A stretch of 62,397 nt of DNA, filler included, from Candidatus Tectimicrobiota bacterium (lineage in GTDB: Bacteria; JACPSX01): the NCBI GenBank assembly GCA_016193065.1. It is 9 parts of 9 records of this genome, joined end to end, with 100 filler letters (N's around TTAATTAATTAA, not from the genome) between each part and the next. Parts side by side here need not be neighbours in the genome. Positions count along the whole stretch, not along the records: positions 6,804 to 12,608 come from JACPSX010000097.1; 8 more parts are not named here. One strand, 5' to 3'. A program made the position numbers and the translations under genes. The notes under the pieces are model-generated. The model made no database searches and had not been told where the DNA came from. It saw only the letters and a program-made list of their open reading frames with translations. Below are positions 1 to 62,397 of the stretch, piece after piece; the stretch's first letter is position 1; every line of letters starts with the position of its first letter.

Positions 1-1
1 G

Positions 2-268
2 GGACTTTTTCTTCTGATGGTCTTCCAGGCTTTCGGCGTCATGCTTCCCTCATCTCCCGGATTTGTGGGCACCTATCATGCGGCCACGGTAGCGGCGCTT
101 ACCCTCCTGGGGATTTCCAAGACCCTGGCCTTGAGCGTGTCCATAGTTATGCACGCCATGCTCGTGCTGCCTACAGTCGCCATCGGGCTTATCTTCCTGT
201 GGTGGGAAAATCTCTCCCTGGCCGAGGTGGGCAAAATCGGGAAAGAGGCCGGGACCAGCGAAGGCTAG
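2..268 (+). CDS. Lysylphosphatidylglycerol synthase TM / flippase-like (UPF0104) membrane protein, 3' part only
   Basis: Hydrophobic C-terminal helices with LPSSPGFVGTYH motif typical of the family; 5' end outside window. Confidence 0.7.
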   Translation, partial: GLFLLMVFQAFGVMLPSSPGFVGTYHAATVAALTLLGISKTLALSVSIVMHAMLVLPTVAIGLIFLWWENLSLAEVGKIGKEAGTSEG

Positions 269-301
269 AGACCTACGCCTCCCGTAAGGCCGGGAAGAAA
301 C

Positions 302-329
302 TTGATTTATCCCCGAGGAGGGCTATAAT
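302..329 (+). promoter_or_regulatory. sigma70-type promoter for tRNA-Leu
   Basis: TTGATT (302-307), 16 bp, TATAAT (324-329), 25 bp upstream of the tRNA. Confidence 0.6.
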
Positions 330-354
330 AAGCGCGTAACTGGTCAAACTGGTT

Positions 355-442
355 GCCGAAGTGGCGGAATCTGGTAGACGCGCATGATTCAGGGTCATGT
401 AAGCGCAAGCTTGTGGGGGTTCGAGTCCCCCCTTCGGCACCA
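355..442 (+). tRNA. tRNA-Leu (anticodon CAG)
   Basis: Acceptor stem GCCGAAG/CTTCGGC, D-loop TGGTAGAC, anticodon arm CATGA-TTCAGGG-TCATG, long variable arm, GGTTCGAGTCC T-arm, encoded CCA. Confidence 0.97.
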
Positions 443-677
443 ATCCTAGGTGCGAGCCTTTTCCTCTCGAATCAGCTTTCAGCTTCTGCCCAGAAGGCCT
501 GGACACCTGGGTCCGTTGGCAGAGCTGCCAGAGTCATCCCCCACCGCCAATCCCCTTTATTTTTTTGAGCTTAGCCCGTCGTTTTTCCATTAACTCCCTC
601 GGTTTCTTTGACGATAAGAGGCTGTGTGGACCACCACGACCCGTCCAAACAAAGCCTGGAGATCGAAGGGGTAATTC

Positions 678-1664
678 ATGTTGAGCAGCAACAATAGCAA
701 TAAGGATCAAAACCACAATTCCACGATTCTGGTGGTGGACGATGTGGGCCCGAACCTGGAACTCCTGGAGGCTCACCTGATCAGCGAGGGGTACCGGGTG
801 GAAACCGCCACCAACGGCAAGCAAGCCCTGGAAGTGGTGGAGAAAAGCCCGCCCGATCTGATCCTGCTCGATATCCAGATGCCGGGCATGGATGGCTACC
901 AGGTGTGCGAGAAGCTCAAGGGAGAAGACCACACCCGCCTGATCCCCATCGTCATGATCACCGCTTTGAGGGAACTGGAGGACAAGATCAAGGCGATCGA
1001 CGCCGGGGCGGACGACTTCATCAGCAAGCCGTTCAACAAGCTCGAGGTTCTGGCCCGTGTGCGCTCCCTGCTCAAGGTCAAGTACTTGAATGAGCAACTC
1101 GACACGGCGGAAAACGTGATCTTTGCCCTGGCGCAGGCCATTGAGTCCAAAGACAAGTATACCGAGAATCATATCGAGCGGGTTTCGCAATACTCCATGG
1201 AGCTGGCGAGATCCCTGGATCTGTCAGCTACGGACATAGATGCCGTCTACAAGGGCGGACAACTCCACGACATCGGCAAGATCGTTCTGGATGACTCGAT
1301 TATCAACAAACCGGGGAGACTGACCCGGGAAGAGTTTGAACTGGTCAAGCAGCACCCACTGGTGGGGTACAAGATTTGCCACCCTCTGAAATCGGTGCGC
1401 TATGCCTTGCCGGTGATCCGCTGGCATCACGAAAAGCTCGACGGCAGCGGCTATCCGGACGGACTCAAAGGAGATGAGCTTCCCATTGCCGCGCGCATCA
1501 TGGCGGTGGTGGATGTTTACGACGCCCTCACAACGAAACGTTCATACAAAGAGGCTTTCCCGCCTCAGGAAGGCTTCCGGATACTGGAAGAAGAGGCGGC
1601 CAAGGGGTGGTGGGACGGCGATCTGGTGCGCAGGTTCAAAGAAATCCGGCTGAAAAAAGTGTGA
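678..1664 (+). CDS. Response regulator with HD-GYP c-di-GMP phosphodiesterase domain (RpfG-like)
   Basis: N-terminal REC (ILVVDD, LLDIQMP, KPF); HDIGK, HHEKLDGSGYPDGL, DVYDALTTKRSYK. Confidence 0.92.
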   Translation: MLSSNNSNKDQNHNSTILVVDDVGPNLELLEAHLISEGYRVETATNGKQALEVVEKSPPDLILLDIQMPGMDGYQVCEKLKGEDHTRLIPIVMITALRELEDKIKAIDAGADDFISKPFNKLEVLARVRSLLKVKYLNEQLDTAENVIFALAQAIESKDKYTENHIERVSQYSMELARSLDLSATDIDAVYKGGQLHDIGKIVLDDSIINKPGRLTREEFELVKQHPLVGYKICHPLKSVRYALPVIRWHHEKLDGSGYPDGLKGDELPIAARIMAVVDVYDALTTKRSYKEAFPPQEGFRILEEEAAKGWWDGDLVRRFKEIRLKKV

Positions 1665-1672
1665 GGTGAACA

Positions 1673-3490
1673 ATGCACGTGGGATTTTCCACGCTGGGGT
1701 TGGGTATTTTCGGCCTCCTGGCCGGCATCGCGTTTTACGGACCTGAGTTCTCCGAGGGTTATACCGCTAAATTGATCCTGCTTGGATTTTGTGTCCTGCT
1801 CATCGGCTTCGGGGCGAGCTACAGCCAGCTCACCTTCCTGCACCGCAAGGTGAGAGAGGCTGAGGAGGAGGCGAAGCAGGCTCTGCTGGAAAAAAATGTG
1901 GCCCTGGAAACGGCCAACCGGAATCTCGACCAGGCAAACCGCGCCAAGTCCGCCTTTCTGGCCAACATGTCCCATGAGCTTCGCACCCCCCTGAACGCCA
2001 TCATCGGCTTCAGTGAGATTCTGGAGGATCAAACGTTTGGAAGTCTGAACGACAAACAGCTTAGGTATGTGCGCAATGTGAGGAACAGCGGCAAGCATCT
2101 CTTGAACATGATCAACGACATTCTTGACCTGTCCAAAATCGAGGCGGGCAAGCTGGAGCTTCGCCGGGAAAGGTTCCCGCTGGGAGAGACGGTTGACGGC
2201 ATCATCGCAATCGTGAAAGTCCTGGCCAACAAGAAAAACGTGGGACTCACCTACCATATCGACCCCAACCTGAGCGAGATCGAGGCGGACCCCAAGCACT
2301 TCAAGCAGGTGCTCTACAACCTCCTGTCCAACGCCGTCAAGTTCACCCCCGAGGAGGGGAAGGTGGAACTGAACGCGGTCTTGCAGGAGAAGAGCGAGCC
2401 GGAGGTTCGGCGGTTTGTGCAGCTTTCCGTTTCCGATACCGGTATCGGGATCGCTCCCGAAGACTATGGGAAGGTGTTTAGCGAGTTTCAGCAAATCGAT
2501 GACTCCTACTCCCGGCAGCAGGAAGGGACAGGGCTCGGGCTGGCCTTGAGCAAGAAGTTGGTCGAAATGCATGGGGGGGATCTCTGGTTTACGAGTGAGA
2601 AGGGGAAGGGGAGTACCTTCGCCTTCTGCATCCCGCTGGAGTTTTGTTCCGAACCAGTGGAGATCGAGGAGACGACTCCCGTTACCACGGTAGAGAGCCC
2701 GAGGAATGGAGATTCCCATAGGCAACTCATCCTGGTGGTGGAGGATGATCCACGTTCTGCCGAATTGATCTCTATATACCTTTCCCAGGCCGGGTACCGG
2801 GTGGCCCACGCCGCGGATGGGGAGGAGGGGGTGCGTCTTGCGAGCGAGCTCAAACCAAGCGCCGTTACGCTGGACATCATGCTCCCCAAGATGGACGGCT
2901 GGCAGGTCTTGAAGACCCTCAAGGATAATCCCGCCACGCGGGAGATTCCCGTGATCGTCGTTTCCATGGTGGACGACAGACCGATGGCTTATAACCTGGG
3001 GGCCGTCGATTTTCTGCTGAAACCTCTGGACCGCCACGAGCTCTTGGCTAAGCTGGCGAATTTGAAATCGGTTGGAAAGATCACGAGCGATACTCTCCGG
3101 GTTCTGGTTATCGACGACAATACGAAATCTCTGGACCTGATTCATGCTTTCCTCGAGCGCTACGGCTACCAGGTTCAGGGAGCATCCTCGGGTGCTGCGG
3201 GGCTCGAGTTGATGAAAGCCAATCGCTACGACGCCGTGGTGCTGGACTTGATGATGCCGGAGATGAGCGGATTTGATGTTCTTGAAGAGCTCAAGCGCCA
3301 GCCCTGGGGGAAAGATGTTCCTGTCATTGTTTACACGGCCAAGATTGTGACGGCGGAAGATCAGCAGCAGCTTGGCGAGCACATCGCGGGCCTGGTGTCC
3401 AAAGGAGAATCCGGCCAGGATCTTCTAGAGGCTTTGCGCAGATTGCCGCAAGGCCGGGAGAGAAAGGAAATCGCTCATGTCGCCAGTTAA
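1673..3490 (+). CDS. Hybrid sensor histidine kinase with two C-terminal receiver domains
   Basis: Two N-terminal TM helices, H-box FLANMSHELRTPLN, N-box NLLSNAVKFT, G boxes DTGIGI/GTGLGL, two REC domains. Confidence 0.92.
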   Translation: MHVGFSTLGLGIFGLLAGIAFYGPEFSEGYTAKLILLGFCVLLIGFGASYSQLTFLHRKVREAEEEAKQALLEKNVALETANRNLDQANRAKSAFLANMSHELRTPLNAIIGFSEILEDQTFGSLNDKQLRYVRNVRNSGKHLLNMINDILDLSKIEAGKLELRRERFPLGETVDGIIAIVKVLANKKNVGLTYHIDPNLSEIEADPKHFKQVLYNLLSNAVKFTPEEGKVELNAVLQEKSEPEVRRFVQLSVSDTGIGIAPEDYGKVFSEFQQIDDSYSRQQEGTGLGLALSKKLVEMHGGDLWFTSEKGKGSTFAFCIPLEFCSEPVEIEETTPVTTVESPRNGDSHRQLILVVEDDPRSAELISIYLSQAGYRVAHAADGEEGVRLASELKPSAVTLDIMLPKMDGWQVLKTLKDNPATREIPVIVVSMVDDRPMAYNLGAVDFLLKPLDRHELLAKLANLKSVGKITSDTLRVLVIDDNTKSLDLIHAFLERYGYQVQGASSGAAGLELMKANRYDAVVLDLMMPEMSGFDVLEELKRQPWGKDVPVIVYTAKIVTAEDQQQLGEHIAGLVSKGESGQDLLEALRRLPQGRERKEIAHVAS

Positions 3491-3860
3491 AATTCTGGTG
3501 GTGGAAGATAGCCCGATCAACATGGAGTTGGTGACCGATCTCCTGGAGGCGAACGGGTACGAGGTCCTGCAAGCCACTGCGGCCCGTGAGGGAATCGTTC
3601 TGGCCGGCCAAGCTCAGCCTCACCTCATCCTGATGGATATCCAGCTCCCCGGAATGGATGGTCTTACCGCCATCCGGCTTCTGAAAGAAGATCCGCGCAC
3701 TTCCCGGATACCCGTCATCGCCCTGAGCGCTCACGCCATGGTCGGGGATCAGGACAAGGCCGAGCAGGCCGGTTGTGACGGCTACATTACCAAGCCCATC
3801 GATACCCGGACGTTTCCCAAATTGGTCGATTCATTCGTGAAGACCAAACAACCTGCCTAG
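3477..3860 (+). CDS. Single-domain response regulator (DivK/CheY-like)
   Basis: KILVVED, LMDIQLPGMDG, GCDGYITKPID; overlaps kinase stop. Confidence 0.9.
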   Translation: MSPVKILVVEDSPINMELVTDLLEANGYEVLQATAAREGIVLAGQAQPHLILMDIQLPGMDGLTAIRLLKEDPRTSRIPVIALSAHAMVGDQDKAEQAGCDGYITKPIDTRTFPKLVDSFVKTKQPA

Positions 3861-3924
3861 TGCCGGTCTAATTATCCCTGCTCAGAAAATGCCCTGCTCA
3901 CCTCCTCCCTACCCCTCCCCCTCG

Positions 3925-4056
3925 GAGACTGTGTCGCAATCCACCGTTCGCCCTTCGACAAGCTCAGGACGAACGGGTAAGTGGTTGGATTTCCGTGTGT
4001 CGTCGTCCGTTCGTGGTGAGCCTGTCGAACCATGAACGGACTTATGACACAGTCTC
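3925..4056. mobile_element. MITE-like element (132 bp) with ~15-bp terminal inverted repeats and TCG target duplication
   Basis: Left GAGACTGTGTCGCAA, right TTATGACACAGTCTC; TCG at 3922-3924 and 4057-4059; two internal inverted REP-like hairpins. Confidence 0.7.
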
Positions 4057-4175
4057 TCGAGGGGGAGGGTATAGGTGGAGGGGATTTCCATGATGCACGG
4101 GTGGACCAACGGTCCATGAGAACTGATCCGAAGAAAAGGTCGTGTCATCGGTCAGGCCACCGCCTGGCGTAAAAC

Positions 4176-5057
4176 TCAGCGGATAGCGGCGAATTGAGGA
4201 TCCGTAATGGACTCCGGCACAATCGGGTTTACCCCGGCATTGCGCGCCTGAAAGTCGATCTCGGAGCGCAGTGAATCCAGAGAAAGCTCGGCGGTCCAGC
4301 GGTCCTTAAGCAGGTCGTAGCCGCGCACGGCGAGAGAGGGCTCCAAGTGAAAATAGCGCGAGATGAAATCCACCGCAGTCCCACGGTCTTCCTTCAAGGC
4401 TGTGACCCCGCGAACATAGCTGCGCACTACGGCTTCAACGAGAGGGCGTCGCTGTGCGATGGTCGCTGTGGTCGCCACCAGGCCATGGCTTGCGGTGCCG
4501 GGAAAGTGGGTGCTCAGCTCGGTTAAGGACTTGAATCCCTTGGCGTGGAGGAGAAAGGGGGTGGGGGGAGAGGCGATAAGCCCCGTGTAGGCTCCCTCTT
4601 CGAACTTGCGGACGCGGTCGGCCATGGTCTCGGGAGAAACCTGGGGAACCAGGAAAACATCCCGGTCGGGGATGAGGCCGTTCTTTTGGAAAAACCATCG
4701 GGTTTGAATCTCCGGGGTCGAGCCGGCACCCGGGATGGCGATGCTCTTCCCTCTCAACTCCTGAATACCTTGGATCTCGGCAGGGACGATCAGGTCGTGC
4801 AGGGGGTCCTTGAGGACCTGCAGGAGGATCTTTAGGTCCGTGGGCCCGCGGAGGGCCGTCTGGATCACGCACTCGTTGGCGGCTCCAAAGTCCGCTTCGC
4901 CTTGGGCCACTGCCTCGGTGTTATGCAACCCGGGGCGGACGATCACTTCGACCTCGATCCCTTCTTTTCGAAAAAATCCCTGCTCGATTCCGAAGAGGTA
5001 GTTACACAGGTTTAAAGTCGGGGCCATGATCGCGAGACGAATTTTCTCGTTTCCCAT
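4176..5057 (-). CDS. NMT1/THI5/SsuA-like ABC substrate-binding-fold protein, no obvious signal peptide
   Basis: GFFRKEGIEVEV and LRGKSIAIPGAGST motifs; ATG at 5057 preceded by GGGAG. Confidence 0.8.
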   Translation of the reverse strand: MGNEKIRLAIMAPTLNLCNYLFGIEQGFFRKEGIEVEVIVRPGLHNTEAVAQGEADFGAANECVIQTALRGPTDLKILLQVLKDPLHDLIVPAEIQGIQELRGKSIAIPGAGSTPEIQTRWFFQKNGLIPDRDVFLVPQVSPETMADRVRKFEEGAYTGLIASPPTPFLLHAKGFKSLTELSTHFPGTASHGLVATTATIAQRRPLVEAVVRSYVRGVTALKEDRGTAVDFISRYFHLEPSLAVRGYDLLKDRWTAELSLDSLRSEIDFQARNAGVNPIVPESITDPQFAAIR

Positions 5058-5168
5058 TGGGTTCTCCCTTGCATCATTTTTGAAAATGAGGTTGGCATGC
5101 GACCTGATGTTGTGATGGTACGTTAATTTCCCAATCTTGTAAAGCACGTCCTTTTTATTTTCCTTGCG

Positions 5169-5213
5169 AAATCCCCCCTTCCCCCCTTTTTAAAGGGGGG
5201 AGGAGGGGGGATT
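5169..5213. repeat. C-run/G-run REP-like palindrome
   Basis: AAATCCCCCCTTCCCCCCTTTTTAAAGGGGGGAGGAGGGGGGATTT. Confidence 0.6.
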
Positions 5214-5253
5214 TTCTTGGTGACCTCCGTCGTCGGTCCCTCTGCTAGCTAAG

Positions 5254-5282
5254 TTGACAAGGGGGAGGGGCTATACTACGAT
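5254..5282 (+). promoter_or_regulatory. sigma70-type promoter for CDF-fusA
   Basis: TTGACA (5254-5259), 17 bp, TACGAT (5277-5282). Confidence 0.6.
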
Positions 5283-5328
5283 TCCGGTGAGAAGTCCCGT
5301 TGTCATGGGGAATCGCGAGGGTTTTGAC

Positions 5329-6537
5329 ATGGCGGATTCGTGGCAGGTGGATCGCGAGGAAACGCGCCGGCGCAATTACCGGGAGGCGCGCAACATTACC
5401 TGGATTGGCGCGGCCATCAACTTCCTCATCGGCAGTCTCAAGATCCTGTTTGGCATCCTGGGGCACAGTCATGTGTTGGTGGCCGACGGGGTGCATTCCT
5501 TTTCCGATCTGGCCACGGATTTCGTGGTCCTGGTCGGCATCCGGGCTGCCAACCGTCCGTTCGACGAAGGGCACCCATACGGTCATGGCCGCTTTGAAAC
5601 CATGGGGACGCTCGTCCTCGGAGTGGTCCTCTTCGGAGCCGGTGCCTGGATCCTGGTGGAGATTCTGGGCCGGATTCAGCGCGGGATTTTCCTGGTTCCC
5701 ACGGCTCCCACGCTGTTCATTGCGATTCTGTCGATCATCACGAAAGAATCTCTGTTCCGCTGGACACTGAAAGTGGGTCGGCGGACGGGGAACTCCTCCG
5801 TGATTGCCAACGCCTGGGACCACCGCTCCGACGCGCTGTCCTCGCTGGCTGCCCTCGTGGGCATCGGCGGGGCGCGGGCCGGATGGCCTGTCCTGGACCC
5901 CGTGGCTGCAGTGGTCGTTTCCCTTCTGGTCATGGCAGCGGGATGGAAGATCTCTCGCGGGGCGGTCCTGGAGCTGGTGGATACTGCGATTCCCGGGTCG
6001 ATCCGGGAGCAGATCTCGCGTGTGGCCAAGGAAACGCCCGGAGTGCTTGGGCATCATGCCCTGCGCACCCGGCGCGTCGGGCAGGACATCTACGTGGATG
6101 TTCACATCGAAGTGGATCCCCGTCTCAGCGTCCTGCAAGGGCACGATGTGGCCAAATCCGTGAAAGAAGAGATCCGGAAGAGAATTACGGATGTGGCCGA
6201 CGTGCTGGTGCATATGGAGCCCGAAGGGAATCACAGCCCGGATTCCAGGACCCGGAAGGGGAAGCGGTTTGTGCAGAACATCGTGAAGGTCTCGCAGGAG
6301 GCCCAGGGAGTCCGCGGCGTCCACGGGATCTCGACCCATTATCTGGGAAACCGGTACCTGGTCCACTTGGACATCGAGGTGGACCCGGAGATCAGCGTTC
6401 AGGCCGGCCATCAAATTGCCGAGGAGGTGAGAGAGCGGATCCGCCGGCTGGAAGAGGTCGAGGACGCCGTCGTCCACATTGAACCCTTCCCGGATCGGGA
6501 CCGGGAACGAGATGCAGGAGAGGAAAGGATCGGGTAG
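5329..6537 (+). CDS. Cation diffusion facilitator transporter (FieF-like) with tandem C-terminal ZT-dimer domains
   Basis: [26 protein letters not shown]; two copies of (V/L)D(V/I)HIEVDP..S..(Q/A)GH...VH(M/I)EP-type segments. Confidence 0.9.
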
Positions 6538-6539
6538 GA

Positions 6540-6703
6540 ATGGCGAAACCGCCGGGTCTTTCTCAAATCAGGAACATCGGCATCATCTCACATATCGACG
6601 CGGGCAAAACCACAGTAACCGAACGGATTCTCTATTACACGGGGATCACGCACCGCATGGGAGAAGTCCACGAAGGCACCGCCGTGATGGATTACATGGA
6701 GCA
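6540..6703 (+). CDS. fusA: Elongation factor G, N-terminal fragment (contig end)
   Basis: [26 protein letters not shown]...[14 protein letters not shown]. Confidence 0.92.
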
Positions 6704-6803
6704 NNNNNNNNNNNNNNNNNNNNNNNNNNNNNNNNNNNNNNNNNNNNTTAATTAATTAANNNNNNNNNNNNNNNNNNNNNNNNNNNNNNNNNNNNNNNNN
6801 NNN
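6704..6803. other. Artificial contig linker
   Basis: N44-TTAATTAATTAA-N44 (stops in all six frames). Confidence 0.99.
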
Positions 6804-7633
6804 AAAATCCAGCTACTCAGGAAAACCTTCAGAAGCTGCGCCAGCGTGGCGTGCACATTGCTGGCCCCGCCTTGGGGCACCTGGCATCGGGCCAGGTGGG
6901 ACCGGGCCGCCTACTTGAGCCCGCCGAGCTTATCGGGCACATTCGCACCATCCTGGGGCGCACAGGTGACCTGGCAGGCAAGACCATAGTGGTCACCGCG
7001 GGCGGAACCCAGGAGCCCATCGACCCAGTCCGGGTGGTCACCAACCTCTCTTCGGGAAAGATGGGCTACGCTCTGGCTGCAGCCGCCGTCGGCCGTGGGG
7101 GCCGGGTTATTTTGATTAGCGGGCCCGTGACTATTCCTGCGCCCATCGGACTCTCCCAGTATGTCTCCGTGTCCACCGCCGCAGAAATGCGCGACGCCGT
7201 CATGAGCCGGCTCGGGGAGGTGGAGGTGGTCATCAAAGCCGCAGCGGTGGCCGACTTCCGTCCCCAAAAAGCCGCCCGCGGCAAGATCAAGAAGGACACA
7301 ACCTCCCTTTCGCTGGCGCTGGAGCGGACTCCGGACATTTTGGCTGAGATCGGGGCCGTAAAAGAGGACCGGATCTTGGTAGGCTTTGCCGCCGAGACGG
7401 ATAATCTTCTGGAAAACGCCCGGCGAAAGATCAAGGAAAAGAACCTCGATCTTCTGGTCGTTAACGACGTGGGGCGTCCGGACATCGGCTTTCACAGCGA
7501 CTACAACCAGGTCACCTTCGTGTACGCCGATGGAACTTCCGAGGAAACCCCGCGGCTCCTCAAAACGGAAATTGCGGGAATCATCCTCGACCGCGTTGCA
7601 TCCCTGATCTCCCGACGCCGGGGGCGACCGTGA
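6804..7633 (+). CDS. coaBC: Phosphopantothenoylcysteine decarboxylase/ligase, 5'-truncated
   Basis: VVTAGGTQEPIDPVRVVTNLSSGKMGYA, AAAVADF, LVGFAAET, VVNDV. Confidence 0.95.
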
Positions 7634-8339
7634 GCAATGAGCGGAGACCCCTGCCGGAAGAAGCCCGGGAACTGGCGGACATTGCCGCCGCCTTGCGCGG
7701 GATCGTGCTGGCCCAAAGGGAATCCGGACTCCACGTTCTGCCCTGGAAATCAACTCCGCAGCCGGCATCAGTCCCCTCTCCGGAGCTTTCCCTGGACGAG
7801 CTTGCCGCCGTGGTGGCCCGCTGCACTCTCTGCGCCCTCCACAAAGGGCGGACCCGGACGGTATTCGGGACAGGAGCCAGGGATGCTCGGCTGATGTTTA
7901 TCGGGGAAGGTCCGGGGCGGGACGAGGACCTCCAGGGAGAAGCCTTTGTCGGGGCGGCCGGGCAACTACTGACGAGGATTATCGGGGCCATAGGACTGCG
8001 CCGGGATCAAGTCTATATTGCGAACATCGTCAAGTGCCGCCCCCCCAACAACCGGACCCCACATGCCGAGGAGATTGCCTCTTGCCGACCTTACCTCACG
8101 GCCCAGATCGATCTGATCCGTCCCAGGATCATCTGCACGCTGGGAAATGTGGCGGCTCAGGCGATCCTGGAAACCACCGAGAAGATATCTTCCTTACGGG
8201 GAAAGTTTCACCGCTGGCGTGATATCCTGGTCATGCCACCTATCACCCCGCCTTCCTGCTGCGGAATCCCGAGAAGAAACGGGATGTCTGGGAAGATATG
8301 AAAATGGTTCAAAAAGAGCTTTCCCAACCAGACTCGTAA
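7630..8339 (+). CDS. Family 4 uracil-DNA glycosylase ([4Fe-4S]); single-base frameshift near 8237
   Basis: [31 protein letters not shown]; canonical [12 protein letters not shown]-terminus continues in another frame to TAA 8337-8339. Confidence 0.88.
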
Positions 8340-8548
8340 CGCCAATCCGAAATTCCCCGCCGCGGTCATTCGACGCAGGCCCGCGGGTGGCGCCGGGGAA
8401 GCCTCCGCAGAGCCGCGCGAAAGTGGGACCCTCGTCAGGGTGACGAAGCGCGGATCGAGAAGGCGACCCGGCGACAGGACCTGCGGGCCAACAGCACGCA
8501 TCAACCCAGTTTTTTTGGATTAGGGGTAATTCTTTCTGCTAGTGAAAA

Positions 8549-9583
8549 CTAGCGCGCTGGCACTCCGTGCAGGACCCTGCCGGCCGCCTCGATGAAGGGC
8601 TGCAGCTCCACCATGAGCTTCTCAAACTTGCTCGGCTTCAAGGACTGGGGCCCATCCGAGAACGCCTCCTCCGGCCGCGGATGCACCTCCACCATGATCC
8701 CGTCGGCCCCCGCCGCTATGGCCGCCTTGGCCATGGGAATCACGTACCGCCAGTTCCCCGTGGCGTGGCTCGGATCCACAATGACCGGCAAATGGGTCTC
8801 CTCCTTGAGCACCGGAACCGAACTGATGTCCAGAGAATTCCGGGTGGCCGTCTCAAACGTCCGGATCCCCCGCTCGCACAGAATCACGTTGGGGTTCCCC
8901 TCCGACAGAATGTACTCGGCCGACATCAAAAACTCCTGGATCGTGGTCATCATGCCGCGCTTCAAAAACACCGGCTTGGAGACCCGCCCCAGACGCTTGA
9001 GCAACGAGAAGTTCTGCACGTTGCGGGCCCCCACCTGCAGAATATCCGCATAGGCATTCACCAGGTCCACCTCCTCGGGGTTCATCACCTCGGTGATGAT
9101 CGGCAACCCGGTCTCCTCCCGCGCTTCCGCCAAAATCCGCAGCCCCTCCTCGGCCATCCCCTGAAACGCGTAGGGAGACGTGCGCGGCTTGAAGGCTCCC
9201 CCGCGCAATATGTGAGCCCCATGGGCCTTGACCACGCGGGCCGTCTCCAAAACCTGCTCCCGGCTCTCCACCGAGCAGGGACCGGCCATGACGACGACCT
9301 CCGGTCCCCCAATCTTGACCCCTCCCACGGAGATCACGGTCCCTTCCGACTTGAACTGCCGGCCCCCCAGCTTGTAGGGCTTCAGGATGGGAACCACGCT
9401 CTCCACGCCGGGCATGGAGATGAGAGCCTGGAGCTGGGCCTTGCCCCGCTCATCCCCCACCGCGCCGATGACCGTCTTTTCCACTCCCCGGATGAGGTGC
9501 GTGTTATATCCCATGGCCTTCCCCCGGCCGATCACTTCTTCGACTTGCGCATCCGTCGACTTGCCCTTCATTACGATGATCAT
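8549..9583 (-). CDS. aroF: DAHP synthase, type I-beta with N-terminal regulatory domain
   Basis: [48 protein letters not shown]; start 9583 best spaced from GGGAG (alternative 9589). Confidence 0.95.
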
Positions 9584-9612
9584 CTCCATCTCCCTCGTTA
9601 GTTGCCAAATGA

Positions 9613-9651
9613 AAAACGGGCCATCCTGTCTTCTACCCGGCGGCCCGTTTT
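9613..9651 (-). terminator. Second hairpin in the aroF leader, possible additional terminator
   Basis: AAAACGGGCC...GGCCCGTTTTT inverted repeat between the attenuator and the aroF RBS. Confidence 0.45.
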
Positions 9652-9657
9652 ACCCAT

Positions 9658-9692
9658 AAAAAAAGCCGCGGGGCTCTTCGTCCACCCGCGGC
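9658..9692 (-). terminator. Intrinsic terminator (attenuator) upstream of aroF
   Basis: GCCGCGGG/CCCGCGGC stem followed by T7 on minus strand. Confidence 0.85.
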
Positions 9693-9711
9693 CTGTATTG
9701 AGTTCGCTTAG

Positions 9712-9831
9712 CTAACTGTTCCTGCTCTCACCACCCAACACAGCGCCCGGGCAGACGGGGGTAAAGTAAAAGCAATAAAAGTACCGCCAAGCCCCTTTCT
9801 GCCCGATTCTCTCTGCGACGCTGGGTGTCAT
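9712..9831 (-). CDS. 39-aa aromatic amino acid leader peptide of aroF
   Basis: GAGGA RBS + ATG; MTPSVAERIGQKGAWRYFYCFYFTPVCPGAVLGGESRNS; mutually exclusive RNA helices and terminator downstream. Confidence 0.85.
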   Translation of the reverse strand: MTPSVAERIGQKGAWRYFYCFYFTPVCPGAVLGGESRNS

Positions 9832-10039
9832 GCACATCCTCGAATTGCCCGATCTTGTAGACGAGACGACGACAATGCAGTATATATACTCGACCCCTTC
9901 CGGTGGTGTCAAGGCTTTTTTAGGGCTTGCTCACCCCCAGTTCATCATCGAGGAAGTGGGACTTGGCAAAATCCTCGGGGTGCCCCCTTGGGCTCACGAA
10001 GCGCTTGCGACGTGAATTGTGTGGGCCGGATTAAGAGTT

Positions 10040-10275
10040 CCCTTCCTCGCAACCGCTTAGATCGCCTGCGGGGGCTACCCCTCGGACCGGGACGACTGAG
10101 GAGGCTGCCCGATCTGCCCTGAGCGGAACTGCCGGGAGCAATGGGGACCCACCGGGAGCGGCCAGGGATGGGAAACCGCGCAGCCTAGACTTGCTTGCAG
10201 ATAGCTGACCACTTAACGTGGCGGTAGCGGAGGGGTCCCACCCTGGGCGCCCCAGAAGGGTCATTGCGGAAGGCG
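10040..10275 (+). ncRNA. Candidate structured RNA of unknown family (strand inferred)
   Basis: About ten nested helices visible by eye, e.g. GCAATG/CATTGC, GGGACCC/GGGTCCC, CCGCTT/GAGCGG, AGATCG/CGATCT; no credible ORF. Confidence 0.5.
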
Positions 10276-10358
10276 TGAAGCGAAGGGCAGGAGGAAGCCC
10301 CTTTGCTATGGAGCCGCTTTCAGAGATGGGGGTGGGCAAGCTTTTTAAGGGGGTAGCA

Positions 10359-11513
10359 ATGCTTGCTGAGCGGGTAAAAACGTTCACGGAATCGGTGATC
10401 CGGGGAATGACCCGGGAGTGTCTGAAATACGGGGGGATCAACCTGGCCCAGGGCTTCCCCGATTTCGACCCCCCGGAAGAAATAAAGGAGGCCGCCGTCC
10501 GTGCGATTCGGGACGGCTACAACCAGTACGCCATCACCTGGGGGTCACCCAACCTGCGCCAGGCCATTGCTGAAAAGGTCGGGACCTACAACGGCATCCC
10601 GGCAGATCCGGAGAAAAACGTGGTGGTTACCTGCGGGGCCACGGAAGCCATGATCGCCTCTCTACTCGCCACGGTCAACCCCGGGGAGGAGGTGATTGTC
10701 TTCGAGCCCTTCTACGAAAACTACGGCCCCGACGCCACCCTGGCTGGCGCAAGCCCGCGCTATGTTTCCCTGCGCGGCCCCCAACTGAGGTTTGACCCGG
10801 AGGAGATGGAAAAGGCTTTCACGCCCCGGACTCGGGCTCTCATTCTCAACACCCCTCACAACCCAACGGGGAAAGTTTTCAGCGGCGAGGAACTGGAGAT
10901 CATCGCCCGGCTTTGCTGCCGGCACAACGTGATTGCGGTCACGGATGAGATCTACGAGCACATCCTCTACGACGGTGCCCGCCACGTGAGCCTGGCCACG
11001 CTGGAAGGGATGTCGGAGCGGACCATCACCATCAGCGGCCTCTCCAAAACTTACAGCGTGACGGGCTGGCGTTTGGGGTATACGATTGCCTCCCCGGAAA
11101 TCACCGACGGGATCCGCAAGGTTCACGACTTCCTGACAGTGGGGGCACCGGCCCCGCTTCAGGAAGCGGCGGCGGTCGCTCTGCGCCTGCCGGACAGTTA
11201 TTACCAAGGGCTGCAACTGGATTACGCGCGCCGGCGGGATCTTCTGTACGGCGCCCTCTGCGAGGCGGGATTTCAGTGCACGATCCCCAAGGGCGCTTAC
11301 TATATCCTCACGAACTTCGAGGCCTTCGATGCCGGGGACGATACGGAATTTGCCATGCGGCTGGTGCGGGATGTGGGAGTAGCTGCCGTACCGGGCAGCA
11401 GCTTTTACCACCATGCGGATCTGGGGAAAGGCCAGATCCGGTTTACCTTTTGCAAGAGGGAGGAAACCCTGCAAGCTGCCGCCAGGCGGCTTCTCACGCT
11501 AACCCGCCTGTGA
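10359..11513 (+). CDS. PLP-dependent class I/II aminotransferase (methionine/kynurenine aminotransferase-like)
   Basis: INLAQGFPDF, NTPHNPTGK, DEIYEH, SKTYSVTGWRLG. Confidence 0.92.
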   Translation: MLAERVKTFTESVIRGMTRECLKYGGINLAQGFPDFDPPEEIKEAAVRAIRDGYNQYAITWGSPNLRQAIAEKVGTYNGIPADPEKNVVVTCGATEAMIASLLATVNPGEEVIVFEPFYENYGPDATLAGASPRYVSLRGPQLRFDPEEMEKAFTPRTRALILNTPHNPTGKVFSGEELEIIARLCCRHNVIAVTDEIYEHILYDGARHVSLATLEGMSERTITISGLSKTYSVTGWRLGYTIASPEITDGIRKVHDFLTVGAPAPLQEAAAVALRLPDSYYQGLQLDYARRRDLLYGALCEAGFQCTIPKGAYYILTNFEAFDAGDDTEFAMRLVRDVGVAAVPGSSFYHHADLGKGQIRFTFCKREETLQAAARRLLTLTRL

Positions 11514-12608
11514 GTAAACGACTTCTCCCGCCTTCACCGTCATCACGATCACTGCGGCATCTGGAGATTCCACGAAGTCCGGGGTTACCGCCACCAGATC
11601 CGCCTGACAGCCCACCGCGATGGACCCGATACTGGTTTCCCGGGAAATTGCGTCTGCACTGCCGCGTGTGTAAGCAAGGACCGCCTGCCACAGTGAGAGG
11701 CGCTGGGCCGCAACCGGATGATAGAGGGCTCCTTGAATCCCCAACAGAGGTCCGGGAGGCATAGAATCTGAACCAAAACAGAGGGGGATGCCGGCGTCCC
11801 AGACTTGGCGGAACGGGTTGGCCTGCCGACCTCGCTTCCCGAGCTTCTGTTCGTAAAGCCCCCCAGGGGCCTGCCAGTTCGCCACAAAATTCGGCTGCAT
11901 GGACAGAGAAAACCCGCCGCGCTTCACCCCCTCCAGGTGGTCATTCCTGAGAAGTTCCGCGTGCTCGATCCGATTCCAACCGTGAGGTCTTTCCCGCAGC
12001 CCACCCGCTTTGCGGGTACCCGGGGCCACGGCCAGGATCTGGCTGATGGCGCGGTCTCCGATGGCGTGGATGGCAAAGGGGACACCCAGGCGCACCATGT
12101 TCTCCAGGCATTCTCCCATCTCCCGATCGGAAAACAGCAAGCTGCCGCGGTTTTCAGGCTCACCCCTGTAAGGTTTCTCGAGGGCCGCCGTCCCGGCCCC
12201 GATGGAGCCATCGGCAAAGATCTTGACCCCCACCACCTCCACCCTTCCTTTCTTGGCCTGGAAATACCGGCGGATTTCCCCAAAACGATCGGACATGGCC
12301 AGGGGAAGATAGCAGAAGATGTCCAGCGGCAGACTCCCGGCGCGGTCCAGGAGTTCCAGCGTTTCCTCTCCATCGATCATCTCGTGAACCGAGGTGATTC
12401 CCAGTGCGGAGATCTGTGTCAGGACTTCCCAGAAGTCCTGCTTCAAGAATGCGAGATCCCGGGGGATGAGGTCTTCCGTTTTCCACAGGGCCTGCTCGCG
12501 GATCAAGCCATTTTGGGGGGACTCCTTGGCGGTGATCTCCGCAGGCAGAAGGGAGAGAGCGCGGGAATTGATGACCCCGGCATGTCCGCAGACCCGCCGC
12601 AAGAGCAC
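11499..12608 (-). CDS. Amidohydrolase (YtcJ-like, Amidohydro_3), 5'-truncated
   Basis: CGHAGVINSRAL, KIFADGSIG, HAIGDRA, RIEHAE, FGSDSMP. Confidence 0.9.
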   Translation of the reverse strand: MLLRRVCGHAGVINSRALSLLPAEITAKESPQNGLIREQALWKTEDLIPRDLAFLKQDFWEVLTQISALGITSVHEMIDGEETLELLDRAGSLPLDIFCYLPLAMSDRFGEIRRYFQAKKGRVEVVGVKIFADGSIGAGTAALEKPYRGEPENRGSLLFSDREMGECLENMVRLGVPFAIHAIGDRAISQILAVAPGTRKAGGLRERPHGWNRIEHAELLRNDHLEGVKRGGFSLSMQPNFVANWQAPGGLYEQKLGKRGRQANPFRQVWDAGIPLCFGSDSMPPGPLLGIQGALYHPVAAQRLSLWQAVLAYTRGSADAISRETSIGSIAVGCQADLVAVTPDFVESPDAAVIVMTVKAGEVVYSQAG

Positions 12609-12708
12609 NNNNNNNNNNNNNNNNNNNNNNNNNNNNNNNNNNNNNNNNNNNNTTAATTAATTAANNNNNNNNNNNNNNNNNNNNNNNNNNNNNNNNNNNN
12701 NNNNNNNN
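12609..12708. other. Artificial contig linker
   Basis: N44-TTAATTAATTAA-N44. Confidence 0.99.
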
Positions 12709-13140
12709 CACGTCGGCTGCGAGCACGGAGTCTGCGGCTGCTGCACCGTTCTCATCGACAACCACCCAACTCTTGCCTGCCTCACCCTGGCTCACAGTGC
12801 CGCTGGACACATGATCACCACCATCGAAGGAGTTGCCCAAGGAGGTGTCCTTCATCCTTTGCAGGAAGCTTTTTTGGAAGTGGGAGCGGTTCAGTGCGGC
12901 TATTGCACTCCGGGGATGATTCTGACGGCCAAGGCCCTCCTGGACGAAGAGCCCGAGCCCAGCGAAGAACAGATCCGCCAGGCCCTGGCGGGCAACCTCT
13001 GCCGCTGCACGGGCTACCAGGCCATCATCGACGCCGTGAAGCTTGCCTCAAAGCGGTTGCTGGCCGGTCAGGATACTGGCCTGGAGACTTCCCCTCCTCC
13101 CAGGTGGCACGATCTCAGTTCGAGACCCCCTGAGAGATAA
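12709..13140 (+). CDS. (2Fe-2S) small subunit of a molybdenum hydroxylase (CoxS/XdhC-like), 5'-truncated
   Basis: [29 protein letters not shown]. Confidence 0.93.
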   Translation, partial: HVGCEHGVCGCCTVLIDNHPTLACLTLAHSAAGHMITTIEGVAQGGVLHPLQEAFLEVGAVQCGYCTPGMILTAKALLDEEPEPSEEQIRQALAGNLCRCTGYQAIIDAVKLASKRLLAGQDTGLETSPPPRWHDLSSRPPER

Positions 13141-13202
13141 GCTCGCGATATGCTAAGATATGAAAATGAAACGAAGCCCTGAAAACGAGGTAGGGGTGTT
13201 CG

Positions 13203-13514
13203 ATGACCCGCAGTGAACGTCTTGTTGCCATTGCCGAAAGACTTCGCCGCGATTACCACGCAGAACGTGTAATCCTCTACGGCTCTGTCGCCCGGGGTGA
13301 CGAGACCGAAGAGAGCGATATAGACTTGCTGATTATCGCCTCGACGAGGGAACACTTCTACGAGCGGATGGCCACGGTCAGAAAAATCATGCGGCCCCTT
13401 CGTGCGGGACTCGTTCTCTCTCCCATCGTTCTGACCCCTCAGGAGATTCAGGCCAGCGTTGAGCACGGAGACCAGTTTATCGAGGAGATCCTGAACGAAG
13501 GGATTGATCTGTGA
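13203..13514 (+). CDS. Minimal nucleotidyltransferase (MNT) antitoxin
   Basis: ILYGSVARGDETEESDIDLLII. Confidence 0.9.
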   Translation: MTRSERLVAIAERLRRDYHAERVILYGSVARGDETEESDIDLLIIASTREHFYERMATVRKIMRPLRAGLVLSPIVLTPQEIQASVEHGDQFIEEILNEGIDL

Positions 13515-13909
13515 CCACACCAATGGAGTCATCATACCCGGCTGACTGGAAGCGGTTAGCTCACAAGGATTGGCGGCGGATCAGGCTTCACCTTCGAGAA
13601 AATGATCCTGAGGGAGCAGCATTGTTCCTCCAGCAAAGCCTCGAGAAATTCCTCAAAGCCTATCTTCTGGAGCGGGGCTGGAAACTTAAGAAGACGCACG
13701 AACTTGACGCTCTACTGGAAGAAGCCTGTGTCCACGATCCCGGCCTTGTGTCCTTCCAGGACCTGTGCGAGCGAGTCTCGGGTTATTACCTTGCAGAGCG
13801 TTATCCAATCGGATCGCAGGCTCCTCTGCCGATTTCCGCAGTAGAACGGGATGTGGACCAAGCGCGCCATCTCATAGACCATCTGTTCCCCGAAGAAACA
13901 CTCGAATAA
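13511..13909 (+). CDS. HEPN domain toxin
   Basis: LQQSLEKFLKAYL, KTHEL, YLAERYP; coupled to MNT. Confidence 0.9.
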   Translation: MTTPMESSYPADWKRLAHKDWRRIRLHLRENDPEGAALFLQQSLEKFLKAYLLERGWKLKKTHELDALLEEACVHDPGLVSFQDLCERVSGYYLAERYPIGSQAPLPISAVERDVDQARHLIDHLFPEETLE

Positions 13910-13995
13910 CTCCCTCTTCAGGTGAAGGCAGGAGCTTTCTGGAAGCTCCTGCCCTGAAGAGGCTTACTTACCGTGCAAGATACCTCACTCTCTCC

Positions 13996-14088
13996 GGGAA
14001 CCTCTGCCGCTGCACGGGCTACCAGGCCATCATCGACACCGTGAAGCTCGCCTCCAAGCGCCTGCTTGCCAGCAAAGAGAGCACCTGA
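13996..14088 (+). repeat. Second copy of the coxS-like 3' end with its own stop codon
   Basis: Encodes [30 protein letters not shown], near-identical to ~12991-13065. Confidence 0.9.
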
Positions 14089-14139
14089 GAAGTTTTCTCA
14101 TGCGCAAAAAACCTACGAAGAGGAGACAATTGCAGATCA

Positions 14140-14887
14140 CATAGCAATTCCGAGGAGATTTTCTTAAATCCTCAATCCTATCTCTCAACTCGCCGATCTT
14201 GTTTTCCAGTCCAAGCCCGTAAAACCCCGACACTTCTGCCAAGAGATCCGTCATCATCCAAAGTCCGTACTCGATGGCCACATAAGCCCGTAGCATTGCA
14301 ATTTCGGTTTGACTACTGGTTAAAGTCCCATCGGAAAGAGGCATGTGTTCTTGGAGGTCACCAACATGGGCCGTCTCGCAAGCTTGCCTGTAAATCCCCT
14401 GGTAAACCGATCTGAGTCCACTATCGCGAGCCTTTTTCTCCAGCTTAAGTTTCTTATAGTTTTTCCACTCGTCATCCAAGCCAAGGGTAATCGCTTTGAA
14501 ATCGTTATCCCATGAGGAAATGTATTGTGCTTAATTCGCAAAGTTGCCGACATTTTGAAGAAATGTGATTTTCTGACGAATCCCTTCTGCAATAACAAGC
14601 TTAGCTCTCGTATCATCTGTTTTCTGCACAACCCAGTGAAGATAAATGAAACACTCAACTAATGTCTTTAAATGGTGAAAGGCCTCTGGGCGATTTTTTT
14701 GCACGTCTTCAACTAAGCATTCAAACGTGTCGGACATTTTCAGGCCAAAGCCAATGAGCACGCGATTCCGCCAACTCAATTGCTGACCTTGTACCTGAAG
14801 AAGGATTTTGTCTTTAGTATCCTTGACAAAGGAGCGCAATTCTTCGGCAAGCTCCATATATCCCTGTAGCTTCTCATCTGCCGACAT
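14140..14887 (-). pseudogene. DUF5677-like (HEPN-related) gene with premature in-frame stop
   Basis: ORFs 14887-14531 and 14479-> share one frame, separated by a single TAA at 14533-14531; YRQACETAH motif; AT-rich; 3' limit approximate. Confidence 0.55.
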
Positions 14888-15094
14888 CTTCTTCTCCTTT
14901 TTGCCGAATGCCTCCCATTCTCATCTCCTCTGCCCAGGTCTCCAGATATTGGATGGAAGTTCCTACATCAGCGGGATGCAAGACAAAGGGCATTACAGAT
15001 ATAACTGGATCAATTGACAATGGCTCCAGGCTCCAGAAACGTTCCCCAAAAGGGCCGAGCTCTTTGCTTTTGATTCCAGCCGGGGTAAACCCCA

Positions 15095-15251
15095 GGATGG
15101 AGAGTTGCGGTCCCTGCGTGCCCGGCCTCGGATAGCAACCCGCCGGGCGGGGGTGGTTTACCAAAGTCAGTCGGCCCTCTTCGAAGTCCCAAGAAGGGGC
15201 CGGCTCCTCAAAAGGCGAGTTAATGACGGGATTATCCACTACGAGGGACAT
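15095..15251 (-). pseudogene. N-terminal remnant of a type III restriction (Res/helicase) subunit
   Basis: MSLVVDNPVINSPFEEP...RPAG resembles the N-terminus of that family; resemblance lost after ~50 codons. Confidence 0.55.
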
Positions 15252-15661
15252 CAGAGACTGCCGGCTATGGCTTCCGATGGGGCCTTTCTGCCACGCCTGG
15301 TCCGGTCAAAATCTGCATCAAAACTGACTATAGTCAGGTCAAATTTTTCCGCAGCAACAAGCTGATAGGCATCGTCGAAGTCCAATTGGAATTGGCGCCC
15401 AGCCGTAATCACTTCCTTGAGGTCACCAGTTTCCAGATGGATTTTCCTGACTCCGGAATCTTCAAGAACATCTGTGAGGAAGTCTCGAAACACCCCATCT
15501 TTTCTTAACCGAATGAGAATGACACCAATAGAGTAAAGAGCAAAATCGGTTATCGAGAGAAGACTTGCTTCGGTTTCTGTGAAGAATCTGCGAGCCTCGG
15601 CTGCCTTTTCCTGTTCCAGGAGGAGTTCTAACCAAACGTTAGTGTCAATCAGAAACATCAA
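15251..15661 (-). CDS. PIN-domain (VapC) toxin
   Basis: FLIDTNVWLE, LDFDDAYQ, VSFDADFD. Confidence 0.9.
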   Translation of the reverse strand: MMFLIDTNVWLELLLEQEKAAEARRFFTETEASLLSITDFALYSIGVILIRLRKDGVFRDFLTDVLEDSGVRKIHLETGDLKEVITAGRQFQLDFDDAYQLVAAEKFDLTIVSFDADFDRTRRGRKAPSEAIAGSL

Positions 15662-15864
15662 TCACCCCACCATTCCAACGCCTTCCTTTGAAGTTCCAAA
15701 GAGGTAAACTGATCCCGAAACTCCCTTAGCCCTCCTGCCCAACTCAGGCGCAACTTTTTTTGCTTCGGCCGAGCTCTTCTCTCCAGTAAGGCCCGAGCAA
15801 AATCCTGAACTTCTTTCCGCAGCTCCGGCGGCAACTGTTTCATAATCTCTTCAATCGTGGACAT
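15658..15864 (-). CDS. DUF2281-family antitoxin
   Basis: LPPELRKEVQDFARALL...LSWAGGL; coupled to PIN toxin. Confidence 0.85.
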   Translation of the reverse strand: MSTIEEIMKQLPPELRKEVQDFARALLERRARPKQKKLRLSWAGGLREFRDQFTSLELQRKALEWWGD

Positions 15865-15922
15865 GAGTTTACCTCTCTTGGCTTTCGCCTTTGACCTTCC
15901 TCGCGCATCGTGCAGAAGGGAG

Positions 15923-16231
15923 TCACGCTTGGCCATACACGACCTCAGCTTTGGCCAGAACCTCATCGCGGAAATATTTGCTCAAAGACCTAGGAGTGTT
16001 GATATCCACCTTCTTACAGCCGCCCAGAACCGCCAACAACTCTTGCTCCAAATCGTACAGCTTGAACAAGCCCACCCGGGCCCCTGGCTCAAACTCCACC
16101 AGCACGTCCACGTCGCTTTCCGGGCCGAAGTCTTCTCTGAGGACGGACCCGAACAGAGCCAGCTTTCGGATGCAATGACGCCGGCAGAAATCGGCGATCC
16201 TGTCTTTTCGTATCTCGATGCTTGTCTTCAT
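15923..16231 (-). CDS. MNT antitoxin (MntA-like); cognate HepT toxin missing
   Basis: LALFGSVLREDFGPESDVDVLVEF, KVDINT, YFRDEVL. Confidence 0.9.
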   Translation of the reverse strand: MKTSIEIRKDRIADFCRRHCIRKLALFGSVLREDFGPESDVDVLVEFEPGARVGLFKLYDLEQELLAVLGGCKKVDINTPRSLSKYFRDEVLAKAEVVYGQA

Positions 16232-16398
16232 TCTGCAACTCGGAGTCTGAGGCTCTCTCCAACCTCGGACAAAGTACCCTGGTGAACGCCCTCACCGAGA
16301 ACTTCCACTTATTGTTAAGTTTAGCACACATCCGGATCCGTTTATAGCCCGCCAACCACCCCTACATCTTCATCCCCAGTCAGGCGCTCAGGCGTCAG

Positions 16399-16650
16399 GT
16401 CAGCTACCAGAAACTCTCATTCCGTAGCGCCGAGCAGGCGTACGAAGTGGCCGCTCCCTCTCAACGCACTCTTCTGCGGGTCCTGCGGGATGACCCGGTA
16501 AATCGGGTCCGATTTAGGCCCTCCTGGACGAAGAGCCCGAGCCCAGCGAAGAGCAGATCCGCCAGGCCCTGGCGGGCAACCTCTGCCGCTGCACGGGCTA
16601 CCAGGCCATCATCGATGCCGCCCAACTCGCCTCCAAGCGGTTGCTTCCTA
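16399..16650 (+). pseudogene. Internally deleted third coxS-like copy
   Basis: 16399-16495 encodes YEVAAPSQRTLLRVLRDD (CoxS N-terminus-like); 16516-16646 near-identical to 12932-13062. Confidence 0.8.
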
Positions 16651-16810
16651 GCCCCAAGACCACCCCGCCCGCTCTGTAAGTCTGAGTGCCTGCAACGTCA
16701 GGTACGCACTTTGGTCAGCGAGGAAATTAGGTTGCACAGCGGCTGCGCTGAAGGCCGACCATTAGCGAAGGTCAACATTGTGGTAAAATGAATGCCGGGA
16801 GGTGACTTCT

Positions 16811-17035
16811 ATGCGGCTTGAGCTAACCGCGGTCTTCAGGAAAGTGCCCGAGGGCTATATCGGCTTCGTCGAAGAGCTTCCAGGCGCAAACACTCAAGGA
16901 GCTACGCTGGAGGAGGCGCGGGCGAATCTCCGGGAAGCCGTCGAGCTTGTACTGGAAGCCAACCGCGCTCTGGTGGAAGAGGCGCTGGGTCAGGAGGACG
17001 TAATTCGGGAGCCTCTTCGGATTTCTGCCGGGTGA
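16811..17035 (+). CDS. hicB: HicB-family antitoxin
   Basis: GYIGFVEELPGANTQGATLEEARANLREAVEL; GGAGG RBS. Confidence 0.9.
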   Translation: MRLELTAVFRKVPEGYIGFVEELPGANTQGATLEEARANLREAVELVLEANRALVEEALGQEDVIREPLRISAG

Positions 17036-17217
17036 AGCGGCGGGAACTTATCCGGCATCTGGAAGCCCACGCCTGCGAGTTTCTCCGGGAAGGCAGCAAT
17101 CACACCGTTTACGTCAACCGCAAGGCTCGCAAAGTTTCCACTGTCCCACGGCACCGTGAAATCAACGACTTTCTCGTACGGAAGATCTGTCGGGATCTGG
17201 AAATCCCAGAGCCCTGA
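17032..17217 (+). CDS. hicA: HicA-family toxin
   Basis: REGSNHTVYVN...TVPRHREI...KICRDLEI. Confidence 0.92.
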   Translation: MKRRELIRHLEAHACEFLREGSNHTVYVNRKARKVSTVPRHREINDFLVRKICRDLEIPEP

Positions 17218-17530
17218 TGACAATGACGCGCTTCGCGCCCCAGCATATCCGTTTGATCGTTATAACGGATGGAAACTGAAACCCGGAGCCGCACATCGGA
17301 GCTTCAGGCAGCCACGTGGCTCATTTCAGAAGCCACCTCGGTCGCAACCTCCAAAATCACCATGGATGTTTCTTCTTGAGTTGCGCAAACCGTTTTAGTG
17401 CCTTGCGCATGGACCAAAGGACGGGAGACGGTTCCACTTTGCGCATGGCGATTTTCTGGCCCAGAAGCCATCGCTTGACTTCTGTTTCAGCCCATTTTGT
17501 CGCCATTGTTTTCCTGCCGAGGACTCCCGT

Positions 17531-18217
17531 TTAAGCCCTGACCGTCTCCTTCTGAATGAGCGCCATCTGTTTGAACTCTTCGAAGGTGATCACGTCGGCG
17601 TATTTGGAGTTCAGGTCGAACAGGTTGGCGGTGTGGGCATAGTTCGAGCGGTCGAAGCACCCTTCCTCCACCAGGAAGACCTTGAAGCCGTGAGCGAACG
17701 CATCCACCGCAGAGGCCCGCACGCACCCGGAAGTGGAGACGCCCACCACGACCACCGAGTCCACGCCGTGGCGCACGAGGTGGGTGACCAGGGGAGTCCC
17801 GAAAAAGGCGCTGGCCTTGCACTTCTCCAGCACCCACTCTTCAGGCAGTGGCTTGATCTCTTCGGGAATCTCATTTCCCCTGGGGTCCATGAGCCGGGCT
17901 GATTTGGTCGCTCCGCCGCTGGCGCGCTGTTCGTTCAGGTCAAGCCGGGTAAAGATAACGGGCCAGCCCTGCTCGCGAAAGATCGTGAGGAGGGAATGGA
18001 TGGTCTCCAGGGCTACCCATCCCGCCGGACCGCAGGCGGTGTGAAATTCGTCCACCGCATCCTTCACCGAGCGATGCTGGCGCGAGCCGATGAAGGCCAG
18101 CGTGCAGTCGATGACCAGCAAGGCCAGCTTCTTTCCAAAGCTCTGGCGCTGGCCAAAACCCGCCTTCTCATAAACCTCTCGTTCTTCCCGGGGGACCTGC
18201 TCCAACCACCTGGCCAT
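17531..18217 (-). CDS. Isochorismatase-family cysteine hydrolase (maleamate amidohydrolase/N-carbamoylsarcosine amidase-like)
   Basis: ALLVID, K.KASAFFGT, GVSTSGCVRASAVDA, NLFDLNSKYADV. Confidence 0.9.
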   Translation of the reverse strand: MARWLEQVPREEREVYEKAGFGQRQSFGKKLALLVIDCTLAFIGSRQHRSVKDAVDEFHTACGPAGWVALETIHSLLTIFREQGWPVIFTRLDLNEQRASGGATKSARLMDPRGNEIPEEIKPLPEEWVLEKCKASAFFGTPLVTHLVRHGVDSVVVVGVSTSGCVRASAVDAFAHGFKVFLVEEGCFDRSNYAHTANLFDLNSKYADVITFEEFKQMALIQKETVRA

Positions 18218-18518
18218 CTCTCTACCCTCCATTGCAGGCGCCACATTCTCCTTAGTGTCCGGAGACAATTTGGGTGCCTGCGGACTGACCGTCGAGGAAA
18301 CGAAAATTGATCTGATTCTCCTGTTGAACTGCCAGGAGCATACCCCGGGATCTTCCGGCAAGTCAAGGGTCTCTTGGCTCTCCGTTCCCCCGGAAAGGAG
18401 CCATGCAGCAAGGCTGGTAGTGTATGTTGACCAAAGGCTTAGGTTTTCCTACAATAACTCTTGGTTCCGGAATCTGCGCTTTCCCCATCGGAGAGCCGAG
18501 CAAGGAGAGGCATTCATC

Positions 18519-19958
18519 ATGACCCAAGCAAGAATTCTAAGGGTGGACGTGGCCATAGCCGGCGCCGGGGGCGCGGGCATTGCCGCGGCCATAGAGGCGC
18601 AAGGCCAGGGAGCTGACGTTCTCGTCCTGGACTGCGCGGATTCCTTTGGCGGGGCCGCCGTGATGTCCGGCGGCGGCTGCTTCATCGTCGACACACCTCT
18701 TCAGGCCCGGCACGGGATCAAAGATTCCGTGGAGATGGCTTACGAGGACTGGCTGGCCTGGGGAGGAGAGACCGTGGACAAGGAGTGGGCCCGCTACTAC
18801 ATTGAGCGCAGCCGTCCCGACCTCTACGATTGGGTCGAGGGGTTTGGAATCCATTGGACGGATCTCAAATTCCAGGAGGGAAACCGGGCGATGCGCTGGC
18901 ACCGTCCGGCCGGCGGCGGAAAAGAGCTCACGACCGGGCTGTACGAGACGGCTCTTCGCCTGGGGGTCGACCGCTGGCTGTGGCGCACTTCCCCCGAGGA
19001 GATTTTGCTGGACAAGGGTCGCGTGGTCGGCGTGCGGTCCCGCAACCTGGACACCGGTGAAGAGATGGAGATTCACTGCCGGAACCTCGTCATGGCCACC
19101 GGCGGCTTCAATTCCAACCACGAGATGGTCGCCCGGTACAATCCGCAGCTCCGGAACTGCCAGTTCCTGGTCTGCTCGGGGCCCTACTCGACCGGCAAGG
19201 GCCACAAGCTCGTGGAGCAGGTGGGCGGCATGCTCACCCACATGGATCAGATGTGGATCTACGTCTTTGCCACCCCGGACTACCGGGACCCCGAGGGGAA
19301 GTGGGGGCTGGTGATCCGCGACATTCCGGGCAACGCCTGGGTGAACGCACAGGGGAAGCGCTTCCACAACGAGGCGCTCTCGGGCGGCGCCTCGGGAACA
19401 CCGGCCGTTATGCGCCAGGATCCGCCCTTTGCCTGGGCGATCATCGACGGACCCATGACCGCCAACATGGAGATCTCTCACCCCGATTATCGCCGGGGAG
19501 CCACCGCGGTTCCGGAAAAAGTGGCGCAGTTTCTACAGGAATCCCCCTTCATCTACATGGCCCAAAGCCTGGAGGAGCTCGCGCGCGCCATCGCTGTGCC
19601 CCCCGAGGTGTTCTGCGACACGATCGAACGGTACAACAGCGCCGTGCGCGCGGGTCTAAGCCACGACCCCGAACAGGGCAAGCCCCTGGCCAAGATGACT
19701 CCCATTGCCACGCCGCCTTTCGTGGCCATCAAGTTCATGCCCCTGGCGCGCAAGAATTTCGGCGGCGTGAAGACCTCGCTGCGCTGCGAGGTCCTGCGCC
19801 GCGACGGGAGCATCATTCCGGGCCTTTATGCGGCCGGCGAGCTGGCGGGGATGGCGGGCGGGCACATCAACGGGAAAAACGGCCTCGAGGGAACCATGCT
19901 GGGCCCCTCCATCTTCAGCGGGCGGGTGGCCGGAGTCTGGGCCGTGAAGGGACAGTAG
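18519..19958 (+). CDS. FAD-dependent oxidoreductase (FAD_binding_2; fumarate reductase/3-ketosteroid dehydrogenase-like)
   Basis: GAGGAGIAAA, GGAAVMSGG, ATGGF, IPGLYAAGE; GGAG RBS before 18519. Confidence 0.88.
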   Translation: MTQARILRVDVAIAGAGGAGIAAAIEAQGQGADVLVLDCADSFGGAAVMSGGGCFIVDTPLQARHGIKDSVEMAYEDWLAWGGETVDKEWARYYIERSRPDLYDWVEGFGIHWTDLKFQEGNRAMRWHRPAGGGKELTTGLYETALRLGVDRWLWRTSPEEILLDKGRVVGVRSRNLDTGEEMEIHCRNLVMATGGFNSNHEMVARYNPQLRNCQFLVCSGPYSTGKGHKLVEQVGGMLTHMDQMWIYVFATPDYRDPEGKWGLVIRDIPGNAWVNAQGKRFHNEALSGGASGTPAVMRQDPPFAWAIIDGPMTANMEISHPDYRRGATAVPEKVAQFLQESPFIYMAQSLEELARAIAVPPEVFCDTIERYNSAVRAGLSHDPEQGKPLAKMTPIATPPFVAIKFMPLARKNFGGVKTSLRCEVLRRDGSIIPGLYAAGELAGMAGGHINGKNGLEGTMLGPSIFSGRVAGVWAVKGQ

Positions 19959-20075
19959 CGCGCCCAGGCAAGGCTTGATAGTTTCGGAGAAAGCGATCAC
20001 GAATCGAACCAACTCCGGCGGGAAATCACATTTTGCAACGGAGGGGTCGTTGGAAAATAATACAAAGGAGAGAGC

Positions 20076-21170
20076 ATGAACCGAATCACCCCCTTCAAGA
20101 AATTTCGGTACCCGAGGCGCGCAACCAGCCGCGTTTTCATCGGGCTCTGGGTGGCCCTGTGCATGGCAGTCAGCAGTATGATGGTCCCCCTTGCCGCCAG
20201 TGCAAATCCCTACCTGGCCAAACCGGGAGAAGCGGCGGTTTCTCTGCGCGTCGCCACTTGCGCCACCAGCGGAGGCTTCGTTCACTTGTACACCGCTCTG
20301 GAGAACGGTCTGTTTGACAAATACGGGATCAAGCCAAGCCACATTTTCATCCGGGGCAGCAGCATTTCGCTGGCCTCCCTGTCCTCCGATGAGATCCAGT
20401 TTCTCTATTGCGCGGCCGATGCAACGATCCCCGGCCTGGCCACAGGGATCGACGGGAAACTGATCGGAGCTCCGCTCGTGGGGCTCCCCTACGTGCTCCT
20501 GGTCCGCAAGGACATCATGAAGATGTCCGACCTGAAGGGCAAGAGCTTGGGGGTGACGCGCCCGGGCGATTTAAGCTTCCGGCTGTCCAGAGCAATGATC
20601 AAAAAGTTCAATTTGACGGAAGAAGAGGTGAAGTTGCGCTCCATCGGCGGCAGCCAGTCCGAGCGCTACCAGGCCCTGGTCCAGGACATCATTCAGGGGA
20701 TCGTCATCACTCCCCCTCTCGACGTGCGCGGCAAGAGGGCCGGCTTCAACGTGGTCTACAACCTGAACGAAATGGACCTTCCCTTCATCTACAGCTCCGT
20801 CCACACGAATTCGAAGACCTTGAAGGAGAAGCCGGGAGTGGTGCAACGCTTCGTAGCGGCAATGGCCGAAGCGATCCACTTCGTGGAGAAGAACCCGGAA
20901 AAGGCCAAGGCGGCTCTGAGCAAGACCCTCAGGATCCAGGATTCCGAGACCCTGCAATCCGCCTATGATGCCTACGCAAAGCAGGTCATCAACCGGCGAA
21001 TGGTTGTCCCGGCCAATGCCGTCGCGGAGACAGTGGAAATCGCCCGCGAAGCCGGGGCGGACATCAAGAGGAAACCGGCGGACCTCTTCGACAACACCTT
21101 TGTCGAGAACCTGGACAAGAGCGGCTTCCTGAAGGAGATCTGGGGCGGCGCTGTTCCTGGGAAGAAATAA
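20076..21170 (+). CDS. ABC substrate-binding protein (NMT1/SsuA-like)
   Basis: Signal peptide; GLFDKYGI, DLKGKSLGVTRPG, DNTFVENLDKSGF. Confidence 0.85.
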   Translation: MNRITPFKKFRYPRRATSRVFIGLWVALCMAVSSMMVPLAASANPYLAKPGEAAVSLRVATCATSGGFVHLYTALENGLFDKYGIKPSHIFIRGSSISLASLSSDEIQFLYCAADATIPGLATGIDGKLIGAPLVGLPYVLLVRKDIMKMSDLKGKSLGVTRPGDLSFRLSRAMIKKFNLTEEEVKLRSIGGSQSERYQALVQDIIQGIVITPPLDVRGKRAGFNVVYNLNEMDLPFIYSSVHTNSKTLKEKPGVVQRFVAAMAEAIHFVEKNPEKAKAALSKTLRIQDSETLQSAYDAYAKQVINRRMVVPANAVAETVEIAREAGADIKRKPADLFDNTFVENLDKSGFLKEIWGGAVPGKK

Positions 21171-21441
21171 ATGTAAAACTGGGCGGCTGAACCCTCAAGG
21201 AAAGTCTTCTCCGGGAGGGGACATCTGTCCCCTGCCAAAACAATCCTACCCGCATCCGCCCATTCGGCAGAGATGTGGCGCAATTTGAAAAAGTGCTTGA
21301 CAACCTCCGTGAGGGGGGCGATAGTCTCTCCCATCCTTCAACAGCATAAGAGCCCCGCAACGATGGCACGAGGAGGGTCTTTCTGACCTGAAAAATGCCA
21401 TGGAGTCAGGAATTCAAGCCTACTGGAGAGGAGAGACTTCG

Positions 21442-22659
21442 ATGCAAAAGGCAAAGAGGCAGTCCTTAGGATCCTGTTCTGTTGTCCTGGTTTGCCTGCT
21501 TGTCCTGGCCTTTGCCGGCCCTGCCCTGTCTGCGCAGAGCCCGATCAAAGTGGGGCTTCTGCTCCCCTACACGAGCGTCTTCGCCGTGCAGGGGACCGAC
21601 ACCACAAAGGGGTTCGAGCTTTACCTGGACCAGGCGGGCTGGAAAGCCGGCGGGCGCGAGATTCAGTTAACCAAGGAAGACACGGAGGTGAAGCCCGACG
21701 TGGGGCTTGCCAAGCTCCGCAAGATGATCGAGCGGGACCAGGTGAAACTCGTCGTGGGGCCGGTGAGCAGCGCCGTGGCCTTGGCCATTCACGACTACGT
21801 CAACCGGGAAAAGGTTCCCCTCATCATCCCGGTGGCCTTTACCCGCCTACTCACAGCCCCTGACAAGGCAGGACCTTCCGTGTTTCGCCTCATCGAGACC
21901 ACGGATCAGTCCAACTACCCCATGGGGGAATGGGTATTCAAGAATACCCCGTATCGCCGGGTGATCATCATGGCCTCCGATTTCGTGGCCGGGCGAGACT
22001 CCGTGTCCGCATTCATGGCCGGATTCAAGAATGCCGGAGGGACCATTGTGCGGGAGATCTACCCTCCTCTCAACATCCAGGACTTTGGCCCTTACCTGTC
22101 CCGGCTGGTCTCCGAAAACGCGGATGCGGTCTACGCCTGGTTTGCAGGATCCGATGCAATCCGCTTCCTGAAGCAGTACGCGGAGTACGGGCTCAAGGGG
22201 AAAACCCCCCTTCTGGGTTACAACACGCTAACGGATGATACGATTCTCCCCGCCATCGGGGATGCAGCAATCGGGGTCATTTCTGTAGGACACTACAGCG
22301 CCAGCCTGGAAAGCGAGGAAAACACGGCTTTCGTGAGGGCCTACCGGGCCAAGTACGGATCCGCCCCAACCCGCTACAGCGAGGAGGGCTACACCAGTGC
22401 CCAGCTCGCAGTGGCCGCCATCGAGGATCTCAAGGGGGGCATCGACAACAAGGATCAGTTCCTGGAGGCGATCCGGCGGGTGGCGCCAAAAATCAAGGCA
22501 GTTCGCGGCCCGATCCGCTTTGACCGCTACCAACAGGTGATCACGAACATCTACGTCATGAAGACCGACAAGGTCGGGGGGCAACTGGTAAACAGCATCA
22601 TTGCCCGCATCCCCGAAGTTTCTCAGGAAGCGACCTGGGGGTGGTGGCAAAAGAAGTAG
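21442..22659 (+). CDS. Branched-chain amino acid / aromatic acid ABC substrate-binding protein (Peripla_BP_6)
   Basis: Signal peptide; IKVGLLLPYT, VGPVSSAVA, RGPIRFD. Confidence 0.9.
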   Translation: MQKAKRQSLGSCSVVLVCLLVLAFAGPALSAQSPIKVGLLLPYTSVFAVQGTDTTKGFELYLDQAGWKAGGREIQLTKEDTEVKPDVGLAKLRKMIERDQVKLVVGPVSSAVALAIHDYVNREKVPLIIPVAFTRLLTAPDKAGPSVFRLIETTDQSNYPMGEWVFKNTPYRRVIIMASDFVAGRDSVSAFMAGFKNAGGTIVREIYPPLNIQDFGPYLSRLVSENADAVYAWFAGSDAIRFLKQYAEYGLKGKTPLLGYNTLTDDTILPAIGDAAIGVISVGHYSASLESEENTAFVRAYRAKYGSAPTRYSEEGYTSAQLAVAAIEDLKGGIDNKDQFLEAIRRVAPKIKAVRGPIRFDRYQQVITNIYVMKTDKVGGQLVNSIIARIPEVSQEATWGWWQKK

Positions 22660-22681
22660 CTGATCTCCCCAGATTCGCTCT

Positions 22682-24247
22682 TCAATAGCTCTGTGACCGG
22701 AGTGCCCTGTACTTCTTCTCCAGCTTCTTGCGCTCCGTCTTGCCGAAGACGTTCTTGGGGATCTCGTCGACGATCTCGATGATCCGCGGCCGCTTGTAGC
22801 CTGCCAGGCTGCCGCTTTCCCGGCAGTATCGATCAATTTCTTCCCGGGTGATACCCGGGCTCTTGGGGCACACGCAGGCCATGACCACTTCGCCCCAGGT
22901 TGGATCAGGTACTCCGAAAACCGCCGCATCAGCCACCCCGGGGTGTCTCAGCAAAAACGCTTCGACCTCCTGAGGATAGACGTTTTCCGCTCCGGTGATA
23001 ATCACGTTGTCGATGCGGTCGACAATGTACATGTAGCCGTCCTCGTCCACCTCCACGATGTCCCGGGTATATAGCCAGCCATCCTGGATCGGCGCCGCCT
23101 CCTGCGGGTTCCTGTAATACTCCGCGATGTTCTGGGGCCCTCTCACGATCAACTGCCCGATCCCCGGGGGAGAGATCGCCTCGGCGGGGCTGACGGGACG
23201 ATCGGGATCCACCCGGATTACGCGGACCTCCCAGAAATAGGTGGCCTTGCCGATGCTGTCCCGCTTCTCGTAGGGATCCAGAGCGCTATGATAGGCGGTG
23301 GTATTGGCGCAATTTTCCGTCATCCCGTAGGTGTTGAGGACCTCGCATCCCAGCCGGGTCCGCACCCGGTCCACGAGGCTTTTCGGGTAGCGGCTGCCCG
23401 CGGTCCGGATAAGCCGCAAGGAAGAGAGAGTATAGGATTCCAGCTCCGGAACCGAAAGGAGACCTTCAATTTGAGTCGGAACCGCCATGAGCTCGGTGAC
23501 TTGGTGCTCGACGCACAGACGCAGGGCCGTGGGCGGATCGTACTTTCCCGAGAACACAAAACTGCCGCCGACCAGGAGATAGGCGAGCCAGAAGTTCAGT
23601 GCTCCGCCGTGGATCAGCGGGGCCAGGGTGAGCCCTCGGTGGCTGCGGTCAAGCCCCATTTCCAGGCTATACTGGATGGCGGAGAGGATCTGGGTCGATT
23701 GCGTGTAGGCAGCCCCTTTCGGGCGGCCCAGGGTGCCGGAAGTATAGATGACTGAAGAGAAGTCATCCGGGAAAAGATCGCAGAGCGGTGGCTCCTCACT
23801 GGAAAAGCGGCGCACCTCCGCGGAAAAGTTTCGGACGCCCGGGGGCGGCTCTCGCTCCCCGATGCGCACGAAGAGCCCGCCGAGCCCGCTCGCCCGGACA
23901 GGCGAGATCGTGGACTCAAATTCCTCCCCGTAGAGGACCGCTTTGGCCCCGCACAGGGAGGCCATGTACTTGATGTCCTCACTCACCAGGCGGAAATTCC
24001 ACAAATTCACCGCGACCCCCAGCTTGGCCAGAGCCAGGAAGGCCACGGCAAACTCCGCCGTGTTGTTGATCATGAGCCCGGCGTTATCTCTCTGGCGCAA
24101 CCCCTCCGAGGCCAGAAACCGGGCCGCCTGATTTACCCGGTCGTTCAGTTCCCGGTAGGTCAAGGCTTTGCCCGCGTCCAAAGCAGAAATGGAGTCCGGG
24201 TGCAGGCGGGCGTGCTTCTCCACGATGCGACCCACGATACCGAGCAT
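22682..24247 (-). CDS. Acyl-CoA synthetase / AMP-binding protein
   Basis: IYTSGTLGRPKG, NTYGMTE, DRIDNVIITGAENVYP, GKTERK. Confidence 0.92.
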   Translation of the reverse strand: MLGIVGRIVEKHARLHPDSISALDAGKALTYRELNDRVNQAARFLASEGLRQRDNAGLMINNTAEFAVAFLALAKLGVAVNLWNFRLVSEDIKYMASLCGAKAVLYGEEFESTISPVRASGLGGLFVRIGEREPPPGVRNFSAEVRRFSSEEPPLCDLFPDDFSSVIYTSGTLGRPKGAAYTQSTQILSAIQYSLEMGLDRSHRGLTLAPLIHGGALNFWLAYLLVGGSFVFSGKYDPPTALRLCVEHQVTELMAVPTQIEGLLSVPELESYTLSSLRLIRTAGSRYPKSLVDRVRTRLGCEVLNTYGMTENCANTTAYHSALDPYEKRDSIGKATYFWEVRVIRVDPDRPVSPAEAISPPGIGQLIVRGPQNIAEYYRNPQEAAPIQDGWLYTRDIVEVDEDGYMYIVDRIDNVIITGAENVYPQEVEAFLLRHPGVADAAVFGVPDPTWGEVVMACVCPKSPGITREEIDRYCRESGSLAGYKRPRIIEIVDEIPKNVFGKTERKKLEKKYRALRSQSY

Positions 24248-24272
24248 GACAGTTCCTCCCGGAGCAGTTCGC

Positions 24273-25544
24273 CTAGACGACGAGCAGTTCGTTGCAGTAC
24301 TTGCTCAAGCGACGGGCACCGGTGGCGGTGATCACCACGGTGTCGCCCAGGGGAATCCCGATCTTGCGGTCGGGCGTTGAGATCATGGGCTCGTAGGCGA
24401 GAACCATCCCCTCCTGGAAAACCATGTCCCGGGGGGACGCTTCAATGGGATTGGTTTTCCCCCAGAAGTTCGCATTGGGGAATTCCAGTCCGGAAAGGCC
24501 CATGCCGTGGAATGGACAGTGCAGATAGCTGTAGCCCGCCTCCTCCAGGGGCTTGGTCAGGGCGTCCTCCTGCTCGCCGATGGTGACGCCCGGTTTCAGC
24601 TTGGCGAAAGCTTCATCGCGGGTGCGGCGCAGCAGGTTGAACATCTCTTCGTATTCCTTGATGGGTTTGCCGATGCTCACGGGCTGGTGGGGGTGAGCCA
24701 CGTACCCCCCGTAGCGAGGGGTGATTTCGCTGATGATCAGATCCCCCTTTTCCAGGGGCCGATCGGGTGGGGTGGAGAGCTGCACATGAGTCGGGGCGGG
24801 TCCTGAAGTCCAGTACACGATGATGTAGCGCTCCGAGCCTTCTTCCATCATGCGCTCGTGGATCCGGGCATAGACCTTGATCTCGCTGGCCCCGGGGCGA
24901 GCGGTCTCCAGCATCGCTTCAATTCCCGCGTCGGCGATTTCCGAGGCTTTCTCGACGCAGCGGATCTCTTCGGGGCTCTTGCAGAGGCGCGCCGTTTCCA
25001 GAATGAAGGTCACATCGTCGACGAAGTTCGCCTGCGGGAGTTCCCGGCGCATGACCTGGTAGGTCTTCCAGGGAAAAACCCCGTCGGGCTCCCAATTCTG
25101 GGAAGTGCCGACCAGGCCGATCGCTCCTTGTTGCAGGCCCAGATCTTTCAGACAGCGGGCAACCGATTCTCCCCAACGGGGGCCGAGCTGCCGGATGCTG
25201 CTGACCCAAGGTTCGGCAAGAGCCCAGGTGCTGCGAACCGGCTTTCTCTTTCCCGCCTTTTCCAGAATGGTGCGGGTTAGAGGAGAAGTCTCCGGGTTGA
25301 GGCGAGCCTCCATGGGAGCCGTCCACCAGGTCAGCAGGACCGGCTCCTCCCGCAGTGGAAACACGGCAAAGCCAATGTCTCCAATTCCCGTCAGGTAGCG
25401 CACGTTGGCAAAGTTTCCGCCCCAGTTGCTCTGGTCGCCGGCAATGACGAGGCAGTCCAGCCCGAGCTTGGACATTTCCCTTCGGATTAAATTCCAGCGA
25501 CGGTCACGCTCAGCCCTGCTCAGCAGAGGAAAATTGGTCCCCAT
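24273..25544 (-). CDS. M24/creatinase-fold hydrolase
   Basis: NVRYLTG, KSPEEI, FHGMGL, YEPM; GAGGAGG RBS before 25544. Confidence 0.85.
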   Translation of the reverse strand: MGTNFPLLSRAERDRRWNLIRREMSKLGLDCLVIAGDQSNWGGNFANVRYLTGIGDIGFAVFPLREEPVLLTWWTAPMEARLNPETSPLTRTILEKAGKRKPVRSTWALAEPWVSSIRQLGPRWGESVARCLKDLGLQQGAIGLVGTSQNWEPDGVFPWKTYQVMRRELPQANFVDDVTFILETARLCKSPEEIRCVEKASEIADAGIEAMLETARPGASEIKVYARIHERMMEEGSERYIIVYWTSGPAPTHVQLSTPPDRPLEKGDLIISEITPRYGGYVAHPHQPVSIGKPIKEYEEMFNLLRRTRDEAFAKLKPGVTIGEQEDALTKPLEEAGYSYLHCPFHGMGLSGLEFPNANFWGKTNPIEASPRDMVFQEGMVLAYEPMISTPDRKIGIPLGDTVVITATGARRLSKYCNELLVV

Positions 25545-25828
25545 GGTGCCCTCCTCGTGATGAACACGAATCCACGGAATTGAGTGGCATGAATACCGAG
25601 CCCCTATACCTGTTAGGTCAAGAGGTGCTCGATCTGCTCCTAATTGTATATGGACGATAATGCGCATTTTATCCGATGCCCCCGATCTTCGCAACCGGTT
25701 CTGGAAGCCGCCAGAGCAGAAAGAAAGCTCTTGACAACCAGGCGGAGGAGGAGCGATACATGGCACACACCCCGTGCACCGCTGCAGAAATTCCATGCTG
25801 GCATGAACCGGGTGAAACAATCCCAAAC

Positions 25829-25885
25829 GCCCTCCTCACCCCATCCCTCTCCCCCAAGGGAGGGAAGGGGACAGCGGGGGGACTT
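25829..25885. repeat. C-run/G-run REP-like palindrome
   Basis: CCCTCCTCACCCCATCCCTCTCCCCCAAGGGAGGGAAGGGG. Confidence 0.5.
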
Positions 25886-25917
25886 TCTCAGCAGAATGCA
25901 GGGGAAAGGCCATCTCA

Positions 25918-26715
25918 ATGCCGGCCACTATTGATGTGGATATCGGTGGGACATTTACCGACTGCTATCTGACCCTGGACGGCCGCACGGTTTCCCGCAA
26001 GACGGAGACCACGACCTATGACCTTTCCGTGGGCTTCCTGCGGGTCATCGCGGAGAGCGCCCGGGAAGTCGGCCTCTCACTGGAAGAGTTCCTGCGCTGC
26101 ACGGAGAGGATCCGCTACTCGACCACAGTGGCCATGAACAAGCTGCTCGAGCGCCGGGGCCCCCGCCTTGGTCTTCTTACCACCGAGGGGTTCGAGGATT
26201 TCATTATCATCGGCCGGGGCTCCCAGTGGGCCGACGGGCTCACCATCGAGGAGCAGCGCCAGGTAGCCCGGGCCGAAAAGCCGCATCCCTTGATCCCCCG
26301 TGAGATGACTGTGGGGATCCAGGAACGGGTCGATTCCAAGGGACAAGTCGTCCGGTCTCTGAACGAAGAGGACGTGCGCCGGAAGATTCACGCCCTGGTC
26401 GATCAGGGAGCGCGCGGCTTCGTGGTCTGCCTTCTCTGGTCCTTCCTGAACCCGGCCCACGAGCTCCGCATCCAGGAGATCTTTCGCGAAGAGTACCCCG
26501 ACTGCACTCTGGGATCCATCCCGATGCTCCTCTCCCATCAGGTCCTCCCCAAGCATCTGGAGTATCAGAGGGCCATGACGACGATCCTGAACGCCTACCT
26601 GCACCAGGCCATCGCGGAGGAGATCGGGACGATCAGCGATGAGCTGCGCCAGCGCGGGTACCGCCGGCCCCTGTTCCTGGTGCACAACACGGGGGGCATG
26701 GCCGAGTCCTTCCGC
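25918..26715 (+). CDS. Hydantoinase/oxoprolinase A-family subunit (acetophenone carboxylase-like), 3'-truncated
   Basis: DVDIGGTFTD, RYSTTVAMN, LLWSFLNPAHE, TTILNAYL. Confidence 0.9.
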
Positions 26716-26815
26716 NNNNNNNNNNNNNNNNNNNNNNNNNNNNNNNNNNNNNNNNNNNNTTAATTAATTAANNNNNNNNNNNNNNNNNNNNNNNNNNNNN
26801 NNNNNNNNNNNNNNN
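26716..26815. other. Artificial contig linker
   Basis: N44-TTAATTAATTAA-N44. Confidence 0.99.
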
Positions 26816-27501
26816 GTCCCGGACTGCGCCACCACCTCCACGAGCGCCTTGTTGGTTCGCTCATTGGCAGCGAGCGTGGCTTTCACCAGGCTAGCCAGGG
26901 CTAGATTGTCGATGATCTGCTGGGCTTCCAGAGTTTTCTGAAATTCAGGACAGGAGACCATTTCCGAAATGGTCTCGGCCGCCGAGGAAATCGAGAGCCG
27001 GCCCAGGTTGATCACCAAGTCGTAGAGGCTAGGATCATTCCAATCGATGTCGAAGAGGTAGCGCAGACGCTGGGTCTTTTCCGCATCCTTCGCTTGAACC
27101 CGCTTGGCAGCCTCCTCGGGGGTCAGGCCCTGCTGGGCCACCAACCAGTCGACCCTGCGAGCTATCGGGACAATGACCCGGACCTTGAGAACATGGGGAA
27201 TCCCGCGCAGCAACTGCTGGCCGCCCGATCCGTGATAGACCATGTTGTCACGGCGTGCCAGCTCGCACATCGCCGCTTGGATGAAGATGAGGTAATTTCT
27301 GCGGCTCCGGGTGAGCCGTTCCCAGATTCCGGGCGTCTCTTCCAGCACCTGGGTCAGTTTGCTCTCGGAAATGCGAAAGCGTTTGGTCGCCTCCTCGATG
27401 ACCTCGGGCTCAATACAGCGGTAACCAAGCCTTTCAGCTACTTGTCGAGCAACCGTTTCCCCCTCCGGGTCACTCCCCTTCGAAATGGTGATGATTGCCA
27501 T
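26816..27501 (-). CDS. Cytidylate kinase-like family protein, probable C-terminal BON domain, 3'-truncated
   Basis: MAIITISK, VARQVAERLGY, DPSLYDLVIN; GGAGGTG RBS. Confidence 0.85.
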
Positions 27502-27600
27502 AGCCACCTCCCCCGGGATTCCCGGTTGAAAATCCGCTCTCCTTTCGGTTATATACCTCAAAGAGGAAGCTCCAACAATGAAATTGTCTCATGATCCCCA

Positions 27601-28477
27601 GTGCTTTCGCTGCTGGCCTCAAACGTTCAGGACACGCCCGTGAGGATTCAGGTCCCGGCAGGACCCCAGCTCGCAACCCTCTGGATTCCAAGTGTGCTAT
27701 TCCTCCTGCTCGCTGCCCGGCCTGTCGTTCTGGGCGCTGAGACGGGCTGGCGTCTTCTCGGAGAAGGGCTGGAAATACAGGTCGTCAAGCCCAAAGGGGA
27801 GAGGAGGCAATCCGCCTTTGCTGGTGACCCTCTTGCGTGTTTGGCCGCGTTATTACGATCTCAAGGTCATCCACGCTACGGACTTCGGCCAGCAGGCCAG
27901 CACGGTTCGGCCTTTGGCCGAAGCCAGTGGAGCCCTCGGGGCAATCAACGCGGGATTCTTTTACCCGGATCTCCGTCCGATGGGTCTAGTCATTGCCAGG
28001 GGAAAGCCCCGCTCCCCCCTAAAAAAGCGCTCTCACCCCCTGTTCGAGGGAGTTTTTCTCATGAAGGACGGAAAACCGTACATTGGCCGTCCGGATGATG
28101 TCGACCTGAAAGGGACCCAAGAGGCTCTCCAGTCGGGTCCCTTGCTCGTGATGGGCGGTCAACTGGCCCCCGGCATCGATTCCACCAGTCAGGCCCGTCA
28201 CGCCCGATCTGCAATTGGAATCGACCGGAACCGCAACATCCTCCTGGTCGCTTCCAGTGGAGGAGGGGATGGCTTTACGTTAGCCGAACTGGCCCGTTTC
28301 CTCCTGCCTGCAGGCCACGATTCTTGGGGATGCGAAGAGGCTTTGAACCTGGACGGAGGCAGCTCGACCCAGCTCTATCTGCAAGGCAAGGGAGGGACCA
28401 TTGACGTACGGGGCCTATCACAGATCCCCGTAGCTTTGGGAATATTCCGCAGGCCCGATCCGGAGATTTCCAGGTGA
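27601..28477 (+). CDS. Phosphodiester glycosidase (NAGPA/DUF2233) family protein, apparent frameshift near 27795
   Basis: AINAGFF, RSAIGI, ALNLDGGSSTQL; signal peptide + WRLLGEGLE lie in the upstream frame; start uncertain. Confidence 0.8.
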
Positions 28478-30411
28478 GCGCCAACCCAGATCGAATGGCT
28501 TCAGATCTCGCCGCCATGACTTCCATCCCCCGCGAGCGTATCCTTCAGCTTCTTTACCTCTGGAGTGAAGGTTACGGGAACCCCTTCATTGCTCGCTACC
28601 GCAAGGAGTGGACCGGGGGTCTGGGAGAGAGAGAACTCGATGAGCTTCAGGAACTTTCCGTAGAACAGCTCGACGAAGAGAAGCGAAAAGAGGAATTCCT
28701 CATCTGGGCTCGCAAAGAAGGGATAGAAACCCCCGCCCTATCAGAATTCTTGCAGCGCGCCAGTGTCTGGGAGATCCGGGCTCTGGCCCCCCTTCTGAGA
28801 CCCGCGTTCACAAGTGCTGCACAGAACCCCGGATCCGGCCAACCCATCGGGTCCCTTCCGGAAACCCGGCAACCGCAGTCTACCCCGGGAAAGAATTCTC
28901 AATTGCCTCACCCGCCGGGCACAGATTCGTGGGAACAGCGCGCCTTTTCCGTGGTTCGGGACCTGGATCTATTCCGGGCTCTCATGGACACCGCCTGCAG
29001 AGAGGGGGAATTCCTGCTCTCCAAAGTCGAAGGAGCCTCCCCCCTGCCGGCACGCTTCTCGCCCTGGGTGGGGCGCTCTGTCCCCATCGACCAAGTCCCA
29101 GCCGAAGCCATGCTCCTTGGTTCCCTGGCCGAGGAGCAGAACCTGGGATACTGCACTCTAAATCTCCCTTTAGCCCAACTGGCCATCCAGATTGAAGAGG
29201 CCAATCCAGACCTTCTCCAGTTCGGAGCCGGCGGCCGGGCGGCCAGCAAGATCCTCGATTCCTATCTTTTGGAGCCCCTCACGCAAGCGCTCAAGGACAA
29301 CCTGCTCGACCGGGCCCAGAAGGCATGGATCGATCTACAATGCCAGGCTTTTCAGAATCTCTTGACTCAAACCACGGGAGGCCGCGGTCGGATCGCCGGC
29401 ATCCACCCGGATTTTCGCAGCGGCTGCGCCGTCGCCGTGATCGACGAGAGCGGCGCCCTGTGCGACCAGGCCCTCCTGCGTCCTCACGAATCCCTCAAAC
29501 AACGGGAGGCATCCAGAGCCTACCTGGCCGAGTTGATCCAGCGGCATGAAATCTCTCTGGTGGCCATCGGCAAGGCCCCTGCCCACCGGGACATGGAAGC
29601 CCTGCTCGCAGAGGCCATGGCCCTGCTGGGAGAGACAGCACGCAAGCCGGAACAGGTGGTGATCTCAGAGGCGGGAGGTGTTCCTTCCCTGGAAGAAGAC
29701 CCCGATGGAGTTGTCTCTCGTAACCCCAATGTCGCCATCGCCCTCGCTGTCGCCCGGCGTTCACAAAATCCTCTGGCTGAACTGGTGAAGGCGGATCCCG
29801 TGCTCCTGGTAAACTCCGGTATCCTGCCGCCGGCTGGTGTCGAGAAGCTGCGTAAGAAGCTAACGCGGATTCTAGTCTCCCATGTGAGCGCTGCCCGGAT
29901 TAAGCTCAATAAAGCTCCTGCCTCTCTGCTCCGGTACGTCTGCGGTCTGGATGAAGCCAGTGCCCGACGGATCGTTGAGCATCGCAAAGCCCGCGGCTCT
30001 TTCTCCTCCCGGATGGACCTCCTGGAGATCCCCGGATTCCGGGGACGGATTTTTGAGCAGGCGGCGGGATTTCTCTATCTCCCGGACGGGGAGAACCCTC
30101 TGGACAGGTCCGCCATCCATCCGGAATCTTATTTTATCGTCCAGGATCTCTGCAGCCGATTACACATGTCTCTGGAAACCCTGCTGGGGCGCCCCGAGTT
30201 TCTCGAATATTTCGAACCGGAAGACTTCATCACCCAGGAATTGAAGGCTTCAACGGTCGCCGATATTTTCGCCGAGCTTGCCCGCCTGTCCAGAGACGAG
30301 ATGGATCCGGATCCCCTGCCGGGCAGCAAGATAAGCCACAGAGAGCCTCCATCGGGTCGCGATGAGGCCGTGGAAGCTGCCACCGATCCCTTAATCCGGG
30401 AAGCCCAGTAA
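28474..30411 (+). CDS. Divergent Tex-like protein (Tex_N, YqgF-like, HhH domains; no S1)
   Basis: PFIARYRKEWTGGL, GIHPDFRSGC, ARRSQNPLAELVK, FEQAAGFL, NPLDRSAIHPESY. Confidence 0.85.
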   Translation: MSANPDRMASDLAAMTSIPRERILQLLYLWSEGYGNPFIARYRKEWTGGLGERELDELQELSVEQLDEEKRKEEFLIWARKEGIETPALSEFLQRASVWEIRALAPLLRPAFTSAAQNPGSGQPIGSLPETRQPQSTPGKNSQLPHPPGTDSWEQRAFSVVRDLDLFRALMDTACREGEFLLSKVEGASPLPARFSPWVGRSVPIDQVPAEAMLLGSLAEEQNLGYCTLNLPLAQLAIQIEEANPDLLQFGAGGRAASKILDSYLLEPLTQALKDNLLDRAQKAWIDLQCQAFQNLLTQTTGGRGRIAGIHPDFRSGCAVAVIDESGALCDQALLRPHESLKQREASRAYLAELIQRHEISLVAIGKAPAHRDMEALLAEAMALLGETARKPEQVVISEAGGVPSLEEDPDGVVSRNPNVAIALAVARRSQNPLAELVKADPVLLVNSGILPPAGVEKLRKKLTRILVSHVSAARIKLNKAPASLLRYVCGLDEASARRIVEHRKARGSFSSRMDLLEIPGFRGRIFEQAAGFLYLPDGENPLDRSAIHPESYFIVQDLCSRLHMSLETLLGRPEFLEYFEPEDFITQELKASTVADIFAELARLSRDEMDPDPLPGSKISHREPPSGRDEAVEAATDPLIREAQ

Positions 30412-31725
30412 AGCCACCAGCTCGGAGTGGTAGGTCTGGGGAAACATGTCAATCCCCTGAATTTCCTGGGTCTCATACCCGCAGGCGGCAAAGAGCGCAA
30501 GGTCTCGGATCAGGTTCACCGGATGACAGGAAACGTAGATTAGGCGTTGGGCTCTCAAACGGCACAGGGTCTCCAGCAGAGGACGGCAACCCTGGCGGGG
30601 GGGATCGAGGATGACTACGGAGAAGTTTTTCCCCGACATGGCCAAGCGCAGGACCCCTTGCAAGGCATCCATGTCCCAGAACTGACAGTTCTTAAACCCC
30701 TGCTTCGCCGCCAGGTGCCGGGCGCTGGAAACCGCCGCGGGATCCAGATCGATGCCGAGGATCGAGGCGACCCGAGGGGCCCAGGCGAGAGACAAGTTTC
30801 CGTTGCCGCAAAAAAGGTCCAGAACCCTATCTTCCCGGCCGACAGCGGCGTATCTCTCCACGACCTCCCGCAGCACGCGATTTTGCTCCCGATTGACCTG
30901 GGAGAACACCCCTTCCTCCGATTCCCCATCCTCTTCCTCGGACCCTTCGCGGATCCACCTGTGCCCGGCCTCCTCTCCCTCCTCTGCACACTGCAGGGCT
31001 ATGGAGGCGGCTGAGGGAGCCCCTCTGGCCACCCGCTTCGCCAGATCGGGATCAATCGGTGGCTGGACATGGAGAAGAACTCGACACAGCCCTGAAGAGG
31101 GGGAAACCTCCATCTCGATTTCCTTGATCCGATCACACAGACCCCGTCCCTCCGCGCGCAAGTAGCCCCGCAGGTCCCGCAGGACTTCGTTGATCCGGGG
31201 ATGGGAAACGGCACACTCTTCCACGTCCAGCAGGTCGTGGCTCCTTCTCTGAAAGAACCCGATCCGGCACTCGTGACCGAACCCCCGGACCTTCAGGCGG
31301 ACTCGGTGACGGTATGCGTACGGGGCGGGGGCCGCAACGAACGGGGGAATGCGCGGCTGCAGGTCTGGAGCCATCTTGCGCAGGTGATCCAACAAGATCT
31401 GCTCTTTGGCCCGCAGCTGTAAATCGTAGCTCAAATGCTGCCATTGGCAGCCGCCGCAGACTCCGAACAGCGGGCAAAGGGGAGAAGTACGCTGCGGGGA
31501 GGGAGAAAGAATTTCCTCCACCACTCCGTACCAGTAATTTTTCTTCTTCTGCGTGATCCGGACCCGTACGGTATCGCCCGGAGCCGTGAAGGGCACAAAA
31601 ACCACGAGGCTTCCATAACGCCCGACCCCCCAGCCCTCAAAGGCCAAAGAGTCAATGGACAGGGAAATGGTTTCCTGACTTTCTGGAGCCGTCCGGCCCC
31701 GGACTGCTCCGCGCCACCGTTTCAT
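30391..31725 (-). CDS. rlmD: 23S rRNA (uracil-5)-methyltransferase with TRAM domain
   Basis: CPLFGVCGGCQWQH, FSQVN, DLFCGNGN, LDPPRQG, YVSC, DMFPQTYHSE. Confidence 0.92.
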   Translation of the reverse strand: MKRWRGAVRGRTAPESQETISLSIDSLAFEGWGVGRYGSLVVFVPFTAPGDTVRVRITQKKKNYWYGVVEEILSPSPQRTSPLCPLFGVCGGCQWQHLSYDLQLRAKEQILLDHLRKMAPDLQPRIPPFVAAPAPYAYRHRVRLKVRGFGHECRIGFFQRRSHDLLDVEECAVSHPRINEVLRDLRGYLRAEGRGLCDRIKEIEMEVSPSSGLCRVLLHVQPPIDPDLAKRVARGAPSAASIALQCAEEGEEAGHRWIREGSEEEDGESEEGVFSQVNREQNRVLREVVERYAAVGREDRVLDLFCGNGNLSLAWAPRVASILGIDLDPAAVSSARHLAAKQGFKNCQFWDMDALQGVLRLAMSGKNFSVVILDPPRQGCRPLLETLCRLRAQRLIYVSCHPVNLIRDLALFAACGYETQEIQGIDMFPQTYHSELVALLGFPD

Positions 31726-31735
31726 GACCGCTCAG

Positions 31736-32818
31736 TTACAGATGAAACCGGACATGCATGACCTCCCCGTCCTGGATCACATAGCCCTTGCCCTCAATCC
31801 GGAGATGCCCGAGGTCACGAGCGGCGGCCATGGAACCAGTCCGCACCAGATCTTCCCAAGGAATCACTTCCGCTCGGATGAAGCCACGCTCCATATCTGA
31901 GTGAATCACAGCGGCTGCCTTCATGGCCGGCGTTCCGGCCGGAATTGTCCAGGCCTTCACCTCGTCCTTGCCTACGGTAAAGAAGGAAATGAGTCCCAGC
32001 AGTTCATAGGAGAGGGTGATCACCTTCTCCAGGGCAGGCCGTTCGATCCCCATGGCTCGCAAGAAGGCCCCTCGCTCTTCCTCCGGCAGTTCCCCGATCT
32101 CCGCCTCCAGCTTTCCACAGACCCCCGTAACGCGGCAGATCCCTTGCTTCTCTCTCAGCGTGGCCTGAGCCAGAAGATGGGAAAAAGCCTCACCTCCAAG
32201 ATCCTGCTCCCCCAAATTGACGATGACCAAAACAGGTTTCAGGGTCAAAAGCTGGAATCCCCTCAACCGCTTGCGGTCCTCCTCGGAGAACTCCAACAAC
32301 CTCAAAGGGGTGCCTTCCTGAAGAGCCGACTGGCAGTGCGACAGAAGATCCGCTTCCAGTTGCAGCAACTGCTCCCCCTTCATTCCCTCTTTTTTCACCC
32401 GTTCAAGCCGATTTTCAATAATCTGAAGATCCGCCAAGATCGTCTCGGTCTCCACATAATTCAGATCCCGGACCACATTGATCCCGCCCAGAGGGTGAAC
32501 GACACGATCGTCCTCAAAAGCCCTGACGACCAGCGCCAGGGCATCCACCTCACGGGCCTGAGGGACAAGAAGCAGGGGATGTTTGGTGCCCGAGGGCGGG
32601 CCGGGGAAGTCCAGGTATTCGATGCTGGCGGGAGTGACCTTTTCCGGATGAAACATCTGCGCAAGCGGCTCTAGACGCGGGTCCGGAACCTTGATGGTGG
32701 CGACTTGAAACTGACCCTTGCCGCTTTGAGCGGGGTGAGCGAGGGCATGGCTTCCCGTCATGGCTGAAAAGAGAGTCGATTTCCCGGAAAGGGATAACCC
32801 AATAATCCCGATTTGCAC
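31736..32818 (-). CDS. ychF: Redox-regulated ATPase YchF
   Basis: GLSLSGKSTLF, LGLISFFTVG, IHSDMERGFIRAEV, EGKGYVIQDG. Confidence 0.93.
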   Translation of the reverse strand: MQIGIIGLSLSGKSTLFSAMTGSHALAHPAQSGKGQFQVATIKVPDPRLEPLAQMFHPEKVTPASIEYLDFPGPPSGTKHPLLLVPQAREVDALALVVRAFEDDRVVHPLGGINVVRDLNYVETETILADLQIIENRLERVKKEGMKGEQLLQLEADLLSHCQSALQEGTPLRLLEFSEEDRKRLRGFQLLTLKPVLVIVNLGEQDLGGEAFSHLLAQATLREKQGICRVTGVCGKLEAEIGELPEEERGAFLRAMGIERPALEKVITLSYELLGLISFFTVGKDEVKAWTIPAGTPAMKAAAVIHSDMERGFIRAEVIPWEDLVRTGSMAAARDLGHLRIEGKGYVIQDGEVMHVRFHL

Positions 32819-33100
32819 TATTTCCCTCCTGTCGTTCCACTCCGCTCCGCGCTTATAACACAGTAATGAAAGTCATGGTGGAAAACAAGGCACCGCCGGA
32901 AAATCCTTGCCGACCTTCCTGGGTCGCGAACTCCTCCCTCCATGACTCCCGGGGTCAGGTCGCGGGCCCGGACTCCCGGCGCCCCGGATAACCCAGGAAT
33001 CCCCTAAAGAGGGGGGCCAACACCGAAACCTTCCAGACCGCGGATTAGGGACCGCACGAGAGGGCCATGGACCGGCCGTAAGGCCAACTGATTAAAGTTT

Positions 33101-33802
33101 TTGGCTCGGCAACCGATTCATTCCTGGGCTGAGGATTTGCCTTGCGATAGTTCACCAATCGGGGAGGATTTCCTGTTGGCCGAAATCCAGCGCATCTTCA
33201 ACGAAGGGAGTATGGTGCTCCTTAAGATTGCGGAGCGCTCCTATAAGGGGATCGTCCAGTCCTTTGATCCTTGGAGACACCTCACCGTACGCCTGACCAA
33301 GCTCGATAACAGTTTAGTCTATAAAGGGGCAGGAGAAAAGATCTCCGTCACCTACATCAATGACGAGGGCGTAGCCTACACCGGGGAAACCTCCCTGATG
33401 AAGAAATCCCTGCCTACCCTCGTCCTGCACTATCCGGACCACATGGAAGGGAAATCCATCCGCAAGCATGAGCGGATCAAGGTTTCCATCTGGACATCGA
33501 TCCGGGACGGAAAACTGGGTATAAAACCGGAAGAGGCTCCCGTTCTCGGCGATGGGACCCTGGTTAATTTGAGTCCCGGAGGCGCCTGTGTCCTGACCGA
33601 AATCAAGGGGTTCAACATCGGGCAGGGATTCGTTCTGGGGTTTCAACTGACCGATGGTTTCCCTCAGGTACAGCTTCCTTGCCTGGTCCGCAACAGCCGC
33701 CCCGGCCCCTACGATTGCGTCTACTACGGGGTGGAATTTATCTCGCTGTCCGAGGATTTTCGCGAAAAACTCGAAGAGTTTCTAAAACACCCCGTTTCCT
33801 AA
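33101..33802 (+). CDS. PilZ-domain c-di-GMP binding protein (YcgR/flagellar brake-like)
   Basis: RKHER (RxxxR) and NLSPGG motifs, YGVEF. Confidence 0.82.
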   Translation: MARQPIHSWAEDLPCDSSPIGEDFLLAEIQRIFNEGSMVLLKIAERSYKGIVQSFDPWRHLTVRLTKLDNSLVYKGAGEKISVTYINDEGVAYTGETSLMKKSLPTLVLHYPDHMEGKSIRKHERIKVSIWTSIRDGKLGIKPEEAPVLGDGTLVNLSPGGACVLTEIKGFNIGQGFVLGFQLTDGFPQVQLPCLVRNSRPGPYDCVYYGVEFISLSEDFREKLEEFLKHPVS

Positions 33803-33899
33803 AAACGACCTCAGCGCTCTTCCCGGAGGTACTGGATGCTCGTTGACTTGCTCTCGTATTTCTCCTAAAGTACCCCCCTAGATGTAATAGGAGTACTTC

Positions 33900-35195
33900 A
33901 TGGCGATCCACCTCTACACGGAAAACTGGATCGAACCTCCCGCTTCGAGCCCCACAATCCAGGAACAATTTCGGGAGGCGGAGGCCTATCTGAACAGTCC
34001 CCCGGCAATCCAAGAAAGGATCTCCCGACACCAGGGGGGTGCTCCCATTCCTTCTTTTGCCACCGTCAAAGCGGACCTGGAGACCATTGCCCCTCACATT
34101 GAACCGTATTCCCGCCTCAGGCACATCGTGGTGGTCGGCAACGGAGGATCGATCCGCAACGTGTGGGCCCTTTACCAGGCCATATTGGAGGGGAACACCG
34201 CAAAGAAGATCCATGTGCTGGACAGCACGGAACCCACGGGCCTTCTCGGTCGCCTGCTGGCCGAGGCCAGCGGCCTCTCCCCGGAAAACACCTTGATCAT
34301 CGCCGTCAGCAAATCGGGCAATACGGAGAACGTGCTCCTGGAAACGGAGATTCTGCATTCCCGGCGCTATCCGATTCTGGTCGTGACCAGCCAAAGCGAC
34401 CGGGCCCGGCTCTACCAGTTTGCCGTCCAAAGGCGCCTGCCCTGGGTCGCCCATCCGGAGGAGGTCGGGGGCCGCTTCACGGCCGGACAGATCAACTCCT
34501 TGCTCCCACTCTCGATCCTTGATGGAGGTCTGGAGACTGTATCCCGAATCGTTCAGGGCCTCGAGCAGGCCTACGAGCTTTGCGCGCCCGGAGTTCCGTT
34601 GCAAGAAAACCCGGCCAAGGATCTGGCCCTCAGGCTTTTCCGAGCCGAACTTCTGGGTTTCTGCGACCTCTTCCTCCCCATATATTGCCAAAAGCTCATG
34701 GGAATTGGAGAGCTTATCGTACAACTCTGCCACGAAACTTTCGGCAAGGACTCCCTGGGGATTTCCGTGGTCATGGCATCGGCTCCGGAATCCCAGCACC
34801 ATACGAATCAGAGGTTCTTTGGCGGCCGCCGCAACATGGTTGGCATCAGTCTTCAACTGGCTCACTTCGAGGAGGACTGGAAGCTGAACAACTGGCTCGG
34901 GGCCGGGGAATTTTTAGCGCTGGAACATATGGGGGTCGTGGAGGAGGCAAGGGCGCAGGGACTCCCCTGGGCCGTCCTCACCGTCGATGACCTGGCTGCG
35001 GAGGACATCGGAAAGCTAATCGGCTTCTGGCAGTATACCGCGGTCTATTCAGCCCTCGTCAGAGGGTCGAATCCATTCGACCAGCCGGCCGTGGAGGGGA
35101 GCAAGCGGCGCACTTCCGAACTCATGACGCTCTTATCGGAAGCGACCCCTCTGGATCTGGATCGATACAAGGCCCGGGCTGCCTTTCATCTCTGA
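33900..35195 (+). CDS. Glucose-6-phosphate isomerase-like SIS protein (divergent)
   Basis: VGNGGS, SKSGNTENV, VGGRFT, NPFDQPAVEGSK. Confidence 0.8.
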   Translation: MAIHLYTENWIEPPASSPTIQEQFREAEAYLNSPPAIQERISRHQGGAPIPSFATVKADLETIAPHIEPYSRLRHIVVVGNGGSIRNVWALYQAILEGNTAKKIHVLDSTEPTGLLGRLLAEASGLSPENTLIIAVSKSGNTENVLLETEILHSRRYPILVVTSQSDRARLYQFAVQRRLPWVAHPEEVGGRFTAGQINSLLPLSILDGGLETVSRIVQGLEQAYELCAPGVPLQENPAKDLALRLFRAELLGFCDLFLPIYCQKLMGIGELIVQLCHETFGKDSLGISVVMASAPESQHHTNQRFFGGRRNMVGISLQLAHFEEDWKLNNWLGAGEFLALEHMGVVEEARAQGLPWAVLTVDDLAAEDIGKLIGFWQYTAVYSALVRGSNPFDQPAVEGSKRRTSELMTLLSEATPLDLDRYKARAAFHL

Positions 35196-35201
35196 TCTCC
35201 T

Positions 35202-36119
35202 GTGGAACAGATCCGCTTCGTAATCAACCCCATTGCCGGGACCCGACAAAAAATCTCCGAGATTCGAGGAGCCATTGCCAAAGTTATGGCGGGCAGCGGC
35301 TCCTCATACGAGGTTTTGCTCACCGAGAAAGCCGGAGATGGAGCGCTCTTGGCCGCCGAAGCGGCGTCCCGCCACCACCCCTTGGTGGTTGCGGTAGGAG
35401 GGGACGGCACGGTCAATGAGGTTGCCTCCTCCCTCGTGGGCACTTCTTCTTGCCTGGGCATCATTCCTTCGGGTTCCGGAAACGGGCTGGCCCGGGAACT
35501 TCACATCCCACGGGATGCCGAAGCCGCCTGCCGCATTCTCGTGGAGGGTATGACCCTGGCCATCGACGTCGGATTGATTGCCGACCGTTATTTCCTCAGC
35601 ACGGCCGGAATCGGATTTGAGGCCCGGCTCAGCAAAGCCTTCAACGAGAACACGGCAGGATGCAGGGGGTTCTGGCGCTACCTCCTGCTTGGGATCCGGG
35701 AATTTTTCCATTATGAACCTCCTGTCGTCAAAGTCATCATCAATGGGCGTGAGTTCTCTTTCCGCCCCTTTATTCTCACCTTCGCCAACACGCGCCAGTA
35801 CGGGAATCGTGCCATCATTGCCCCAAGCGCCAGGGCAAACGATGGACTCCTGAACGTCTGCATGATTCCGGTCATGAACCCACTGAGGACGGTCTTCCAC
35901 CTCCCGAAACTCTTCACGGGGCAGATCGAGAAGGCCCCCGGAAGCTTTCAGGCAACCGCGCAGAGGGTCAAGGTCATCCGCAACGTAGCAGGAACCGTGC
36001 AGGTGGACGGGGAAAATTTCGAGGCCGAGGCAGCTCTGACGGTAAGCGTCCTCTCCCGAGCCTTGAAAGTCCGCTGCCCTTCTGAGGACTGCGACATCTT
36101 CCAGCCACCGCTCCTTTGA
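35202..36119 (+). CDS. Diacylglycerol/lipid kinase (YegS/BmrU family)
   Basis: INPIAG, VGGDGTVNEV, PSGSGNGLAR, QVDGE. Confidence 0.92.
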   Translation: MEQIRFVINPIAGTRQKISEIRGAIAKVMAGSGSSYEVLLTEKAGDGALLAAEAASRHHPLVVAVGGDGTVNEVASSLVGTSSCLGIIPSGSGNGLARELHIPRDAEAACRILVEGMTLAIDVGLIADRYFLSTAGIGFEARLSKAFNENTAGCRGFWRYLLLGIREFFHYEPPVVKVIINGREFSFRPFILTFANTRQYGNRAIIAPSARANDGLLNVCMIPVMNPLRTVFHLPKLFTGQIEKAPGSFQATAQRVKVIRNVAGTVQVDGENFEAEAALTVSVLSRALKVRCPSEDCDIFQPPLL

Positions 36120-36182
36120 CGATCTGCAGGGACACTCCTTCCACAGAGCCGGGGAAACAAGGAAGCAGGGAGGCTGCGAGAC

Positions 36183-36211
36183 TTTACAATTGGGGCTTCC
36201 CCCCTTATAAT
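36183..36211 (+). promoter_or_regulatory. Near-consensus sigma70 promoter for small basic peptide
   Basis: TTTACA (36183-36188), 17 bp, TATAAT (36206-36211). Confidence 0.7.
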
Positions 36212-36277
36212 TCGTCTTCGCCGTCGGCAAATTCAAAGTGTGGAGGGAACAGCAGGCAAATCGAAAAGGAGGAGGCA

Positions 36278-36379
36278 ATGGCCCGGAGCAAGAGTAAGCA
36301 CCAACGAAAGCGGCACACATTCAAGCTGAGAGACAAACGCCGGAAGCAGAGAAAGGCCGCAGCGAAAAAAGCTGCCTAG
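36278..36379 (+). CDS. 33-aa Lys/Arg-rich small protein
   Basis: AAGGAGGAGG RBS; MARSKSKHQRKRHTFKLRDKRRKQRKAAAKKAA. Confidence 0.75.
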   Translation: MARSKSKHQRKRHTFKLRDKRRKQRKAAAKKAA

Positions 36380-36515
36380 TGCCGTTCCAACTATTCGTAC
36401 CAAGCTACCCGTCTCACACGGTTGCAATTTTTACCGCAAGACATGCGACTCAAATTAGGTGCGTTAAGTTGGAACGGTACTAGCCCCCTTGCCCTGCCCC
36501 CCCTGGGACGCTCGC

Positions 36516-36824
36516 TTAGCCGCTCGCCGGCTGACGCCTCATCTTTTCCCACAAGGCAACCACTTGCTGGCGATACTCCTGCGTCGAGACTAGAGAGCAA
36601 ATATAGGAGGCCCAAGACCAGGTCAGGGAGGTATACCCCCCTTGATCCGCCAGCACGCGCCTGCGCCCGTCGGGCTGGACAGGGAAATCAATCCCCTTTC
36701 CGGGAATCATAAAGAGGCCGATGGTAGCCTCCCCCCGGCGATAGATCAGGAGAGCCGCCTGCCGGCCTGAAATTTCTACCACACGGGCCCCCAGCAGGAG
36801 GAATTCATCATTCCCCTTGAAAGG
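36516..36824 (-). CDS. Probable anti-sigma factor C-terminal domain, 5'-truncated
   Basis: LLGARVVEISGRQAALLIYRR...GGYTSLTW...SLVS resembles the extracytoplasmic domain of transmembrane anti-sigma factors. Confidence 0.5.
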   Translation of the reverse strand, partial: PFKGNDEFLLLGARVVEISGRQAALLIYRRGEATIGLFMIPGKGIDFPVQPDGRRRVLADQGGYTSLTWSWASYICSLVSTQEYRQQVVALWEKMRRQPASG

Positions 36825-36924
36825 NNNNNNNNNNNNNNNNNNNNNNNNNNNNNNNNNNNNNNNNNNNNTTAATTAATTAANNNNNNNNNNNNNNNNNNNN
36901 NNNNNNNNNNNNNNNNNNNNNNNN
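36825..36924. other. Artificial contig linker
   Basis: N44-TTAATTAATTAA-N44. Confidence 0.99.
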
Positions 36925-36977
36925 CCACTGTGGGGAGAGGGGAGGGGGAGGGGGAATTTAGAGAGGAGACGCCCCTC

Positions 36978-37202
36978 ATGCGCCAGATAAAGATCATCGT
37001 GGAAAAGCATCCCGATAGATATGTGGCATATCCTTTGGGCGTGAAGGGAGTGGTTGTCGGTGAGGGAGAAACCTACGAGGAAGCTCTCGCAGACGTGAAA
37101 TCAGCCATCAAGTTTCATGTCGAGAGTTTCGGCGATGACGTTCTTGAGGTCGAGCCTCCAGTACTCGCGGGTTTCGTCGCCGAGACCGGCGTGGATATCT
37201 AG
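36978..37202 (+). CDS. HicB-family antitoxin (no HicA adjacent)
   Basis: YVAYPLG...GEGETYEEALADVKSAIKFH; GAGGAG RBS. Confidence 0.85.
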   Translation: MRQIKIIVEKHPDRYVAYPLGVKGVVVGEGETYEEALADVKSAIKFHVESFGDDVLEVEPPVLAGFVAETGVDI

Positions 37203-37222
37203 AGACGAATTTTTGGAAGCCT

Positions 37223-37570
37223 ATGACAAAGCATAACCGTTCCAAGAAAAAGAACTGGATGGGATCAAGGGTGGAGGAATTTCTAGCTCAGGAAATGACG
37301 GAGCCGACCTTTCGAGTGGCGTTTGCCCAAGCGGGAGCCAAACGAATCAAGAGAGCACTTGCTGAGGCAGTTCGCAAGACCAGGGAGAGCCAGGGGCTGA
37401 GCCAGGCAGCTCTGTCCAAGCGAGCCAGGACAACCCAGGCTGTTGTCTCGCGTATTGAGAACCCCAAGACTTCTTATCTCCCCAGCATTGAAGTGCTCGC
37501 TCGGCTTGCGACGGCTCTGGGTGCTCACCTGGAGATTTCTTTCGTTCTTGGAACCCGAACAGCCGTCTAG
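37223..37570 (+). CDS. XRE-family HTH regulator (HigA-like antitoxin)
   Basis: RESQGLSQAALSKRARTTQAVVSRIEN...PSIEVLARLATALG. Confidence 0.85.
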   Translation: MTKHNRSKKKNWMGSRVEEFLAQEMTEPTFRVAFAQAGAKRIKRALAEAVRKTRESQGLSQAALSKRARTTQAVVSRIENPKTSYLPSIEVLARLATALGAHLEISFVLGTRTAV

Positions 37571-37611
37571 AAGAGTAAGCCAGCAGTTCTATCGGCCTCG
37601 CTTGTTTCCAT

Positions 37612-37971
37612 TTACCCAAGCACCATGGGCAAGGGTTTCAGTACTCTCTTGATGGGGTCCAGAATGAGGCCAAGTGCTTCCAGAGAGACCGTGCCCAGCA
37701 GTACGCTGTCCCCTTTCTCGCCGAATAGGACAGGCGAGGCTCCCCGTTCCCCGTTGATGAGGAAGAGAGCATCACCGATACGACGCTGAATCTCGGTCCC
37801 GTCGGCAAGGATGAAGGTGCGGGTGGAGTGAGGTTTGATCCCGAGTCGGCGCAGGGTCTCCCCAGGAACTACGGAATAAATTGCCCCGGAATCAACGAGA
37901 AAGGTGAGTTTCGCAGTTCTTCTGGGGTGCGCGGGATTGGCAATGGTTACCTTCACATGGGTCAAGCCCAT
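37612..37971 (-). CDS. Clan AA retropepsin-like aspartic protease (AF_0612-like)
   Basis: FLVDSGA, LADG, LLGTVSLEALGLILDP. Confidence 0.88.
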   Translation of the reverse strand: MGLTHVKVTIANPAHPRRTAKLTFLVDSGAIYSVVPGETLRRLGIKPHSTRTFILADGTEIQRRIGDALFLINGERGASPVLFGEKGDSVLLGTVSLEALGLILDPIKRVLKPLPMVLG

Positions 37972-38039
37972 CGCGCGTCCTCCTTTGCCCAAGTTTTATA
38001 GTACTGCAAAGCCCATGCGGTTCCAACCGATTATTCGGC

Positions 38040-39851
38040 TCAGTCCTCGACGTGGTAAGGCACGCTGACGGTGATCTTGCCCGGCCGGAACAGCAGGGCC
38101 GCTTTGATCAAGAGAGCGGTCTGGTTGTGGAGGAAGTGCTCCCACCAGTGGGAGGGGACAATTTCTGGAAGGACCACGGTGAGATAACGGCCCTCACCCT
38201 GGCGCTCCATGCGATCAATATATTCCAGGAGCGGCTGCAGGATGGAACGGTAGGGAGACTCCAGAACGACCAGAGGAACATCCGGTGCCCACTCCGCCCA
38301 TTTCAGGCGCAGCTTCGCCGTCTGTGTGGAATCCAGATCCACCGTCAGAGCGGTCACGTTGGGCGAGAGGGACTTGGCGTACTCCAGCGCCTCGACAACC
38401 CCCCGGTGGATTCCGGCCACCAGGACCACTACGGGATTTTTCCCGATCTTGGGTCGGGACGCCCCTTCCAGGGAGAGCCGGGAAGCAAGCCGGTCGTAGT
38501 GGCGGTGGATCCGCAGGAGAGCGAAGACAATGAGAGGAATCAGCAGGACCACGACCCAGGCCCCAAGAGCGAACTTGGAGACGGCGATGATCACCATCAC
38601 GATTCCTGTGGCGAGGGCCCCGAGACCGTTAAGCGCGATGTGATGGAGCGCCGGGGGCGCCTCCGTGAGCCAGTGGCGAACCATGCCGGCCTGGGACAGG
38701 GTGAAGGAGAGAAAAACGCCGACAGCATAGAGGGGAATGAGAGCGTGCGTGCTCCCCCGGAAGATGACCAGCAAGAGGATGGACAGACCCGCCAGGATCA
38801 GGATGCCGTTGCTGAAGACCAGCTTGTCGCCCCGGTTGGCCAGTTGCCGCGGCATGAATCCATCGCGGGCCATAATGGAGGAGAGCCGGGGGAAATCGGC
38901 GAAGGAGGTGTTGGCTGCCAGCAGCAGAATCAGGGCGGTGGCCGCCTGCATGTTGTAATAGAGGAGGCCCTTCCCGAACACTTGCCCGGCCAGAATGGAC
39001 ACCACGGTTTCCGTCTCACGGGGGACCACCTGATAGACACGGGCCAGGTAGGTAGTACTCAAAAAGGAACTGGCCAAGATCGCGGCCATCCACCCCAGGA
39101 CGATGCCAGCATTGCGGGATTCCGGGGGACGGAAGGCCGGAATGCCGTTGCTGACCGCCTCGGTGCCAGTTATGGCGACACAGCCGGAGGAAAAGGCGCG
39201 CATGATCAGGAACAAGCTGACCGCGTGGGTGGCCTGGAGTTCCTCGGGCGGGAGCGGCTGGACCGTCCCGGTGAGAACCCGGAAAAAACCCGCCAGGATG
39301 AGCAGGAGCAGACTGCCGATGAACCAGTAGGTGGGCACGGCGAAGAGCCGGCCCGACTCCCGTACCCCGCGGAGGTTGGCGACCGTGATCCCGACTACGG
39401 TCAGCACCCCGAGGGCCACCCGCCACGGAAAGAGGGCCGGAAAGGCCGAGGTGATGGCGGCCACGCCCGCGGCGACGCTCACCGCCACGGTGAGGACATA
39501 GTCGATGAGGAGCGCCGATCCGGCGACGAGGCCGGGCAACCGCCCGAGGTTGTCGCTGGCGACGATGTAAGCGCCGCCACCGGAGGGGTAGGCGTGAATC
39601 GTCTGCCAATACGAGGTGGCCACGATCACCACCAGCGTGGCGATCCCGACGGCGAGGGGGAGGGAAAGCGTGAGAGCCGCCGCGCCCGCGGTCACCAGGA
39701 CCAGCAAAATCTCCTCCGTCGCGTAGGCCACGGAAGAGAGGGCATCCGAGGCGAAGACCGCCAGCCCGGTGATTTTGCCGAGCCGCTCGTGTCTGGCCGC
39801 CCAGGTGGCCAGCGGGGAACCCAGGATCAAGCGCTTCAGGGAGTTAGGCAC
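38040..39851 (-). CDS. kimA: APC-family K+ transporter, KimA/YdaO-like
   Basis: ASDALSSVAYATEE, AYPSGGG, GTEAVSNG, SPYRS, LHNQ. Confidence 0.88.
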   Translation of the reverse strand: MPNSLKRLILGSPLATWAARHERLGKITGLAVFASDALSSVAYATEEILLVLVTAGAAALTLSLPLAVGIATLVVIVATSYWQTIHAYPSGGGAYIVASDNLGRLPGLVAGSALLIDYVLTVAVSVAAGVAAITSAFPALFPWRVALGVLTVVGITVANLRGVRESGRLFAVPTYWFIGSLLLLILAGFFRVLTGTVQPLPPEELQATHAVSLFLIMRAFSSGCVAITGTEAVSNGIPAFRPPESRNAGIVLGWMAAILASSFLSTTYLARVYQVVPRETETVVSILAGQVFGKGLLYYNMQAATALILLLAANTSFADFPRLSSIMARDGFMPRQLANRGDKLVFSNGILILAGLSILLLVIFRGSTHALIPLYAVGVFLSFTLSQAGMVRHWLTEAPPALHHIALNGLGALATGIVMVIIAVSKFALGAWVVVLLIPLIVFALLRIHRHYDRLASRLSLEGASRPKIGKNPVVVLVAGIHRGVVEALEYAKSLSPNVTALTVDLDSTQTAKLRLKWAEWAPDVPLVVLESPYRSILQPLLEYIDRMERQGEGRYLTVVLPEIVPSHWWEHFLHNQTALLIKAALLFRPGKITVSVPYHVED

Positions 39852-39896
39852 TCAACCTCCACGTGAACGGCACAGGGAACGCGACTCGGGCTGTTC

Positions 39897-40562
39897 TCAG
39901 GCTGGTCCGATGAGGATATCTTTCAGGTCCTTCTCGGAGGCCACCGTACTCACGGCCAAGATTTCATCCCCGGCTTCCAGGCGGGTGTCGCCGCGGGGGA
40001 TGACCAGGTTACCGCCGCGGATCACGCTGACGATGACCGCTTCAGCAGGGAGGTTTAAGTCTCGGATCTCCTTCCCCCGGCAGGGTGAAGTCTCCGGGAG
40101 GACGAGCTCAACGAGGGCCGCTTCCCCCCGGTTCAGCTTGAGGAGCGTAACCAGCTCGCCCAGACCGATCTCCTCCTCGATGACCTTCGAGGTGAGGTGG
40201 ACCTGGCTGATGGCCACGTCCACCCCCCAGGATTTGGTATAGAGCCATTCGTTCCGCGGATTGCTGTCGCGCGCAATCACCCGAGGGACGTGAAAGTGAT
40301 GCTTGGCCAGGCGGCATATGACCAGGTTATCTTCGTCATTGTGAGTCAAGGCGACAACCAGGTCGGCCTTTTTGACCCCGACCTGCTCGAGGACCTGGGG
40401 GCTGCAGCCGTCTCCACAGATTACCTCGCCTTCGATTTCCTGGCGGAGTTTGGCGACGACTTCGGGACGGTGGTCCACCACCTTGACCTGATACCCCTGG
40501 CCCTGCAGATCCTGCGCCAGGTAAGAGCCGCCCCGGCCCCCCCCCACGATTAACGCCAGCAT
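39897..40562 (-). CDS. trkA: TrkA-family RCK protein (CeoC-like)
   Basis: IVGGGRGG, DEDNLVIC, TrkA_C domain PRGDTRLEAGD. Confidence 0.9.
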   Translation of the reverse strand: MLALIVGGGRGGSYLAQDLQGQGYQVKVVDHRPEVVAKLRQEIEGEVICGDGCSPQVLEQVGVKKADLVVALTHNDEDNLVICRLAKHHFHVPRVIARDSNPRNEWLYTKSWGVDVAISQVHLTSKVIEEEIGLGELVTLLKLNRGEAALVELVLPETSPCRGKEIRDLNLPAEAVIVSVIRGGNLVIPRGDTRLEAGDEILAVSTVASEKDLKDILIGPA

Positions 40563-40578
40563 GCGAGATTTCTCTCCC

Positions 40579-41140
40579 TCATTGCCCCAGAAGCTTCTCC
40601 AGCTTGGGAACAGCTTTGGACGCTACCGCAACATGGAGTTCATCCCCGAGCTCCAGCCGGGTCTTCTGGTCGGGGATAAAGGCCTGTCCTCGGCGCACCA
40701 ACGCGCCGACCACAACTTCGCCGGGAATCGTGACGTCCTGGATGGTCCGTCCCGCCAGCGGCTTAGTGACCTCTACCTTCAAAAACTCCACCTCCCCGCT
40801 GCCGCAGGTGGCCAACGTCGCCAGCCGGGGCTGAGTGATCATGGTCTTGATCGTGCTGGCCCCCCACACCGTCGGGGAAACCGTCGGAATGCCTTCCCGA
40901 CGGTAGATCTCGGCCGCTTGCGAGTCATAGATCCGGGCCACCACGCGGGGGACCTTGAAGGTCTCCTTGGCCGTCACCGCCACCACAATGTTCGCATTGT
41001 CGCTGTCCGTCGTGGCGGCCAGCGCGTCGGCACCCTCGATCTCGGCTTTTTGGAGAATGTCGCGATCAAACCCGACGCCGGTGAGCATGCGGCCGCTGAA
41101 ATCCCGCGACAGGCGCCCGAAGGAGAGCGGGTTGCGATCG
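40579..41140 (-). CDS. trkA: TrkA-family RCK protein (CeoB-like), 5'-truncated
   Basis: GVGFDRDIL, DNANIV, VPRVVARIYD. Confidence 0.9.
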
Positions 41141-41240
41141 NNNNNNNNNNNNNNNNNNNNNNNNNNNNNNNNNNNNNNNNNNNNTTAATTAATTAANNNN
41201 NNNNNNNNNNNNNNNNNNNNNNNNNNNNNNNNNNNNNNNN
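41141..41240. other. Artificial contig linker
   Basis: N44-TTAATTAATTAA-N44. Confidence 0.99.
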
Positions 41241-41266
41241 AGCTCCACTTTACCGGAGGAGAGTGC

Positions 41267-42316
41267 ATGATCACCATCCCTGCTTTGAAAGTGAGGCAGT
41301 TTGGAGTTGAGTTTTACCAGGCTACGTTTACCGCTGCCAATATTAGTCGTCTGGTGAAGTTCGAAGTCCTCACCTACACACCCGTGGCTTCAGGAGATGG
41401 AAAGAAGAAAGCCAGAAGCCGCTCTCGAATCAACTGGGAGTTATTGGAAAACAGGATCAGCGGGAGCGAGGGTGCCTTCCAGCGGCCTGTGATTCACCGG
41501 AAAATCGAAGAGCTTCTCAAGTATTACCAGGATTGCCGGGATATCGGAAATCTGCCGGCCATCCCGGGCGCGGTGATCATGATTGCCGAGAACCGGCTGG
41601 ATTTCAAACGGAGTGGTACGGATGCGCACTTGGGTATGCTGCAGATCCCCGAAGAAGCGGGCATTCTGCGGGCTCTGGACGGTCAGCACCGGCTGCTGGC
41701 CTTGCACTCTGCCGGTGACGGCGGTCTAGAGGGAATTGATGTCCCGCTCAACCCATCTCACATCATCAGTCTGGCAGGCCGCCGTCTTTACAGCGACGAG
41801 AAGCTGGCTCTGGCCCACGACATCATCAAGGCCCTGAACCAGGACGAGACTTCCCCTCTGGCAGGGCAGATCCGGATTTTGGGGGTTGGAAAGGGGAAAG
41901 TCTCCCAGGCCTCCCTGGCCGAAGAGATCGTGGACCTGCTCGAGAATATGGAAAAGATCGGCGGACCCGCAAAAAGCCGGGAGTTCCAAGTCTCGGCGCG
42001 CCGTTTTTTCCTAAATTATATGAAGGCGATTGCCAGCACCTTTTCCACGGCCTGGAATGGGAACAAATACAGCATCCGGACCGGCGCGGCCTTAAGGGCT
42101 TTCCTGCGGGTAGCCCCGGACGTGATGGCGAGAGCCCGGGAGGTGAAGGGCGACCCCTACGATTTGCACAGCCTGCGCGAGGCTCTGCGCCCGTGGGGCC
42201 ACCGACTCGGCGACAAACGCTTTGAGACCGAAGGGGAGTGGCGGGAAAAGCTGGCCGGTGGAACCCGGGGTACGGTTGACTTCCTGGCCCGCGAGTGCCG
42301 GGCCTCCCTTCGTTAG
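41267..42316 (+). CDS. DGQHR-domain protein (DndB-like, ParB/Srx superfamily)
   Basis: FQRP, IPGAVI, LDGQHRLLAL; the expected F-x-x-IN segment appears missing. Confidence 0.82.
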   Translation: MITIPALKVRQFGVEFYQATFTAANISRLVKFEVLTYTPVASGDGKKKARSRSRINWELLENRISGSEGAFQRPVIHRKIEELLKYYQDCRDIGNLPAIPGAVIMIAENRLDFKRSGTDAHLGMLQIPEEAGILRALDGQHRLLALHSAGDGGLEGIDVPLNPSHIISLAGRRLYSDEKLALAHDIIKALNQDETSPLAGQIRILGVGKGKVSQASLAEEIVDLLENMEKIGGPAKSREFQVSARRFFLNYMKAIASTFSTAWNGNKYSIRTGAALRAFLRVAPDVMARAREVKGDPYDLHSLREALRPWGHRLGDKRFETEGEWREKLAGGTRGTVDFLARECRASLR

Positions 42317-42354
42317 GGAGAGGGAAAACCCCTGAAGCTTTTTGGCAGGCCCGG

Positions 42355-43405
42355 ATGGAAGTTATAACGCTCGTTGCCCTGGGTGCCTCGTTCCTCCTGA
42401 TTGCTCTCGTCCTTCTTGCATTGCAAAGCACCAAACGCGAATTAAAATCCCTCCAGGAGAGCTCCCAGAAGGATACGCCTCTCCTTCTCCTGCACGAGCA
42501 GATGGAGCATTTGCGGGAGCAGGTGCGGGCTAGCCTGGAAGGAAGCACGCAATCCGTGAGCCAGCAGCTTGCGCAAATCGGAGGCAGTGTTACCTCTCAG
42601 CTCGGGCAAGTGACGGCCCACCTTAGCGAGCGTCTCAGGGAAAGCGCCCATCTGATCCAGAAGGCGAACGAGGTGGTCGGCGAGCGCCTGGACCGCACGG
42701 CCAGGGCAGTGGGGGATGTGCAGGGAGGTCTTGCCAGGCTCGACGAGGCTGCCCGCCGCATGATTGAAGTGGGGCAGAATATCAACAGCCTGCAGCAGAT
42801 CCTGCAGCCCCCCAAGCTGCGGGGCGGATTTGGAGAGACCCTTCTCGAGAACCTGCTGGCCCGCATCCTTCCCCGCGAATATTATATGCTGCAGCATGTT
42901 TTTCGGACCGGGGCGACGGTGGATGCCGCGATCCGGATCGGGGATGGACTGGTACCGGTGGACGCAAAATTTCCGCTGGAAAACTTCAAGAAGATGCTAT
43001 TTCGCGCTCATGTATATTCCGGCCGAAAATGTATACTATGAAACCATTATCAAGGATGAAGGGTCTGATGGAGAAGGATCTCTGTCGGACTTTGCCCTTC
43101 AGCAGCGGGTCATTCCTGTTTCTCCGAACAGCTTCTACGCCTACCTCCAGGCCATCGTGCTGGGACTGAAAGGACTCCGGGTAGAAAAAAACGCCAGGGA
43201 TATCATGGTCCACCTCTCCCGCCTCCAGGGAGATTTACGCCGGTTCCGGGACGACTTCAGCGTGCTCGGCAAGCACCTAAGCAATGCCAGGAATAAATAC
43301 GAAGAGGCGCAAGCTGCTCTCACCCGGATCGAGACCAAGCTGGAAGGGATGGGGAGTGGGGATAGCCCGCTGGAGTCCCCCCCGAAAGAACTCCCTTCCG
43401 AGTAA
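42355..43405 (+). CDS. rmuC: DNA recombination protein RmuC, internal deletion/frameshift near 42995
   Basis: KLRGGFGE..LE, PVDAKFPLENF, then FALMYIPAENVYYE...SPNSF in another frame. Confidence 0.88.
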
Positions 43406-43422
43406 GAATAGAGGCCTCCGAG

Positions 43423-44208
43423 ATGAAGCGGCAGCCAAGGATCCCCAGCTATTTCCGCTGCGTCTTGCGGGATCCATCGGAAATCACACCGTTCGTTGTA
43501 CAGTTTCTGGACAGTCCTTTTGTGGACAAGAACGTCCCGTTCCCGGTCCCAAGCTTCACCGAGCTTAAACAATTTCTGCGCGCTCACGGGCGCGACGCGA
43601 GCCTCCGCAGGTGCTTCGGAGCCTTGTTTGATTACCTCGAGATCCAGGATGGCGAGGAAGAGGGGGTTGTCACCTGGGGCGAGGACGCCTACTGCAACAC
43701 TCTGGAGGTGAAATCGGTTTTAGACCTCGTGTTCCCCCTGCTGGAAGAGGTGAAAGCGCGTGGAATCTTGTTTGGAGATCGGATTGAAATTGGCTTTGCT
43801 CTTCCCCTGATCATGACAAATCCTCGCCTGCCCCGGGAAGAGATCTGTTCTGAAATCCTGAGATACGGAGGGAACGCCCGGGAACTGGCCTTTCATCTCC
43901 ACCATCCACGCCCCCGGCGCGCACCGTACGAAGGTGCTCTGTGGATCGATCTTCGGGAGAAGGCGCCCCCGAAGTCCCGGGAGGCCAGCCGGAGAGGGGA
44001 GGCGGGAATCCTCGAGGTTCCGATTGAGAATCCCTGGATCAGCCCCCGCCTCCATCTGTCCGTTTCCGTGCGGTACAATTCTCAATTCCGGGGTTATTGG
44101 CTCTCGCAGATGTATCACCTGGCCGCCAACCTGCGGGGCAACGACCCGCTGCCCGAACTTATCGTCGAAGACTGGCGGGATTTCAAAAACCGGGAAAGCG
44201 GTGCTTGA
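43423..44208 (+). CDS. Hypothetical protein
   Basis: 261-aa ORF filling the gap 17 bp after rmuC, GC-typical codon use; no family recognised. Confidence 0.65.
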   Translation: MKRQPRIPSYFRCVLRDPSEITPFVVQFLDSPFVDKNVPFPVPSFTELKQFLRAHGRDASLRRCFGALFDYLEIQDGEEEGVVTWGEDAYCNTLEVKSVLDLVFPLLEEVKARGILFGDRIEIGFALPLIMTNPRLPREEICSEILRYGGNARELAFHLHHPRPRRAPYEGALWIDLREKAPPKSREASRRGEAGILEVPIENPWISPRLHLSVSVRYNSQFRGYWLSQMYHLAANLRGNDPLPELIVEDWRDFKNRESGA

Positions 44209-44217
44209 GGTGTCCAT

Positions 44218-46443
44218 TTACCCGCTGTCTCTCAGGCGCTGGGCCAGGAAAGTGTGTCGGCTCTGGATCTGGTTACTCTTGATGGCGATCGTCAGGGCCC
44301 GGGTGGTGCCAATGAGGATCACGAGCTTCTTGCCCCGGGTGACGGCCGTGTAAATCACGTTGCGTTGCAGCAACGGGAAGTGCTGGGTGGTCAGCGGGAC
44401 GATAATGCCCGGGTATTCGCTGCCCTGGGCTTTGTGAATCGAGACTGCGTAAGCAGGGGTTAGTTCGTCCAGTTCCCCGGATTCATAGAGAACCTCTCTC
44501 TGGTCGAAGTTCACGCAGATCTCTCCCCGTTCCGAGTCGATGGCCGTGATGCGGCCGATATCTCCATTGAAGATCTCCTTCTGGTAGTTGTTGCGGATCT
44601 GCATGACCTTGTCGCGCAGACGGAAGGGAAAACCGGCCGGCAGATCGTCGTTGCGGGACGGGTTCAGGCGCTGTTGGAGTTGCTCGTTGAGGTTCACCGT
44701 ACCCAGAGGACCCCGATGCATGGGGGTGAGGACCTGGATGTCGTCGATGGGATGGAGCCCCCGCTTGTGGGGGAGAATTTCGCTGCACAGGTCGAGGATG
44801 AGTCGGAGGATCTTGTCGGGGTCCGCCTCGTGGATGAAATGGAAATCGGCGCTCTCCCTCTGGTCGCCCTGCGGAAGGAAGGGAAGTTCTCCCTGGTTGA
44901 TGCGGTGGGCATTCTCGACGATGAGGCTGCCGCGGGCCTGGCGAAAGATTTCGGTAAGGGTAACGACAGGGATGCGCTCCGAGGCGATGATGTCCCGCAG
45001 GACATTGCCCGGCCCCACGGAGGGGAGTTGGTTGGCGTCGCCGATAAAAATAACGGTGGCCTCATCCGGAATGGCTTGCAGGAGAGAGTCCATCAGGGGC
45101 AAATCGACCATGGACGTCTCGTCGATCACGAAAACGTCCGCTTTGAGGCGGTTCGTGGGGCCGCGCTGGAAGCCTCCCTGCTGAGGGTTAAACTCCAGGA
45201 GGCGGTGGATCGTCCTGGCTTCCTCATTGGTGGCTTCCGCCAGGCGTTTTGCAGCTCTGCCCGTGGGGGCCGCGAGCAGTATCCTCTGCCCCAAGCGTTG
45301 GTAGAGGCGCACGACGCTGTGCAGGAGGGTGGTCTTTCCCGTTCCCGGTCCGCCGGTAATCACCAGGACTTTCTCGCCCAGGGCGCGGGTGACGGCCTCA
45401 AGCTGCCTGGGAGCAAACCGGATGCCCAGGAGATCCTGGATCCACTGCAGGTCCCAGTCCGTAACCGGCGAACCCGAGATCCTGGGGGTTGACAGGAGTT
45501 GCTTGAGTTTCTGGGCCACGCGCACCTCCGCGGCGTGGAGGTGCCTGGGATAGACCGCTTTGACGGGACCGGCGGCGGTCTTGATCTCTTCCAGGACAAT
45601 GTGTCTGTGGGTGGCTGCCCGGGCCAGGCCTTCCTGGACGTTTTTGGAGGAAATCTCCAGGAGGGCGCAAGACTTCTCGACGAGCTGTTGATACGGCGCG
45701 CAGATGTGTCCTTCCTGCCCGAATTCCTGCAAAACGTAGAGGAGGCCCGATTCAGCCCGCAGGGGGGAATCCTTGGGGAAGCCGAGCTTCTGGGCCAGCC
45801 GATCTGCCGTCACGAAGCCGGAGCCGCGCACCTCGGTGGCAAGCCGGTAGGGGTTCTCTCGCAATACGGCCAGAGCGGAGTCCCCATAGGCATGGTGAAT
45901 GCGAAAAATCTGAGAAGGGGTGGCCCCGTGGGGTTGCAGGAACAGCATGAGGCTCTTGACTCCTTGATGCTTCTGCCAGGCCAGGGCGATGGCCTCGGCC
46001 CGCTGGGGGCCGATGCCGTTGACTTCGTGAAGGCGTGCCGGTTCTTCCTCGATAATCCGGAGGGTCTCCAGGCCGAAGGCATCAACCAGGCGTTTGGCCA
46101 TGACGGGCCCGATCCCCTGGATCAGTCCCGAGCTGAGAAACTGCTGGATTCCGGCCCGACTCGTGGGCGGGGACCACTGGCAGCCCTCCACTTTGAACTG
46201 GCGGCCATAGACCGGATGGGTGGTCCAGTGCCCGTTGACGATCAGGGCCTCTCCAGGCTGCAGGGCAGGTAGATGCCCGACAAGAGTCACGAGGGCTTCT
46301 GCGCCTTGTGCGGCCGCCGTGTGGAACAAGGACCCGCTGGCATCCGGATCGGGCCGAAAACGAGCAACTGTGTACAGGGTCTCCTCGTTGCGGTAGACGA
46401 TGCGCTCAATGGCTCCTTGGATGAATTCCACGGAAACTCCCAT
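44218..46443 (-). CDS. recD2: ATP-dependent RecD2-like SF1 helicase
   Basis: ITGGPGTGKTT, APTGRAAKRL, IDETSM, GDANQLPSVG, AYAVSIHKAQGSEY, YTAVTRGK. Confidence 0.95.
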   Translation of the reverse strand: MGVSVEFIQGAIERIVYRNEETLYTVARFRPDPDASGSLFHTAAAQGAEALVTLVGHLPALQPGEALIVNGHWTTHPVYGRQFKVEGCQWSPPTSRAGIQQFLSSGLIQGIGPVMAKRLVDAFGLETLRIIEEEPARLHEVNGIGPQRAEAIALAWQKHQGVKSLMLFLQPHGATPSQIFRIHHAYGDSALAVLRENPYRLATEVRGSGFVTADRLAQKLGFPKDSPLRAESGLLYVLQEFGQEGHICAPYQQLVEKSCALLEISSKNVQEGLARAATHRHIVLEEIKTAAGPVKAVYPRHLHAAEVRVAQKLKQLLSTPRISGSPVTDWDLQWIQDLLGIRFAPRQLEAVTRALGEKVLVITGGPGTGKTTLLHSVVRLYQRLGQRILLAAPTGRAAKRLAEATNEEARTIHRLLEFNPQQGGFQRGPTNRLKADVFVIDETSMVDLPLMDSLLQAIPDEATVIFIGDANQLPSVGPGNVLRDIIASERIPVVTLTEIFRQARGSLIVENAHRINQGELPFLPQGDQRESADFHFIHEADPDKILRLILDLCSEILPHKRGLHPIDDIQVLTPMHRGPLGTVNLNEQLQQRLNPSRNDDLPAGFPFRLRDKVMQIRNNYQKEIFNGDIGRITAIDSERGEICVNFDQREVLYESGELDELTPAYAVSIHKAQGSEYPGIIVPLTTQHFPLLQRNVIYTAVTRGKKLVILIGTTRALTIAIKSNQIQSRHTFLAQRLRDSG

Positions 46444-46765
46444 GCCTTTGAGATACCGGGCATTATACCCTGTACGGGCGGAAAACTGCACGGGATAGAG
46501 ACTCTGAGAGTTGTCGGCCTTGACCGTTTCTTGCAGGGATGAGAGAATCAATCCCCGGATATATCTTGCAGCAAAGTGGTCCGACCCAAGGAAACGAAAC
46601 CAGGGGGAGAAGAGGGGAGGGGGGCGAGATAGGATCTCAGATCCCTCCAAGAGAGGAGGTATCCGCCGTGTGAGCCAAACATCCGGATTGGAGGAAAGGG
46701 TAGCTCCGTTGGCCGCCATCGACAATTGCGAAAACTCAAATGCGGAAGCGGGAAAGGGGAATCTA

Positions 46766-47761
46766 ATGGCAAAGCTCAAGTTGACAATCGCATGTGGAAA
46801 CTACGACCGGACACGAGCCCTCTTGGATGGCAGGATTGAACCTGAAGGGATCGACCTCAATTACATCCCGATGCGTCCCGGTGAGACTTTCTGGCGGATG
46901 CTCAATAACGAGGAGTTTGACGCCTCGGAAATGTCCTTATCCTCCTATACGATCCTGCGCTCGAAAGGGGACACCCGTTTTGTGGCGCTGCCGGTTTTCC
47001 CCTCCCGCATCTTTCGCCAATGCTGCGTTTACGTCTATTCCCGGGCCGGAATTAAACGGCCCCAGGATCTCAAGGGGAAGCGGCTCGGTGCCGCCGATTA
47101 TCAGATGACGGCCGCGGTCTGGGTGCGGGGGTTCCTGCAGCACGACTACGGGGTGATGCCCGAGGACCTCAATTGGGTTGTGGGCGCTCCGGTGCGATTT
47201 GGGGTCAGCATTCCCTCCCGAGTCCGCATCGAGCAAATCAGCCCGGGCCAATCTCTGGACGAGATGCTGGACCGGGGGGAGGTCGATGCCCTGATCGGGG
47301 TTACGTTCCCCCGTCCTTTCCTGGCCGGATCAACACGTGTTCGGCGGCTGTTCCCGAATTACCGGAAGGTGGAGGAGGAGTATTACCGCCGCACGGGAAT
47401 ATTCCCCATCATGCACACGTTCGTGCTGAAAACCAAACTGTTCGAGGCCGAGCCCTGGGCAGCCATCAGCCTCTACAAGGCCTTTGTCCAGGCCAAGCAG
47501 CTCAATTATCAAACTCTCTATGACACGGATGCCCTGCCGGCGAGCCTGCCCTGGCTTATCGACGAGATCGAAACCTCGCGCCGGATCTTCGGCAAGGATA
47601 TCTGGAACTATTCCATCGAGGGGAGCCGCCCGACCCTTGAAGCCTTGGTCCAGTATCTCGATGAGCAAGGCCTTACCGCGAGGAAGATGACAATTGAGGA
47701 GCTTTTCGTCCCCAATATCCGCGAGCACTATGAGGCCTATCTGGAGTCCTTCTACCACTAA
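46766..47761 (+). CDS. 4,5-dihydroxyphthalate decarboxylase-like protein
   Basis: LTIACGNYDRTRAL, FDASEMSLSSY, YQMTAAVWVRG, TGIFPIMH. Confidence 0.85.
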   Translation: MAKLKLTIACGNYDRTRALLDGRIEPEGIDLNYIPMRPGETFWRMLNNEEFDASEMSLSSYTILRSKGDTRFVALPVFPSRIFRQCCVYVYSRAGIKRPQDLKGKRLGAADYQMTAAVWVRGFLQHDYGVMPEDLNWVVGAPVRFGVSIPSRVRIEQISPGQSLDEMLDRGEVDALIGVTFPRPFLAGSTRVRRLFPNYRKVEEEYYRRTGIFPIMHTFVLKTKLFEAEPWAAISLYKAFVQAKQLNYQTLYDTDALPASLPWLIDEIETSRRIFGKDIWNYSIEGSRPTLEALVQYLDEQGLTARKMTIEELFVPNIREHYEAYLESFYH

Positions 47762-48089
47762 TGAGATGAGCAACGCGGAAAAGGCCGAAACGAGTTTCGC
47801 CCTCCCCATTACTTCCCCCTCCTCAGGGTGTGAAGGGGAGATTCTTCAAGGAGTTCATTATAATCAGCTATAAAACCTTCAGAATTTATTAGACAAGTTC
47901 TCTTGCGTTATCGTTGGTAAGATGGGGCTTCGTTTTTCCAGGGTGCTCCCAGGAGTCGCTCTTTTGACCTCTTGTCTGTTACATAATGTCTCTTATCGGA
48001 AGTAGATGAGTCAACACAGAGTAGAGGAAACCTTGCCTAAGCAGGATACAGGGAGATCTGAGGGAAACCCCTATCCCGGCAGAAAGACG

Positions 48090-48512
48090 CTAGCTGGCAG
48101 CCTGGAGACGGGCTAGGCGGTCTTTAATCTCTTCGGCCCAGGGGGAATTGGGGAATTTTTGCAGGACCTGATTATAGGTCTCAGTGGCCTTGGCGCGATC
48201 GCCGAGAGTTTCATAACAGCGCCCGATGGATTGGAGGGCCCGGTCCTGGAAGATCGCCTTGTCATTGAGGAGAGCCTGATAACTTGAAATCGCCGCCCGG
48301 CAGTCTCCCAGGTCTTCCTGAACGTTTCCGAGGTTGAGAAAGGCCAGTTCCCGGAAAAGAGGGGTGGAAGCCTTACGGGCTACCAGTTGGAATGTTTGAG
48401 CGGCCTTGGGGTAGTCCCTCAGGCGGTACTGGATCTGCCCCATGTAGAAGGTGGCCTGTAGGGCGCTGGGGGTGCGGGGGTAGCGTTGGATCACTTCCTG
48501 GAGCTGCTTGAT
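48090..48512 (-). CDS. Tetratricopeptide-repeat protein, 5'-truncated
   Basis: TPR pattern; YPRTPSALQATF...FPNSPWAEE. Confidence 0.8.
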   Translation of the reverse strand: MKQLQEVIQRYPRTPSALQATFYMGQIQYRLRDYPKAAQTFQLVARKASTPLFRELAFLNLGNVQEDLGDCRAAISSYQALLNDKAIFQDRALQSIGRCYETLGDRAKATETYNQVLQKFPNSPWAEEIKDRLARLQAAS

Positions 48513-48612
48513 NNNNNNNNNNNNNNNNNNNNNNNNNNNNNNNNNNNNNNNNNNNNTTAATTAATTAANNNNNNNNNNNNNNNNNNNNNNNNNNNNNNNN
48601 NNNNNNNNNNNN
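48513..48612. other. Artificial contig linker
   Basis: N44-TTAATTAATTAA-N44. Confidence 0.99.
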
Positions 48613-48798
48613 CAGGCCATCGGCTGGCATCATCCGGCCGTGCGTCTTGTAGTAGGCGCTGCCCCAGCCGAAGGTCGTGAACCGGAAGCGGAGGCGCTTG
48701 TCGCGCCTGGCCAGGGTCTCCAGGACCCTGCGTCCCTCGGCCACCACCTCGATCCCGACCCCGTCCCCGGGGATGACTGCAATCCGAAAAGTGGGCAT
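48613..48798 (-). CDS. Tartrate/3-isopropylmalate dehydrogenase family, N-terminal fragment
   Basis: RIAVIPGDGVGIEVV...WGSAYYKTHGRMMPADGL. Confidence 0.88.
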
Positions 48799-49247
48799 GC
48801 CTCCGCTCCTCGTCTTCCCCCTCTTCCCCATGATCAGCCCGCCCGGTCGTGGTCCATCCAGTGTCAGCGGAAAAGCAAAAGCCCCTCCGGTGGCGGCGGG
48901 TCTTTTTAGCACGATGAATGGAAGGAATCAAGCATGCCCACCCACTTACTGATCCCCCGACCCCTGGCCGCCGCCACCCGGTCGCCGCCGTTCATAGCTG
49001 AGGACGAGAATCGCCTTGACAGCTCTCCCGCCTGCGCGTTAGCGTCTTGCCCGATTGAACGCGGCTCCCCTGCGGTTGATCTTGAGACGGCAGGGATCCT
49101 CACTGGAAAGCGCCTGTTCCGTGAGCCCGCCGCGGCCTTTGGGGGGCAAATGACGCCCAGAAACCCAGGCGTTTTCGCAGCAACCGGCAACTCAAAAAAG
49201 GGCTCAAAGAGGATCCTGGAGCCCTTACCACCCGGTGGAGGGAACGC

Positions 49248-49490
49248 ATGAGAGCCGTTCGGGTTCAGAGCGACGGATCAATCAAACTTCCGAGAGAGAT
49301 TTTGCGACTTTTCCCGAGCACCAGCCAGCTCGCGGTGTGGACTGAGGGCGATATGATCGTCCTCAAGCGGCTGGGATCACTGAGGCCCTCAGAGATCGCG
49401 CGGCGAATGCCTGAGAAGGAGATGCCTCTCACAAAGATTGCCGCCGAAGTTCATCGCATGCGTCGGGAAAAGCGGAGCCGGCGTGGCTAA
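49248..49490 (+). CDS. AbrB/MazE-type antitoxin
   Basis: VQSDGSIKLPREIL...EGDMIVLKR; GGAGG RBS; overlaps PIN gene. Confidence 0.8.
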   Translation: MRAVRVQSDGSIKLPREILRLFPSTSQLAVWTEGDMIVLKRLGSLRPSEIARRMPEKEMPLTKIAAEVHRMRREKRSRRG

Positions 49491-49917
49491 GGCGCGGGTG
49501 GTCCTGGATGTGAACGTCTGGATCTCTGGGCTGCTGTGGACTGGAACTCCGAACAGGCTGATTCAAGCAGCCGAGGATGGTGACCTAACGCTGGTGACGA
49601 CTCCCGCGATTGTGGAGGAGATTCGTGGCGCATTCGCTCGTCCGAAGTTCGCAGCCAGGATCACAGCCTTGAATACCTCGATGGGAGAACTGATGGAGAC
49701 TCTGCTCAGCATCGTCGAAGTCATTCAGGATCCCAGGATCGAAGCTGTGATTTCGCAGGACCCGGACGATGACAAGATCTTGGCTTGCGCAATGGCCGCT
49801 GGGGCAGGCTCGATCGTCTCGGGGGACCATCATCTATTGGCCTTGAAGCGATATTCAGGGATTCCGATCGTCACGCCAAAACAATTCTGGGACGCATGGG
49901 CAAAGCGGCCAGAGTGA
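49483..49917 (+). CDS. PIN-family toxin (PIN_3-type)
   Basis: RVVLDVNVWISGLL, DPDDDKILACA, IVSGDHHLL. Confidence 0.9.
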   Translation: MAKARVVLDVNVWISGLLWTGTPNRLIQAAEDGDLTLVTTPAIVEEIRGAFARPKFAARITALNTSMGELMETLLSIVEVIQDPRIEAVISQDPDDDKILACAMAAGAGSIVSGDHHLLALKRYSGIPIVTPKQFWDAWAKRPE

Positions 49918-50074
49918 CAGCCCGTTGCGCTTCGACACCGACTGTATGTTGACCGGAAACCATCCGCCCTTCGAGCATTCCGCCATGTTCGCCGCCGAGA
50001 CCGCATGGGTGGTAGGATGAGGAGCGGGACAGTAATATCACTCAGTCAATGACGTCCCCGATTCGCGATTTTTG

Positions 50075-50125
50075 ACTTGTAATGCAACGTCCCGTCCCAC
50101 TTGTAATGCAACGTCCCGTCCCACT
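50075..50125. repeat. 24-bp tandem duplication
   Basis: ACTTGTAATGCAACGTCCCGTCCC x2 + ACT. Confidence 0.9.
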
Positions 50126-50778
50126 GGGGGTCTTATCGCGCGAATGTACGTTGGTTCAAAGAAAGCTTTCCTGTTGAGAACTCCTGCCGCGACTGCCGCG
50201 AAGGAACCAAAGCGGGAACCCGGCCACGTATGAGAAGCCAAGCTCTCTGGCGGAGGGGAGGGCCCGGCCGGCAATCGGCAGCAGCGCCCTCGTGCACGCC
50301 GCCGTAATACGTTGCCACTTTCGTCACCTTGTACTAGGGCCGCCCTGACCACCTCTCGCCGTCCGCATCTCAATGACCCCAGGGCCAGGCGGAGGCGTGG
50401 CGGGCGGGATTCCGCTTGACCCCGGCGGGCGCCCGGGAGTACGCTTCCGCCGATCACCTACCATCCAAGCCGCGCAGAATTGGTGTCCCGCTGGGGCGCC
50501 CATCCCACCACGGTCCCCCGGGTCACCGTGGCTCCTTTGTTCCATCATTGCTATAGCCATTTTCCTTGGGGGCGAAGTCGCGCCCAATCGGTCGTTCGGT
50601 TCCTGGTCGAGGGGAACTGCTGAGGCCTCAGTGCACGGCGTGAGATCGATCGATCCCTCGCGGCGTCCCGGCGATCCGGCCCGACTCGGTGTACCGGGCT
50701 ACCGAATGGGGCTGAGCATCTCGCGCAGAGGGGATCCGGCCGCTCGCAAGGTGACGAAAGTGGCCTGGTCCCCCATTA

Positions 50779-51090
50779 CTCCTCGGTTTCACATTGGAGC
50801 AAGACGCCTCGCCAGCCTTCGCGTCGGTCGTACGGGACGGCGTGCGCCTCCTCCTCAGCGGTGATGGCAGCTCGGGGAAGCGTCCGTTGCCTGACGGTCG
50901 CCGGCAGGTATCGGGCGGCTGGAAACGCGTGCACCTAGAGGTAACCGATCTCCCTGCGGAAGTTGAGCGGCTGCGTGCGGCGGGGGTTTCCTTCCGCACG
51001 AATGATATCGTGACCGGGCCGGGCGGCGCCCAGGTCATTCTCGACGACCCGTCTGGCAACCCAGTGGAGCTGTTCCAGCCTCGGCGCTGA
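50779..51090 (+). pseudogene. VOC/glyoxalase-family gene lacking its 5' end (probable cassette gene)
   Basis: LLGFTLEQD...HLEVTDL...GPGGAQVILDDPSGNPVELFQ; N-terminal strand/helix absent. Confidence 0.8.
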
Positions 51091-51159
51091 GACCCTTCAT
51101 GGCGCCGGCAGCTTGCTCCGCAGCGACAATGACGCGAATGGCGTCGCAATTCGCGTGAT

Positions 51160-51235
51160 GCCTAACCCGGCGCTGCACCTGACCGCCGCCGCGATAGCGG
51201 GTTTAGGCGGCGGCAGGTGAGCTTGGTCGATGCGC
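51160..51235 (+). repeat. attC-like site A
   Basis: GCCTAAC-CCGGC-GCTGCACCTGACCGCCGCC...GGCGGCGGCAGGTGAGC-TTGGTC-GATGCGC; extrahelical bases as in attC. Confidence 0.75.
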
Positions 51236-51345
51236 CGACGCGCGCGGCCGTCGCTCCCGTCCAGTCGGGTAACCCGGAGTTGCTCCACGTCTCCGAGCCC
51301 GGCGGCTCACGGTACATTGGGTGCTGACCGCGCCGGCGCTCCGCA

Positions 51346-51393
51346 GTCGGCGCATCGGGGCGGCGGCACGGAGCCGCCCCCGTCCGTTAGAGC
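51346..51393 (+). repeat. Short atypical attC-like site B
   Basis: GTCGGCGCATC (complement of cassette start 51229-51239), GGGGCGGC/GCCGCCCC hairpin, GTTAGAGC. Confidence 0.5.
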
Positions 51394-51435
51394 GCATTGT
51401 GCTATCTATAACTAAAAGTCGAGTCTGAGCGAACG

Positions 51436-52566
51436 ATGACCAGCGCAGCGTTTAACGCAAGGTTCAATGGCAAGCGCGCTCTGTGCGCCCTTGCCATCGT
51501 CATCATGGTCGCAGCCGCCGCGGGTTGCGATGCGGGCATGGGGCCGTTGCATGAGGCCGCTATGACCGGAAACGCTGAAGTCGTGAAGTCCTGGATCGCA
51601 CAAAAACGCAACCTCGACGTCACCTTCGACGAACCGTCGAGAGGCCTCGAAGGCAACTACTCCCGGGCGCGAGGGGTGACCGCGCTGATGATGGCCGCCA
51701 GGACGGGGCAATTCGAGATCGTGAAGCTGCTGGTGGAAGGCGGGGCGAATCTGTACGCCGAGTCGCATTGGCCCGACGGAGCGCATCCGCGCAACGCGTT
51801 CGACTACGCTGTCGAGAACGCGGTGCAGAAATCGGGAAACCCTGAAGCCGTGGAATACCTGTGGGCCAAATCGGACCGCGTCCGCTTCGCGGCCCGGCTC
51901 GACGAGCATATCGCCGCGAGCTGCCGGCGCACCTGCAACGACAAGTCCGGCGGCGACGCGCGCGGAAACCTCGCCTTGTTTCTGCTCGGCATCGCCCCCG
52001 ACCGGCAGCGCGGCAAAGGCATAAGCGAAGCGGCATGCTTTTCGCTGCAGCCGCTCGAGCTCCTGACTTTTCTCGACAAGCACGCGGTACGGTTCCCGAA
52101 GAACACGCTTCACTGCGCGGTCTATTACCCTGCGGTGAGAAGTCAGCATTCCCCGGAAGAGCGAATCGCCATGGCGTCCTTCTTTCTCGACCACGGCGCC
52201 GATCCGGAGGATCAGATCCCGGGCGTCGGCTATACCCCGCTGATGGGCGCCGCTTCCACGCACGATATTGAAATGGTGAAGTTGCTTCTGGCGCGGGGCG
52301 CAAACCCCAATGCACGGAACCCGGCGGGCGTTACCGCCATCGGTTTAGCCGCCAATATCTGCATCTCCGGTGTAGGCGCAAACGACGTCGAGCCAAGGCA
52401 GAAGCCTCAACTCGCCGTGATCGAATACCTCGCGCAGTCCGGTGCGGACGCGAAACTGTATGCATCCGAAAGCGGGCGTTCGCAATTGCAAATCCTGACG
52501 AACTGTTGCAGCCGCCAGCCGCATACCGGGACCCAGCGGCGAATATGCGAGGTTTTCGGTTTGTGA
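51436..52566 (+). CDS. Ankyrin-repeat protein, probable lipoprotein, in a gene cassette
   Basis: Hydrophobic N-terminus ending AAGC; PLHEAA, TALMMAA..G..EIVKLLVEGGA, TPLMGAA...VKLLLARGANPN. Confidence 0.88.
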   Translation: MTSAAFNARFNGKRALCALAIVIMVAAAAGCDAGMGPLHEAAMTGNAEVVKSWIAQKRNLDVTFDEPSRGLEGNYSRARGVTALMMAARTGQFEIVKLLVEGGANLYAESHWPDGAHPRNAFDYAVENAVQKSGNPEAVEYLWAKSDRVRFAARLDEHIAASCRRTCNDKSGGDARGNLALFLLGIAPDRQRGKGISEAACFSLQPLELLTFLDKHAVRFPKNTLHCAVYYPAVRSQHSPEERIAMASFFLDHGADPEDQIPGVGYTPLMGAASTHDIEMVKLLLARGANPNARNPAGVTAIGLAANICISGVGANDVEPRQKPQLAVIEYLAQSGADAKLYASESGRSQLQILTNCCSRQPHTGTQRRICEVFGL

Positions 52567-52580
52567 TGGGTGAAAACCGA

Positions 52581-52647
52581 GCTCTAACCAATAAGGATTG
52601 AGACGACCACGGCGCTTTATCGGGGTCGTCTCAATCCATTGTTCAAG
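52581..52647 (+). repeat. attC-like site C
   Basis: GCTCTAAC (complement of 51386-51393), 14-bp stem GGATTGAGACGACC/GGTCGTCTCAATCC, GTTCAAG. Confidence 0.7.
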
Positions 52648-52671
52648 AAGCCCGAAGCGGCGACGACCTGT

Positions 52672-52687
52672 TGGCACGATCTCTGCT
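52672..52687 (+). promoter_or_regulatory. sigma54 (-24/-12) promoter-like sequence
   Basis: TGGCACGATCTCTGCT, exact GG-N10-GC spacing. Confidence 0.6.
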
Positions 52688-52907
52688 ATTAGGGTAATGC
52701 TTCGATGCGGGACGTGGGCAGGAGAGAGAGGTACTGTCCTCTCTGGATGGTGTTGCGGCTCTTCACTCCGCAGAGGCAGATACTGGGTGGGTTGGGCATG
52801 AGAGTTCCCACCGGAAACGGTCGTTCAGGAATCGACGGGTATCATACAAGGCTCGCCCGTTAGACGCAAGGTCGCGCTGATGTCGTGAGGGGATTCTGCC
52901 GCGAAGC

Positions 52908-52955
52908 GGCTTACTTGAACAGCAGGTTGCAGCGGACGCTCGCAAGCGAGCGCCG
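52908..52955 (+). repeat. attC-like site D, truncated by an IS end
   Basis: GGCTTACTTGAAC (complement of 52641-52652), AGCAG-GTTGCAGCGGACGCTCGCAAGCGAGCGCCG; right arm missing. Confidence 0.72.
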
Positions 52956-52985
52956 GGTAGTGGGTCAGTTTCAAAAATCTGGAGG

Positions 52986-53762
52986 TTAACTTGCGCTGTT
53001 GTGCTTCTCGCAGGGCTTGGCGTAGGTCGGCACGTAGCCCGGACCACCATTTTCGGGGAAGTTGGTCAGATCCGTCCCCCAATAGATATTGCAAAATTCC
53101 AACCTGTGGGGATGGCCGAATACGTCCGTATATCTGATCTCTCCGAATACGTAGATCCGCTTGGTTCCCGCCATGACCGCCGATTGATCCGCCCCCTCCG
53201 CAGTCAGTTTTCCTCCGCGTTGCATTATGGCATGTTCAATTCCTGGACTCATTATCGTGATGCCCTCTTGACGGTTCCCTGGTCCGAGGTTGGCTATCTC
53301 GTTGGGAGTCAGGGGCGGCCTGACGATCATCCCGGCAAACTGCTCCACATCCTTCGCGTAGGTTTTCCCACTGTTGCCAATGTTTGTGTAATTTTCAAGC
53401 GGGCAGTTGTCGCTGACGCAATAGAGGAATCCCGGCCTTGCATAGAGATAGGCCCGTTCGGAGAGTTCGGAGGAAAGTTTCGATTCTCGCAACTGATTTC
53501 CCATAGCGCACCATTGCATAACAGAGGTGACGACGAGAGCCAAGGTAAAGAGTGCTATCCAACCGCTAGAAGCCTCTACGGAAAATACCTTGCGTATCCA
53601 TTTGAGCCACTTCTGCTGTATGGTCTTCTGGCCGGCGTGGGGATGCTCCTGTGGCAATTGAGCTGGTGCTTTATCCAGGGAGGTGGGCGACTCTCCGTCG
53701 GATTGATCGGACTTGCCCTCGGACTTCTGTTGTTTGTTCTGTTCCTTCATCATTTGGCTCAA
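52986..53762 (-). CDS. Hypothetical membrane-anchored passenger protein
   Basis: 258 aa, one TM helix WIALFTLALVVTSVMQW, YVFGEIRYTDVFG motif; GGAGG RBS. Confidence 0.7.
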   Translation of the reverse strand: MSQMMKEQNKQQKSEGKSDQSDGESPTSLDKAPAQLPQEHPHAGQKTIQQKWLKWIRKVFSVEASSGWIALFTLALVVTSVMQWCAMGNQLRESKLSSELSERAYLYARPGFLYCVSDNCPLENYTNIGNSGKTYAKDVEQFAGMIVRPPLTPNEIANLGPGNRQEGITIMSPGIEHAIMQRGGKLTAEGADQSAVMAGTKRIYVFGEIRYTDVFGHPHRLEFCNIYWGTDLTNFPENGGPGYVPTYAKPCEKHNSAS

Positions 53763-53819
53763 CCCTCCGCTTCGCCCTGCGCCACCTCCTCGCCTAGGAT
53801 TCTCGCAGCCAATTCTTTA

Positions 53820-54030
53820 TCACTTGCGATCCATCAGCGCCACGATTTCTTCAAGGGCCCAGACGTGATCCGCCACCCCCGCCTCCATGGCCGGAGTGAC
53901 CCGAAGGGTCTGGTGAATCCTCCCGAAGTTGTACCACATGAAGTGGAGGGCCACGGCAGCCTCTAGGTTTTCTACCTTCTTCGAGAAGGCGTTGGTCAGA
54001 CGGGTAAAGCGCCGCATGCTCATGCGCATA
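53820..54030 (-). pseudogene. IS1-family transposase C-terminal fragment
   Basis: MRMSMRRFTRLTNAFSKKVENL...YNFGRIHQTLRVTPAMEAG. Confidence 0.85.
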
Positions 54031-54728
54031 CGTTGGTGCAGAAACAACTTCCTGTCTAGCCCACCACGGCGGCTTTCGCGGCGTCAAGAGGCGAAGGGGA
54101 TTGCCCCTCAGCTCTCAGGCGATAACCTCTCTGGCCCGTGGCCCGGGGCAAGGTGCACGTCGGCGGGCCGACATTCGGGTGGCGGCGGAAAGTCGCCCCC
54201 GGGTGATCCCGGGGGCGATGGGGACACCCGGTGCGCCCGTCCTTGAGCACGCCGGTCCCCGGCGGCGTCTGCGCCACGCCCGTCGCCATGCTCCACAAAA
54301 CTTGTTGCAATCCTTCGAGCGGCCCTCAGCCCTTTCCTCTTGACTTGCCCCTTCGAGGGGCGCTAGCGTTTCCCCGCACGTGCCCCGGTGTCTTCACCTC
54401 AGCCTGGTGAGGACGGCTCCGCCGGGCACGCAGGAGCCCGCCGACGGCAGCCCGATCTGCCCTTGGGGGGTTCTCCCTTCGAAGGGCCGTCACTCTTCCT
54501 GGGTGGGGCGATTTCGCTACCGAGCGAAGTGAATCCGGCATGCCACGGAAAAAGCCGAGCGTCCCTTTTGGGCCGCCCGGACAAGTTGTTTCAGAACCAA
54601 CGTCCCCCAAAACGGAAGATCAGACGCCGGGCCAGATGAAGGTCGAGATTCTGGATGAGGTCGAAGCCGCGCTGAAGGCAGTCCGCAAGGGTGAGAGTCC
54701 AAAGGCGAGCGAGGATAGGGGCGACAGG

Positions 54729-54828
54729 NNNNNNNNNNNNNNNNNNNNNNNNNNNNNNNNNNNNNNNNNNNNTTAATTAATTAANNNNNNNNNNNNNNNN
54801 NNNNNNNNNNNNNNNNNNNNNNNNNNNN
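54729..54828. other. Artificial contig linker
   Basis: N44-TTAATTAATTAA-N44. Confidence 0.99.
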
Positions 54829-54981
54829 CACCGGTCGGTGCTCCCCCCTCTCCCAGATGGAGATGGTGCATGGGTCCACCTTTAGCTTCCGGGCCAAGTC
54901 TTCCTGCCTGAGACCCAGGAGCCGCCGTCGGGCGGCGATCTTCTCCCCCAGGGCCTTGGGCTGGGGTCCAAATGTCCACAT
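54829..54981 (-). CDS. XRE-family HTH fragment
   Basis: LGEKIAARRRLLGLRQEDLARKLKVDPCTISIWERG. Confidence 0.7.
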
Positions 54982-55198
54982 GACGCCGCGGCATACCCGG
55001 CGGTACTGCCGGATTGACCTGCAAGGAGAAAAGCTCCTGGAGCTGGCCGTGGAGAAGCTGGGTTTGAGCGCCCGGGGACACCAACGCATCCTCAAGGTGG
55101 CACGGACCATTGCGGATCTGGCGGAGGAGGAAGAAATTCGCACGGAGCACCTCTCCGAGGCCATCCAGTACCGCAGCCTGGACCGGAGGCTTACGTAG
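54971..55198 (+). pseudogene. comM: 3' fragment of comM/yifB Mg-chelatase-like ATPase
   Basis: LGLSARGHQRILKVARTIADL...HLSEAIQYRSLDR; no upstream comM sequence. Confidence 0.88.
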
Positions 55199-55346
55199 GA
55201 GTGGAAGGATTGGCGTACGAAGGTTTACCTGAATTTCCTGCAGAGCGGAGCTCACACCCGCAGCGCACGTTAATATCACGTCTTCGTCACGGGAGTGTCC
55301 CCAGATCCACCGCTAAATATAGGTTTGCCTACCTCTTGGGCGGTTC

Positions 55347-56603
55347 CTACTTGCCGAAGGTCCCCTTCAGGTTGATTAGGCGGGGCTGCTTCAGGTACTC
55401 GGCCGGGTCCATTCCCAGGAACTGATCCACGCCGTGAATGGTCTCGACGACGACTGGCTGGATTCGGTCGCCCACTTTTTCGATTCGGCTCATGTGCATG
55501 TCCGCGATCACGTTATGAAAGCGGTCGAACCGGATGCGGCCCCGGGGCGTGTCCAGGCTCGTCTTAGCAAGCGCCTCCACGAAGCGCGCGGAATCCTCGA
55601 TGTTTCCGCCGGTGGCTTTCATGGCCTCGTCGATGGCGGCCATTGCATCGTAAGTAAACTCGGCCGGTGCGCCCGGTTCCCTGCCAAACTTGGCACGAAA
55701 GGCCTGGACGAACTTCCGATTCCGCGGGCTGTCAATGGTGAAAATGTAGGGCTGGACGCCGTAGACGCCCAGGGCCGCCACCCCCGCTGCCGGCAGGTTT
55801 GTCATGTCCGTGAACCCGACTGCCACGTCCACGACCGGGATCTTCCCCGTTAATCCGAATTCCTGGAATTGTTTGATGAACCGGACGCCGTCGGAGCCGG
55901 GGATCATCGTACCGACCACGTCCACGTCCCGTCGGATCCGGGCGATGTACGGTCCGAAATCAGTGGTGCCCAGCGGGGCGTAGATCTCCTGGACCACCTT
56001 TCCGCCCGCCTTCTCGAAGGCGCGGCCGAAGGCCAGTATCAGCTCAAGCGGCCCCACGCTGTCCGTGCCGACGAGGACGGCGGTGCGGGCTTTCAGGTTT
56101 TTGTAGACCCAGTTGGCTGTGGGGGAGGGGGGCATGGCCGCGCCGTAAGTGATGCGGAAAAAATAGGGGTTGGGCTGAAGTGTGAGCGATTCGGCCGCGG
56201 CGAAGCCGGAGATGATGAGGGGGACCTTCTGGGCCGTGACATAGTCCTTGATGGCTATAGCGGCGGCACTTAGGACGATCCCCACCATGGCCTGGGCGCG
56301 ATCACGCTCTACCAGCTTTCGCGCCTTCGTGAGAGCCACATCCGGCTTGACGGCATAGTCTTCAACAACCAGCTCCACCTTGCGCCGGGCCATCTCCCCG
56401 TTGACGTCGTCCAAGTAGAGGCGGGCACCGTCAACGATGTCCCGGGCGAACGAGTTGAACGGCCCGGTCAGCGGAGCGAGGACCCCGATGGTGATGGGCG
56501 TCGTTCTGCCGGGTCCCTGCGCCTCGGCCGATGGCGCGGGGACCAGCCCGCACAGGGTCAAAAGAGCGACGATGACAATCAGGGCGCGTCCGAAGATCCG
56601 CAT
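55347..56603 (-). CDS. Branched-chain amino acid / aromatic acid ABC substrate-binding protein
   Basis: Signal peptide; IGVLAPLTGPF, PLGTTDFGPYI, TPRGRIRFD; AGGAGGAG RBS. Confidence 0.9.
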   Translation of the reverse strand: MRIFGRALIVIVALLTLCGLVPAPSAEAQGPGRTTPITIGVLAPLTGPFNSFARDIVDGARLYLDDVNGEMARRKVELVVEDYAVKPDVALTKARKLVERDRAQAMVGIVLSAAAIAIKDYVTAQKVPLIISGFAAAESLTLQPNPYFFRITYGAAMPPSPTANWVYKNLKARTAVLVGTDSVGPLELILAFGRAFEKAGGKVVQEIYAPLGTTDFGPYIARIRRDVDVVGTMIPGSDGVRFIKQFQEFGLTGKIPVVDVAVGFTDMTNLPAAGVAALGVYGVQPYIFTIDSPRNRKFVQAFRAKFGREPGAPAEFTYDAMAAIDEAMKATGGNIEDSARFVEALAKTSLDTPRGRIRFDRFHNVIADMHMSRIEKVGDRIQPVVVETIHGVDQFLGMDPAEYLKQPRLINLKGTFGK

Positions 56604-56645
56604 GGCTCCTCCTTTTTTGTATATCGTTGAGCCCCATTTCCGGGT

Positions 56646-56727
56646 TTACTGCACGAGTCCGATCTTGCGAAAAAAAGCCGGATTTCTCTAGGTTGTCGAC
56701 AAAAGAGTTGTCGACCAACTCGTTCGG
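56646..56727 (-). pseudogene. C-terminal scar of an NMT1-like substrate-binding protein
   Basis: PNELVDNSFVDNLEKSGFF resembles the C-terminus of the 20076-21170 protein (DLFDNTFVENLDKSGFL). Confidence 0.6.
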
Positions 56728-56795
56728 ATCGGCCCTGTGCGCTTGGGAAGCTCAAGGCTCCCCCACTGGCCTGATACCCTAAGAACATCTCACTA

Positions 56796-58130
56796 TCAAA
56801 AGTCCGGCACATTTTCTAATCCGGGGATTGTGACCATCTCCGGGAAGGATCCATCTTTCGGCAACGTCGCGTCGATCCCCATGGCTTCCGTGCAGTGCGG
56901 CGCTCGGGCGGAAGGATCCAAGGGCGCGCCGTTGATCTGAGAGAGGATCAGGGCATCCCGAGCGGGCTGGCTCCGTGTGCATACCGCCCAGAGAACCTTC
57001 TCCAGGTCATAAATGTCGATGTCCTCATCCACTACAATCACGTACTTCGGTCCTGCCATCCCCAAAGCGGTCGCGATTAAATTTCTAGGCTCGAACTCCC
57101 GGGTTTTCTTCATGCTGACGATGAGCAGGTAGCCGGCGCCTCCGCAGAAAGGAAAGTGGACGGAGTGCACGCCGCAAAATTGCCGCCGCAGGGCGTTGAG
57201 GAAAGTCGCTTCCAGAGGGATTTGCTTTAAAACATGATTCTCCGTCGTCGGCATTCCTGTAAGCCCGGCGAGGTAGAGCGGGTTCTTTCGGTGAGTGATG
57301 GCCGTAACCTCAATGACGGGCTTGGAGGAGGGTGGCTGATAGTAGCCGGAAAATTCTCCAAAGGGTCCCTCACTCTCTCGCTCGTTCGGAAGGACGATGC
57401 CTTCGATAATAATTTCCGCATGAGCCGGCACCTCGAGGTCCACCGTAGCCGCCTTGACCAATTCGACGGGTCTACCGAGGACTCTTCCTGCCAGTCCCAG
57501 CTCATCCACTCGATAGGGAGCTTTCCACTGGCTGGCGATCAGAAGCTCCGGACTTACCCCCAACGCAATGGCTATCGGCAGTCCTCGGCCTTTCGTTTCT
57601 GCGCGCGCCAAATGGATGGCCAGGTGTTGAGCCATGATGCCGAGACGGTTTTTGCTCTTTAGCTGTAACCGATAGAGCCCGAGATTTCTGCGCCCGCTAT
57701 CCGGATCCTTGCTGATGGCAAGGCCCATCGTGATGAAGGGAGCCACGTCCTTTTCTGAAGAGGTCATGACCGGGAGCCTGGTGAGATCCACGTCGCTTCC
57801 CGTGTGGCAAACTTCCGTGCACGCGCCGTTGGGAACCGTTATGGAAGGGATGGGGTCCGCCATCGACTCCACAAGTTTTTCCACTGCGCTTCTCTGATCA
57901 GCGACCCCCAATACTTTTAATAGACGCCGTTGCGCGGCAAAGAGCCCGCCGATTACGGGCATCTGAGATCCCTTGACGTGCTCGAAAAGCAGGGCGGGTC
58001 CTTGCCGGTCGCTGGTTTTTCGGATATATGCGGCGATCTCGTGAATCGGGTCGACCTCTCGTTCAATGCGGACCAGATCTTTTTCTTGCTCCAAAAACGT
58101 TAGAAACTCTCGCAAATCAATAAACGGCAT
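56796..58130 (-). CDS. UbiD-family (prFMN-dependent) decarboxylase
   Basis: DLREFL, NLGLYR, EGPFGEFSGYY, VVDEDIDIYD, MGIDAT. Confidence 0.93.
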   Translation of the reverse strand: MPFIDLREFLTFLEQEKDLVRIEREVDPIHEIAAYIRKTSDRQGPALLFEHVKGSQMPVIGGLFAAQRRLLKVLGVADQRSAVEKLVESMADPIPSITVPNGACTEVCHTGSDVDLTRLPVMTSSEKDVAPFITMGLAISKDPDSGRRNLGLYRLQLKSKNRLGIMAQHLAIHLARAETKGRGLPIAIALGVSPELLIASQWKAPYRVDELGLAGRVLGRPVELVKAATVDLEVPAHAEIIIEGIVLPNERESEGPFGEFSGYYQPPSSKPVIEVTAITHRKNPLYLAGLTGMPTTENHVLKQIPLEATFLNALRRQFCGVHSVHFPFCGGAGYLLIVSMKKTREFEPRNLIATALGMAGPKYVIVVDEDIDIYDLEKVLWAVCTRSQPARDALILSQINGAPLDPSARAPHCTEAMGIDATLPKDGSFPEMVTIPGLENVPDF

Positions 58131-58210
58131 AACCGCTCTCCTAGGACGTTACAACCTTGCTGAAACTCTCGGTCAAATATTTCATAATGGGGAGCGTTTC
58201 TCAGTATCAC

Positions 58211-58684
58211 CTAAACGTGCACTTCTCCTCGGGCCACGGATAGGACGGCCTCGATGATGCGATGATAACCCGTGCAGCGGCAGAGATTGCCGGCCAAGGC
58301 TCTTTTCACGTCCGCCTCAGTCGGTTTCGGGTTCGCATCGAGCAAAGCTTTGGCGGAAAGAATCATGCCGGGAGTGCAGTAACCGCACTGAGAAGCGCCG
58401 AATGTACGAAACGCTTCCTGGAGCGGATGCAGTGTTCCTTCGTGCGCGAGTCCCTCGATAGTGACAATGGTGCTGCCGTTGACGAAGGGCGCCAGGTAAG
58501 TGCACGAGCTGACCGGAACTCCGTCGACTAATACCGTGCAAGCCCCGCACGCTCCCATGCCGCAAACTTCCCGGGCTCCGGTAAAACCTAATGTTCTCGT
58601 CAGCATCTTGAGAAGCGTTTCTTCCGACGAGACCTGAAGCATTCGCTCGACCCCATTCACAGTGCAACGAATCTGATGTTCCAA
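58211..58684 (-). CDS. (2Fe-2S) small subunit of a molybdenum hydroxylase
   Basis: [28 protein letters not shown]. Confidence 0.93.
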   Translation of the reverse strand: MEHQIRCTVNGVERMLQVSSEETLLKMLTRTLGFTGAREVCGMGACGACTVLVDGVPVSSCTYLAPFVNGSTIVTIEGLAHEGTLHPLQEAFRTFGASQCGYCTPGMILSAKALLDANPKPTEADVKRALAGNLCRCTGYHRIIEAVLSVARGEVHV

Positions 58685-58721
58685 GTTTTCCCTCCAAACC
58701 TCTTTGCAGCGCTAAGAATCC

Positions 58722-59387
58722 TCAAGCTAAGGTGCGCGCGGATCCGAGCCCTTGTTTCGCTTCGTCCGGATGAAGTAGGACGGTAAGGACCTTGTCCGGT
58801 GTCAGAGGCAGAGAGAAGAGCCGGACATTGAGTGCACGAGCCACGGCATTGCCGATGGCTGCGCTCGTGGGCACGATAGCCGGTTCTCCGGCTCCTATTG
58901 CACCAAATGGTCCCTCGCGATGTGGGACCTCAATGAGAATTGCCTGCACAGGTGGTGCCTCGCAGATCGACAGCAGGCGGTAGTCGACCAGGTTGGGATT
59001 CAGCAGTTGGCCGTTATCCCAGCGCATCTCCTCGAAAAGCGTCATACTGACGCCCGAAGCGACGCCGCCTTCGATTTGGGCAGCACACAGCGTCGGGTTG
59101 ATCGCCTTACCTACATTGTGCGCCGCTACGTAGCGAAGCACGCGAACCGCGCCGGTCTCCAGATCGATTTCCGCCTCGCACCCGCCGGCACCCGTGAAAT
59201 AGTAGGTTGAACCTTTGCCCTGGCCGGTCTCTCGATCCAGAGACGCCTCCGACCTGCTGATGCCGGTGACGGAGATCGAGCCTCCGTACCCGAAGGCCCG
59301 GCTCAAGACCTCGCCGAAGCTCAGGCTACGATTCGAGGTTCCTTTCACGGCCACTCGCCCGTCGGAAATTTCGAGATCTTCTTGGGA
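58722..59387 (-). CDS. Xanthine dehydrogenase-family molybdopterin-binding subunit, 5'-truncated
   Basis: DLETGAVRV, VGKAINP, QIEGG, GPFGAIGAGE, AIGNAV. Confidence 0.92.
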   Translation of the reverse strand, partial: SQEDLEISDGRVAVKGTSNRSLSFGEVLSRAFGYGGSISVTGISRSEASLDRETGQGKGSTYYFTGAGGCEAEIDLETGAVRVLRYVAAHNVGKAINPTLCAAQIEGGVASGVSMTLFEEMRWDNGQLLNPNLVDYRLLSICEAPPVQAILIEVPHREGPFGAIGAGEPAIVPTSAAIGNAVARALNVRLFSLPLTPDKVLTVLLHPDEAKQGLGSARTLA

Positions 59388-59487
59388 NNNNNNNNNNNNN
59401 NNNNNNNNNNNNNNNNNNNNNNNNNNNNNNNTTAATTAATTAANNNNNNNNNNNNNNNNNNNNNNNNNNNNNNNNNNNNNNNNNNNN
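59388..59487. other. Artificial contig linker
   Basis: N44-TTAATTAATTAA-N44. Confidence 0.99.
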
Positions 59488-60324
59488 CCCTTTTTCCTGA
59501 GCCACTCGGACGGTATACGATGCCAGAGCCCGGAAGAGAGGAGCGAGTTCGGGCGCATGTTGATCGAGGGCTTGCAGTTGCGCAGCGACGGTCTCCACAT
59601 CACCGCGGGCGATGGGCCCCGTCAGCGCACCGGCGGGACCCAGGCGCTCCACGTTGTCCAGCGTGGCCCTGATCAACGGGAACAGAGCCCGGAGAGCCTC
59701 TTTGTGTCCCAGTCCACCGGACTCGAGGATGCGGATACTGTAAGAGATCAGAGTGACGAGAAAATTCGAGGCGCTCGAGGCCGCCCCGTGGTAGAGGGGC
59801 TTGGGCAATGTTTCCGGAAGGTTCAGAATCTTCCCACCCAGGGCCCGCACCAGCGGCCGGGCCAGGCGAACCCCTCCGGGGTCTCCCTCCACTGTAAACC
59901 AGACGGATTTCATTGACTCGATTGCAGCGTCCACATCGGGGAACGTGTACAGGGGGTGGAGGGAGGCGCCGTGAATCCCGGCCTGCCGGCAGGGACCCAG
60001 AATCCTCCAGGAATGCGCCCCGCTAAAATGCGCCAGGAGAGCCCCCCTGGCCAGTCTCCCGGAGGCGAGAAGCGTTTGGGCCACCTGAGAGATGGCCCGG
60101 TCCGGCGTGGCAATAAAGACGTACCGGGATCTCTGCACCACGTCGGCCGGGATCGTTGAGTAGGCTTGGGCCCCCATGCGCTGGGCGGCCCTGCGGGCGG
60201 ACACCAGCCGGCGGCTGGCAACGCCCACCGGCTGGTACCCCTGACGGGCTAGTAGGCACCCTATTGCGGTTCCGACGGTGCCCGCCCCGATGATGGAAAA
60301 GGCTTTGGTAGGCATCACGGGCAA
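59488..60324 (-). CDS. Rossmann-like/DUF2520 protein (PanG-type ketopantoate reductase-like), 3'-truncated
   Basis: IIGAGTVG, HFSGA, SLHP, YHGAAS.ASN, ALTGPIARGD; start 60324 or 60315. Confidence 0.88.
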
Positions 60325-60399
60325 TAAGAGCCCGTTTCAAAGCATAGGAGGGGGGCCTTGAGAGCAGGGCACCCGCAAGGCGGGTACCCGGGAGCCGGA

Positions 60400-60594
60400 C
60401 TAGGCCCTTTTGACATGGAGTGATCCACGGAAGTAGCTTTTGAAGTAGGTCCATACGTCGAGGACGAGATCCCAGGGCTTGGTCTTCAAGATCTCGCGCT
60501 CTTCCTGCGGGATCGATAGGACCTTGCGCAAGGCCTCGCTCCACTCCGGGCTGGACAGATCTACGACTTCGGGTTTCCTGCTGAGAAGTGGCAT
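60400..60594 (-). CDS. Small hypothetical protein (64 aa)
   Basis: GGAGGTG RBS, GC-typical codons, co-oriented with the DUF2520 gene. Confidence 0.5.
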   Translation of the reverse strand: MPLLSRKPEVVDLSSPEWSEALRKVLSIPQEEREILKTKPWDLVLDVWTYFKSYFRGSLHVKRA

Positions 60595-60821
60595 GGGTTC
60601 AATCACCTCCGCGACCAATTATAGCATCTCACCTCCTGGTCAACGAGGGTTCTACATGTGCAGGCTTTTTTTCCCCTTTTTAAGGGCCAGAAAGGTCACA
60701 CCCTGTTACACCGGCCCTCAGTCTGTGACCTTCCGCGCTGGAGGAGCGGGATAGGCCGGGTGCGGTTTTCCCGTGGCGCGGGTCTTGATGCAAGGTTGGA
60801 CAGGGTGAGTTTCAAAACCGC

Positions 60822-60850
60822 TTGATTCCCCGGGGGTGGGATGTTAGAGT
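60822..60850 (+). promoter_or_regulatory. sigma70-type promoter for mtnP-hemL
   Basis: TTGATT, 17 bp, TAGAGT with extended TG. Confidence 0.5.
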
Positions 60851-60874
60851 TGCAAAATCAACTGGAAGGAGGCA

Positions 60875-61744
60875 GTGTTGAATGCTCCCAGGGTCGGCAT
60901 TATCGGTGGCAGCGGGCTCTACGAGATGCCCGGCTTCACGGTGGCGGAGCGCAGAGCCCTTTCAACCCCATTTGGGGAGCCCTCGGATGAGTACGTGGTG
61001 GGCTCTTTGGGGGGGAGGGAGGTGGTTTTCCTGCCCAGACATGGGAGGGGCCACCGGATTATGCCCTCGGAGCTCAATTTCCGGGCCAATCTTTTCGGCT
61101 TCAAATTGCTTGGGGTCGAGTGGGTCATCTCGGTCAGTGCCGTCGGGAGCATGAAGGAAGGGATCGCCCCGGGGCACATCGTGATACCGGACCAGTTCTT
61201 CGATCGCACGAAGGGGAGGCCTTCGACCTTTTTCGGGCGCGGGCTTGTGGTCCACACGGGCTTTGCGGACCCGGTGTGCTCCGATCTCTGCCGGGTTCTG
61301 GTACGGGCGGCCACAGAAGAGGGGGCAACGGTACATGACGGGGGGGTCTATCTGTGCATTGAGGGCCCGCAGTTCTCTACCCGGGCCGAGTCCCGCATCT
61401 TCCGGCAGTGGGGGGTGGATGTGATCGGCATGACAAACCTTCCCGAAGCCCGGCTCGCTCGTGAGGCGGAAATCTGCTATGCCACGCTTGCTCTGGTTAC
61501 TGATTACGACTGCTGGCACGAAGGGTCCGAGGACGTGACTGTGGAGATGGTCATCGAGACGTTGAACAAGAACGTTCTCCTGGCTCAGCAGATCGTGGGG
61601 AGGGCCGTGGGATTGATCTCCCCGGACCGGACCTGCGCCTGTCCACATGCTCTGAAGGATGCCATCATCACGGCCCGGGACAGAATTCCAGCGGACGTGC
61701 GTTTGGAGCTTGCTCCCTTGCTGGACAAGTATCTGAGCCATTAA
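60875..61744 (+). CDS. mtnP: S-methyl-5'-thioadenosine phosphorylase
   Basis: [48 protein letters not shown]. Confidence 0.95.
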
Positions 61745-61754
61745 GGTGTCTCTC

Positions 61755-62397
61755 ATGTTCGAGCGCTCAAGAGAGCTTTTTTCTCTGGCCCGAAAAGTGA
61801 TTCCCGGTGGAGTGAACAGCCCGGTGCGGGCCTTCAAGGCCGTGGGCGCTGACCCTGTGTTTGTGGCCCGGGCTGAGGGGTGCCGCATCTTTGACGTGGA
61901 TGGAAATTCCTATATCGATTACGTGGGCTCCTGGGGGCCTATGATCCTGGGGCACGCTCATCCCGAGGTAATTGCCGCCATTAAGGAGGCCGCGGGCAGG
62001 GGGACCAGCTATGGAGCTCCCACGGAACTGGAAGTGCTCCTGGCCCAAAAAATCGTGCAGGAAGTCCCCTCCGTGGAGATGGTGAGACTGGTGAGCTCGG
62101 GGACCGAGGCGGTCATGAGCGCGATCCGGGTGGCCCGGGCTTACACGGGGAAAGATAAGATCCTGAAAATGGCCGGGTGTTACCATGGCCACGACAACTC
62201 TCTGCTCGTGCAAGCGGGCTCCGGAGCCACGACCCTGGGGATTCCCGATAGCCCCGGGGTCCCTGCCTCACTGGCCCAACTGACCCTCACGGTCTCCTAC
62301 AACGACCTGGCGGCCGTCGAACAGGTGCTCCAGAAGGAGGGGAACCAGATCGCTTGCCTGATCGTGGAGCCCGTGGCCGGGAACATGGGGGTGATCC
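61755..62397 (+). CDS. hemL: Glutamate-1-semialdehyde 2,1-aminomutase, runs off the window
   Basis: [47 protein letters not shown] (translated from sequence; absent from the ORF track). Confidence 0.95.

Follow-up and report, generated by a model that had tools for sequence, protein, structure and literature searches.

A leader region upstream of a DAHP synthase gene

The window analyzed here, a stretch of DNA of 62,397 bases, carries on its minus strand a gene for a type I-beta DAHP synthase with an N-terminal ferredoxin-like domain (8549-9589). DAHP synthase determines how much carbon enters the synthesis of Trp, Tyr, Phe, and many secondary metabolites. The assignment of the gene to DAHP synthase, already made in a preliminary description of this DNA, was borne out by a family profile search (512.9 bits on NF006421), by a domain search in which both PF00793 and PF18152 were matched, and by a match along the full length to PDB entries 1rzm/3pg9 (E 9e-112). 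The gene is monocistronic and is preceded by the Shine-Dalgarno sequence GAGGGAG (9596-9590, minus strand). Its true start is likely ATG 9583 and not ATG 9589, since the latter abuts this Shine-Dalgarno sequence and relatives align from residue 2-3 onward. The upstream neighbor is a divergent aminotransferase gene on the plus strand (10218-11513), and the 330 nt between the two genes are filled by a minus-strand leader that contains, in this order, a promoter-like site, a Shine-Dalgarno sequence, an upstream open reading frame (uORF), a terminator with a run of seven U residues (T1), a second terminator-like hairpin with a run of five (T2), and the Shine-Dalgarno sequence of the DAHP synthase gene, followed by the gene itself. 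Because the aminotransferase gene is divergent, T1 and T2 do not terminate an upstream gene.

The nearest relative, an unclassified soil MAG (L029) whose DAHP synthase is 93% identical (182 residues compared), retains the complete leader. The promoter-like site consists of TTGACA (9912-9907), an 18-nt spacer, and the AT-rich sequence TATATATAC (9888-9880), and is conserved in L029; a consensus promoter scan did not call it because its -10 element is imperfect. The uORF (9831-9712) begins at ATG 9831, 6 nt downstream of a Shine-Dalgarno GAGG (9841-9838), and comprises 39 codons plus a TAG stop codon (9714-9712), giving the product MTPSVAERIGQKGAWRYFYCFYFTPVCPGAVLGGESRNS. In L029, the sequence GAGGG is located 5 nt ahead of the uORF start codon. 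An alternative start at ATG 9837 would extend the peptide to 41 aa, and L029 keeps ATG 9831 only. Judged from its sequence, the uORF is presumably translated. Within it lies the run TGG CGG TAC TTT TAT TGC TTT TAC TTT (9789-9763), encoding W-R-Y-F-Y-C-F-Y-F, which, together with the Shine-Dalgarno sequence and the 39-aa reading frame, agrees base for base with what had been noted before. Thus, seven of nine codons are aromatic, one for Trp, three for Tyr, and three for Phe. This is the sole site in all six frames of the window with at least six aromatic codons in nine, and a scan for a uORF followed by a terminator, using the same threshold, found this locus alone.

The leader can adopt mutually exclusive folds

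The control codons are flanked by segments that can pair in two ways. Region 1 (CGGGCAGA, 9805-9798), located 5' of the control codons and invariant in L029, pairs with UCUGCCCG (9755-9748), and the resulting helix 1:2 encloses the control codons, as had been proposed, with all eight pairs present in the unconstrained minimum free energy (MFE) fold as well as in the fold with a ribosome at the stop codon. Region 2 (CGUCUGCCCGGGC, 9757-9745) has two alternative partners, regions 1 and 3, as supported by constrained folds, duplex energy, and comparison with L029. Region 3 is formed by the 5' arm and loop of T1 (9692-9679). The T1 hairpin itself (9692-9658) is built from GCCGCGGG (9692-9685) and CCCGCGGC (9672-9665), which form an 8-bp GC stem of -18.5 kcal/mol, followed by U7 (9664-9658); its coordinates and pairing were confirmed by folding and by L029. 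A simple terminator scan of the window did not call T1 because its loop exceeds the length that the scan allows.

In the antiterminator, CGUCUGCCCG (9757-9748) pairs with CGGGUGGACG (9688-9679) over 10 pairs, two of which are G-U. A further helix of 11 pairs, again including two G-U pairs, forms between CUGUGUUGGGU (9743-9733) and ACUCAAUACAG (9703-9693). The preliminary description had assigned both helices to a two-part antiterminator, and of these, only the first stood up as part of the switch. The second is formed in the terminated state as well (10 pairs in the free fold) and is therefore a constant hairpin outside the switch (9743-9693) that joins regions 2 and 3 and holds the stop codon of the uORF. 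It retained 10-11 pairs in the free and stalled folds, and the only fold without it was that with a ribosome at the stop codon.

Constrained folding, which the preliminary description had suggested as a check, yielded a mutually exclusive antiterminator and T1. When the RNA was left free, or when a ribosome footprint was placed on the stop codon, helix 1:2 and T1 were both formed with eight pairs each. With the footprint at W15, R16, Y17, F18, or F21, helix 1:2 was lost, the antiterminator formed with 9-10 pairs, and T1 had no pairs left, in line with the earlier claim that the antiterminator excludes the terminator. A plain footprint mask at Y19 or C20 left helix 1:2 and T1 in place, and we discounted these two folds because the closing of helix 1:2 around a ribosome would presumably be sterically impossible. 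At the last control codon, F23, the footprint covers part of region 2, and the fold gives T1. With RNAduplex, the pairing of region 2 spanned the entire 5' arm of T1 at -25.6 kcal/mol, and 2 of 300 shuffled sequences were equally good. The 291-nt leader as a whole folded with -111.6 kcal/mol (z -2.36), and 1 of 200 shuffles was as stable.

Conservation of the switch in the nearest relative

Conservation of the uORF, on which the preliminary description had made its proposal depend, was found in L029, where the start codon, the control codons, the switch strands, and the terminators are kept while the linkers drift. The promoter region (9915-9880) is identical at 35 of 36 positions, the control codons at 25 of 27, the region 2 segment (9762-9731) at 31 of 32, region 3 with T1 (9703-9658) at 42 of 46, and T2 (9657-9612) likewise at 42 of 46, whereas the 5' UTR (26/48) and the hairpin loop (17/27) have diverged, and codons 1-14 of the uORF are intermediate (35/42). 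Expressed as percentages, the identity is 91-97% for the promoter, control codons, switch strands, and both terminators and 54-63% for the linkers; within the gene for DAHP synthase, L029 and the window are 69% identical at third codon positions. The two changes in the control codons are TAC to TAT, which is synonymous, and TGC to TAC, which replaces Cys by Tyr. Since L029 has Tyr at this position, the Cys codon in the window appears to be a recent departure from Tyr. Both substitutions within the antiterminator strands convert a G-U into an A-U pair: G9683 to A in the antiterminator, and G9735 to A in the 9743/9703 hairpin. As there is one close relative among those compared, the covariation within the lineage consists of these two wobble-to-Watson-Crick changes only.

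Related leaders occur in several phyla

To collect relatives, genome contigs were searched with the DAHP synthase, which gave 74 loci. These were scanned on both strands (421,883 bases per strand) for uORFs no longer than 60 aa that contain at least six aromatic codons in nine and are followed by a terminator. The scan returned 32 matches. Of these, 30, distributed over 20 of the 74 loci, are located upstream of, and on the same strand as, a DAHP synthase gene or its operon, so that the Trp/Tyr/Phe-rich uORFs anticipated upstream of orthologous genes in the preliminary description do exist. The 20 loci are L029, L016, L069 (a deltaproteobacterium), L023 (Spirochaetes), L024 (Leptospirales), L010-L013 (Anaerolineae), and 11 loci of Nostocales; an unclassified bacterium is also among the taxa. 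The 30 uORFs are not independent, as 21 of them come from the 11 Nostocales loci. Codons for Trp, Tyr, and Phe occur together in 28 of the 30, and the uORFs of L012 and L023 have no Trp in the aromatic run. In L010, the leader precedes a gene for a chorismate mutase-prephenate dehydratase-ACT fusion, which is in turn immediately followed by the DAHP synthase gene, and the leader spacing in L011-L013 is the same as in L010. The distribution is patchy: no such leader was found in 54 of the 74 loci, including most relatives at 65-72% identity (L001-L009, L015). The remaining two matches were off-target: L001 has a weak one on the opposite strand, and in L069, a Tyr-rich ORF (4838-4960, YYYYYTYTYYYY) was rejected as a leader since it sits among RiPP-like genes (PqqD, transglutaminase-like, and HPr-kinase-like).

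Several features are shared between these leaders. The aromatic frame is open and has a start codon in all 11 leaders examined, and in 9 of 12 leaders, the segment immediately following the aromatic run and the 5' arm of T1 are complementary (no more than 8 of 300 shuffles did equally well). The leaders of the window, L029, L023, and L024 have GCCGCGGG...CC(C/G)GCGGC-U6-7 in common, and the 13-mer CCGTCTGCCCGGG is common to the window and L069, where it is read in differing frames (TPVCPG versus RPSARG). Across five aligned leaders, all 29 aligned cells of a 6-bp antiterminator core pair, compared to 18-63% when the partners are slid. In four of the six pairs, one side changes, and in the MAFFT columns of these five leaders, no pair has changed on both sides. 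A shuffle control for this core was uninformative, as 500 of 500 shuffles equaled the observed value, and for the hairpins of L023, L024, and L069, the MAFFT columns are out of register.

Profile searches gave mixed results. An nhmmer profile of L023 and L024 had 9782-9639 as its sole match in the window (E 5.9e-4), and L023 alone found the window leader at E 0.01; single-sequence searches with L069, L024, L016, L059, and L010 did not find it. A covariance model (R1) matched the window leader at 61.1 bits, a match that is not independent because R1 contains L029. A second model (R2), made only from leaders outside the lineage of the window (L069, L023, and L024) with an RNAalifold structure, missed the window leader; its consensus structure pairs region 2 with the 3' arm of T1. 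The one match of R2 in the window (46962-47057, E 3.1) overlaps a long ORF on the plus strand (46511-47761) and was rejected. Taken together, the leaders of the window, L029, L023, L024, and L069 are likely homologous across phyla, although this is not settled.

A second terminator-like hairpin and a possible relay

The hairpin T2 (9650-9612), which was absent from the preliminary description, consists of an A-run (9650-9648), a stem (9647-9617), and U5 (9616-9612). It is located 8 nt beyond T1 and has a 9-bp stem of -19.2 kcal/mol; the possibility that it is a dispersed repeat was rejected, as there is one copy in the window. A comparable second hairpin is present 3' of T1 in L069, L023, and L024. 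The 3' arm of T1 and its U-run (region 4) can also pair with the A-run and the 5' arm of T2 to form an alternative hairpin, 4:5 (9674-9635), with an energy of -19.8 kcal/mol versus -19.2 kcal/mol for T2. With region 4 free, 4:5 is the MFE structure in the window, L029, L023, and L024, and not in L069. The number of shuffles of region 4 that reached the observed energy was 8 of 200 for the window, 5 of 200 for L029, none of 200 for L023 and for L024, and 55 of 200 for L069. When the fold was begun at 9678, T2 plus a small hairpin was favored over 4:5 by 2 kcal/mol, and at equilibrium, T2 was retained in every full-length constrained fold. Because 4:5 is more stable than T2 and is the MFE structure in four leaders when region 4 is free, these calculations tentatively suggest a relay, somewhat short of an even chance in our estimate, in which antitermination at T1 might be passed on to T2, whereas a formed T1 would leave T2 as a backstop.

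A model for the control of DAHP synthase and its alternatives

The anatomy described above has all the sequence-level hallmarks of the trp/pheA-type attenuation logic that had been proposed for this locus, and we estimate a probability of roughly 0.85 that the leader attenuates transcription of the DAHP synthase gene in a ribosome-mediated manner. It would most likely switch this gene on when Trp, Tyr, and Phe run short. According to this model, transcription would start a few bases past the conserved promoter-like site, and a ribosome would load on the 39-codon uORF. When charged tRNA-Trp, tRNA-Tyr, and tRNA-Phe are ample, the ribosome would pass the nine control codons and reach the stop codon (9714-9712), after which region 1 would re-pair with region 2, T1 would form, and RNA polymerase would halt at the U-run (9664-9658). 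The outcome, termination at T1, would be the same when the uORF is left untranslated. If any of these charged tRNAs is scarce, the ribosome would stall between regions 1 and 2, and the single-stranded region 2 could pair with the newly made 5' arm of T1 and its loop in a helix stacked on the constant hairpin, so that T1 would be excluded and the polymerase could go on. T2 would presumably stop polymerases that leak past a formed T1. Under induction, T1 would leave its 3' arm and U-run unpaired, and these might then bind the A-run of T2 together with its 5' arm, so that T2 would be bypassed.

Whether all three amino acids matter for sensing is, in our estimate, about an even question. The same attenuator might report only Phe, or Phe and Tyr, with the lone Trp and Cys codons as passengers, which we consider rather unlikely. 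In the window, TGG occurs once in the run and Tyr and Phe are encoded three times each, L029 has Tyr in place of the Cys codon, and 2 of the 30 related uORFs (L012 and L023) do without Trp in the run. In the one precedent that has been tested, the F-Y-F leader peptide aroR upstream of aroF in C. glutamicum, Phe limitation raised read-through according to a review (PMC11802643), whereas Tyr availability had no effect. What argues against a Trp-blind attenuator is that Trp is present in or beside the run in 28 of the 30 related uORFs and in several unrelated peptide contexts (WRYFY, RWGWFSWYF, FYFYWFYFY, GYWSFFYAYFY, NWFYSFYFW, and NYYFYFWF), and that a stall at W15 gave the full antiterminator in the constrained fold.

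The conserved structure and the two terminators could also be expected of a leader RNA that binds a ligand or a protein, such as a riboswitch, a T-box, or a TRAP/PyrR-type site, with the uORF being incidental, and region 2 is indeed conserved more as RNA than as peptide. Such a leader is improbable, since the feature that is common across phyla is a startable run of aromatic codons rather than a core resembling a ligand pocket, and since Rfam searches gave no family at threshold. In the window (9300-10300, E up to 10), T-box and other cis-regulatory families were unmatched, Phe_leader (RF01859) reached 16.7 bits versus a gathering score of 55 (E 7.9), and the remaining matches were at chance level (ar14 on the antisense strand with 22.5 bits versus 58.8, and microRNA models). 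A scan of ten related loci at gathering scores gave no matches either.

Very improbable is a functional hydrophobic, aromatic-rich peptide, either a membrane peptide or a RiPP precursor, with the hairpins as ordinary transcript ends. The off-target ORF of L069 (YYYYYTYTYYYY) does resemble a RiPP precursor beside RiPP-like genes, but the window uORF is not flanked by such genes, and each of the related uORFs closely precedes a gene of the aromatic pathway and shares its strand. Moreover, the sequence outside the aromatic run is unconserved across lineages, with L069 keeping region 2 in a different frame, and among predicted proteins of 22-72 aa, none was similar to the uORF product in its 41-aa form from ATG 9837. 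Finally, the T-rich stretch reads VLLLLLLY in the +2 frame from GTG 9835 (9835-9728), with six Leu codons ahead of the same terminators, and FLLLLLY in L029, but a leucine leader is hardly credible and was rejected, since alternating TAY/TTT codons automatically give CTT and TTA in the +2 frame, GTG 9835 is only 2 nt from the Shine-Dalgarno sequence and absent in L029, the +2 frame lacks a consistent start codon (start in 4 and closing stop in 2 of 11 leaders, compared to a start in all 11 for the aromatic frame), and the regulated genes encode DAHP synthase and the chorismate mutase-prephenate dehydratase fusion.

Comparison with known leaders

Attenuation of DAHP synthase in response to aromatic amino acids is a known type of mechanism, and there is a precedent for a leader with mixed aromatic codons on such a gene. 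In the full-text literature searched, which includes few subscription journals, the precedents for a DAHP synthase leader are limited to aroR, uORFC-13-1, and an old hypothesis on E. coli aroF. The parts available of three articles (PMC11802643, PMC7356990, PMC4046766) describe aroR and cite Neshat et al. 2014 for it. As described there, aroR resembles the window leader in having mixed aromatic codons upstream of a DAHP synthase gene and in the increase of aroR-aroF expression by ribosome stalling. Compared by description only, it differs in having three codons without Trp, versus seven aromatic codons including Trp in the window, and the window leader has a second terminator, unlike aroR. The C. 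glutamicum aroF presumably also differs from the window gene in DAHP synthase class and phylum.

The second precedent, uORFC-13-1, is a predicted uORF with an intrinsic terminator upstream of aroF in Acholeplasma, for which the speed of Phe incorporation was proposed as the signal (Brewer et al. 2021, PMC8632094). In the accessible part of that article, it is described as a U-run coding for at least one Phe, with 24 representatives that come only from Acholeplasma and environmental sequences. It resembles the window in the combination of a uORF and a terminator upstream of a 3-deoxy-7-phosphoheptulonate synthase gene and is set apart by its description, which, as far as available (PMC8632094), contains no Trp or Tyr codons. 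Attenuation of E. coli aroF is cited as an old hypothesis in the available parts of PMC8632094 and PMC2659441, and the parts available of PMC1262725, PMC4833913, and PMC8079986 do not describe DAHP synthase leaders. In the same full-text literature, with its few subscription journals, we came across neither Trp-Tyr-Phe leaders of DAHP synthase nor aromatic leaders of DAHP synthase in cyanobacteria, deltaproteobacteria, spirochaetes, or Chloroflexi. New in the present case are the set of Trp, Tyr, and Phe codons, the conservation of a second terminator, and the breadth over which related leaders occur. The earlier statement that textbook leaders sense one amino acid was too strong, given that a mixed Phe/Tyr leader on DAHP synthase has been published and that multivalent leaders, such as those of thr and ilv, are themselves textbook examples.

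It is conceivable, although we would put it at less than even odds, that these leaders constitute an uncatalogued RNA family associated with type I-beta DAHP synthase genes across phyla, characterized by a uORF for three amino acids and two termination stages. The proposed range comprises Nostocales, Spirochaetes, Chloroflexi, a deltaproteobacterium, and the unclassified lineage of the window, and the two stages may be built either from relay-linked terminators, as in the window, or from a tandem of two complete leader-terminator modules, as in Nostocales. If true, this would amount to a general multivalent, two-checkpoint gate at the entry of the shikimate pathway, and it would provide a clear example of classical attenuation in cyanobacteria. 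The textbook control of the DAHP synthase step is by allosteric feedback and by the TyrR and TrpR repressors; the comparison of leader sequences indicates that many non-model bacteria may gate this step, instead or additionally, by a translated leader that senses the charging of aromatic tRNAs. The leaders compared can be used for a new RNA family model and for the annotation of leaders that are missed by gene callers, and Nostoc strains offer culturable test systems for a two-stage attenuator. A practical gain is that an otherwise empty intergenic region of 330 nt is now confidently annotated.

With respect to architecture, the E. coli-type leaders pheL-pheA and trpL-trpE sense one amino acid each and control genes of the terminal branches. 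The window leader shares with them the 1:2 / 2:3 / 3:4 logic, the position of the control codons just 5' of region 2, and a terminator with a U-run, and differs in that the control codons are located inside the loop of helix 1:2 and that the uORF extends 11 codons past region 2. The his leader forms a chain of alternative hairpins (A:B, B:C, C:D, D:E, and E:F), and the possible relay in the window would resemble it in having more than four segments, with each pairing excluding the next. In the his leader, the last hairpin alone is a terminator, whereas in the window, both 3:4 and 5:6 are of terminator form.

Leader organization in Nostocales and Anaerolineae

Upstream of the DAHP synthase gene, ten of the eleven Nostocales loci (L060-L063, L065-L068, L070 and L073 in our set of related DAHP synthase loci) carried two complete modules in tandem, each consisting of a leader uORF with aromatic codons and its terminator. 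At locus L070, for example, these modules are located at 2037-2093 and 2265-2330. The peptides encoded by the tandem modules were of two types, MFSSNYYFYFWFKAVHRE and ...NWFYSFYFWPRANSG, and a single module was found in the Nostocales locus L059. The alignment of the Nostocales DAHP synthases with the enzyme encoded in the window begins only at residue 73 of the latter; the Nostocales enzymes are therefore without the N-terminal regulatory domain.

In the Anaerolineae loci L010-L013, an aromatic leader, MKGYWSFFYAYFYGAPKAAVASR (at about 1091-1162), is followed by a terminator and then by a fused gene (at about 1263-2498) for chorismate mutase type I-prephenate dehydratase-ACT, with the DAHP synthase gene directly after it. 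Since leader and terminator precede both genes, one leader seems to gate an operon with three activities in these bacteria.

The small ORF at 4838-4960 in the deltaproteobacterial locus L069 has a strong SD sequence, and its product ends C-terminally in TTYYYYYTYTYYYY. This ORF is flanked by a PqqD-family gene on one side and an HPr-kinase-like gene on the other, with a transglutaminase-like gene upstream, and its product looks like a RiPP precursor of the lasso type rather than a leader peptide.

Gene starts and other reading frames in the window

The DAHP synthase ORF was listed as starting at ATG 9589, which abuts the SD sequence GAGGGAG. The start is more likely ATG 9583 (MIIVMKGK...), which is situated 6 nt past this SD sequence and agrees with the relatives. 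The divergent aminotransferase ORF was called from GTG 10218, and its alignments to family models begin no earlier than residue 47-54; if its true start lies near 10359, there would be approximately 450 nt of leader between the two divergent genes (9913-10359). Rfam gave no family match to this stretch, as far as it is covered by 9300-10300. The window contains 704 N as masked stretches, for example around 6700-6830 and 12608-12700, and several ORFs are broken by them, such as an elongation-factor-like ORF at 6540-6755.

Directly after the U-run of the first terminator, T1, begins a 19-codon ORF (9657-9598, minus strand) that covers the second terminator, T2, and stops 1 nt ahead of the SD sequence of the DAHP synthase gene. 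It is still open in the closest relative, L029, with five amino acid changes, and has no SD sequence of its own; its presence is probably a side effect of T2. Read in the +2 frame, the control region (9835-9728, minus strand) contains six Leu codons in a row. Such codons arise automatically where TAY and TTT codons alternate, and they are a possible trap for automated leader-peptide finders.
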